A stretch of DNA of 64,000 nucleotides from the human T2T-CHM13v2.0 reference genome, Homo sapiens. Shown one piece after another: positions 1 through 64,000 of the stretch. Numbering within the stretch: the stretch's first letter is position 1; each line of letters starts with the position of its first letter. The translations under genes and the position numbers were made by a program. The stretch is taken from assembly GCF_009914755.1 (NCBI RefSeq), contig NC_060926.1, one strand, 5' to 3'. The notes under the pieces are model-generated. The model had not been told where the DNA came from. It ran no database searches and saw nothing but the letters and a program-made list of their open reading frames with translations.

Positions 1-72
1 TTTTTTTTTTTTTTTTTTTTTTGAGACAGAGTCTCACTCTGCTGCCCAGATAAGTGCAGTGGCATGATCATG
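1..72 (-). mobile_element. Alu 3' fragment
   Basis: Poly-T followed by gagacagagtctcactctg...gcccag...gtgcagtggcatgatca. Confidence 0.8.
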
Positions 73-344
73 CCAAAGCCCCATTTCTAACTACTGCAAA
101 ATATTTGCTCCTAAATGTTTCACAGGCACCTCAAATTTCTCATCTCCAAGATCACTCTCACTCCCACCCACATGAAATCACTCAATCCAGTATATTTTAC
201 TGCAGAAATTTCTGTTTAAATCCAGCTGCCTTCTCCAAGCCTGCTTTCCTTAATTCAAGCCTTCATTATCTGTCCATTCTCTACCAACCAGTATCACCTT
301 CCACATAACAAACGTAAAAATGGCACATTAAGGCCTTGTCAAAA

Positions 345-800
345 GGCAAGTAATGGGTCAAACTGCAGCTCCACAAAAGCTATGTCCACCAGAATCTGTG
401 AATGTCACCTTACTGGGAAGAGGGTCTTTGCAGATGTAATTAAAGATCTCAAGATAAGATTATCCTGGATTTAGGGTGGGTTCTAAATCAAGTGACACTT
501 TCCTTATAATATATGTACAAAAGAGAAGACACAGAGACACACAGAGGAGAAGGTAGTATGAAGACTGAGGTACAGATGGAGTGATGGGTCTACAAGCCAA
601 GGAATATCCAGGATTACTGGTGGCCACCTCATTCTAGAAGAGAGGCATGAAACAGATGCTCTTAGGAAAAAAAAAAAAATCAATCTTCTGAATGCCTTGA
701 TTTTGGAGTTCTGGCCTCCAGAACTGTCAGAGAATAAATGTATGTTGTTTCAAGTCACCATGTTTGTGGTAATGTGTTACAGCAGCCCTAGGAAACGAAT
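345..800 (+). mobile_element. MLT1-family (ERVL-MaLR) LTR
   Basis: gtgaatgtcaccttactggg...gtctttgcagatgtaattaa...tctggcctccagaactgt..agaataaat...gttacagcagccctaggaaac; boundaries approximate. Confidence 0.8.
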
Positions 801-1889
801 GCAAGAGCTTTCTTCATTGCACCTTTATTTTCCATCTCTCTTCTCACCTCCTGCCACAACTCTCCAAGCATTCTCCCCTTCTCTCTTCTGGGCTTCTACT
901 TGAAATGCTCTTCTCCCCTTCCCTGACTCTCAAACTTCTTTTTTCCATTAACACCTATTTCAAATGTCACACATATTATGTTTCCTGCTTCCCCAGTAAA
1001 AAGCTGTGCTGTGTCCTATGTGTCCTGCTTCCACACATTTGGTCATCTACCTGCTATAAACCATAGAACACTTGGTGTTTACTCAACCCAACACGATGCA
1101 TTTAATTCTCCATTTAAAAAACATTTAACATTAAAACACACTTTACTAGTCTTTTATCTCTTCTTCTATCAATTTAGAAATTGAAAGCACTCTGAGCCAG
1201 AAGCCCACCTACATTCATAGTTGTATTAAAGACTAATAAGTATCTAGAAGGTAAGTCTTTAAAATTTCAAAGATATCTTGGTGAACGATAATGACCCATA
1301 AAGTTACAGAAAAATGAGCTTCAATGTCATGCCATAAATGTTTTACATATTTTCTTCATCTTAAAATCAAGAGTATTTTTCACCAGAAAAATCAGCAATA
1401 ATCAAAATATCTTGCTGAAGAATAACTTGTTGATAAAAAAGTTGGTTGGTTTTCATTATTGAAAATATTTTCTATATATTTGGAGATTCGAACTTAGTAG
1501 AATATGGATAAATTCAATATTTAAAATATTCCTTGAATCTTCATAAACGTAACTTTGCTAAAATATCTTAAATAATCAAGATTGTTGAGTTAAGACATTG
1601 ACAATATAAAATAGTCTAAGAGTCATGTCTTTCCTCAAGGAACATGTACAGTATAGCTAGGGAGGTAGAACATTTACATTAAAGAACAACTGACAATACA
1701 AGATACCACTGATGAAGTCTGACAGACAAGGAATTCTATTTTCTAAAAATCAGAAGTATCCTTAAATGCAATATGATATTCTTTATATTCAATAGCAATC
1801 CATAACTAGTATTAAGATTGAGAGTATAGACCTACTAACAATAGAACAAAAGGAGGAAAAAGCTGGAGGGAAAAATTCAACAACAGATT

Positions 1890-3254
1890 CTTTTTTTCTT
1901 CAACTTTTAAGTTCTGGGGCACATGTGCAGGGTGTGCGGGTTTGTTACCTAGGTAAAAGTGTGCTGCACAGATCAACACATCACCTAGGTATTAAGCCCA
2001 GCATGCATTAGCTATTTTTCGGGCTGCTCTCCCTCCCCCGTCCCCTTGATGGGCCCTAGTGTATGTTGTTCCCCACCTCCCCATGTCCATGTGTTCTCAT
2101 TGTTCAGCTCCCACTTGTAAGTGAGAACATGTGGGTTTGGTTTTCTATTCCTGCGTTAGTTTGCTGAGGATAATGGCTTCCAGCTCCATTGATGTCTCTG
2201 CAAAGTACATGATCTTGTTCCTTTTCATGGCTGCATAGTATTTCATGGTGCATATCATCAAATTTTCTTTATCCAGTCTATCATTGATAGGCATTTGGAT
2301 TGATTCCATTTCTTTACTATTGTGAATAGTGCTGCAATGAACATACACGTACATGTATCTTTGTAACAGAATGATTTATATTCCTTTGAGTATATACCCA
2401 GTAATGGAATTACTGGGTCAAATGCTATTTCTGGTTCTAGATCTTTGAGGAATAGTCACACTGTCTTCCACAAAGGTTAAACTAATTTACGTTCCCACCA
2501 ACAGTGTAAAAGCATGCCTTTTTCTCCACAAACTCGCTAGCATATGTTGTTTCTTGGCTTTTTAATAATTGCCAAGAAACAATTCTGACTGGCATAAGAT
2601 GGTATCTCATTGTGGTTTTCATTTGCATTTCTCTAATGGTCAGTGATGTTTAACATTTTTCATATGTTTGTTGGGCACATGAATGTCTTCTTTTGAGAAG
2701 TGTCTGTTCATGTCCTTTGCCCATTTTTTAATGGGGTTGCTTTTTTCTTGTAAATTTCTTTAAGTTCCTTGTAGACTCTGGATATTAGACCTTTGTCAGA
2801 TGGATAGATTGCAAAAATTTTCTTCCATTCTGTAGGTTGTCTGTTCACTCTGGTGATAGTTTCTTTTGTTGTGCAGAAGCTCTTTAGCTTAATTAGATCC
2901 CATTTGTCAATTTTTGCATTTGTTGTGATTGCTTTTGGTGTTTTTGTCATGAAATCTTTGCCACAGTGCCTATGTCTTGAATGGTATTGCTTAGATTTTC
3001 TTCTAGGGTTTTTATGGTTTTGGGTTTTACATTTAAGTCTTTAAAACATCTTGGGTTAATTTTTGTATAAGATGTAAGGAAGGGGTTCAGTTTCAATTTT
3101 CTGCATATGGCCAGCCAGTTCTCCCAGCATCATTTATTAAATAGGGAATCCTTTCCCCATTGCTTGTTTTTGTCAGGTTTGTCAAAGATCAGATGGTTGT
3201 AGGTGTGCAGTCTTATTTCTGAGTTCTCTATTCTGTTCCATTGGTCTATGTGTC
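1890..3254 (-). mobile_element. 5'-truncated L1PA-type LINE-1 (ORF2 C-terminus plus 3'UTR)
   Basis: ORF2 peptide [27 protein letters not shown]; TSD caacaacagatt at 1878-1889 and 3255-3266. Confidence 0.95.
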
Positions 3255-4865
3255 CAACAACAGATTTTAATTTAGGTTTGAATTCAGGGAAGTTATATAG
3301 AAGAAGAAGAAGGGTAGAAATAAATATTAAGCACTGATGCCTTTCTTCTTAATTGCCATGCCTTTATTCACTAAATCAAAAATAATTAATCATTCCAGCA
3401 CTGCACTGTTTTACATTTCTTATAGGAAAAATTTTATAAAATTAGAATATAAATGCCTTATCATTTAAAAGACAGTTTCCATTAGTCTCATCTATTATTT
3501 ATGGCTTGATTCAAAGATGAAATATTACTCCCAAGAGTAACTTCCACAGCAACTAATAAATTAAAAAAAACATGCCAACCCTCAATTATTTATTTTATTT
3601 TTTGAGTGATCATGATAAATGACAGACTAGAGCAAGGCCAACCAGCTCTAGTATCAAATAAGCATTTTTTAAAAATATACTGTACAAGTTATTCATAAAA
3701 CATTTATAATGTTTTAATGTCAGAATTTATCTTTCCAAAATAAATATATCAAAATTAAAGGTAGTTTGAACTTTGAGAAACCATGAATCTGTTGCCAAAT
3801 TAATCTTACTAATGTGCAATGTAATGTGAAATAGTACTAATATAATTAGTTATCATTCTGGAAACACTAATTACATCACAGCTACGTGTTATAAAAACAG
3901 CTAATGAATATACCCTTGTGCACTGAAGAATTAATAAAGACAGAACCTGATGCTAGATATTCCTCCTGAAGTTTAGCCTCTGAAAGAGTTTCTCACTTGT
4001 GTATAAATACACGTTTTTGGCACATAACCTGCTTTTTAATGAGACTCTTGTGTTTATAGGAAAACTTTTCTACAAGCTATTTTATCACCAAGAAATAGAC
4101 CAATTTAAATGTCTTACCAGTTTATAAAAGAAAATATAGAGAAAAAGAAAAAAATTGAGCAAATTATTCAATTCATGCTATACTATAATAATAAGGTAAA
4201 GAATTTGGTTAATTTCAGTCTCTCATCAAATATTCTTTTGAGCACAGTACAAAGTGTCATTTGTTAACAATGACCAAAATGGCATCTTTCTCAGCCTGGC
4301 TGCCTTTGCCTGCATTCTTTCACCCATCTCTTCAAACAGGGCCTCACCAAATTTTCCCCTACTAAATGAGCTTAACCCTCCAAGGATATTCTGACACTGA
4401 CGTTGGAGGGAGTTTTAAGCACTTTTTTGTTTGTTTGTTTGTGGTAGTGACTTCATTGTATTACTTCTAGCTCAGTCTTTTCTTTCTTCAGTTGCAAACA
4501 ATTCTGGTGATTTTCTTTCAACATTTGCACAAGTAATTTTTTTAAAAATTATTAAAAGTTATCATTTCCACACTTACTGTCAAAGGTTTCCTCACAAAAG
4601 GACACCAAGGTTGAAGTCATTTGCATTTCTGCAATAGAACTCATACTTTAAATATGTATCAGAGACTACCCAGTACTTCGTAGGTTGGCTTTTCTCATTT
4701 AGATTTCCAATTGAAGTGGGAGCAGTGCTATCTGTCACACAGTCATAGTGAAGGCCATTGTGGGGGACTTCAGGCACAATGTCATCTCCATCACCACCTT
4801 TAATTAAGTTGATCTCAATTTCCCTTTTGCATATTCCCACTAGTATCAAGCCATGGTGGAGCAAG

Positions 4866-5060
4866 ATGCCTCAGTTTCTATATCTGCAAAATGTGAATCA
4901 TTAATAGAATTGTGAGTATTAAATGAGTTAATATGGATACAGCACTTAGAACAGTATCTGTACAAAAGGAGCAGGATTGAAAATAAAAGAAAGAAACAGA
5001 ACAGTTTCGGTCACATAGTAAACTCTCAATAAATGTTAGCCATTCTATTATTATTGTTGT
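4866..5060 (+). mobile_element. MIR SINE
   Basis: gcctcagtttctatatctgcaaaatg...attaaatgagttaat...ctcaataaatgttagc. Confidence 0.75.
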
Positions 5061-5202
5061 TATCATTAATTTAGCCACCAGTCCATACACCTGAAAGAAA
5101 TACAATTTTAAAATACGTATACCATTTTTTAATAGTAAAACCTTTTTTAAAAACCATATGTCAACTAAAAAATGCCAGTTTATAAATTTCAACCCTCATA
5201 AG

Positions 5203-5776
5203 TGTTGCAGCCTGCAGGGTGGCCATTCTGACATGCTGGGAAGCATAGTCTCCAGTCAGAAGCTGGAAACAGACACTTTGAGGGAAGGGCAAAGGGAACA
5301 GGAATTTATGCTTAGCAGGGTGGCCAAACATACATATTCAATCAGCTATAGGAGGAGTCATGAATATTTATGAAAGAAGAAACAAAGTGCATGCACAGTT
5401 CAGCTTTATGTCCCTTCGTGGGGCCCACGTACAAAAAAACAGAAGCATTAGCATGATCCAAGGGTGATGTTTTTGCTCTCTGACATCAAATGTAAAGCAG
5501 AGGACACAAAAACCCTCACTGTGCATTCTGGGTGGACTGGCCAGAACCACTCCATGGTCGGTGGGGCAGCATCAAGTGACTGGTTGTTATCAGTGAAAGG
5601 ACTAGTTTCTGTTGTACTCTTAGGAGAGAGTTAGCCAGGGAGAAAGTGTAACAAGCCATATCTGACCTCTCACACAATCATGGCTGAGAGCTTAGTTTTC
5701 AAGGTTACTCTGATCCCCTTGGCCAAGAGATGGTCTGTTCAGTCAGTTGTAGGCCTTAGAATTTTAATTTCTCACA
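5203..5776 (-). mobile_element. ERV1-type solo LTR (subfamily not assigned)
   Basis: TG...CA bounded; typical MER4-group end ttggccaagagatggtctgttcagtcagttg..ggccttagaattttaatttctcaca. Confidence 0.6.
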
Positions 5777-5799
5777 TACTTTCTGCTAGTTAGGGCTAA

Positions 5800-6161
<362 letters not shown>

Positions 6162-7504
6162 TGAAGGAGCACAAAAGTGTTAGGAAATTGAACCAACTTG
6201 AGAAGCCAGAAAATAAAAACAAAAATTTTTTTAAAGTACTGCTCAGAAAAATGACACACTTGTTTTTCCAAAGAACTGGCTATGTTGGTTTCCACAGACT
6301 GGCCAAGAAAGCACATGTCGAGGGCAGTCATATAGATCCAAAGACCCCTACCAGAAAGTGTCTGAATTACCTTTTCCTGCTAAAGTAGTTCCTCATACCT
6401 TTGATTGGCTGTACAACTAATAACACCACATTCCCCAAATACATACAAAATAAGTTTCCTAATAACTTCCTATGCAGGAAAATGTTCCTCTTTCTGGATT
6501 TTCATAAAATAATATGAAATTTAGTGACAGAAAACAGTTTCACAGATTTTGCTTTTGCATCTGACAAAATTTTTTAGTGACTTTGAGCTATACTTTTAGT
6601 TTTTCTTCTTTTATGAAAAGGATAATATATGCTTGTAAAAATTTAAACGTAAGATTATATAAAGAAAAAATAAGTCTTCCATCTCCATTCCCAAGAAACA
6701 CATACTTATCAGTGTGGTATGTATCAATAGCCAATAGCTATATAGATACGTTCATATATACACAAATATACATATTCTTGTATGTATAGAAAAAAACTAT
6801 ATAGAAAAGTGAGCCATTCTACAAGATCCATCAGAAATTTGCTTTCTTTACTCAATAGTGTATTATAGCTATCCCTCCATGTGAGAATAAATAAAACCTC
6901 AAAAGTATAAAAATCCAAAGAGGACTTTTATCTTCAAGTAAAATTAACACTCCAAGGTAAAAAGACCATGTTTATTCTAACCAGAATTACAAGAGAAATA
7001 ACTTTCTTTTCTAAATCAGAATTTAACCTCAATGACAAATTATCTCCTTGAGTAGCTCAGTGAGGTTCTTGGATATAATTGGGGAATAGAATCTTCTAGT
7101 CCTAGCTATCAAATAATCTCAGTTATCTAATTTCTTCATGCTTCAAGTAAAATTGCACAATAATTTGATCACTAGCCCATAGTCAATCTAAACTTGGATT
7201 TTACAAAGGCTTGGTTTGTTGCTCACATATCAGAACTGGAGAAGTAGTCGGAGAGTAAGAAATGCTGATGGTTTCGCAAGCCAGAATGCAGACATGAGCA
7301 AGTCTGACATGGGAGCAGGCAGGCTGCAAGCAACTATACAAACAAGAAAAAAGAATAAAGTGAAGTTGATGCATAGGGCATGACTGGTCGGGTTAACAGG
7401 TAAGTCAAAGAGCAATGAGACTGGGTTCAACAGAAAGATTGTATGAAGTGAAAATACAAGCAAAAAGAAATGTGTATACATGTTTATGGTAGACAGCTTT
7501 TTTT

Positions 7505-9170
7505 TTTTTTTGCAATTATTTACTACCCTCTTCCCTCTAAAAGAATGACAAACTATTGTCATGTGACTTGCATTCCTCCTTCAGGGAAAGTATACCTTCT
7601 CATTTAATTGACATTGGCCTTGCCTACTTAACATAAGTTTTGATCAGTGGAATGTGAGCACCCATTATGTATGCCACATCTAAGCAGAAGCTTCATGAAA
7701 CATCAGGAGCTTCTTCCATGGCTCTTGGACTTTCCTTATGCCACACAAGTGGGAATGTCCATATAGGTACTTCTTTAACCTGGGTTCTAGAATGAGAAGA
7801 TACTTGGAGCAAAACCACATCCAACCACAGTCTATATGCCATGTGAATGAGAAATATTAATAAATGTTTTGTTGTTGCAGGTCCCTGAGATTTTGTTACT
7901 ATAGCAAGTCAACATACAGAAATTGGTACCTAGACGTGAGGTGCTGCTATCACCAAAATATATGGCCCTATATTCAATACCTGACAGAGAATGGCATGGA
8001 AACTATTATCAGGAGCTGGAAAAATGGTGACCTATGTTATACAGGGATAAAATATTTGGTGAAACTGTCACCTACAATACCTTAAACAGGTAAAAAATCT
8101 AATTAACATGGATATAAATATGGGAACAAAAGACACTGTGGAGGGGGGTGTTTTAAAAACTACCTATCAGATACTATGCTCACTACTTGGGTGATGGCAT
8201 CCATACTCCAAACCTGAGCATCAAACAATATTCCCATGTAACAAATCTGCACATGTACCCTATGTACCTAAAACAATAGTTGAAATAAAAAAAAAATAAA
8301 CCTAAAGAATATACAGCTTCAGGTGAAGAAACTGAAGAACAAAATGTTACTAGTGTATTTGGTCATTACTAGCTGTGTTTAACAAGACTGTACAAGAAGG
8401 GAACTCAGAAAAAGAACTGGCCTATTTATAAGCAGGGATTCAAGGGAAAATAGAGAATCCAGAGATCCTAGAAGTTGCCCACCTGAAATCTGCAACTATT
8501 TCTCATCTCAATTTCAGATGAAATTAAAAATAGTCTTGCAACAAAGGCCAATTAAAACTCAGTACCGGGGCAAAGAAATGGCTCAGTAAAAAGAATGTGA
8601 CTCTATGAAAGCCTGACAAGCACAAAGTACGATTGACAAAAAGAACAAAAATCAAACAGATTTTCGGAGACAGTTGTGCTATCAAAAGTACCACTATCCT
8701 AGGTTTTTAAAAGACTGTAACTTAATAAAAACAATCTTTGGGCTGAAGTCACCTGGAGACTTGACTGGACTGGATGGATCACTCTGTCTGGGCTCAGCTG
8801 GGACTCTGGAACCACTGATCACTCAAATTCTCTCTCCCCATCTCCTGGCTGAATCAATCTTTCCCCTTTCCCCTCTTCCAATAGTCTCAGGCCTCTCTCT
8901 GCATAAGGTTTCTCCACACGCTGTTTCCAGCAGGACTGCCGACCTTCCTACATGGTGGTGTAGGTCTTCCAAAAAATGCAAAAGTGTAAGCTTCCAGGTC
9001 TTCTTAATGCTTAGGATCTGAACTAGTATAACATCACTTCTATCACATCCTATTGGTTAAAGTAATCAAAGTCAACCCGGATTCAGCATGAGAGAGTTCT
9101 ACACAAAGGCATGAATAGCTGGAAGCATGGTTTATCAGGTGCCATCATTAGAGACCAGATACCATAATGC
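7505..9170. mobile_element. Old MLT1/MaLR LTR and internal fragments with an L1 3' end at ~8130-8300
   Basis: MLT1-like end atgtgaatgagaaat..taaatgttttgttgttgcag..ctgagatt followed by aattggtacc; L1 tail ccatgtaacaaatctgcacatgtaccc. Confidence 0.55.
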
Positions 9171-9649
9171 ACAATAAATAAATATTTATTGAATAAACTA
9201 ATGAATGGTAATCCACTGTAACAGACCACATTCTTATCTATGGTAGAGATGGGCATACATGATTTAAAATGACCACCCTATTTTTATGATCAAACAGCAA
9301 TTTATAGAGCCATGATTTTCACATAATACTATTCCAAATACTTATCAAAAAAGGAAAACAAACCAAAACTAAATCTCTTGGTAAGATTAAAACAGAAAGA
9401 TTCCATTAAAAAATTTTTATTTTATATGATTGTTGCAGTTTTTATAGAAGGACAAAAAGTTAAATGTGAGGAAGTGGTTGGATAGACAACAGTCGTTAAA
9501 AGTGTATGAATCTGGCCAGAACCCCACATAAAAGTAGGAAAATCAGATTTTGTGAAACCAGGACCCATGTTCTAGTCCCAGTTTTGAGGACTAACACTAA
9601 CTGTTTGACTTTGGAGAAGTTTCTGGGCCTCAGTTTTCTCAACTTTAAA

Positions 9650-10480
<831 letters not shown>

Positions 10481-12000
10481 AAAATGAGAGTGTGGGAACT
10501 GTAAGTTTTCAAACATTTTCTAACCTTTGTACACTTTATTTGAAAGTAGTTTTATACTTAGGAGTAGGGAGGAAGGATATGGAGGAGAAGGGAAGGTGTC
10601 CCACTCCTCCTCAATCACAGTGGTTCTGTTTTAAACACTGAGTTTTTTTTTTGTTTTTTTCTTTTTGGAGGAGGGCTGCATTTAAACAAGTGGTTCTGCA
10701 AATAAAATATATTCGAAAATGAGAGATCTGGCCCAACCCCTCACGTTTTATAGATGAGGAAATACTGTCCTTTTCTGCACTGAAGCTCCCCACCTCTGTC
10801 TTTCATGCAACCCCTGACTCACATGATGGCGCCCCACTCTGACTTGCCTCACTCTCACAGTATTATGTGTTTACATGAAGCCCCACTTTGTGGGGAATGA
10901 GAAATTCAAGCTGAGGAAATGCCTGAAATTGTAATTTCAAACTCAAGTTGATCATATTGATCACAAAGTGAAAAATGCAAAGAAGACAATTTGATTCTAA
11001 ATTCTAATCTATGTTAATATTTCAGAAGAATGTGATGAGGAGGAAGAATAAGCAAAACATAAATGCTCAAAATTATTCTGTATTATACACAACATATTGT
11101 AGGACACAAGGGTTCAATTCAAAAAATTATTCTTCTTGAAAAATAAATGATATGTTGTTTCCCACAAGACCTACTGACTAGAGGTTTACATCTGGGAAGT
11201 ACTTCACTCACTAGTCTAAAAAAATTTTAAGAATGCAGGATCTAACAATGTTCCACTGCTTTCTGAAGAGTTCTCTCTGTACCTTCTGTAACACACAAAT
11301 AATTGCCAAGTTAACTAATCTCACATTTTCACTTTAATTAAATGAAACAACACTTTGTCCTTTTAGATCCTTATGAAGACATGAATTAGAATTGCCTATG
11401 CTAAAAGTGATCAGTGTTCCTATATAATCATCCAATGGTCTACATATTTTTAAATATATTTTTGTGGGTATGCTATCACCATAACATTTCCTGGTCACTA
11501 AATTCTCCTGGTTCCTGTTAACGGTACTACAAAACAAAAATACTTACTTTTTCAGAGTTCATCATGATAGAAATCTGTTCTCTGATTAACATGAATCCTT
11601 TTCCTACTGGATATTTAATTCAAGTGTAGGAGACATTTCCAGACTTTAACAACTTGACAACTGTAAAGAGTTGTAAAAGTTAATTATTATTTCCTCTGCT
11701 CTGTCAGGGTACACCTAATTTAGATGGAAGTGCACTCAAAGAGTAATTTCCTTAGAGGTTCTCATCTTTCACAAAGTAGGCGTTGCACAGATATGGTGCC
11801 CGTATCAGTTAGGGTTTCAGCAGATAAGCAGTACCACTACGATTGATGTGAATAAGGAATTTATTATAGGAATTAGGCCTTCCACAATTTGGGGAGAAGT
11901 TGAGGAGATAAAGGTCGAGAAAGGGACAGTTAAATGATCAGGGGAAAGTCAGTAAGACCACAAAGCAGAACTAGTGAAGACGACTATGGGAGGTTGTTGG

Positions 12001-12453
12001 TGTTAGAGAAAAAAATTATTCCAACACTTGTTAAAGACAGGAAGAAAGATGTTACTGAAGAAGAGACTACTGCAATGAGAGTTTTGCAGTAGGGAGAAAG
12101 ATTGAGCTCAACTATAAATACAACAAGGTCAAGTGGAGCTTATAGCTAAGGAGCAGGGTGTAAGCTCAGTGGACGGAAAAACACTAAGAGGAAACGCCAG
12201 GTGTAAGAGACAATTCTGGCCAAACCAACTTAACAGGATACTTGCTGAGGGCAGGCCAGAGGATTAGATATCAAAGCTGAGGTGTGAGGAATTTTATCAG
12301 ATACCAAGGGTGGGAGATTTTTGCTAAATTAGTTTAGCACAGTTCTTGCTAAAACTGCACTAAGTGGATCAAAGACAGAGACCAAGGTCAGGGCCTAGTC
12401 GAGAAGACAGTTTAGAGGAGCCTGACTCAAGTCTGGTCAAACGATCTTTGTTA
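12001..12453 (-). mobile_element. MER31/MER67-like ERV1 LTR nested in an older LTR (~11800-12950)
   Basis: Starts tgttagagaaaaaaattattcc; its reverse complement resembles the LTR at 34493-34944. Confidence 0.65.
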
Positions 12454-13814
12454 ATGGCTCTGCATCTGGTGATGGGCCTAAGGTTGTTGTAGATCAGCAG
12501 AGCAAGTACTTGGAAAGAAAGCTGCAAGCCAAACACAGAAAGCAATGACAAGCCTGTGAGGGTAAACTGGTACCTGTGTTATCTGTTTCTCCCCATTTCA
12601 AAGCTGGATGATAGGAATGGCCTGAAAAACCTAGGCCCTTTCCCCTCGAAGCTCCACGTAGTCCTGGCCCAAGACTTAGAGAAGCTATAAAAGAATATGT
12701 GGCAGGAGTTGGAAGAGCTGTTGTCCCACCACACAAAGGTGAGCCAACAGATTAGTTACAAGTATAATTTGTAACTGGGGCCCTGAACTGACCTTCCAAA
12801 TGCAAAAGTTTCTGCCTGACCCCTTTTGAATCTCAGACAAATTTCTCTTGTGACCAGCCCTAACTGAGGACTATATACAGAATAATTTGGAAAATGCAGT
12901 TCCAGCTTAGCTAAATTGGCACAGTATAAAATCCCCACCACATCCAAAAGACCCTTTATGTAAATTCATCCTAAAATGGATTTAAGCCTCTCAGAAATAA
13001 TATATATTCAATAATAACACCTATCACAATAAAGTATTTTACTTATTGCATTCATTTGCAAACTTTCTTCCAACTTTTATTTCTTTACAAGAAACATTGC
13101 TATCGGCAAAGAGATACTTATTTTGCTCTAAGGTAAACATAAAGCAACACTGAACACATTATTTTTAACTACAATTTTTTTAATGGAAATCTACTTAATA
13201 TTTCTCCATTTCTACCCGCCTGCCTTTTTTCATCTCAACTCTCCTCATACTATCTTCTTTCTACTTCCCATAAGTCAAAATGTTCAAGCTCCAAACCTGA
13301 GGGCCTTTTACTTCCCCCTGCAATATGGCTTTTATCGGTGCCACCAAGTTCATCCATCAGGGTTGTATAAATCCAAACTGTAATTATAAATGTGGATGGA
13401 GTTCAAGTGCTTTCTCAGAGAGCTCTCTGGCCTCATGCCAATTAGGATAGGAGGTAGGTACATCACCTAATTCTACATATTTGCAAACCTAACTGAGCTC
13501 TGAAACTGGCAACATCCTTAGGACACTCTTACAGTCCCTACAGATGTCTCTGCCCTTATCAGATAATTCCTTCAGGGAGAGAATAACAAGCTCAGCTTTT
13601 TCTGAAGCCCTCCCTGGGCCCCCACAGGCACTCTTTCCTACACAATACTGGCACTGGGCTCCATGAGGAGCGCATTCTCCCCGACTTACCAGATGCATTA
13701 AGAGTAAGCCTGGGCACTTAGCAGATTTAATGGAACCGTCTGGAAATCATTGTCAATATGTTCCCCTCACTCTGAGAACTCTGTTAGGACATCTTCATAG
13801 AAGGCATATGCTAA

Positions 13815-14125
<311 letters not shown>

Positions 14126-15145
14126 CACTAATATCTTAACTAGCTAACATATTATCCCTATGATAATGGTGAAAAGCCGCAAGGAATTGGAGCAGAAGAT
14201 CCAAGTTTTGGTTCTGGTGCCAGATCTCTCTAGGTGTCAACACAGAAGGTAAAACCCACATCACAGGGCTATTGTTGTGAAGTGTAAATGAGGTAACAGA
14301 TGTCTTATCCTCACCCATAATGATTCCTGACCTAGTCCACTACCCATCCCTTTGGTACAGACTCAGCTTCTCCTTCTTGCATTGGGCCATATCATTTGGG
14401 TGATAGAACACTTGCAGGACTGCACAGCTGTTGCAGGGGCTGCCTCACACTACACAAAGCCACTGTTCCCTTCCACCCAGGCCCTGCTGTAGACCTGCCC
14501 CACCATGCGTCTCTTATATTTGCTGTAAGTGGGTGGGGGGGGCTCTTTCCACATTTATGATGAAGGTTTTAGGGTTTTTTTCTCCCTCTCTCTCAGTGTC
14601 CCTGCTATCCTTCCCTGCAAATTTACCTTCATATTACTCAGGATTAGCAGAGTATCTTAATGCAGAAAGATTACATGTTATATGATACAAATATTTAACA
14701 ACATTGGACATGCTTTTCTCCTTCTCTCTTTTATTTTATGTCACCCAAGGTCAACATTGGCTCTTTTTTCCCAAAAACATTCCTAAGGTAAGATCAACTA
14801 TGTGACCTTATTTTCCCTACTTTTTAAAAAGTTGCTGTAAGTATTGTTTATAATAAAAAGCAAACACATAACCAACCACAAGTTAATGAAAATTAAAGCT
14901 AATGTCTTCTATATTTACATTTAAATTACAGAGAAATAAGTATGTGGAAGCCATCATCAACAGTAGTTGTTAGACTTACAAACTATTTTGTGCATGTAGA
15001 GACTACTGAACCACAACAGATTTTAGTTTCCTTCCTTCTCCTCCTCCATCCTGACCTATCCCCTTCCTTAGCATGCCAACAAAAGCGAGTTCAGAATCTG
15101 AAGGGCTCCTGATCAGTAGATCACACACAATAAAAAATATCAACC

Positions 15146-15151
15146 TTTATT
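15146..15151 (-). terminator. Candidate polyadenylation signal of the CYCT remnant
   Basis: AATAAA on the minus strand ~75 nt past the end of the cytochrome c frame. Confidence 0.45.
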
Positions 15152-15225
15152 TTAAAATGTTAAACTTACTACAGGCTGATCAAAAACGATCAAATATGAC
15201 TTCTCTAAACGTGCAATTTTTGAAA

Positions 15226-15720
<495 letters not shown>

Positions 15721-16907
15721 CTACAAAGGTGAAGGTAAGTTTTAAGTTTGTGTAGTTACATTTGTAGGGCTCACTTTCTGATCTGACCCACATATGTGAA
15801 CAAAAGATTAATCTTGGACTCAGTAGGGAGGCTATTTTAACTGAGACTTATAGATTCTGACCTATAAGAAATTTCCAAAATGTGTCTCCACTCCTTGGCT
15901 TCTCTGTAGAAATCCATACTGTAGAAACAGTCGCATACTGTTTAGGGTCTTCTATGGTAAACCAATGAACTACCACCAAAGACATGTTATGCTTAAGCAG
16001 TTCCTCATCCTCCAAGAATCAGAGTGAGTTCCTTCTAGAAAAGGTCTTAGAGATCATGCAATCCAATCTCTAATTTTGTAGATTAGTAAATGATGGTCCA
16101 AAGCTTGTCCTAAGATTACAAAGCTACCTACAGTCAAGAATTTATGACTACTAACTCATATTTGCATGTTTTTTCTACCTATCATACCAAGCTGCCTCTA
16201 TCCAGATCTCCATCAAAATCCATGATTTCAAAAATCCAGTTTTAAGACAATAGAGAAAGGTTCCTTTCTTTTCTTTCTAAAACCAGTCAAAAAGAACATG
16301 GAGAAAGAGAAACAGAACTGCTACCTTCACTTTTGATAAAACCTTTCAGGAAGCACCTGTTATAATTGTTATAATTAGAAGTCTACCAAGGACATGAAAC
16401 CTAGACCAGAGTGAAATGACACCTTTCACTAAGCATCTCTCCAAAGTATGTGACACACTCTGAAAGGCAAAGGCATAAGCCTTTGTTTAGCTCAAAAAGA
16501 ATAGGATATATCAGCTGGCCATGAAAGTCTTCTTAAATTCAGTTTTACACCATGGAGGACCAGGGGAGCCAGGATGAATGAAGAAAACATAAATATGTCC
16601 TCTTTGAAAGAAGCACTCTAACTTATAAGGTACAAGAGAAACTGCAAAGGTAACATAACCCCAGGCCTGCCAGTCTTTGCCAGCTGAAGTAAAGAGCCAA
16701 ATAACAGCCCCACCAAAACATAAACCCATAAACGCTCAGGTATATGTTATCGCTAATATAACTATGCATAAGGAAGACATCAAAACTAACTGGAAAACTC
16801 AGACCATCAACCTTATTTTCCTTCTGCAAATAACTAGTCCAAAAAGATTATCTTCATCAGAAGATGGGTAATAATAAAAAATAACCAGCACAAGAAAGTA
16901 CTGAAAA

Positions 16908-16972
16908 TACACACAATACACACAATACACACAGTACACACACAAACACACACACACCACATACATACACAC
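16908..16972. repeat. Degenerate (CA)-rich microsatellite
   Basis: tacacacaa repeats and CA runs. Confidence 0.8.
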
Positions 16973-17002
16973 AGCAGAAAGGAATATGAAAAACAAAAGT
17001 TA

Positions 17003-17300
17003 GGCCAGGCATGGTGGCTCACACCTGCAATCCCAGCACTTAGGGAGCCTGAGGCGGGTGGATCGCTTGAGCTCAGGAGTTCAAGACCAGCCTTGGTGAC
17101 GTGGTGAAACCCCATCTCTACAAAAAATAGAAAAAAAAATGGCCGGGCATGGTGGTGCACTTCCGGGGTCCCAGCTACTCAGGAGGCTGAGGCGGGATGA
17201 TCAGTTGAGTCCAGGATGTCAAGGCTGCAATGAGCTGAGATCACACCACTGCACTCCAGCCTGGGCAACAGAGTGACAGCCTGTCTCGAAAAACAAAAAC
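17003..17300 (+). mobile_element. AluJ
   Basis: Full dimer; ggatcgcttgagctcaggag. Confidence 0.93.
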
Positions 17301-18909
17301 GAAATGTTAAATGAAAAATACACATCTGAAATTATGTATTAATAAATAGGCAGATGAAAATCATAGCCATATTTCCATGGATTCAAAAAAGGCCTTTATG
17401 AATTAAGGGCTCAAAGTAGAGTGTTCTAGTCTATTTTCACACTGATGTAAAGAAATACCCAAGACTGGGTAATTTATAAAGGAAAGAGGTTTAATTGCCT
17501 CACAATTCCACATAGCTGAGACGGCCTCAAGAAACTTACCATGATGGTGGAAGGTGAAGAGGAAGCAAGCACCTTCTTCATAAGGCAGCAGGAAAGAGAA
17601 GCATGAAAAGGAGGAATTTCCAAACACTTATAAAACCATCAGATATTGTGAGAACTCACTATCATGAGAACAGCATGGGGGAAACTGCCCCCATGATCCA
17701 ATCACCTCCCACCAGGTCCCTCCCTCCACACGTGGAGATTATGGGGATTGCAATTCGAGATGAGATTTGGGTGGGGACACAGAGCCAAACCATATCATTC
17801 CACCCCTGACCCCTTCCAAATCTAACATCATTTTTACGTTGCAAAACCAACCATGCCTTCTCAACAGTCCCCCAAAGTCTCAACTCATTTCAGCATTAAC
17901 TCAAAAGTCCATAGTCAAAAGTCTCACCTGAGATAAGGTGAGTCCCTTCCTCCTATGAGCCTGTAAAATCTAAAGCAAGTTATTTACTTCCTAGATATAA
18001 TGGGGATACAAACAATGGGTGCATATACCCATTCCAAATGGGAGAAATTGGCCAAAACAAAGGGGCTACAGGCCCCATGCAAGTCCGAAATCCAGCACGG
18101 CAGTCAAATCTTAAAGCTCCAAAATGATCTCCTTTGACTTCATGTCTCACATCTGGGTCACGCTGATGCAAGAGGTGGGTTCCCATGGTCTTGGGCAGCT
18201 CCACCCCTGTGGCTTTGCAGGGTACAGCCCTGCTCCTGGCTGCTTTCACAGGCTGGCATTGAGTGTCTGTGGCAAAACAGGCACACATGCAAGCTGTTGG
18301 TGGATCTACCATTCTGGGGTCTGGAGAATGGTGGCCCCCTTCTCATAGCTCCATTAGGCAATGCCCCAGTAGGGACTCTGTGATGGGGCTCCAACCCACA
18401 TTTCCCTTTCACACTGCCCTAGCAGAGGTTCTCCATGAAGACTCTGCCTCTAGAGCAGACTTCTGCCTGGACATCCAGGTGTTTCTATACATCCTGTGAA
18501 ATCTAGGCAGAGGTTCCCAAACCTCAATTCTTGACTTCTGTGTACCTGCAGGCCCCACACCACATAGAAGCTTTCCAGGCTTGGGGCTTGCACCCTCTGA
18601 AGCAACGACCTGAGCTGTACCTTGGCCCCTTTTAGCCATAGTTGGAACTGGAGTGGCTGGGAAGCAGGGCACCAAATCCCAAGGATGCACAGAGCACAGA
18701 GCAGCAGTGGGGCCCTGGGCTTGGCCCACAAAACCATTTTTCCCACCTAGGTCTCAGGCCTGCAATTGGAGGAGCTGCCTTGAAGGTTTCTGACATGCCC
18801 TGGAGACATTTTCCCCATTGTCTTGGTGCTTAACATTGTCTTGGCAATTAACTCCTTGTTACTTACAGAAATTTCTGTAGCCAGCTTGAATTTCTCCCCA
18901 GAAAACAGG

Positions 18910-18910
18910 T

Positions 18911-18942
<32 letters not shown>

Positions 18943-19244
18943 TTTTTTTTTTTGAGATGGAGTCTCGCTCTGTCGCCCAGGCTGGAGTGCAGTGGCATGA
19001 TCTCAGCTCACCGCAAGCCCCGCCTCCTGGGTTCACGCCATTCTCCCGCCTCAGCCTCCAGAGTAGCTAGGAGTACAGGCACCCACCATCAAGCCCAGCT
19101 AATTTTTTTTTTTTTTTTGTATTTTTACTAGAGGCAGGGTTTCACTGTGTTAGCCAGGATGGTCTCGATCTCCTGACCTCATGATCCGCCCGCCTCGGCC
19201 TCCCAAAGTGCTGGGATTACAGGCCTGAGCCACTGCGCCTGGCC
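18910..19244 (-). mobile_element. AluY-like element inside the THE1/MST internal region
   Basis: ttcacgccattctcc and gttagccaggatggtctcgatc; TSD gtttttcttttct. Confidence 0.93.
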
Positions 19245-19661
19245 CACGTTTTTCTTTTCTGCCACATGGTCGGGCTGCAAATTTTCCAAACTTTTATGCT
19301 CTGTCACCTCTTGAACGCTTTGCTGCTTAGAAATGTCTTCTACCAGATACCCTAAATCATCTCTCTCAAGTTCGAAGTCCCATAGATCTCTAGGACAGGG
19401 GCAAAATGCCGCCAGTCTCTTTGCTAACGCATAGCAACAGTGACATTTACTGCAGTTCCTGATAAGTTCCTCATTTTCATCTGAGACCACCTCAGCCTGA
19501 ACTTCATTGTCCACATCACTGTCAGCATTTTGGTCAAAACCATTCAACAAGTTTCTAGGAAGCTCCCAACTTTCTCATATCTTCCTGTCTTCTGAGCCCT
19601 CCAAATTGTTCCAACATCTGCCCATTACCCAGTTAGCCATAGTTGAAACTGGAGTGGCACA

Positions 19662-19957
<296 letters not shown>

Positions 19958-21869
19958 ATCTCTTACACATTTTTAAGTATCTTTATAGCAGTGCCCCAAA
20001 CCCCTGGTACCAATTTACTATACTAGTCCATTCACACTGCTATAAAGAAATACCCGAGACTAGGTAATTTATAAAGGAAAGAGGTTTAATTGACTCACAG
20101 TTCCACATGGCTTGGAGGCCTCAGGAAACTCATAATCATGGAGAAAGATGAAGGGGAAGCAAGGTACCTTCTTCACAAGGTGGCAGGAGAGAGAAGTGTG
20201 AAGGAGGAAATTCCAAACACTCATAAAACCATCAGATCTCGTGAGAACTCAAAGACTGTAACAAGAACAGCATGAGGGAAACCACCCCCATGATCCAATC
20301 ACCTCCCACCCGGTCCCTCCCTCGACATGTGAGGATTATGGGGATTATAATTTGAGATGAGATTTGGATGGGGACACAGAGCCAAACCATATCATAGAGC
20401 TACAAAGAAGCTAGTAGAAAATGATAAAACAGAAACATATAAATGACAGCAAAAATGGACAATGCTGCTGCTAGCACAATCAGACTTCAAAATACTGATA
20501 AAAATGAAATGGAAAAAATAGTTTTAAATGATCACTCTAGCTATCAGCTCTAAGGTCAAATGACAGATACAGAAGATACTCAGACAAAGGAGATACAAGA
20601 TCTGCACAACCGGTGGCCCAAGTAAGATTTTTAAAAAACAAATGAAATAGAGTAAAACTATTACAACATATAAATCAAGAAAACTTTCAAAACTAAAGGC
20701 ACTGAATCTATCAATTGGAAGAATACAACATGTCCCAGGAGATAGTGAAATTGATCAATCAAGGCCTAGATATAGCCTAGCAAATTTGCTAACTCTCAGT
20801 AAGACTTTTACTGAAACATAGGGGGAAAAAATAAAATAAAAAACCAAGTAACTCATAATGGAAAGGCAACAGGCTGGTTTCATATTTCTCCAAACAATAA
20901 TTCAACATAAAGCATATAAAATCCTGAGCAATTAAAATGTCTCCCAATCATTTTACAACCAAATTATCATTCAAGTGTAATAACAATCCCCAGCTGTATT
21001 TAAACATCCAAAAACTGGGACAATATAGTTCTGGTAATACTTTCTTATTGTTACAATGAATAGAAAACCATCCACTAACCAAAAGATAAATGAAGATAAT
21101 ATGGTAAAATCTGGGAACACTCACTGGTACTATTTAAATGTAGAACAAACATTAAAAACAACTGTGGTAATTATGGTTACATGGGGTGTAAATGATATAT
21201 GGCATCTCAGAGTAGAAATAACAACATACATAAGTGGTAAGAGTTGGAGACTATGAAAAATGGGAGATTGTATAAATATTTTGGCTTTCTCATCCTTCAT
21301 AGAGGAGGATAAGCAGATGTTGCTTAATGCAGATCAATCTAATTGTAGAGGCACATGGATATTCTTTAGAGTATAAATATGACTATCAAAATTGTCAAAA
21401 AGAATAATATTGCCAAATAAATTTAGTTGGTAGAGGGACAGGAATAGGAGAATGTCAGGAAAAGTGAACATACATAATTTCCTTACCACGCATAATGGTA
21501 AATATTTCTTTTGAACTATTTGGATTTTTGTATAATGTAAGCATTTCAAAATATTTTTAAAGTTATTAATACATTTATGATTCAATGTGTTCCTACTGCA
21601 TCCACTAACAAAATTTGACATGACAATAAGCAAAAGATAAAGACTTAAATCCCTAATAAGATAGTTTAGCTAATATGCTAATCTCATGATACGATTTCTT
21701 TAAAGGCCCAAGAAAACCAGGGTTTGTATCCTAGTTCCACCATTTATTAGCATAGAATCCTGGAAAAATCATGAATTAATTCAAACAATTTGTTTCTAAA
21801 ACCCGCTTCAATTATCATTGCCCAAAAATGCAAGTGGTGCTTCAATGCACTATAAAGACATTATTCTCA

Positions 21870-22240
<371 letters not shown>

Positions 22241-22254
22241 ATTGAAGAACAAAG

Positions 22255-23040
22255 AAAAACACAGTATATATGGTTCAACATCACCAATCATTAGGGAAAT
22301 GAAAACCAAAACCACATGAGATAGCACTTCAAACCCATTAGGATGGCTGTTATCACAAAAACAGAAAATAAGTGTTGGTTGAGAAGTTGGAGAAATTAGA
22401 ACCCTTGTGTATTCTAATTCACAATGGAATTGTGGAAACATAAAATGGTGCAACCACTGTGAAAAATGATATGGCTGTTCCTCAAAAAATTAGACACAGA
22501 ATTATCATGGGATTCAGCAATTCCACTTCTGGGTATATACCCAAAAGAATGAAAACACGGACTCGACAGATATTTGTACACCCATGTGCATAGCAGCATT
22601 AGTCACAAGAGCCAAAAGGTGGAAGCAACCCAAGTCTCTATCAACGGATAAATAGATAAACAAAATGCTATCTACATATAATAGAATATTATTCAGTCTT
22701 TAAAAAGATAGAAATTTCAACACGTTATAACATAAATGAACCTTGAAGACATTATGCTAAGTGAAATAAGCCACTCACAAAAGGACCAATACTGTATGAT
22801 TTGATTCCACTTGTATTATATACCTAGGGCAGTCAAATTCACAGACAAAAAGCAGAATGTCAGTCGCCAGGGGCTATTCAATGGGTACAGAGTTTCAGTT
22901 TGAGAAAATGAAAATGTTCTGGAAATGGATGGTGGTTATGGTTGCAAAACAGTGTGTGCTTAAAATGACACAGAATTGTAAGTTAAGATGGTTAAAATGG
23001 TAAATTTTATGTTATATATATTTTGCTACAATTTTTAAAA
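22255..23040 (+). mobile_element. L1MB-type 3' end
   Basis: aacatcaccaatcattagggaaatgaaaaccaaaaccac...gttctggaaatggatggtggt...aaaatggtaaattttatgtta. Confidence 0.85.
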
Positions 23041-23834
23041 CCACATAAGATTATTATAATCATGAGTTTTGTAAAACTATATTCTATACAAGTCATATGG
23101 GACAAAGAATCTTTAAAATTGAGAATTTCTGTATTCTTCTGAAAATAAAAATAGTGTAATTATTTGCAACAGAAAGGTCATACACAAAAAAATAAAATAT
23201 GGTTGACAGTGCACCACAATTTTTATTAACACTGAACTACTGACTTCATGGTTCTTCTTAATTATTGAAGTCTGTTTTTAGCCAAGCTGTGCTAACATAT
23301 TTTTTAAATCCTTGTTTAGTTTTAAGTAAACTTACTTTAAAATCCTAGTGCAATTAACATAGTAAGCTACTTATTGTTCTTATCTCATCAGCAGAACTAA
23401 CAAACAATAATATTATATCCTCAAATCAGTCACAAATATTACCTAAATAATCCAATTTAGGGAAATTTTATTTCTAATTCTTAAATAATATTAAACCCAA
23501 GCCTTATACAGCTTTCAACCATTGGCAACAATCTACATAATAAAAGGCATATTTGGTATAAGTTTTAATATTATTTCAAATCAACGCTATTGAGGAATAA
23601 ATTCCTCAAACTACTGGCAGTTAGAGGAACAACATTGGCTTAAGTCTGCTCTACAAATTAGAAGTTCAAAAATTGTGCTTATAACAGGATAATAATAAAA
23701 TGACTCTATAGAGAAATACTTTAAAAATTAAAAAGCTATATAAATGCTAACAATGAAGATGAGTTAAAAACTGATCTATTCAGTAGTCTATCAACTGAAA
23801 ATCCTATTGCAATAACTGCAATGCAAGTTTAATA

Positions 23835-24550
23835 CTACCTGCCCACAGTAAGGGCAGACTCCACAGTACCTTTGCTTCAGACACCAGCTGCAAGCTCAGC
23901 GGCCCCCAAGCCACCCAAACTTCCAACTAACTGGCTACAAATTTGGGGGTTCCCACAACCTCATCGACTTCAATAATTTATTACTAGAACAACTCACAGA
24001 AATCAGGAAAGAACTATATTTACAATTATAGTTGTATTATAAAGGATACAAATCAGGACTAGTCAGGGGAAGAGACCCATAGGGTGACAGCTGGGAGGGT
24101 CCCAAATGAAAAGCTTCTGAGTCATTTATCTGTGGAATCAGGTCTCATCACTCTCCCAACACATGGATGTGTTCACCAAGTAGGAAGCTCAACCAGAGTT
24201 CCAGTTGAAAGTGTCTAAAGTTTTTAATTGGGGCTTCAATACACAGGCATGACTGTGTGAATCACTGGCCATGTGACTGAACTCAACCTCCAACCCCCTT
24301 TCTGTTCCCAGAGGTCAGACTTACTCATCTAGCTCAAAGCCTTAATTCTGAAATCACCTGATTGGTCCTTGCAGTTTGGTCAGCACCCATTCTGAAACTA
24401 TCTGGAAGTTCACCGCAATTCATCTTATTAACATAAACTCAGGTCTTGGTCCCAGGGGCCAACTATAATAACAAACATACTCCGGTCACTCTAGAAATTC
24501 CAAGGTTTTAGAGGTTCCTTGCCAGGAACCCAGGACAAAGACCAAATTAT
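23835..24550. mobile_element. MER21-like LTR
   Basis: cttcagacaccagctgcaag...ctggctacaaatttgggggttcccac...ccaggaacccaggacaaagaccaaat. Confidence 0.7.
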
Positions 24551-24734
24551 TACCAGTACCTAGTACCAGCATTTTTGCACTTCCCAAATACAATGATATT
24601 GTGTTAATAATAAATATGCTGATATTTTAAAAGATGATAAAATACTACTGACTTGACAAATATTAAATTTTATTCAATGTACTTTTATTATAAGTACTTT
24701 ATCAATTATGTATTTATAAATTTATTTACTTAAT

Positions 24735-26320
<1,586 letters not shown>

Positions 26321-27059
26321 AATCCTTTTCAAATAGTAGTGACTTGAAATGCCAACCTATAAGATATGCTAGGCCCCAAGAAAAGTTTCACATAGAGTTA
26401 TACCCTATTTTGAAAAAAGGTGATATATATATATAATCTCAAAAAAGCTGATATATATATATAAAACCATATATATATTTAACAGGATTATCATATTATA
26501 ATTTCCATTCTTAGACAGATAGATAGATAGATAGATGTACACATATAAATCTCCATATGATTAATCCAGGAATGACAAATTGCTTTGCAAAGATAGTGTA
26601 GTCTTTTCCAACCACTTCGATCTTAACCCTAAGATACTGTCTCACTTTACCCTCTTCCCACAAACAAAAAAACATGCTGAATATACGCTTCAAACTATAT
26701 AGTATTTCTCCCACTCTGCTAAAATCAATACTACAAATAGAATCACTACTGCCATTATACCACTAAAATATGATTTTTTAAAAATCTAGCTTATACTTTT
26801 TCAAGAAAAATGTATTACCTAAAATCAAATACCCTGTATAGGCAAAAACCTATGCCATACAAGATTCTTAATTCTTCTGATTAAAAGGATGATCAGTTAT
26901 CCAAATGCAGGTCTTATGATATAAATCCATATTTCAGTAATATGTAAAGAGTGGTCCATTTTTAACGCTGCAAATTAGGAAATTATTATAATGCCAAATC
27001 ATATGCTTTATTCTTTCCTACAGTGTATCTGGTTCTCTCCCACAACTGCTAGTTTTTAC

Positions 27060-27221
27060 CTTTGTTTTTATTTGCCTCTGTATAAGAAAATCCTGGTGCT
27101 TTTCCTGTTTTTCAGCCAAAGAGGCCCCAGAGATTTGGACCAGTCTTGTGATTTTCACCTTTTTCCACTGTGTGGCACTGAGCACATTTCTGAATAAAGG
27201 TCTTCTTGCCTGCTTCAGCAT
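27060..27221 (-). CDS. PDE11A: PDE11A isoform 3 (PDE11A3) first coding exon, 54-aa unique N-terminus; the rest of the gene lies left of the window
   Basis: [54 protein letters not shown] recognised as the PDE11A3 N-terminus; acceptor ttgcag at 27240-27235; donor AAG|gtaaaa at 27060/27059, phase 0. Confidence 0.9.
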
Positions 27222-27228
27222 CTCCCAT
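27060..27228 (-). pseudogene. CYCTP: Testis cytochrome c pseudogene, first coding exon (nonsense at codon 39)
   Basis: [55 protein letters not shown](G); CXXCH motif; 169 coding nt ending in phase 1 at a GT donor; TGA at 27114-27112. Confidence 0.96.
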
Positions 27229-27936
27229 GTTGCTCTGCAATGGAACATTAAAACCACAAACCAAAAAAATATATATATTAGATTTTCAAAGCCGGGGAGA
27301 AAAAAGAATTCCATCATTTTGACTGAAGTGAATGCTGATGATGTTAAACAAAAACATATCCTTTAAAGCATGCAAGCTTTAATGTATGAGTGCTCAAAAA
27401 CACAGATATATTATAACATCCAATTTCATAAAGACAATCATCTCATTAATTAGGCTTATTTTAAGTTTCTAGCCATAGCTACTTCAGAAACTGCTATTGG
27501 TATCAAACGGGTTTTACTTCAGCCTTCAAAGAATTATATTAATTTATCCAGGTCAATTATATTCCTTTTCATTTCTAAAAAGTGCATGTGCAAAAGATGA
27601 TGTAAAACATATAGGTCTAATTTTGCAACCCCTTATTTAAAAATAAGAATAGAACAAATAGGAAAGGTGTTTAACTATGATATTACTATGAGTATTTATA
27701 TGTCTACAATAATCAAACTGTAAAAATAAAAATTATACAGAAAAGAATGCAGCCATAGAAACCTGTATGTAACATAATTTCTCATTTACTTTACATTCTT
27801 AGCTATAGATACCAGATTAGATCAAGCATTATCTGAAAGCAATCAGAAATAACATTATTGAATTCAGTCAGCAATAGTATGCATTTAATACTAATGTAGT
27901 GGAAAATACACAGTTTTAAGTAGTAAAGACCCTACT

Positions 27937-28240
27937 GGGTTGGGTGCGGTGGCTCATGTCTGTAATCCCAGCACTTTGGGAGGCCAAGGCGGGCAAATCA
28001 CAAGGTCAGGAGTTCGAGATCAGCCCGGCCAAGATGGTGAAACCCCATCTCTACTAAAAATACAAAAATTAGCCGGGTGTGGTGGCGGACGCCTGTAATC
28101 CCAGCTACTCGGGAGGTTGAAGCAGAGAATTGCTTGAACCTGGGAGGCGGAGGTTGCAGTAAGCTGAGATTGCGCCACTGCACTCCAGCCTGGGTGACAG
28201 AGAGAGACTCCCTCTCAAAAAACAAAAACAAAAACAAAAA
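27937..28240 (+). mobile_element. AluS
   Basis: Full dimer; TSD-like aaa(g/a)acc(c/t)tactg. Confidence 0.95.
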
Positions 28241-28393
28241 CCTTACTGTATGATGGTAGACATATAAAATAAATTTTTTACAAAGATATTTTGGTTGAGA
28301 CTGTTAAAAATTCTATAACTAAATAAATGCCTCCTCCATCTAAAATGATGTAAAAATTAAAATAAGTTCAAACTATCAAAAAATTGTACTTTA

Positions 28394-28628
28394 TCGATGT
28401 CTCAGGAGGTTCTCCATGGTGGTACAGGATGGCATAATGAAGGCCCTGAATGTGGAACCTGATGGCATAGGTCTCACCTGCAGCCTGGCACCCAATATCA
28501 CCTCACAGCTCTGAGCCCCTGGGCCAGATCACTTCCTCCACCCCTCCCTATCTCACCTGCCCAGCCAACTGGGACCTTGGCCAGATTTCTGCAATAAACA
28601 CTTGCGGTTTCTGTCCAAAAAAAAAAAA
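28394..28628 (+). pseudogene. 5'-truncated processed pseudogene of peroxiredoxin 5 (PRDX5)
   Basis: RCLRRFSMVVQDGIMKALNVEPDGIGLTCSLAPNITSQL* (stop 28512-28514) matches the PRDX5 C-terminus as I recall it; 3'UTR, AATAAA 28593-28598, poly-A 28617-28628, TSD aaaa(t/g)tgtacttta. Confidence 0.92.
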
Positions 28629-28829
28629 GTGTACTTTAATATAGTAAGGAATATGCTGTCTGGGTTCTATTTTTCTGTTTTTGTGTTCTGTGAAGAATGA
28701 GTGCAAGGGAGATGGGGTTTGGGATGGATTTGAACACAAAGAATTACTACTACAGACATCATGAAAATACCAAATTCTTTGAGAGTAGAGTCCTAAGCAC
28801 ATATTGATCTATCAATAGAAACAGAAAAC

Positions 28830-28946
28830 GTTTGTGTTATTCTGCCAATATTGAAGAAACCTATTGTTTAACTACAATTCATAAATTGTTTAACATACTG
28901 TGGTTAAACAATCTGTATTCTTCAATATTGGCAGAATAACACAAAC
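28830..28946. repeat. Inverted repeat with 29-bp perfect arms
   Basis: gtttgtgttattctgccaatattgaagaa (28830-28858) is the exact reverse complement of 28918-28946. Confidence 0.95.
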
Positions 28947-29435
28947 ATTCTTAGTTACTGCTCCAAGAAAGGCCAATGCTTTATACACAACAACCTGCAA
29001 AACCAGCTCTCCCTAACTTCTTTAAATCTATGTGGAAACCCATAACAGTGTCAACAATCCAAGTAAAGGGAAGATAGTTTTCTTTAGGCAGTATCCAAAA
29101 ACAACTAAGCTATTAACCAATAGTTCAGGTTTCATGGAAAGCCGGGTAAGAAAACTTACTTTATCCAAGAGAAGCTTACTTTAAAACTTCAAACATCACT
29201 CAGAGTACTGCATTCAATTATCAGTTCTATTAATTACCTAAATAGGTTCAGAATTCAGTGAGCCTTTGAGCACAGACCATAGAGGATAAAACTTCAGTCA
29301 CAAAAGCACATTTTTGGCCTTTTCACAAAATACATTCACCATAACCATAAAGCTTGTATCATAAAAAAGTCATCTAAGCACTAACTAGATAATCTTTATT
29401 TCCAATTTTTATACAAAGCAGAAAAATCAGATTGA

Positions 29436-29778
<343 letters not shown>

Positions 29779-30234
29779 CTAGTAATTCAGGAAACCAGAC
29801 ATTTAAAAACAAACAAAAAACTGTCCTTACTCATAAACTACAGATTTCACATTAAAGTCACGTGTAACATATTTCCATTATAACTGTTAAAACTACCAGC
29901 ATTAATCACAATTAAAACGTTTACTTCTGCCCTCTCTAATCATAGACGAATACTGCCAGTGCAAATACCTATGACCCTCTTCCAAGTGCATTAAAACCAA
30001 CAGATTCAGTAATAGCAGGAAGGGAAGAGCAGGATAGCAAGGGATAGAATATCTTAAGAAGGACAGGAAGAATATGAAAAGAATTCATTTTGTCCTATAA
30101 TCATTTGGCACTCTATCAGCATTTCATATTTCAAAAGAAATATCTCACTGAAATAGGCAAAGATGTGGCATCTAGTATGAAAATGGTCATTCTTCCAAGA
30201 ATGAAGTAATTTCAACATTAAATAGAGTAACAGT

Positions 30235-30425
30235 AGCAAACATTTGTATGTGCTTAGTATGTGACAGGCATATTCTAAGCACTTTATATATTATTAACTC
30301 ATTTAGTTCTCACAACAGCCCTGTAAGATGGATACCATTAACATCTCTATTTTTATAGATGTAGAAAACGAGGCAAACAGAAATTAAGTGACTTGTTTAC
30401 GGTCACAGATTGGTGAGCAGTGGAG
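30235..30425 (-). mobile_element. MIR SINE
   Basis: tatgtgacaggcatattctaagcacttt...ttttatagatgtagaaaacgaggc. Confidence 0.75.
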
Positions 30426-30434
30426 AAGAATTAA

Positions 30435-30776
<342 letters not shown>

Positions 30777-30964
30777 AACAATTACTTTTTAAGGGTGACT
30801 TGGCAACCCTGTGTTGAACACAATATCTGTAACACTGCAGATGCTTACAACTTTTTACCCAACTGAGAGTGCTTAAAGAGGAATAGGTGGGTACATACCA
30901 TTGCTATGTCTTATTTTTCATAAAAAGAGAAATGCTAATGAAACACTTTTTAATATTGGCATTA

Positions 30965-31250
30965 AAAACGGCCAGCGGTTCCTCCCTTTGCCCCCGCTCC
31001 CAGCAGTCACCTGGAACAGCCACCTGGCCAGAGTCCACGCCTCAACTTCGAGGCTGGCGATCCAGAAAGAGCACCTCACGCCCTGGGCTGCAAGCGCAGC
31101 CGGACGCGCGCGACCAGTGATCGCCAGCCAATGGCAAGCCGGGACCCGGTCCCACTGCTGATTGGCCCCCAGATCCCGTGGGATCTCACCTCTCGCAGAG
31201 GCTTAAAGCCTTGTACTTGCTGTGCAGTGCTTGGCTCTGCGTGCCCGCTG
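30965..31250 (-). promoter_or_regulatory. PDE11A: Small CpG-rich promoter and probable non-coding exon 1 of PDE11A3/CYCT
   Basis: Local CpG cluster; CCAAT 31128-31132 and Y-box core CTGATTGG 31158-31165; minus-strand donors CAG|gtgact (31011/31010) and GAG|gtgaga (31190/31189); exact TSS not determinable. Confidence 0.65.
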
Positions 31251-31385
31251 TCCAGTAGCTGTGGATAGCTCTTGAGCTGTCGGAAACTGGCTAATTCAAC
31301 TGAGGAAATGAATTTTTAATTATTTTCATTATAATTCATTTTAATTTTAGGTAATTTTAAGTAATTTTAATTTAAATAGCCACAG
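31245..31385. mobile_element. MER3-like hAT DNA transposon fossil
   Basis: cgctgtcca...actgaggaaatgaatttttaatt...aatttaaatagccaca. Confidence 0.65.
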
Positions 31386-32297
31386 TCACCAGATGCTTTA
31401 ATGAAACTATTCTAAGTGGTATCTATGAATTTTGTCCTGTGATCTACACATTTAAAAGATGTATGTCATCAAGTTGAATCAAAAGGAGCAGGCATACTGT
31501 GAAAAAAAAAATCAGGTGTTAGATATTATTCTCAAACTCAAAGGCATGCAAACTCAAGAAGGAGACTACCATTTCTTGAGTGCCTGCCACAGGTCAGACT
31601 AAGTAATTGCCTACGTTATCAGTAGACAGTAGCCTTACAGATGGGTCAAATGGAAACTCTGGATCATATTCATATACAACAATCTGAAAGCTACTAATTG
31701 ATCACCAATAAGTCTTAGTTTTAAAACCTATAAAAAATTTGCAAATAGGGCGAAATATTTTTAGTTAATTGATGTAACATATGAAGACTAATATCACCAA
31801 CTAAGTAAGCCTCATTGTACTTCAGTTTGGAAAATAATGACAAAAATTTACTATTTGCTCCTGGCATTTCAAAAATTAGTCACAATATCACCTCTCATTT
31901 TTAAAAAGAAAAGATTTGAGGGAGAAAAAGTTTCAAAAAAATCTGAATTTCATGTGAAACAAACATGTGTGCACATTCTAATAACAGTGCTTTATAGGCT
32001 ACATGTTCTAAAGCCTTGAAAAAAATTTAATCTGCAAATGCCCAGCACCTGGTTTCTTCTATTAAGCAGACTAACTAAAAATCATTCTTTTAAACCTCAG
32101 ACATTTTTAGGTGTTTTAGTTACATGTAATTCATGTTCAAAGGTTTTATGATTTGAAATATAACAATTTGGTCATTGAGTGATGAAATGTTCTAAAATTG
32201 ATTGCGATGATGCTTGCACAATGCTGTGAAGGCACTAAAAACGATTTAATTGAATACATCAAATGAGTGAATTGTATGATGTAAGAATTAGAACTCA

Positions 32298-32445
32298 CTG
32301 GGTGTGGTGGGTCTCACCTGTAATCCCAGCTACTTAGGAGGCGTAGGCAAGAGAATCACTTAAGGCCAGTTCGAGATTGCCCTAGGCAACATAGTGAGAC
32401 ACCAATCCCTTAAAAAAAAAAAAAAAAAAAGAAAAGAAAAAATAA
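32298..32445 (+). mobile_element. FLAM Alu monomer within an L1M 3' fragment
   Basis: Single monomer plus A tail; flanks resemble the L1M end (gttctaaaattgattgcgatgatg...tatatctcaataaa). Confidence 0.8.
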
Positions 32446-32777
32446 GATAAGAAGAAGAATTATATCTCAATAAATCTGTTTAAAATAAATACATGTCATG
32501 AAGAAAATGTACTTACTTTTTTTAATTTATAAGTAAATTTCTAATTTTCCTTGAATATGTCATATTTCACATAATTGGATAGTAAAGAAATTTTGCTTTT
32601 CTGGCATTTTCCAATATTTGCGTTCCTGGTTTTGTTTTATGCAATCTTTTATCTTTTTTTGAGAAAAGAATTAACTGTTCTCAATAACAGCCTAAAATTT
32701 TCAGGACACCAATCAGTAGTCTTATTTCACAAAGAATAGAGATTGCCCAGTCAGGACAATTTAAGAAAATTACACAT

Positions 32778-32796
32778 TTTCCACTAGATGGCACTG
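32778..32796 (+). promoter_or_regulatory. Candidate CTCF motif
   Basis: tttCCACTAGATGGCACtg matches the CTCF core CCRSYAGRKGGCRS. Confidence 0.55.
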
Positions 32797-33995
32797 GTTT
32801 GCAAATAATATTGCTTTGCAGTTCCTCTCATCAACAAAACTCACACTATCAAATTATTTTCATTTACCTTGATTGTTGTGGGTAGGAAAAAGAGAAATGG
32901 AAAGTCAAGAAAAGATACTTCCTAGAGTTGTTCAGCCTCAGGGTAAACAGAACCCTCACTACAGATATGGAATGTAATACAAGGAGAAATTATAAAAATC
33001 TTAGTGCTAAATCCAGGGTGACAACCCACAATCCCTGACTCTCAGTAGTCATCACACAACTGTATAATATCAGTGGTGGGGGAGTGGATACCATAGTCAA
33101 AGGGAACAAGAAAATTAATCTCAATTATACCATTATACAAATATTATCTCATTTGATCTCTAAACTATGAACTCCATATATATTATCTTATATGAGCATA
33201 ACTATATAAGGCTAAATGATTAACTCTGTGGGGGAAGAAGAGTAATTATTTTGTTCAATACTACATCCCTTCAGTATAACACAGTGCCTAACACATAGTA
33301 GATAGTCAAAAATACTTATTAAGTGAATGGGTGAATTAATTAAACTTGATAGTCATGCTCCTGCATAGCTATTAGGCGGCTATCAAGCTTAACTAATCCA
33401 ACCACAAAATAATATGTATTACCTATTTAGTAGGTAATATTATTCCTACTTTACAGTTAATGAAACCGAAGCTGCAAGTATTAAGTAACTTGTCCAGGCT
33501 CACACAATTCAGTAGCAAAACCATGTAACATAATCTGATATTACTTTGCATTATATATTTACATGTAAGATTTCCACAGTGGGGCAAAACAAGCCCTCGG
33601 GACATGTCTTTCCTGTTCCTCATTATATATCTAGCTCCTGGCATAGAGCCTGGCACACAGTTGGAGTACAATAAGTATTTATCTGGTTGACTTCATAGCA
33701 ACCTAGGTCTTAGCATCCAGAACTTGTTCATTTGAAGAACTCCGCCCTCGGTCTACTTAGGGGTTTATTCCTTTCACTTCATTCCAATGCCACTGCTAAA
33801 TCCAGGCCTTGTTTCTGGATTTCTTCTGGGTTTCTGACCTCTCCTCTAAGGCTTGTTAACAAGAAGGCATTTCCCACTTTGCTTGCACTCTATGATTTCT
33901 CTTAGTTCCACAGCTGAGCAGTCCACCCTCACTGCCCTCCAACCCCAGGGTTGCTTGTAGAAGTTGAGTAAATCAACAGATGGAGTTAGTTCTGG

Positions 33996-34305
33996 GTTTT
34001 TTGTTGTTGTTGTTGTTGTTTGAGGTGGAGTCTCGCTCTATCCCCCAGGCTGGAGTGCAGTGGTGCAAACTCTGCTCACTGCAAGCTGTGCCTCCTGGGT
34101 TCACACCATTCTCCTGCCTCAGCCTCCTGAGTAGCTGGGACTACAGGTGCCCGCCACCACGCCAAACTAATTTTTTTGTATTTTTTTGGTAGAGACGGGG
34201 TTTCACCGTGTTAGCCAGGATGGTCTCGATCTCCTGACCTCGTGATCCGCCCGCCTCGGCCTCCCAAAGTGCTGGGATCACAGACGTGAGCCACTGCGCC
34301 TGGCC
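33996..34305 (-). mobile_element. AluY
   Basis: Y diagnostics; (TTG)n tail; TSD agttagttctgg. Confidence 0.95.
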
Positions 34306-34492
34306 AAGTTAGTTCTGGTTTTAGTCGTACTTTTTATCTCTATTACTTTGGCTATGCTATAGGCCTCAGTTTCCTCATCTCTAACAAATGACGCTGAAAT
34401 TGAATGATCTCAAAGCTTCCTTCCAACTCTAATGCTATATAGTTTGAACTCTGTCCTATATTGATCATCTATTGAGCTTATGACCAAGATGG

Positions 34493-34944
34493 TGACAACT
34501 CTCCACTTTGACCAAAACTTAGTTAGGCTCCTTTGAGTCCTCTGCTTGACTAGGCTTGATCTTGGGCTTTCTGTCCTTGTAGAATCCAATTTGAGCAAGA
34601 ATCCTGCTGAATCAGTGTAGTGAAAATCCTCATTCTTGGTGTCTGACTACCATGGATATCAATCACCCTGGCCTGCCTTCAGCAACTATCCTGTCAAGTT
34701 GGTTTAGCCAGAATCCTCCTTAACACTGATGTTCCCTCTTTGTAATTTTCCATCCACTGACCTCCCACCAAGCTTCTTGGTTAGAAATTTGTCCTTATTA
34801 GAGTCAAAATTCAGTCCAATCTCTCTCTCCCACTGCAAGACCCCATTGCAGCTGTCCCTGGACCTATCTCCATGGCTCCCTTTGTCAAAGTCGGCCTTCC
34901 TGTACCATCTCTAACGAGTGTCATGAATAATTTTTTCTTTAACA
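34493..34944 (+). mobile_element. MER31-like ERV1 solo LTR directly upstream of the RBM45 promoter
   Basis: tgacaactctccactttgaccaaaacttagttaggctcc...gaataattttttctttaaca. Confidence 0.7.
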
Positions 34945-35089
34945 CTGGAAAGAATCCTTGGCCTTAGGGGTGGGGTAAAGCCAGCGTTGGGAAAGCCTGT
35001 GCATTAGGCAGCGCTGTTCTGCCTGCAGGGAACGATTGCACAACTGATAACTTGGGCCTAGGCTCAGCTGGATTTGAGGATTTGAGACT

Positions 35090-35900
35090 TAGACTGGGTC
35101 AGGGTCCCCCGCGTCGCCAGGGGGCGCTGCAGGCCGCTCCCCGGAAGGCCTCATCCTGCGCGGCTGGACAGCGCCTGGCGCCGGACTCCTCTTTCTCCCG
35201 GAAGCGGAGCACCGAGCCGGCAAAGGCTTGGGTGTGAGACAGCAGCGGTGGCAGACACCGCAGAAGCAAAGAGCAGTGAGGCTCCTGCATTCGGGTGGAG
35301 CACCATGGACGAAGCTGGCAGCTCTGCGAGCGGCGGGGGCTTCCGCCCGGGCGTGGACAGCCTGGACGAACCGCCCAACAGCCGCATCTTCCTTGTGATC
35401 AGCAAGTACACACCTGAGTCGGTGCTGAGGGAGCGCTTCTCGCCTTTTGGCGACATCCAGGACATCTGGGTGGTGCGGGACAAGCACACCAAGGAGTCCA
35501 AGGGCATTGCTTTCGTCAAGTTCGCCCGCAGCTCACAGGCCTGCAGGGCCATGGAGGAGATGCATGGCCAGTGCCTCGGCCCCAACGACACCAAGCCCAT
35601 CAAGGTGCGGGTGCCCGGGTCGGGGTGCCCTCGGGGGAAGGAGTGGGCCTCTTGGACCTCCCTTCACCTGCTGCTCTGCCGGGGTGAGGGAGGAGTGGAA
35701 CATCCGTTCCCGGCAGCTGACCAGACAGCACCTGGCTTGGGGACAGGGGCTGCTTTGAGGAGAGGCTCCCCTCCCACGAAGCTGCGCCGGGTTGCAGGGA
35801 AGGGGACGGGATGCGGAGTGTTTGCCCCACGAGAGCGGACCCGGCAGCCGCGGCCACCGGGTGACAGAACAGCAGTGGCTGGGCTTCCCCTCTCCCTCGC
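35090..35900 (+). promoter_or_regulatory. RBM45: CpG island / RBM45 promoter
   Basis: High GC and CpG; CTCF-like GTCGCCAGGGGGCGCTG 35113-35129; ETS/GABP CCGGAAG at 35141 and 35198; no TATA box seen. Confidence 0.85.
35305..35604 (+). CDS. RBM45: RBM45 exon 1 (RRM1)
   Basis: Kozak caccATGG; [34 protein letters not shown]...KGIAFVKF...DTKPIK; donor AAG|gtgcgg. Confidence 0.97.
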
Positions 35901-36832
35901 CCTCACTAATCCACCAGCTCTTGAGTTCACTGCCAAACTCGTCCTAGCCTACTTTGAGTACTTTTCTGACCTTCCTCTCTCAGATGCCCAGATTTCCATA
36001 TATAAAAAACGGAAAAACTCTACTTTTCCTCAGGTACAGATGAGGCGTTAACAACTTGACAGAAGTACTTTAAACTGGGGACCTCTGGTGTTGGACGTTT
36101 TCCTAGTACCAGGCGAAAGAATACATGTACAGAAAGAATAAGTGCAGGTGTTTAAAACGGTCACTGTTACATATTCTTCACATTTTGTTATTTTGGAAAA
36201 TTGTTTTGAATGAGCTCTGTTTCTGAAAGTGTTAATAGCATACATTTGGTTCTTGACCCTTTCTGTTACTGCAACTTTTCTTTGAAAGCAGACCAAAGTA
36301 AACTGCCTTAAGAAGAGCCAAATCATTGTGATAATGACACATGGCAGGAAGGATCATTTTGAGGGTTATTTGACATAATATGTGCTGTCAGCACAGTGCC
36401 TCACACAGGGTAAGCCCTCAATAATGTCCTTGTTATTGATCAGTAGTAGCCAAGATGTCACAGCTTACTCCCTGTGATCTCAAATCAGGACTCAATCCTG
36501 AGAATCTGGCAATTGCTTAAATTGTAGCCTTCGTCTGCCCCATGTAAATAGTTGCTGTGTATGTTATTCTGTTGGTACTTTGCACAAAAATATTTTCTCA
36601 ATTTTTTAAAAAATTGTTTTCCAAACTGAGAATGGTATTAATATGGATTTATGTAAATAAAGGGCTCAGAGATATTTCAGTCTCTGGAGGTCTTGCTCCA
36701 TCCACCAAAGAGAAGGAGCCTGGGACTCTACCAACAACACAGTAAACAGTCCCTTCCTCCCACTTCTCCAACCCTCTGAAGTGTGTCAGAGTGACAGCAA
36801 CAAAATTAATTGTAGGGCCACAGCATACAGGA

Positions 36833-37010
36833 TCAGGAATTGGCAAACTTTTTCTGTAAAGGGCTGACTAGTAAATATTTTAGGCTTTGCAGGCCACATA
36901 CAGTCTCTGTCACATAACCTTGTCTGTTTTTACAGTCCTTAAAAACTGTAAAAACAATTATTACATCATGGGCTATACCAAAAATGGAGCTGTGGTTTGC
37001 TGACCCCTGT
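36833..37010 (+). mobile_element. MER58A-like hAT MITE
   Basis: caggaattggcaaactttttctgtaaagggc...gtttgctgacccctg. Confidence 0.8.
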
Positions 37011-37340
37011 ACTAGACTAATGAATTTTATCGCTGTCCAATTATGACCTTAGTGGAGAGGATTTTTATATTTTGAGTGTAACATGGCCACAGAGCCCTTG
37101 TGGGCAGCCCAAAAAACTGTCCCATATTTGAAATTGATGGACCACCTTCCCCTGATAAATTTCTATAAGAGAAATTAAAGGCCCAACACCGAAATGTACC
37201 CTCTCTTTTAGCCTCAGAGAAATTAAAGATCTTGTTCCCAAAAAGAAATAAACTTTACTATTTTCTTTGTCACATTTTTGACTATTCAGTTTTAGCCAGA
37301 AGGTTGTTTCACTGTAGTACCTAGCTAGACAGTCTAGTTT

Positions 37341-37637
37341 CTGTTTCTTTTTCTTTTTTTGAGACAGAATCTCACTCTGTCACCCAGGCTAGAGTGCAGT
37401 GGCTTCTTGATCACAGCTCACTGTAGCCTCCACCTCCCAGACTCAAGCAATCCTCTTGCCTCATCCTCCCTCTCGAGTAGCTGGGACTACAGATGTGCAC
37501 CACCATGCCCAGCTTATTTTTTTTATTTTTCTTAGAGACAGGGTCTCACTATGTTGCCTAAGCAGGTCTCAAGCTCCTGGACTCAAGTGAGCCTCCCGTT
37601 TCATCCTCCCATTACAGTTGTGAGCCACCACACCCTA
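37341..37637 (-). mobile_element. AluJ
   Basis: Dimer; TSD acag(t/a)ctagtttc. Confidence 0.9.
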
Positions 37638-38624
37638 ACAGACTAGTTTCATTCAGCAGCTGCAGCTTGAGCCATCTTCAACTGGAACACTCTTGGGTTG
37701 TTTTCAGCATTTCCAGTTAAATTAATTCAGCTTCAATATTTCTATTGTACTTTGCTTTTACAAAGTTTCAGAGGATCTGTAAGACAACAATATTATCTTA
37801 CCAGCCCTCAGCCAGAAAAGATTGTCCAAGTAAAAGTTATTCTGTGACCAACTATGTTATCTGGCGGAAAGGGGGAAACCTAGAAAACAGAAGAAAAAAA
37901 TCTTGGCTGTAGTTTTGCAAGAATGCTTCTTATCTAGAGCCTATGAACACTCAGTCTATGAAGGTAAAAATTTATGGGAGAAATCTACCATGAGGAGGTT
38001 AATTATTTTACGTATGTTCTACATAGACTGTCTCCTTTATCAGAGATTTGAAACACCTCAGTCCTCTAAAATATAGAAATCTGTGCTCTGATGGCACTTC
38101 CAATTTCATCTTACCTGAGGTTCTTTTTTTTTTCTCTAGTGTCTTTGCATATACTTAAAGCTTCCCTATTTGTATTTCCCTATTTACCATTTATTACTGA
38201 TATCAGCCACAAGACTCTAGTGGGCCATTTCCATGTTACTCAATAGTTGTACTCATATGGTGCTTGACATATAGTATAGATTTATTGAAGGAATAACTAG
38301 AAGTAGACTATAAAGGGATATGTCTCTAACACTGTGGTTTTCTTGGTTGCTGCTTCCTACTGTGGAATTTCATAAGTTCCAGTTTTCTCATGCTTTAATG
38401 ATACAGAGCCCCCTTTACCAGCAGTGGATCAGAGACCAAGATATAGAGACCCCTTTAAAGGAAAAAGAAACAAACAATGCAAGTGCCCTTGTTTATGGTG
38501 TTTTAATTAATTGTATTACGTTTCTTCAAATTACTCTGGCTAAAAATAAATGCAAAAGTAGAAATACATTTGGGAAAAACACAATGCAGAGATTGGTATT
38601 ATCTCATAAAAAAAAGTCATTGCA

Positions 38625-38924
<300 letters not shown>

Positions 38925-39015
38925 GTCATTGCAAGAATAATTGCTTTTGAAAAAATTTAAGAAATGGGAAAATAGTTGACATTATTTTATTTTGGGAGTT
39001 TTGTTTGTTTCTTAG

Positions 39016-39138
39016 GTTTTCATTGCTCAGTCCCGATCATCTGGAAGTCACCGAGATGTTGAAGATGAAGAACTTACAAGAATCTTTGTTATGATACCAA
39101 AGTCCTACACAGAAGAAGATCTGCGGGAAAAATTTAAG
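39016..39138 (+). CDS. RBM45: RBM45 exon 2
   Basis: cttag|[41 protein letters not shown]|gtattt. Confidence 0.95.
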
Positions 39139-40808
39139 GTATTTATTCTAATCAGCTAGCATATGTGATAACTCATAGTCCTGCATAGGTTGTATGGGTA
39201 CTAAATCTGAAATGTTGTTGGAATAAGGTCAATAGAGTAGTCTTGGGGAATTACATAACTGCTTTCATCAATTTCAATCTACTCTTTAAATATTAAACCT
39301 AGCATAAATTAGTTTTTAAAATTAAAGAATATATAAAAGCTGGAAAATAGTAATGGTAGTCTCTCCCTACTTTATTGTGAAAGTAGAGATTCGCAGAAAT
39401 GAAGCATAAAGCTCAGAAACTTTTAAGTAAAGTCACACAACTAGTAGGTGGTAGAGCTATGATTTAAACCCAGGCTGTCGGAGTCTGGAGCCTGCTCTTG
39501 GTCTTTAAAATTTCAAAGCACGCTTTTATCACTCCCCTCTATTGCCTGGCATGTAGAGGCGAATCAGGCAGACCTGAGTGTGTGAACTGTATTATCTAGT
39601 ATTGAGAACGGGCCTATGGTGTGTTGACATGGTACTCATTCACAGAAAGGCTTATTCTTTGAAGAGTTTTTGTCCTAAAATTGGGCCTTTGAAGGAATTA
39701 TATTTAAAGAAGAAAACGTAAATATAGCTCTGACCTATATAAGTGAAATTTGAGGATAATTTTATGTCTTTTTAGCCATTAACTTATGCAGTGATGAGCT
39801 TTCACACAAATTATTAAAAAGCAATTTTTTAATTGTTTTGAATTGTAGTTTTTTATCTTTTTTCTACTAATCCTCCCATGAATTGGGTGGCAACAAGCAA
39901 GAAAGAAAACAAGCAGTAAAAAGTAATTTTCAAACTTTCTCTCCTACCCCAATTGAGAATTCAATGAAATACTTCAAAAATAACAAATACCAAAAACGTA
40001 TATTTTATACATCCTCCAGTAGTAAGGAAAATGTTTTTTACCTTAAATATTTATAAATTTTTCTTTTCCTGAATGAACAAATATAACACTTTAATGTATA
40101 GTAATTAAGTTGCTAATTGATTACATAAGAATTTATAAAATAAATAATAAATACCAATTATATTCCATATTTCTTTGAACATTGAAAGTAAACACTACTG
40201 CATGTTTCTCAGAATAGTAACTTTCTGAGTGAACCAGCATATTTTAGAAATACCCTTTGAAAAGCACTCCTTCAAAAGAATACACAATCATTTATGTTCC
40301 TGTTAGAAGACAGACAAGTAATAATAGCTAATGTTCTTTGAGTATGTTCCAAGCCCCATGTAAGCACTTCACATGTTTTACTTCAGTTAACCCTTAAACA
40401 ACCCTGTGAGGTAGATACTACTGCTAGCCTCTTTAATAAAGAGGTAGGCACAGAGAGAATAAGTAAACTGCCTAATTAATGAGTGGTTGATTCAGGATTT
40501 CAATCTAGAAAGTTTAATTCCAGAGCTCTGGCTCTTAACCACTGTTGAGCAAGACTTTGGAGCTATCCAGACCATGTACAAATTCTTACTCTTCTGTGAC
40601 TTTGTCCCTCTTTGATTTCTCTAAAGCCCAGCTTCCTTATCTATGAAATAAGCATATTTGCAAATACAAATATGCAATATCTGCATATTTTATACTGCCT
40701 ATTTCTTTGTTTGCATGCAAGGGTCACATATAAACAAATTTTTAGTTCTGAAATACTCTGTTCAATTAATTTTAAGTCCCCTAAAATCATGTCTTTTAAC
40801 TCTCTTAG

Positions 40809-40935
40809 GTGTATGGAGATATCGAGTATTGCAGCATTATTAAGAATAAAGTGACTGGAGAAAGTAAAGGTTTGGGCTACGTACGATACTTAAAACCATC
40901 ACAAGCTGCCCAAGCAATAGAAAACTGTGATCGAA
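40809..40935 (+). CDS. RBM45: RBM45 exon 3 (RRM2 RNP1)
   Basis: cttag|[42 protein letters not shown]|gtaagg. Confidence 0.95.
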
Positions 40936-43040
40936 GTAAGGATGTGTTTAACATTGTTAAAAACTTTTGTAAAAAATTCTGATTATTCTAAATAGCTGAA
41001 TTTAATATTAGTTTTTGCTAATAACTGTATCTGCTAATGTAATTTTAGCAGTGGGTATTTAAATATTTACAGTCCAAGGAAGAAAAATATTTTGGGGTTA
41101 TGATTAAACATTCATTGAGGCACTATCTTGAAGAAATAAGAGCAACTACATTAACTTAGTAAGTGAAATGCATACTTTGGGTATTATTTTTATAGGTTTT
41201 TAGGGTTTTTTAAGTGTATTTTAGAATTTTAAGTATTAAAAACTTGACTTACCTTTTCAAGGTTTTTAAAATATTCTTTATATTTGTTTATATTTGATCT
41301 ACATCCCAAAGACTATAAAGTATAACTAATAAACCTATAGGTTAAGGGTAAGATTTATAAGATGTGCTAACATAGGTAACTGATATAGATAGGGTTAATT
41401 TCAAGCTAGAGTGACATGAATGTGATCTTCTGATGTTGCTGTATATATAAAGAATAAGAATTTTAAAGATGTCAAAGAGAATATTCTTTGTTGGTATACT
41501 TCTAGTTAGGTATATTGACCTTTAGAAATGATATGTAGAGTAATTAAATTACTGGATTTTAGGACATTATAAAAATATATACTTACTGGAAAGAATTACT
41601 GTTAATCAGTAGAATTCTTAGATACCCCTAAGGTACATACCCAGATTTTCTCTTAGATCCTTCTAAATTTCTCATTTAGCTAGCAGTAATTGAGTACCTG
41701 CAGTATACTGATCAATATGCTAAGTAGAGGGATACAGATGAAGTATATGGCAGCCCTCACATTTAAGGAATTTATAGCTGTATTGGGTAGCCAAGATCTA
41801 ATAGGCAAAAAATAAAGAATAATGGAAGAACTTTTTTTAAAGGCTCTTTGAAAGCAAGAAGTATGCCTTATTTGTCTGTCACTCCAGGTATCTAGTACAA
41901 TAATAGGCCCTCAATAAAGATTTATTAAGCTCTCTATAAAAGTAAATGCCATTTATAGTAGACTCAGTAAGAATTTGCCAAATGAAAAAAATGTTCATAA
42001 GTGTATGGTAGAGTCTGTCAATGGTGAAAAACAAGTGCTGGATGAGCATGGCAACACATGCCGAGGGGGTAGGACTTGTGTCTGGTGTCGAGGAGGCAGG
42101 ACAGAAGGTGAGAGCAGTGCTAGCAGAGGCACAATGCCAGGAATAAACATGTGTTTTGCTTGGTGCTGTGAAGGCAGCTGTCTGAGTAAAGCACAGTATT
42201 TCTGCTGAGACATTCTGAGACACAGTTAACTAGGTACATTGGAACATGGGAACCATATATTGGAGGTTAGGAAAAGTTCAAGGTTAGTCCGCATTAGGAT
42301 TCCTTTGTAGATTGTTTAGAAAGACAAAAGTAAGAACAGTTGATCTAACCCCACTGTATTAATGATAGATTTCCAGAGAAGAATTCAAACTGGCTGGTTT
42401 TATCCTTTTTTTAAGCCACTGAATAATGTGAAGAAAACTGAACCCTTGAAATATGCCCATGTGCACATAAATGCATAATAAGCATTTTGTTTGAAGTGTC
42501 AGAGGGTTTGTGGAATCTTCCCACCTTTTGAAGCTCATCCTTGGACCCCTAGTTAAGAACCCTTGATCCAGAAGCAAAAAAAACAGTTAAAGGGCTCTTG
42601 TAATTAATTGAAGAGAATCTAAATTAAAAACAGAGGCAGGGAAGTTAGAGTAAAAGATAGCATATTCCAATTGTGTGCATTTCAAAGGAAGAAACTTGGT
42701 GACAGGTTAAATATAAAGAAGCCCTACAGGATTTTAATGTTGAGGAGCTTAGGTGAATGAATGACGATGTTATCTGTAATAGGGGGAGATGGGAAAGGAT
42801 AGCATAGAATTGCTGATCTTTCATGTCTACATTGACCCGTAATTTGGGATACTTGCTGTTTGTCATTTACTCTTTGCCATCTTCCAGAAAGCAAAGAAGT
42901 AGGTCTGGAGGAGATGGCCATTGTATAGATTTTGCTTTGTACAATTATATTTATAAAGCTGAGTCAGGCACTAGCAATCAAGTATATTTGCAGGTATGTT
43001 AAATTTGCTGTGAAACTTGAAATTCATGGGGTTTTTTCAG

Positions 43041-43163
43041 GTTTTAGAGCAATCTTGGCTGAACCTAAAAATAAAGCATCTGAATCCTCTGAACAAGATT
43101 ATTATAGTAATATGAGGCAAGAAGCTTTGGGACATGAACCTAGAGTAAATATGTTTCCATTTG
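43041..43163 (+). CDS. RBM45: RBM45 exon 4
   Basis: tttcag|(S)[40 protein letters not shown]|gtaagt. Confidence 0.95.
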
Positions 43164-43933
43164 GTAAGTAGGCAACCTTTACTTTTAATAGTATAATGTA
43201 GTATATGCAATCTAATTTGGGTTTTAAAGAATACTCTGTTATTGGGCATCTATAAATTTCACCTAGTGAATAAAAATCTTAAATGTAGTTTTTTTATTCC
43301 TAAAATGTGGATTATGACTCCTAAAGTTCTTAATATTTAACACTTATTTTGTTTAACTGATTTCTAATTATAGTTTTCTCTGTTAAGTTACGCATTCCTC
43401 ATATTAGAAACTATTACCACTGCCACTTTTTTGGGTGAGCTTCTGCCTCTATATAGCTGACCAAAAACTTAAAAAGACATATGTAGAGATCCTCTCCGTA
43501 TGAGTCCTAAAATTTTGTTCCAGAACTACTGCTACTTTAAAATTAGGGCTACAGAAAGGAGAGGAATGGTAAAAGTAGAAGCTCTAATAGAAAAAGGGGA
43601 AAATGGGTAATGAAAGTAAGGCCTGTGAATGTTATTTGACGTAAACATTCAGGTAAAATACTTACCATATTTTTCAGTTTTGCATACTAAACTTCTTTCT
43701 GTGAAATTAGACTATGCATTTCTTCTTATATTTCTGCATTAAAGGTAGGGGAGTGGGGAGAGTTGTCTCTTCTTGTCATTAGTCCCATCGGTAGTTCTGA
43801 TGACCAGAAGCGTACTACAAAATACAGTGCCTTTATTCAGTACAATGGACTCTGTTTTCTAGTATTTAAAATGTTAAGCGAATTGTTGGCTGTGTAGAAA
43901 TCTAAAGATTTACTTTTTTTTATATTGTCGGAG

Positions 43934-44113
43934 AACAACAATCTGAATTTTCAAGTTTTGACAAGAATGATAGCCGAGGCCAGGAAGCAATCTCCAAACG
44001 CTTGTCAGTTGTATCAAGAGTTCCTTTCACTGAAGAACAGCTTTTCAGCATTTTTGATATAGTACCAGGATTGGAATATTGTGAAGTTCAACGAGATCCT
44101 TATTCAAATTATG
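43934..44113 (+). CDS. RBM45: RBM45 exon 5 (alternative start 43928 via a TG acceptor)
   Basis: cggag|(E)[59 protein letters not shown]|gtaaaa. Confidence 0.93.
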
Positions 44114-44137
44114 GTAAAATAATGTTCACATTAAAAA

Positions 44138-44150
44138 ATATATATATATG

Positions 44151-44192
<42 letters not shown>
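44138..44192. repeat. (TA)n(CA)n microsatellite
   Basis: TA run followed by ~16 CA units. Confidence 0.95.
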
Positions 44193-44196
<4 letters not shown>

Positions 44197-44734
44197 TTTG
44201 TTAAAATGGCTTTTCTCTAGTGGCACTTTTATGTCAAGTACTGCTCATGTGACAGGAATTTTATCTTTCCTTTTTCTCTACTTTAGAATTCAAAATATGG
44301 TGATACCTTAATAAACAAAGCCCTGGAAATATATCTTCTTTTTACAAAATTGTTCACTGTAAAATATATTTTAACTCCCACAAAATATAACATTCTGTAT
44401 TCCAGTTGCATAACAAAAAATACCTCTGGATAGAGCCTCTGTTTCTATGTACTCTTTTGGTTAATGCTAGACAAAGTTACGAAACTCACAAAATTTCCTC
44501 CTCATTCATCCCTAGATCTCTTTCTCTTAAATTTATACCCCTCCTTCCTTTCATTCCAAGCATCTAAATGCCCTGCTTCTCTCCTGCTTCTTCCAATTCT
44601 CAATGGAAGCAAGTCTCCAATATCAGCCATTTGAACTTATTAATTAGTTAATTGATTAAACCCATTATCTAACATTAGCTAACCCATCTTTGTGTTTTAA
44701 GCTTTTGATTTTATTAAGGCTCTTTGTTAATGGA

Positions 44735-44975
44735 GGCATTGTGGCATAATGGGAAAGTCTGGCATTCCATTTTGCATAGAATCGGGTACAAATCCCAGCA
44801 GTGACATGTAGCTTTGAGACCTTGGCAACTTGCTTATCCCCTCTGAGCCTCTCTTTCCTCGTATGTAAAATGGGATCATTGATACCTTCTTTGCCAGGGT
44901 TAGGTAAGAATTAGAGATAATATATGTAAAATAACTTAATGCAAGTTCTGGCATGTAATAGGGCACTCAGTAAAT
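44735..44975 (+). mobile_element. MIR SINE
   Basis: caaatcccagc...gaccttggcaacttgctt..cctctgagcctc..tttcctc..tgtaaaatggg. Confidence 0.8.
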
Positions 44976-46269
44976 CTAAGGGGTTTTTTTTTCTTTGTTA
45001 GTGAGGGGTGGTAGAGAGAAATCATACTTGGTTGGCATCTCTTCCAGTTTTGTAAGGATACCTGATTTAGTCCTTTTAGAGTGGCATGGCTATTGACATA
45101 GAAGTAGTGACGTGAGTTTGGTCATGTGGACCAACAGGACTAAGGTAACTCCACCCTTCATACAGACACCCCCACATACTCACTAGTACCCAACCCAGCA
45201 CTAGTCTTTTTGTAGAACTGTCTTTGAGCCATCCCCAGTCTTAACCCGATCATATGCGTCATTCTCTGTTCTAAGACTTCTAGGCACACATTTTTGTGTT
45301 CTCTGGCACATTTGTTATATGCATATGAAGTTGTGTTCATTTTGTTTTGTTCCCTCCCTTTTATCTGGTATGTCAAAATGTATTTGTTCCTGTACCTCCT
45401 GTTTTGTTTCTCTGGTTGGATGTGTCTGAAATATATGTGTCATTGGAACATCTTTTTATTAATAGAGGTGTCATCATATAGTTCGAATCTCATTTGAATT
45501 AACTTTATATGGTCATTTGATTTCTGTGTTTTATTTTAATTTCATTAAAATGTTGGATGCTTGGGTTTCCAGATGAACATAAATTATAAGTGTTTCCCCA
45601 GTGGTTTGTATTATAAAAGTGAAAACCTTTTAGTTGTGTCACAAACTCCTGGGCTCTCTAAGGAATGCATTATAACATTGTCCCTCCCTTCAACATCACC
45701 CTCCTAAATTGAAATTCGTCCCTTTGGCAGAAATCTCTCCAAAGGAAAGTAAAATATATCACTTGTGATCTGAGATCCTCTGTTCCCTATCTTTTTGTTT
45801 TTCATTCAAATCACTTTTCCTCTCCCTACTGCTGCAGATAGCCGGGATGAGTATATATTCTTTTCAACTATCACTTCTCATTTCATTTCCTACCCAGTAT
45901 GGTTGGGAAAATCTTAAAATTTCAAAGTAGATTTCAAAGAATAAAAATTTAGACTTTTAAGTATATTGGTATCATATAAGAAAAGCTAGTATCCTAAAAC
46001 TAAACTTATTAGACAGGACGTATGTTAATATTCCATTTTCCCTAAAATATCATGTTCATATTTTTCCCTAAATTATTTCTTCCTTTTCTAGGAATACACC
46101 TGTTGCACACATGATAACAGAACTGTGTTTTCTGATACATTCGATTCTGTATTTACTAGTTGTGTGATATTAGAGTTCTACATGGTTTCATTTTTGTGAT
46201 AGATTGTAACATAGGCCTTAGGCACTCAGTCTGCTTTCCTTTTTCATTTCTGTATGTTCTCTATTTTAG

Positions 46270-46399
46270 GTCATGGAGTGGTTCAGTATTTTAATGTAGC
46301 ATCAGCTATTTATGCAAAATACAAATTACATGGATTTCAGTACCCTCCTGGGAACCGAATAGGTGTTTCCTTCATTGATGATGGAAGTAATGCAACAGA
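46270..46399 (+). CDS. RBM45: RBM45 exon 6
   Basis: ttttag|(G)[42 protein letters not shown]|gtaagt. Confidence 0.95.
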
Positions 46400-46575
46400 G
46401 TAAGTACCATTCCAGGAGTGTCTAAAGCCGAGCTTTGAGTGTACATGATTGATAGGACTTGAAGAATAAAAATAGAAACAATTGACCTCTCAGGTGAGAA
46501 AGTCACACAAAACAAGCTACTGTTAAAAGACTGAATATTTTTAGTTTTCTGTAAATTATCAGTTATTTTTTCCAG

Positions 46576-46660
46576 TCTCCTTAGAAAAATGGCAACACAG
46601 ATGGTAGCTGCACAGCTTGCATCAATGGTGTGGAATAACCCAAGTCAGCAACAATTTATG
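46576..46660 (+). CDS. RBM45: RBM45 exon 7
   Basis: ttccag|(D)[28 protein letters not shown]|gtaagt. Confidence 0.95.
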
Positions 46661-46874
46661 GTAAGTAGGTAAGAATTTAACCTTTATAATATATCAATAG
46701 CATATAAAATAAATGTGAAGAGAAATCATGCTTTGTTGATTATCTGTGTATGAAAATTTTCAGAGCTATTGTGGAAGACCACATAGATGCCATGATACAT
46801 ATCTGTCTTTAGCTCTTGGCCAAAAATCCCTAAAGGGCATTTTTTTCTTTTTCTTGTTTTCTACCTGTTAACAG

Positions 46875-47038
46875 CAATTTGGAGGAAGCTCTGGATCACA
46901 GTTGCCTCAAATCCAGACAGATGTTGTACTTCCATCATGCAAAAAAAAAGCTCCTGCTGAAACTCCTGTGAAAGAAAGACTTTTTATTGTGTTTAATCCT
47001 CATCCTTTACCTTTAGACGTATTAGAAGATATATTCTG
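46875..47038 (+). CDS. RBM45: RBM45 exon 8
   Basis: taacag|[54 protein letters not shown]|gtaaga. Confidence 0.95.
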
Positions 47039-47278
47039 GTAAGAAAGTTACATTTTTTGTTATATTTTATTTACACTAGTAATTTAATTATTCTTATAAT
47101 CTAGACACTTCCTTCACCCAGTACCTATCAAGTAGAGAGTATTAGTTCTCTGCTTTTAAAACCTCCTTATTTGTATCATCTTTTTCAATTTCTGATTATT
47201 TTCTTCTCTTGTTTATCAGTCACACATCCTAAGGCTCCATAGAGAATTTCCTGCTATTTTGTTTTTGAAACATAAAGT

Positions 47279-47555
47279 GGGCCTGGTGCAGTGGCTCATG
47301 CCTGTAATCCCAACACTTTGGGAGGCCGAGGTCAGGGGATCGCTTGAGCTCAGGAGTTCAAGACCAGACTGGGCAATATGGCAAAACCCCATCTCTACAA
47401 AAAATACAAGAATTAGCCAGGCATGGTGGTACATGCCTGTGGTCGCAGATACTTGGGAGGCTAAGGTGGCAGGATTGCTTTTGCCCAGGAGGTCGAGGTT
47501 GCAGTGAGCCAAGATTGTGCTACTGTACTCCAGCCTGGGTGACAGAGTGAGACCC
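47279..47555 (+). mobile_element. AluJ lacking an A tail (followed by a T-rich tract)
   Basis: Dimer ending gagaccc then ttttttg. Confidence 0.9.
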
Positions 47556-47929
47556 TTTTTGTTTTTTGTGTTTTTTTTGCTAAGCATCTTCTGTTTTGTT
47601 GGTGCATTGTAGGATCCTTAAGGGTTATGCAGTCGCATTGTGTAAACAATTACTTGATTGTAGGGAAAAATACATAAATGTTTTTTATAATAAAAAAGGG
47701 AAGGTTCTTATTTATTTTTGTGTTTTTAACATAACTCCTTTCTTTGCTTTTTCTTTTAGGCCTTTTTCCCATTTGCCTTACAAGAATGTTAGTGAATTTG
47801 ATAGACAGGAAGCTTGTTAAAGAGCTGCACAAAATATCAGGGACATAATGTGATAGTATATTGAGGCTCAAAAGGAAAAAAATATCAGGATATGGTTCAA
47901 GTATTTTGACCTTTATTTAACTGATATAT

Positions 47930-48700
47930 TTAGTTTTCTTCTTGAACCTCCTCTTTGTTCAAGGCAGGAACTGTGCTAAGTACAAGAGACATGTAAACAA
48001 AATATTAAATGGACAAGACATTATGATTCTTGTCCTCTTAGAGCTGATCTCATGTAGGAAACAGACAAGTAAACAGAAAATTACAACCCAGGGTGATTGT
48101 TGCTGTGATAAGGAATGTGTAAGATACAAAGGAGGAGCAGTTACCTTAGAAACTCTGAGAAGCCTTGAAAGAAGGAAGGTGTATGTGGAGACCTGAAGTA
48201 TAAAAATAATTTCTCCACAGGTGAAAGCTGGGGGTATGCATGGTTATTTCTGCCATAGAGAATGTAAAAGAAGGGCTGTTAAATAGGGAATTTGAGAGAT
48301 TGTTAAGGAAGATGAAACTAAAGAGTCCAAGGACAATGTCAGAACGGCTCTAGAGCTATATTAAGGAATTTGTTGTCACCATGGAGGCAATGGGGAGCTG
48401 CTGAGGGGACTTTTAGGGAGTAAATGATCATATTTATGTTTTAGAAAGATCACTCAGAAGACAGAGTGAAAAATGGATTGAAGAGGGACAAGCTCAGGGG
48501 TAAGGAAACTAGTGAAAAAGGAGTTAGATTAAGGAAAAGATGATGGTCTGAATGAGAAGAGAGATCTGAATGAGAATGAATAGAATTGACTGAGATGTTT
48601 AAGATTGACATGAGTTGGATGTTGGATCTGGGGAGAAGGGTGAAAATGGAGTCAAGAATGGACTCCAAATTTTAGACCTGAGCAGTTGTATTTATCAATT
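47930..48700. mobile_element. L2 LINE fossil
   Basis: caggaactgtgctaag...ggcaatggggagctgctga...ttttagaaagatcactc...gagtcaagaatggactcca. Confidence 0.65.
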
Positions 48701-48731
48701 TTGGTTGATTATTTTTTTCACTTTGTTTCAG

Positions 48732-48924
48732 TCGTTTTGGTAACCTGATCGAAGTTTACCTTGTGTCAGGAAAAAATGTGGGGTATGCCAAGTATGCCGA
48801 TAGAATAAGTGCTAATGATGCCATTGCCACTCTACATGGAAAGATTCTGAATGGGGTGAGACTTAAAGTTATGCTGGCAGATTCGCCAAGAGAAGAATCT
48901 AACAAACGGCAAAGAACTTACTGA
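48732..48924 (+). CDS. RBM45: RBM45 exon 9 (C-terminal RRM, basic NLS-like tail, stop; exon ends at 48932)
   Basis: tttcag|(C)[63 protein letters not shown]; donor GAG|gtaagc; phases of all nine exons are consistent. Confidence 0.96.
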
Positions 48925-49562
48925 TTCTTGAGGTAAGCCCTTTTTAATCTGAATTTTAAAACATATTGAGTAAATAGTATATGAGGAATATGTGTAAGTA
49001 CTTTATAAACTTTTCTTTTTAGTGATTTAGAAGTTGTCAGTTAAAAGAGCTTTGCAACTATTTAAACTTTAAAAATTGTTGACATTTACTGAAGAATGTT
49101 TTTGCCCTTCTGTAAAATAAAATCACATTTCAATTTAGAAAGATAAATAATTGTTTTTTGTTTGTGAAATCTTCGATTTTAAGAATTCAACTTTTTATTA
49201 TGTGCTTATATAAACTTTTAAGTTGTCCGGTGCTAGAATAAGGATTGCTTTAAAAAAAAATTGAAATACTTCTAAAGATTTTTAACTTGAAAAATTGGTG
49301 TCTTGAGTTATGAATTGAGGTAATTTATAACAGTCGTTCATAAAGATAATGTTTTGACTTCTCTCTAATGAAATGCCTAAAAAGCAATATCAAATAATAT
49401 ATCATTTTTGGACCTTTTGAACCTAAATGTTGGTGTTTTCTGGACTTGTATTTGTGAGTTTGTGCATTAAAACAATACATTCAGAAAATATTCTCGTATG
49501 CATATATGTATTTTTTAAGAAAACCTGACAATTTACCAAAAACTCTTTATTGTAAATTTTGA

Positions 49563-49970
<408 letters not shown>

Positions 49971-50738
49971 TAAAGTTTGGCGGTTTTTATTCTGTAAAAT
50001 AATTCTGAATTTCAGGGGAAGCCGTTTTCCTGTTCCCACACACTAACTTTCCAAGTCTACTATAGGTCAAATGTAGTAGATGGCAGGCACTTTGAATTCA
50101 GTTTGAAGTTACTGGCTTGAAACCTTTATTTTTTTCACTTAAGATTTTCTTTCTGACCAATTGTGTGAGCTAGCACGTATGAGAATGATTCCTGCCAGGC
50201 CTCACTGCTGATGACCCTTCCTCTCCTAGAACAGATCACATGATTAGTTCCTCCTTCATAGCTTCATAGAAGGCATTTGACAAGAGAAAGTGCCCATTGG
50301 GCCCATAATCCTAATTTTTAAATCTTTTTAAATGTTTTATTAAATGACAAAACCACTCTCATTGTACCATACATTGTTAGCAATTTAACCCTGGATATAT
50401 TAAATTGGGAGTGGAAAAGAATTAGCAAGCATTTTTTCCTGTTTATGGATAAAATGTTAAGAATGAATTCTGTTTGGAGAAGCTATTCTCTAGCATGCAA
50501 AAAATGTGTTTTTTCTAGTCTGTGAATATTTCAATAATAGGAAATAAATAGTTCTTGCTTTTACTCAATAAATCTTTGTTCTTAAAAAGGACAATAATAT
50601 AGACTTTAGACTTCTCAGTATAGAAAAGTATATAAATTATTCTTGTGGTTGAACCTTTTCTAATGATTATTTACATGTTAAAGAGAATATTGGGCTTAAA
50701 ATAAAAAGCCATTTAACTGTGACTGGGCTGGTCTCTAC

Positions 50739-51048
<310 letters not shown>

Positions 51049-52145
51049 CTCTTTGCCTTTTTGAGGCCCAGTTTTCTCATAGGGCTTTTGAGAGACAATG
51101 AGTCAACAAAATGTAAAATGAAAAAAAGGCTTTGCAAGTCTAAACTAAAACTCTTGCATTTGTAGCTTCAGTGAAACCTTTGAGATGTCCTCTTATCTAA
51201 AATAATGACATCCAAATGATCAGAAACTAAAAGTATAATGATATAAAACTACCTTGTGGCCAGTTGGTACTGTGAGAACTAAGCTTTATAAATACCACAT
51301 TTTTCCCTTAAACTCATCCAATTTCCTACATCAGAGGAATTGCATTTTCAGCATGGCTGTTCATAAAAATTTTAATCTATCATTTTTCCCTTTTTTGAAC
51401 TGTTACGCATATTCAGGGCAGAGATAAAATAGGGTCAGGTTAGTTGAAAATGGCTGTTTGGATAGGATACGATTAGCTACACGGTTTTGAATTTCTTCTA
51501 ATTGCAGCATGGCTTTTTTTATTTTTGCTGCGGATCTCCTATTTACAATGGACTCCATTATGAGATTCTTCTTCTTTGTTGGTGTATTAAATAAACATAT
51601 TACCTTATTTTAAGTTTCGATAAAATACTGTGGAAGACTTTGCCAAATTTTATATGATTGTGACAAGTTTTTTGGGGTAGGTGCACTTTTTTGTTTGTTT
51701 CTTTAATTTTTAAAAGGCTGCAAACACAGCTCATGAAGGCTGGTTTCTTTTATCTCTGAGGTATGGGCCTGGGATTAAGTGAGTCATGCCTAGGAAATAG
51801 AAGCAACTGATCCAAGGATATAACATTGAAAGTAGTTGAATTCTATTTTGAGATGGATCTGATAACCACAATGTAATTCTCTTTCTATTTGAGGAAAATA
51901 TAAATTTTAGTATTTCAGAGCATCAGATTTTTTGTTAATTCACAACACTTTCCCTCTAGAAATTCAGCACCTGCATCGCCCTTCTTAGTAAGTTTGGTTT
52001 TATTTGGGGGCAGCTATGATTAAACAGATAACATTGGGTATATTGAAATAAAGGAACAATTCCTAACATTTTAGGAATACTACAACAGCTATTTCCTTTC
52101 CTTTCAGGTGATGATTTTCATACTTGTGTTGTGTTCTTTCTACAG

Positions 52146-52405
52146 AACAAAGACTAAATAATGACATAATCCTCAGCTGACTGACTGAAAATGTGACTGG
52201 ACGCATTCCCTGTGGACAGTTGACAGCTTTTTTTTTTTCCATATACCTGATAGTCTGTGTACAGCATTGTTTTGTCTGGGAAGCAGGGATTGCTGACATG
52301 TATTTTTGAATCCATACATTAATGCTAAAACGAATATAGTAGTTGTTCCTTAGAGCAATATGTTGTTACGTGTAGCAGAAATAAAGTTTTCTTTGCTTAA
52401 CTAAA
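52146..52405 (+). other. RBM45: RBM45 non-coding terminal exon (3'UTR)
   Basis: Acceptor ttctttctacag|aacaaag; AATAAA at 52380-52385; 3' end approximate. Confidence 0.75.
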
Positions 52406-52476
52406 TCATGACTTATTTATGTGAAAGACAAGAACGGAAAAATTTAATAGACAGTCTTTAGAATTTGACTAAATGA

Positions 52477-52652
52477 CATATGTCATTGATTTTGAGATGC
52501 ACATCTTTCACATTTTAACACCCCTGAAAGTAGAAGCATCTCAATATCAGTTGTATGGCATAGTGTAATCGACAACCTTATTTTCTTTCTTAATAAAACA
52601 TGAAAAGGTGCTTTTTTCAATCAATTGCATCTTAGAGTCAATAAAATATGGT
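52477..52652. mobile_element. MER104-like Tc2 DNA transposon fossil
   Basis: tcattgattttgagatgcacatctttcacattttaaca...ttagagtcaataaaatatgg. Confidence 0.6.
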
Positions 52653-52984
52653 AATTGCTACTCAATCTATATATGCAGCTTAACTGTTTACACTTAATCT
52701 AAGGACAAAAGACAAAATCATTGGAAATATTTTGTACTGTATTTTTTTTAGTTATACCAAAATGTGTTGGTAATTTTGTGAAGCTCTAAGATTATAAGCC
52801 AACAGTGATAAAAAAATTAAAACTTTCTGATAATAAATTTAAATAAATGTCAGTGGCTTTGGGGGGATGGACATTTTTATCTTTATAGAAATAATGGCCA
52901 CTCCAAAAATATGACATGTAAGGAATTTTCAAAACAGACTACAATAGGAGGTATAGTTATTTTGAAATTAAAGATTAAAATTAG

Positions 52985-53290
52985 GGCCAGGGGTGGTTGC
53001 TCACCACACTTATAATCCTGGCACTTTAGGAGGCCAAGGTGGGAGGATCACTTGAGCCCTAGAGTTCAAGAGGAGACCAGCCTGGGCAACATAGAGGACC
53101 CGGTCTCCACAAAACATTATGAAATTAGCCAGGCGTGGTGGTGTGTGCCTGCAGTCCCAGCTACTCAGAAAGCTGAAGCGGAAGGATTGCTTGAGCCTAG
53201 GAGACCGAGGCTACCGTGAGCCACAATAGTGCTGCTGCAGCCTGGACAACAGAGCAAGACCCTGTCTCAAAAATAAAAACTAAAACTAAA
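52985..53290 (+). mobile_element. AluJ
   Basis: Dimer; TSD aaagattaaaa(a)ttaggg. Confidence 0.9.
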
Positions 53291-53710
53291 TAAAGATTAA
53301 AAATTAGGGATCTATTCTGCTTGTATTTTGAAAACTTTAACAAAAAAAAATTATTAGCTATGACATTGAATTGATATGTATAAAAAAGGTATATCTAAAT
53401 CAAGCATTTGGCACTTTTTATAAAAAGGTATTATAAATGACATGCATTTGTTAAAACGTAATTATCTCCTCATTATACTTCTCACATTCTGACTCAAACG
53501 ATGAAAGATTAAATTCAGCAATCTTAATAACTGAGTATCTTATACTTGGACATCTCCATTGGAAAACTAAAATCTTTTCTTTTAAAAGTCAGTGATTTTA
53601 GCAAATTTAGAAAAGAAAATTTAGTTGTGCCTTCACAGGCAAAACTGCTGACAAGAATTGGGCCAGGTATCTTTCTGTGAGGCAGAGGATGTATTTTAAA
53701 GAGAAAGCAA

Positions 53711-53830
53711 AGCTGGGTGCAGTGGCGCGACTGTAGTCCCAGCTACTCAGGAGGCTGAGGCGGTAGGAGTGCCAGAGCCCAGGAGTTCGAGGCTGCAGAG
53801 TGCTGTTATTGTACCTGTGAATAGCCACTG
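53711..53830 (+). mobile_element. FAM-like free Alu monomer
   Basis: ctgtagtcccagctactc...gcccaggagttcgaggctgcag...cctgtgaatagccactg. Confidence 0.75.
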
Positions 53831-55296
53831 TCCTCTGTTTCTTTGTTTTTAATTTTTTAAAAGAACAAAGCAATGAAAAACCTAAACAAGGGAAGTTGTG
53901 GATTAATTACCAAAAAATAGGTGTGGTTATCCCAAACTCATTTACTGTACACATAGTTCAGTTTTCACAGATTGGAATTAAATTGTTCCTTACAAGTTAT
54001 TGGGCTCTGCCATGTAACTAATGCTTGAATTATCTCAAAAATATTTCTGCCAGGTGGTTAATCTAAACAGTGTAAAAGTAACAGTTATAGAAAGGAGCTC
54101 TCTACCTCCTACCTGAGTCCATTGCATCTTTGGTTAATCTTCACAATTGAGATAAGATCCTATTTCCTACAGTTTTCCCCTATTAGAGTATTTCACTGGG
54201 CTTTCTAGGAGAGCTTGAATCTGTCACATGGTAGCTATCATATACCTGGCCAGCCCTCCACATTCTCTGTTCAGATTAAATGATCCCGGTTTCTCCCTTC
54301 TACCAGTCAGGCAGCCGGTCCCAGCAAACAGTTGTGGTAAGAGTAAAGTGCCTTATCTAGATGTATTTCTTTGAATCCTAGTATAAATTCTAAAGAGATC
54401 ATATGATACCTCTCTACCTACAAAACACTTTGCTTTTTCAGTACAACCTGTTGTTTTGTTTTCTTTCCCAATTGCATGTCTCAGTAAACAATGCTTACTT
54501 CAGCTTCAGAGTGCATTTCATCTTAATCCTCTCAGTTATTTAGCCTTGGTCCTGTCTTCCTATCTTTTGCAGTTGATCCCTAAAGCTGTATTTTAAAAGC
54601 CAGAATTTTAGATTTTTCTTAGAATGAGGAAATTCTAGAACCTAAAAAATTGCATTTATTAATCTAGTTGTTTATGTCTTCACCTTAATGTTTACTTCTC
54701 AGATGCACTTTGAGTATAAGAACATAATATATAAATACTTGGATGCCCAGCAAATGTTAGTTATTAAAACTGCCAACACAGTGAAGTTTTATTAGTATAT
54801 ATTTCTTTAAAAATTTTTTTAAATAATAAGCAATACATCTCAATAAACCTCTCAACTATGTGGTTAAAATAAGAAATAACATTTAAAATAAGCCTGATTA
54901 AAGCCTTCTTGTAAATTCATTAACTGAGGTCTTGTATGGTAGATTACTGAAAGCAACTGTCAAATTTGCTGCTTCTAAAGCAACATGTTCCAAACTATGT
55001 TCCTTGAAATACTAGAAAGAATTTTTCAAAGTTAAATACATTTAGAAAATGTTCAGTACTTTTAGTTTCACAGGTTTCATCTACTGTAGATAAAAAGGTA
55101 GTGAAAAATAGCCAGGAAATTATTACTCTAAAATTTTAGCTTTCTCTGAATTTTGTTCTCTCTTAATTGGGATCCTATTCAGTATGAATGAATCCATGGA
55201 AAGTAGAAATAAGGGACTTTACCACTAGGTGGTGATAAACATTGGTGATAAAGTGCAGCATTCCAATCTTAATTTAAGGCACTGAGATGGAAATGA

Positions 55297-55697
<401 letters not shown>

Positions 55698-57458
55698 TAG
55701 GTATACTGGTTCTGCAGGTTTGGGGTGAGTTTTTGAACAAGCTGTGGTTATGATGGGGTGGTCAGTGGCATTCACTTTGGAATATACTGGCCCAAAGAGA
55801 TTTCATATGTTGGACCTTAGGTTGGACTGTTGTAAAAGTAAGGCATCGAGAAGTTGTTTCCTAGTCTTTTTACCTTGGGCATTTTTTAGAATTAAGCATC
55901 TGGTTTTTCCTCAGTTAATATCAGTAAATATGAATTGCATTAAGAAATTGAAGAACACAGTCTCACAAATAACAAATAATAGGCCATCTTTTTTTACTTT
56001 AGTGAATATTTTTTGATGTTTGTAAAGGATAGTAATTGTTTATGCCATTCAAAGCTTTTACCTAATATTTTTATTTACATTTATTTTTAAGTGAATTGTC
56101 TAAGTAAATTACCAAAGATTGGGGTTCTGAAGAAGTACGTAGGTAAATGTTATTTGTTTTAAATGACAAAGGAGTATGAAGGAGATGTAATTATCATTGT
56201 CAAAAAAACTGAAATAGAATAATCAAAAGGGTACAGAAATACCTCTGTGTGTATGTGAGTGTTCTTATAATCGTAAGATGAATCTTCTTGTAAAACGAAT
56301 GCTTTTTTGATGTACCCAAAAACCTTTTGATTTATAGGTACATTGTAACTTTCAATAGCTTTAATAAATACTAAAGCTAAAAATCAGTGAGGGCAAGAAC
56401 AAGTGAAATCTATTGCCTTTTCACCTAGAGGTATGCCACACACAGGCTTTGTTCCATATGTGGATGGTAAGCGCTATTAAAAATCAGGGCAGTTATTTTT
56501 ACATATGATTTCAGTAAAGAGAAAACAAAAATGGTCATCCTTATTAGACAAGAAGTTCCATTTTAATACTTGAATTCTAATAAATGGATTGCATTATTTC
56601 CTTTTCTAGAAACAGTAGCTCAAGAACACATGGATCCTGGGAACTGAAGGTATGGTATTGATAGGAGATCAGACAGAAATATTCAGTTAAAATATCAAGT
56701 TGTAGTTCATTCATTACAATGGCCATGCTTTGACTTTATTTAAGGTAGAAAAGTCTTGTCCTTAGTAGAAAATGCAGCTCCCACTATACTTTGAGAAAGT
56801 TACGAGGCCCTGTGAAAATTTATCTGAGTAATTATCAGAGAAAAAGGGAGTTCTGTGACTGTCATATATGAATTGAAGACAGTATCTGGATGTCAAGGTC
56901 CATGTGAGCTAGCTAACCTAGGCTATACCACCGTGGGACTCTTAGAAACTGCCTGTCTGACCAAAATGCTGCAGAAGTGGCAGAAGGAAGGCATCGGAAG
57001 ACCATTTTTAAACAGTTGTTTGTATATGAGGTACAAAACTCAAGAACTGTGTGAAAAGGCAAGTACCAGTACTGTTTTCTACAGAAACTGGGGGAAATAC
57101 TGAGCACAGAAGAATAACCAAAGTGCTTCCCACCAATAACTTCTGTGAAACTACGTTCTCTGAATTCTTCTCCAAATTCTTTTCTGATTTTGTAAGTAAT
57201 GATGTTACAACTAATTTTTTTGCTCATATATTATTAATATTTTCTAGCATTAACAAGACATAGGTAACAGCATTCATTAGCTCAGAGTTTTTAAGGGTTT
57301 TGTTTGCTTGCTTGCTCTGTTTTTTTTTGTTGTTTTTTTATGCCAGAAAAAAAATTAAAGTCATCTACTTTAAAGTTATATACTAATTTACTAGAAGTTC
57401 TGATATATAAAAATATGTAATTTCATTTTTTTCTCTCTTTGTCAACAAAGCCTATCTG

Positions 57459-57772
57459 GGCCGGGCGCAGTGGCTGACGCCTGTAATCTCAGCACTGTGG
57501 GAGGCTGAGGTGGGCGGATCACTTGAGGTCAGGAGTTTGAGACCAGCCTGGCCAACCTGGTAAATCCCTGTCTCTACTACAAAAAAATTACCCAGGCATG
57601 GTGGCAGTCACCTGTAATCCCAGCTACTAAGGAGGCTGAGGCGAGATAATCTCTTGGAGTAATCCCAGCTATGAAGGAGGCTGACGCGGAGGTTGCAGTG
57701 AGCCAAGATTTCGCCACTGCACTCCAGCCTGGGCGACAGAGCAAGACTCCATCTCAAAAATAAATTTAAAAT
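57459..57772 (+). mobile_element. AluS with an internal duplication
   Basis: gtaatcccagcta..aaggaggctga.gcg occurs twice; TSD aacaaagcctatc. Confidence 0.93.
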
Positions 57773-58777
57773 AAAACAAAGCCTATCCACTGTGTTGGGT
57801 TTTGGCCCTAGGAGATAATTTTTACATTCTTATATCATTGCCCCACTGGCACAAAACTCTTCCTCCCTCTTCTATATTAGTACATTCGTAACTTAATACA
57901 AGTGCCAGCGTGACCATTTTGAAGAGGATAGAGAAGAAGATTTTAATCTGTTACTTAAAGGACTGACTTTAGAAACAATCTACAATAGTTGCTGAGAGCA
58001 CTGGACAGGGGAGCTGCTTTGGCAATATCAAGATTGAGCCAACAGTGGCAAAAAAAGAGTGTACTAGGAAAGATAGCACCTACCTTTGGTTTATCATCAC
58101 CAACTCCTACCAGGATTCATCTACCATTAGGTACCATCTTGGCTTGTTTATTTCACCAGAAATTCCTAACAGGACTCATCTCCTACTACTTTTAGCCTAA
58201 ATCTGGGAATCATAGGCAATAGGGAGTCTATACCAGGTACTGTAATGTTGTCCCTACAGTCTTATTTTACTATGATAACTCAAAGGAGGTATTTCACACA
58301 CAAAAAGAAATCAGAAGTAAATCTCCCTTACATCATCCTTAAAGATTAGCAATGTGCCTGGAATATCCAGCTTCTACTTAATAGCTTTTAGCTATTTGTA
58401 GCAGGAATTTATCATGTCTTCTAGATCTTGTTGATATTATTAGCCTTTAGTTCCCCAAAAATGAGTTTCATATGTGGTACCCACATGGCCTTTTTGGGTC
58501 TGTTTTCTCATCTAGAAAATAAGAAAGATAATAATTATTAGTGTAAATACAAGCCTCTGCAAACCCTCGTCTCTCAGGATTCTACAGAAACATCCTGGAA
58601 AACATTAAGTAGGAAGAAAATTTATATCAATCATAGAAACTTAGGTTAAGGTTAGTGGAAACTAGAAAGAATTTCTACTAAATAGAAATTCAGTAGAATC
58701 CCAGTAAGGGGTAGGATTTTAAAAAATGGCTGACTCCAATTCTGCATTGGAACATGCTGTTAATAAAACAAGATGAC

Positions 58778-59148
<371 letters not shown>

Positions 59149-59664
59149 TTAATTTGAGACAGCTATTGAGAGTCTTGTCATAATAGGCTTCTTTCTGCAT
59201 TCCTTCACTAGTGGCCCTGAAGCTGCACTATGTTGGAGGTTTCCTTGACTAAGAGAACCACATGCGGCATTCAGCTCAGTAGGGGAGTCATAAAAGATCT
59301 CGCCTCTGACCAGAAGAGTATGAATGACAAAGGTGACATAACCAGCACAGAAAGATGTCTTAGCCTCTGCACATCAGCTGATTTAGAATACTTATGTAGA
59401 TAGCGGTTGGGGTCGGGGGGGTGCGGAATGTTCTTTTCAGCTTCTTTGCCCTGAGAACTTTGATCTTATTGCAAGGAAGTCCCTTACCCTCTTCTACCCT
59501 AGATCTGATGGACCTCCTGGGATTTCCTGGGGAAATGAAATGAGTCTAACACCTTTGACCACCTGCTGGATATTATATCAGCACTTACTTAAGTAAGCTG
59601 TGGAAGAGCTGAAAGCAGTATTCAGAGTCTGACAGTTCTCTGCAATTGGCCTAGATAAACTCAT

Positions 59665-60547
59665 TGTGAAATAAGTAACTAAATGGGCAAAAGATTTGAA
59701 CAAGCACTTCACAAAAGAAGACCAAGAAGAGGGCAGGGTTTTTTGTTTGGGGAGTTTTATTTAGTTTTGTTTTGGGGTTGTTTTGTTTTGGCAGGGGACA
59801 GGAGTAGTGGATAGATTCATTTTGTAAAGAAATATTAAAATATTCTTTTTAATTTGATAGTTAATATAAGCTTAAGAATCTTTTAAAACTCAGAATGTTC
59901 AGCCGTATTAGTCATCAATGAACTGCTCATTAAAACTACAATAAGCTACCCTAACAGTGGTATGAACAGCAAGAATTAAAATGTTGACAATACCAAGTAC
60001 TGGTGACAGTGTGAAGCAACAAGAACTGCTGATGCAAATTGGCTCAACCGCTTGGGAAAATGTTTGACAGTATCTACTAAAGTTGAACATATGTATACCC
60101 TCGACTCAGCAATTCCACTTCTAAGCATATATCCAACAAAGATGTGTACATATATGTACCAAAAGACACATACAAAAACATTCTTGGTATTATTCATAGT
60201 AGCCCCAAAGTGGAAACAACCCCAATGTCCATGAACAGAATGCATATGACACTCTATAGCAAGGAAATGAGCTAACTTGCTACACTTATAATGATTTGAA
60301 GGAATCTCACAAACATAATGTTGAACAAAAGCAACCAGCCAACAAAAGATGTGCTGTAGGATTCCCAGTTACAGAGTTCAAAAACAAGCAAAACATATCT
60401 TTGAGCAGAATGGAATGGGGGAGTTCACAAAGGGAGTTATGGTGTGCTGGTGGTCTTGTTTTTCTTGACCAGGATGGGGATAACTGATCGTTTTTGAGCT
60501 GTACTCTATGGAGTATGCATTTTTTATTTATCTTATACTTCAATTAA
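59665..60547 (+). mobile_element. Old L1M 3' fragment
   Basis: aaatgggcaaaagatttgaacaagcacttcacaaaagaag...cagcaattccacttcta..tatatccaa...tatacttcaattaa. Confidence 0.8.
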
Positions 60548-62087
60548 AGTTTTTCTTTCTTAGTGAATAAAGCAAAAATCAGCATGAGGCTGGTGAAACA
60601 GACAGTTCTGCAGAATGAGAGAAGAACAATGTCCTGAAGCATTTAGAAAGAAGGACTTTGTTCTTCCAGTGCTTATAGAACAAAAAATATTAGAAAATAT
60701 CTGCTTTTGCTCCCCCTATGGTGCAGCAGGGTATTATGATGGCAAGAGGGCAGGAAAATAAGAGTGAGAAAAGAAAGGGAGAAGCTAAATTAATATTTGA
60801 GTCAGAAATAGTAAATAGTCATAGCACTAAAGAAAATTGAATCCATGATGAACAGTGAATACTGAACTACTTTTCAGAATCCTGTGGGTTCTCATGAGTC
60901 CACAAAGCGAAGATGGAGGGAAGTTCCCCCACTTTTTGTTCATTATCCAGATCAGAACTGCTTTCATCAATGTTATATATTGTGCTTTAAAAGCTTTCTT
61001 TTAAAGGATTCTCTGCAGCTTAAATAAGTTAGGATGAACAAAAAGCACCAGAGCAAAAGATAAAAAGCACCCTCCGACAAATATAGTAAGAGAAAAGGTG
61101 CAGATCAAAAAGGCTGATTACAGAGATTTATCCTTTGACTAATAGATGTTCCCAATAAACAATAACTCGTTTTAATAGAAGAAACATGGTTGATCTAAAA
61201 AATTTTAAAAGTCACAAGACTGAAGATCCTCTTCTACACATTTTAAATGCCATCTGGAATGGAGCAATGTCTGTAGTTTTGTAGCCCAAGATTCCTCTAC
61301 TCATCCAAATTGTAAAGGTAACAGGCATTCTGTGATATACAATGTACTGCTCATTTGCCCTTTCTGGAAAAAAATTAATCACCACACTCCCAAAATGAAT
61401 CAAAATTAAGAATAAAAGAAGAAGGAAAGAAAGGCCAGTCGGTGAGTATTGAAATCATCACTGAAACTATTAGAATAATGAAGGTAATTGTAAATTTCAT
61501 TTTTAAAAAAAAGTTTTATTATATGACTTATCTATTCCGAAATTTTTCAGTGGGATTTATAACCCTAGGTTAAGTTAATGAAGGCCAAGAAGGAATGGCA
61601 GTTTATTTTTTGGGGGGGATGGAGGTGGGTGAGGGGTAAAATCCTTCTCTTTTGTAAAGAAATATTAAAATTCATTCTTTTTTTACTTTGATAATTAAAT
61701 GTAAGATTAAGAATCTTTTGAAGTCTGTTAAGGTGCTTAATAATAAAATTAATAACAGAATGTCTCCTCTTCAAATTATTGAACAATACAAAAGTGAAAT
61801 TGTGTGTATGACAAAAGTAAAAAAAAAAAAAAAGCACGTAAGACCAAAACTGTTTAAACTTTAAATTCTAAAAACAAAATGAAATTATTTCCTTCGTTCA
61901 AGAGACTTACCTTTAAATCCAATTCTGTCACACACACTTAACACAAAAAGTATCTCAGAGTACAATTTAAGGAGAAGTTATAAGGCTAAATAACAGAAGC
62001 ATAGTCACTGACAAAATTACAATTAGTAAAAACAACAGACCCTGACACACGCGGGCTCATATAGGATTAAATTGTGAAATTACAAAG

Positions 62088-62185
62088 TACTTTATATATA
62101 CTTGATATATAAAATATATATTTTATATAATATATTTTTATATATTTTAATAATATATATTATATATATACTTTTATATATTACA
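62088..62185. repeat. AT-rich low-complexity tract
   Basis: Degenerate (TA)n. Confidence 0.8.
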
Positions 62186-62739
62186 ATGTGAAAGTAAAAA
62201 GTACACTTTACAATAGTGTAGGGATTGTGATGGAAACCTTAACATGTTCTGTGAACCATTACAACACAAATCAAATATGGAGAGAAATTATCCACAAGAA
62301 ATGAAAAATAAAACAAAATTAATATGTATAGGAAAAAAATATATATCTTTTCTCAAATGGTAGTTTACAAATTGATCAGAAAGCAATGCCGAATGACAAA
62401 AGCAGCATAGAGGACCCAGAAAGATCTGTTAGCTTTCTGCACATTAGCTGATTTACAGTATTTATTAGCAGGATAAACGAAACACCTCCAACATGTTCTT
62501 TCCAGCCTCTCTGTTTGAAATACTTTGGTCTGATTGCAAGGACACCTCTTACTCTCTTCTACCCTAAGCTTAGATCCTATAGGCCGCCTTGGATTCCTGG
62601 AGGAATGAAATGGTTCTGACATTCAGTGCTCACCTGCTGTACGTTACTTCAGCATCTGAATGGCCTGTAATAACGGAAAGCAATCCTTAGAGCCTGACAG
62701 TTTCCCTGCAGTGCATTTTAAAGGGCAAAAGTTATACGT

Positions 62740-63560
62740 GGTAATAAAACTTAAAAATTTTAATAATTAAATCACAATCATGTGAAAAATAATTTAGAAG
62801 CCTCCTAAACGGTTGTTTTGTCAAAAAGATCCAGTAAAATTGAGTGAAAACAAAATGGCAAATAAAAATTAGAGGATGTGTTTAAAGCTATGCTGAAAGG
62901 AAAACTGATAGTCACTATTATTTAGAACATGAAAATGAATGAATTAGACATGTAACACAAGGGAAAAAAGTAACAATATGGATAAGACTAGAAATAAATC
63001 AGAGGAAAGCAAATAGGCAACCTCCTGGCAAATGCATTTTCTAAAAAAATCAAAATCAGAAATAATAAAGTTAATGAAAAACAGATTATTAAAAAATAAA
63101 TGTCATCCTTAATTGTTTTAATTTAAATATTTGCTATGAAATATTCAGTACACGAGTTTAGAAAACCCACTCAAGAATTACAAAATTCAAACAGGTCGAT
63201 AACCAAAGAAAAAAATTAATGTAGTAACCAATGAATTGTATCTCCTCAAATGAGTCCTGATCACTCTATGCATTCTCCCAAACTTTTAAGAAGCACGTTA
63301 TTCCTATGTTATATAAATTTTCTCTGGCAGACAGAAAAAGGTGAGTGTACACCACATTAAATTTTGTGCAGTTACTGTTACCCTGACACCAAAACATTGA
63401 AAAGACAAAAATCAAAGCTATAAATTGTTCTTTAACCTATGAATATGGATGCAAGCAAACCTAAATAAAATATTAGTAGTACAAATTATGTGTTCAAAGA
63501 ACAACATACCATTGCTAAGTAGGGTTTATCCTTTGATGAAAGAGCAGTTCCCATTGGGGG
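62740..63560 (+). mobile_element. Highly decayed L1 ORF2 fragment
   Basis: A-rich; aaagctatgctgaaaggaaaactgatag, gttaccctgacaccaaaac, atggatgcaa..aaacctaaataaaatattag. Confidence 0.55.
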
Positions 63561-63581
63561 GAAAAAACCGTTAATACACAT

Positions 63582-63633
63582 TTTTTTTTCGGGGACAGGG
63601 TCTCACTTTGTTGCCCAGGCTGCTCTTGAACTC
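63582..63633 (-). mobile_element. Short 5'-truncated Alu monomer (FLAM-like)
   Basis: gacagggtctcactttgttgcccaggctg.tcttgaactc flanked by TSD taatacacat. Confidence 0.8.
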
Positions 63634-64000
63634 TAATACACATCTCAATAGATCCACAATGAGATCTGTTTGCCCAAATTGGTTACTTGTCCATTCTTAT
63701 GATCATATGAATGTCATGGACTCTTTGGATTATTCATGATTAGTCTGAAACAATCACTAGCTGGAAGGATGGGACTAGCCTGAGTTGTTTAAATGAATCA
63801 GTGTCTAGCCTTGTTCCCAACTGCATGACTGCAATATAATGGGGAAGGTATGGAAAACATGTTGGTAAGGCAAACACAATGTCTAAAACTGCTTCTTAGC
63901 TAGATTTATTGCCAGGCACTGGGTGAGTGGCTTTACATGTATCTCAAAACTCTATGGTGTAAGTACTATTTTTCCTATTTTATCAACAGGAAGCTGAAGT

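What the first reader, a model, noticed from the sequence alone, without database searches (positions are those of the whole stretch)
27112..27228. The dead cytochrome c frame persists as a strong-Kozak overlapping uORF encoding a 38-aa CXXCH micropeptide
Seen: the CYCT ATG has A at -3 and G at +4 (gcaacATGG), lies upstream of the weaker PDE11A3 ATG (gagATGC) and stops only at codon 39, past the PDE start. Established: an overlapping uORF allows the main ORF only by leaky scanning, and holocytochrome c synthase (HCCS) recognises the N-terminal helix plus CXXCH. Inference: every PDE11A3 mRNA may produce [38 protein letters not shown]. This peptide keeps Cys, Cys, His and the helix Phe but lacks the Met80 ligand, like a microperoxidase haem peptide. 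The pseudogene frame could therefore both throttle PDE11A3 translation and make a haem-binding peptide. I know of no description of this.
Basis: inference. Interest (0 to 1): 0.8.

Follow-up and report, generated by a model that had tools for sequence, protein, structure and literature searches.

The report
Dead cytochrome c start precedes PDE11A3
The start of a long-dead testis cytochrome c gene sits seven bases ahead of the start of a testis phosphodiesterase isoform on the same messenger RNA, so it probably diverts some ribosomes into making a 38-residue fragment that is most likely an unused by-product.

Summary
On the minus strand, an ATG at 27228 (A at -3, G at +4) opens 38 codons that end at TGA 27114-27112. 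A second ATG at 27221 (G at -3, C at +4) opens the PDE11A3 frame.

The ORF is the first coding exon of the testis cytochrome c pseudogene CYCTP. It matches mouse testis cytochrome c at 34 of 38 residues. The gene has three defects: the CGA>TGA nonsense change, an Alu in exon 3, and a lost stop codon.

The exon survives as exon 2 of PDE11A3. The spliced 92-nt leader has no ATG, so the relic ATG is the first AUG on that mRNA. Pierron et al. 2011 already described the two-frame overlap and the nonsense change being silent in PDE11A3. The uORF and peptide reading did not turn up in my searches.

The strong Kozak context is inherited. Conservation is the same before the stop (34/38) and after it (15/17), so nothing points to selection on the peptide. 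At 7-nt spacing, published reporters show the two AUGs compete, so this is not simple leaky scanning.

Published HCCS work shows haem attachment to such fragments, but with poor release, instability and inhibition of the enzyme.

Verdict: a real, ordinary overlapping uORF that is a legacy of the dead gene. A haem peptide is unproven and unlikely.

The parts
27112..27228 (-). 38-codon relic ORF of testis cytochrome c (CYCTP), including its TGA stop. It forms an overlapping upstream ORF on PDE11A3 mRNA.
   Evidence: Translation. PDB 2aiu match at 34/38 identical, E 1.9e-20. Pfam PF00034 at 1e-6.
27226..27228 (-). Inherited CYCT start codon. It is the first ATG of the spliced PDE11A3 leader, in context AGCAAC|ATG|GG.
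27219..27221 (-). PDE11A3 start codon at +8 in frame +1, in context TGGGAG|ATG|CT. It is formed by the Asp-Ala codons of cytochrome c.
   Evidence: The bonobo NCBI model P0003 begins here. The frame joins the next PDE11A exon.
27112..27114 (-). TGA at the position of Arg39 (counting Met as 1). This is the CGA>TGA change. Its T is the third base of a GCT Ala codon in the PDE11A3 frame. The stop ends 52 nt before the exon end.
   Evidence: Pierron 2011 passages.
27060..27234 (-). Shared exon: the first coding exon of CYCT and exon 2 of PDE11A3.
   Evidence: Hub annotation. Splice sites read. All three frames translated.
31011..31096 (-). Non-coding exon 1 (86 nt, no ATG), followed by a gt donor.
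15653..15720 (-). CYCT exon 3, 5' part ([22 protein letters not shown]), with an intact ag acceptor.
15355..15652 (-). Alu insertion splitting CYCT exon 3. It is flanked by a target-site duplication (AAATATATCCCTGGxACT, with one mismatch). Boundaries are approximate.
   Evidence: Read directly from the sequence. Alu-like ORFs appear. 'Alu' is my own recognition of the sequence; no repeat tool was run.
15229..15354 (-). CYCT exon 3, 3' part. After the duplicated KYIPGT it matches 2aiu at 20 of 26 residues. The original stop is lost, and the frame runs 10 further codons.

Best explanation
The 38-codon ORF is the truncated first coding exon of the primate testis cytochrome c pseudogene (CYCTP).

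The gene was killed by CGA>TGA at Arg39. It was later wrecked further by an Alu in exon 3 and by loss of its stop codon. Its promoter, non-coding exon 1 and first coding exon are still used as the alternative 5' end of the testis isoform PDE11A3.

The PDE11A3 AUG is created by the Asp-Ala codons (GAT GCT) of cytochrome c. It lies at +8 in frame +1.

On that mRNA the old cytochrome c AUG is the first AUG after a 92-nt leader free of AUGs, and it keeps its inherited strong context. A substantial share of scanning ribosomes should therefore start there, make the 38-residue fragment, and terminate 52 nt before the exon junction.

Because the two AUGs are only 7 nt apart, they compete with each other and do not obey a strict first-AUG rule. 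Both ORFs are read.

The net effect is a passive, constitutive reduction of PDE11A3 output, possibly with some nonsense-mediated decay. The peptide is a short-lived by-product and not a selected haem peptide.

Shown here: the identity of the ORF, the exon structure, the order and context of the AUGs, and frame continuity into PDE11A. Inferred: initiation at either AUG, the size of the effect, and the fate of the peptide.
For: **Identity**
- 34/38 identical to mouse testis cytochrome c before the stop, and 15/17 after it.
- Exon 3 was found with an Alu and a lost stop.
- The peptide is unique in the assembly: 39 matches, the window's own locus at 100%, the next best at 82%.

**mRNA structure**
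- Exon 1 has 0 ATG, the leader is 92 nt, and the ATG order is 27228, 27221, 27187.
- The frame of 27221 ends exon 2 on a complete codon. The next PDE11A exon, about 90 kb downstream, opens in phase with GAT CGA CGA, giving DRRFNDEIDK. This matches the bonobo model P0003.

**Legacy, not design**
- Under random synonymous codon choice for the same cytochrome c residues, a +8 ATG arises in 50% of 200,000 draws. The +1 frame stays open in 75%, and both occur in 38%.
- Identity to mouse does not differ before and after the stop (p = 1). It does not differ significantly between exon 2 (49/55) and exon 3 (20/26; p = 0.19).

**AUG competition**
- In HeLa, a frame +1 ATG at +8 cut upstream-AUG output to 0.33, at +14 to 0.74 and at +20 to 0.92.
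- Firth and Brierley 2012 make the same point for AUGs within about 10 nt.

**Published history**
- The stop is present in 12 of 12 primates and 0 of 3 non-primates, and is synonymous in PDE11A3 (Pierron 2011).
Against: - No ribosome profiling, initiation mapping, proteomics or reporter data were available, so translation from 27228 is inferred from the scanning model only.
- The annotated transcription start is taken from the hub's table. If many transcripts start elsewhere, the leader would differ.
- I could not examine other primates, so I cannot say whether the ATG is kept more or less often than neutral decay predicts.
- Exon 2 is somewhat better conserved than exon 3 (89% against 77%). 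This could reflect constraint from either frame; with these numbers it is not significant.
- The HeLa +8 result comes from a different mRNA whose AUG contexts I did not read, so the shares here are not known.
Confidence: 0.6

Rival explanations
1. The relic frame is maintained because it does two jobs: it throttles PDE11A3 translation, and it yields a 38-residue peptide that HCCS loads with haem, giving a microperoxidase-like molecule.
For: - The peptide keeps Phe11, Lys8, Lys9, Lys14 and Cys15-x-x-Cys18-His19, with the same spacing as mouse testis cytochrome c.
- Human HCCS attaches haem in vitro to 16-, 20- and 56-residue N-terminal peptides but not to 9- or 11-mers.
- Yeast truncations H45X and K60X are haem-stained after co-expression with HCCS in E. 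coli. The last residue of the human peptide aligns with yeast chain residue 42, so H45X ends within a few residues of it.
Against: - There is no sign of selection on the peptide: 34/38 identical before the stop against 15/17 after it.
- The ATG and its context are inherited.
- Haem-attached fragments are poorly released (20-mer 14% against at least 62%; the 56-mer is likely not released) and block cytochrome c maturation. The expected product is therefore an HCCS-bound inhibitor, not a free haem peptide.
- Truncated forms accumulate at very low levels (the wild-type lane was diluted 100-fold), and the shortest gave no product.
- Import of such a fragment into the intermembrane space was not tested.
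Confidence: 0.07
2. PDE11A3 is itself a chance chimera. The residual CYCT promoter still fires, and its exon 2 donor splices to the next PDE11A acceptor. The +1 frame happens to be open and in phase. In this case neither the relic ORF nor the PDE11A3-specific N-terminus is under selection, and the transcript is mostly noise or an NMD substrate.
For: - The +8 ATG together with an open +1 frame is expected in 38% of synonymous versions of the exon.
- The N-terminal 57 residues match no Pfam family.
- The human window and the bonobo model differ at 2 of the 54 unique N-terminal residues. Both are amino-acid changes in the PDE11A3 frame, by my reading of the codons.
- The relic stop lies upstream of many exon junctions.
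- The reviews I read cite only localisation and a predicted mass for PDE11A3.
Against: - RefSeq keeps a PDE11A transcript with these exons (hub table).
- A bonobo gene model has the same junction.
- The nonsense change is silent in the PDE11A3 frame, although one site is weak evidence.
- Two differences are too few to measure constraint.
- I could not read Yuasa 2000, the paper that cloned and expressed PDE11A3.
Confidence: 0.2
3. The first AUG is largely bypassed in vivo, for example through other transcription starts or because the downstream AUG wins at this short spacing. In this case there is little relic peptide and little effect on PDE11A3.
For: - Close spacing favours the downstream AUG.
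- The downstream AUG has a purine at -3.
Against: - The first AUG has both A at -3 and G at +4 after a 92-nt leader free of AUGs.
- In the HeLa test, the upstream AUG still kept a third of its output.
- No RNA structure is predicted that would favour one AUG over the other: the exon 2 fold has z = +0.46, and 132 of 200 shuffles fold at least as well.
Confidence: 0.1

Closest known systems
Overlapping upstream ORFs (out-of-frame uAUG whose ORF ends inside the main ORF), such as uORF2 of ATF4
   Same: The AUG is upstream and out of frame, and its ORF stops after the main AUG. Ribosomes that start there are lost to the main ORF.
   Different: The uAUG here is the start codon of a dead gene, not a regulatory element that arose in a leader. 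It lies only 7 nt from the main AUG. No stress-responsive arrangement of several uORFs is seen. The ATF4 comparison is recalled, apart from the title listed.
Closely spaced out-of-frame AUG pairs that make an mRNA effectively dicistronic (tymovirus overlapping ORFs, influenza B segment 6 NB/NA; Matsuda and Dreher 2006)
   Same: Two AUGs within about 10 nt in different frames both initiate and compete with each other. The HeLa reporter used the same +8, frame +1 geometry.
   Different: In the viruses both products are functional proteins. Here the upstream product is a 38-residue relic. The 7-nt spacing in turnip yellow mosaic virus is recalled; the paper was not held.
Testis cytochrome c (mouse Cyct, PDB 2aiu) and the human pseudogene CYCTP as described by Pierron et al. 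2011
   Same: It is the same locus and the same nonsense change, with the same statement that the exon is read in two frames.
   Different: The passages I read do not mention the AUG order, a uORF effect, or a peptide product. That paper places the stop at 'position 49', whereas here it is codon 39 by alignment to 2aiu.
Synthetic and truncated N-terminal cytochrome c fragments used as HCCS substrates (16-, 20- and 56-mers; yeast H45X and K60X), and microperoxidases
   Same: They contain helix 1 plus CXXCH and lack the Met ligand. Haem is attached by HCCS.
   Different: Those are laboratory constructs or proteolytic products, whereas this one would be genome-encoded. The published fragments stay bound to HCCS and inhibit it, unlike free microperoxidase MP-11, which is made by digesting the holoprotein.

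Membership tests
Overlapping upstream ORF | An AUG lies upstream of the main AUG on the same mature mRNA. | tested here: met
   The spliced exon 1 plus exon 2 has its first ATG at 27228 and its second at 27221. The exons are from the hub annotation.
Overlapping upstream ORF | The ORF is out of frame with the main ORF and terminates downstream of the main AUG. | tested here: met
   The frame offset is 7 nt (+1), and the stop is at 27114-27112.
Overlapping upstream ORF | Ribosomes initiate at the upstream AUG. | not testable with these tools
   No ribosome profiling data were available. This is inferred from the context A(-3)/G(+4) and the leader free of AUGs.
Overlapping upstream ORF | Removing the upstream AUG raises main-ORF output. 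| not testable with these tools
   This needs a reporter experiment.
Mitochondrial cytochrome c (Pfam PF00034), functional protein | A complete domain with a CXXCH motif and the distal Met ligand. | tested here: not met
   Only profile positions 1-34 of 90 are covered. There is a stop at codon 39, exon 3 is split by an Alu, and the original stop is lost.
HCCS substrate | A CXXCH motif with the His. | tested here: met
   CAQCH is at residues 15-19.
HCCS substrate | Helix 1 with the conserved Phe three residues before the first Cys, plus basic residues. | tested here: met
   F11-I-Q-K-C15, with K8, K9 and K14 present. The peptide aligns without gaps to 2aiu residues 1-38, with 2 changes in residues 1-19 (I10T, V12I).
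HCCS substrate | The peptide reaches the intermembrane space and receives haem in cells. | not testable with these tools
   No data here. The published analogues were tested in vitro or in E. coli.
HCCS substrate | The product folds and is released from HCCS. | not tested
   The peptide lacks everything after residue 38. Published 20-mer and 56-mer fragments are poorly released, so release is not expected.

The most novel reading that the evidence does not exclude
In primate spermatogenic cells, the relic cytochrome c AUG is the main initiation site on PDE11A3 mRNA. Its 37-residue product (after Met removal) enters the intermembrane space and is haem-ligated by HCCS. It then stays bound, as published synthetic fragments do. 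The dead gene would thus encode an endogenous competitor or inhibitor of cytochrome c maturation, or a small haem peptide, in testis.
Probability: 0.04. Interest if true: 0.75.

Novelty: new member of a known kind. Interest (0 to 1): 0.33.

Why it matters
If the relic AUG is used, most ribosomes on PDE11A3 mRNA may never make PDE11A3. That would bear on why evidence for this isoform rests mainly on mRNA, and on how to read variants in this exon.

It is also a clean natural case of a pseudogene start codon turned into an overlapping uORF only 7 nt from the host start. This makes it a convenient test of the close-AUG competition model in a human gene.

The haem-peptide idea would matter to cytochrome c biogenesis only if the peptide were shown to exist. 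Nothing here shows that.

Tried and rejected
- **RNA structure near the AUGs:** the fold of exon 2 is no better than shuffles (z = +0.46; 132 of 200 shuffles fold at least as well). No role for structure is proposed.
- **Selection on the peptide:** comparing identity to mouse before and after the stop, and between exon 2 and exon 3, gave no significant difference (p = 1 and p = 0.19). For exon 3 I counted only the 26 residues after the duplicated KYIPGT. The 22-residue 5' part was left out because its alignment to 2aiu was not printed (one search showed 21/22 identity to a bovine somatic chain).
- **Openness of the PDE11A3 frame as a sign of selection:** rejected, because the frame is open in 75% of synonymous versions.
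- **Homologue search with the PDE11A3 N-terminus (longer proteins):** 3 hits among 11 candidates. One is a bonobo model. The other two are unnamed 155- and 157-residue ORFs that read through the splice donor, so they are raw genomic frames and not evidence of the isoform elsewhere.
- **Other primates:** their genomes could not be examined, and Pierron's Figure S3 is a pptx that cannot be read here.
- **Papers not held:** Yuasa 2000, Matsuda and Dreher 2006, Zhang and Gerstein 2003.
- **Literature search on CXXCH plus micropeptide terms:** badly framed. None of the 12 listed papers holds CXXCH, so it says nothing either way.
- **Read-through of the TGA restoring cytochrome c:** rejected, because exon 3 is also broken.

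Full report
**Observation**

On the minus strand the sequence reads gcaacATGGgagATGCtg.
They end at TGA 27114-27112.
- The ATG at 27221, 7 nt downstream in frame +1, stays open to the exon end at 27060.
- The contexts are AGCAAC|ATG|GG (A at -3, G at +4) and TGGGAG|ATG|CT (G at -3, C at +4).
- The exon 27234-27060 has a ttgcag acceptor and an AAAG|gtaaaa donor.

**What the ORF is**

The ORF is the start of a cytochrome c gene.
- The peptide matches mouse testis cytochrome c (PDB 2aiu) at E 1.9e-20 with 34 of 38 residues identical. This is better than its match to any somatic cytochrome c. It also matches Pfam PF00034 over profile positions 1-34 of 90.
- Read through the stop with X, the rest of the exon continues the match. 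Codons 40-56 are 15 of 17 identical, and the TGA sits where the mouse has Arg39.
- The last exon of the old gene lies at 15720-15229 on the same strand.
  - Its 5' part is intact.
  - It is then split by an Alu-like insertion of about 300 bases flanked by a duplicated AAATATATCCCTGGxACT. Recognising it as an Alu is my own reading of the sequence.
  - Its 3' part matches 2aiu at 20 of 26 residues after the duplication.
  - It runs 10 codons past the original end.
- So the gene carries at least three defects, and read-through of the TGA could not restore it.
- In the whole assembly the 38-mer has 39 matches. The window's own locus is 100% identical and the next best is 82%.

**Why the exon is still an exon**

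The hub's table lists 31011-31096 and 27060-27234 as exons of a non-selected PDE11A transcript.
- Exon 1 is 86 nt with no ATG. Spliced to exon 2 it gives a 92-nt leader (63% G+C), and the first ATG is the cytochrome c one.
- The frame of the second ATG ends exon 2 on a whole codon.
- About 90 kb further along the gene, the next PDE11A exon begins in phase after a ttatttttag acceptor with GAT CGA CGA TTC (DRRFNDEIDK...).
- An NCBI bonobo model (P0003) begins MLKQARR, runs through the same junction, and carries a GAF domain.
- The start of PDE11A3 at 27221 is therefore well supported, and the relic ATG lies in its 5' UTR.

**What is already in print**

- Pierron et al. 2011 (PMC3196546; I read the passages found with the terms, not the whole text) make four relevant statements:
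  - Pde11a has integrated the first exon of testis cytochrome c in its Pde11a3 form.
  - The same DNA codes for both proteins in different frames.
  - The CGA>TGA change is present in 12 of 12 primates and 0 of 3 non-primates examined.
  - The change is synonymous in the Pde11a3 frame.
- I confirmed the last point from the sequence: the T is the third base of a GCT Ala codon.
- That paper writes 'position 49' for the stop. By alignment it is codon 39.
- The passages do not mention the order of the AUGs, a uORF effect or a peptide.
- Full-text searches gave the following:

| Search terms | Papers found |
|---|---|
| PDE11A3 + cytochrome c | 1 (Pierron 2011) |
| PDE11A3 alone | 7 |
| CYCTP | 3, unrelated |
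| PDE11A + uORF | 0 |
| PDE11A + 'upstream open reading' | 0 |

- Subscription papers and supplementary ORF catalogues were not searched.

**Is anything being maintained?**

The strong context of the first ATG is that of a once-functional gene and needs no further explanation.
- Identity to mouse is the same before the stop (34/38) as after it (15/17; Fisher p = 1).
- Exon 2 as a whole (49/55) is not significantly better kept than exon 3 (20/26; p = 0.19).
- The PDE11A3 frame needs no selection to be open either. I redrew synonymous codons for the same cytochrome c residues 200,000 times:
  - a +8 ATG arose in 50% of draws;
  - the +1 frame stayed open in 75%;
  - both occurred in 38%;
  - only 1 codon junction can ever create a +1 stop.
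- Two unnamed 155- and 157-residue ORFs, about 70% identical in that frame, read through the donor. They are raw genomic frames.
- The human window and the bonobo model differ at 2 of the 54 unique residues. This is too few to judge constraint.

**How it most likely works**

- By the scanning model, a first AUG with A at -3 and G at +4 after a leader free of AUGs captures many ribosomes. This step is inference.
  - Firth and Brierley 2012 (passage) summarise that a downstream AUG within about 10 nt raises leaky scanning.
  - A 2022 Genome Biology study (PMC9743702; passages) shows that closely spaced AUGs compete.
  - In that study's HeLa reporters, a frame +1 ATG at +8, the same geometry as here, cut upstream-AUG output to 0.33. 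The values were 0.74 at +14 and 0.92 at +20, partly through lower mRNA.
  - Inhibition by an upstream AUG also weakens as it nears the main AUG.
- So both ORFs are probably read. The relic takes a share, possibly the larger one, and PDE11A3 is damped but not blocked.
- Termination 52 nt before the exon junction, with many junctions further on, could add nonsense-mediated decay (inference).
- No RNA structure is predicted that would bias the choice of AUG (z = +0.46).

**The peptide**

It keeps Phe11, Lys8, Lys9, Lys14 and CAQCH. There are only two changes in residues 1-19 against mouse.

| Study | Substrate tested | Result |
|---|---|---|
| Sutherland et al. 2021 (PMC8112865; passages) | 16-, 20- and 56-residue N-terminal peptides with purified human HCCS | Haem attached |
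| Same study | 9- and 11-residue peptides | No haem attached |
| Same study | Release of the haem-attached 20-mer | 14% released, against at least 62% for full length |
| Same study | 56-mer | Likely not released |
| Same study | 16- and 20-mers added before apocytochrome c | Block maturation of apocytochrome c |
| Zhang, Stevens and Ferguson 2014 (PMC4158909; passages) | Yeast truncations H45X and K60X co-expressed with HCCS in E. coli | Haem-stained, at very low levels (wild-type lane diluted 100-fold) |
| Same study | Yeast truncation G29X | No reproducible product |

- The last human residue aligns with yeast chain residue 42, so H45X ends within a few residues of it.
- The expected outcome, however, is an unstable fragment stuck on HCCS and not a free microperoxidase.
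- Its import into mitochondria is untested.

**Verdict**

- This is a real overlapping uORF that is a legacy of a dead gene. It sits on an mRNA whose two-frame exon was already described.
- The uORF consequence appears to be new in print within what I could search, and it is easy to test.
- The haem-peptide reading is possible but unsupported.
- Interest is modest.

Noticed in passing
window 15355-15652 (-): An Alu-like element is inserted in the last exon of CYCTP. It carries a target-site duplication of about 18-22 nt that repeats the KYIPGT codons, with one mismatch between the two copies. This is a second, independent disabling event.
   Followed up: partly
window 15229-15258 (-): The original stop of testis cytochrome c is lost. 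The frame runs on for 10 codons ([10 protein letters not shown]) past the residue that ends the mouse protein.
   Followed up: partly
window 31161-31165 and 31128-31132 (-): Two CCAAT motifs, one inverted (ATTGG), lie about 65 and 35 nt upstream of the annotated start of exon 1 in a G+C-rich stretch. This is presumably the old CYCT promoter now driving PDE11A3.
   Followed up: no
window 31031-31029 (-), position 66 of the spliced leader: A CTG with A at -3 and G at +4 lies in frame with the relic ORF, 9 codons upstream of its ATG. It could give an N-terminally extended form.
   Followed up: no
window 27187-27185 (-): A third ATG, from the Lys-Cys codons, lies in the remaining frame and opens a 10-codon ORF.
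   Followed up: no
L001 1508-1661 (-), G000:C2 about 178497015-178497168: This is the next PDE11A exon joined to exon 2. If the TGA were absent, the cytochrome c frame would run on into it for 5 codons (GSTIQ) and then stop. In a species with an intact Cyct and the same splice, this would give a fragment of about 61 residues, close to the 56-mer tested with HCCS.
   Followed up: partly
window 27148-27150 and 27071-27073 (-): The human window has Ile where the bonobo model P0003 has Asn (KVKI/NTRL) and Thr (RQI/TKTK). By my reading of the codons, both are amino-acid changes in the PDE11A3 frame. In the cytochrome c frame, one is Lys>Asn and the other is silent.
   Followed up: partly
PMC3196546, section 'Cytochrome c testis isoform': The paper places the nonsense change at 'position 49'. 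Alignment to PDB 2aiu places it at residue 39, counting the initiator Met.
   Followed up: yes
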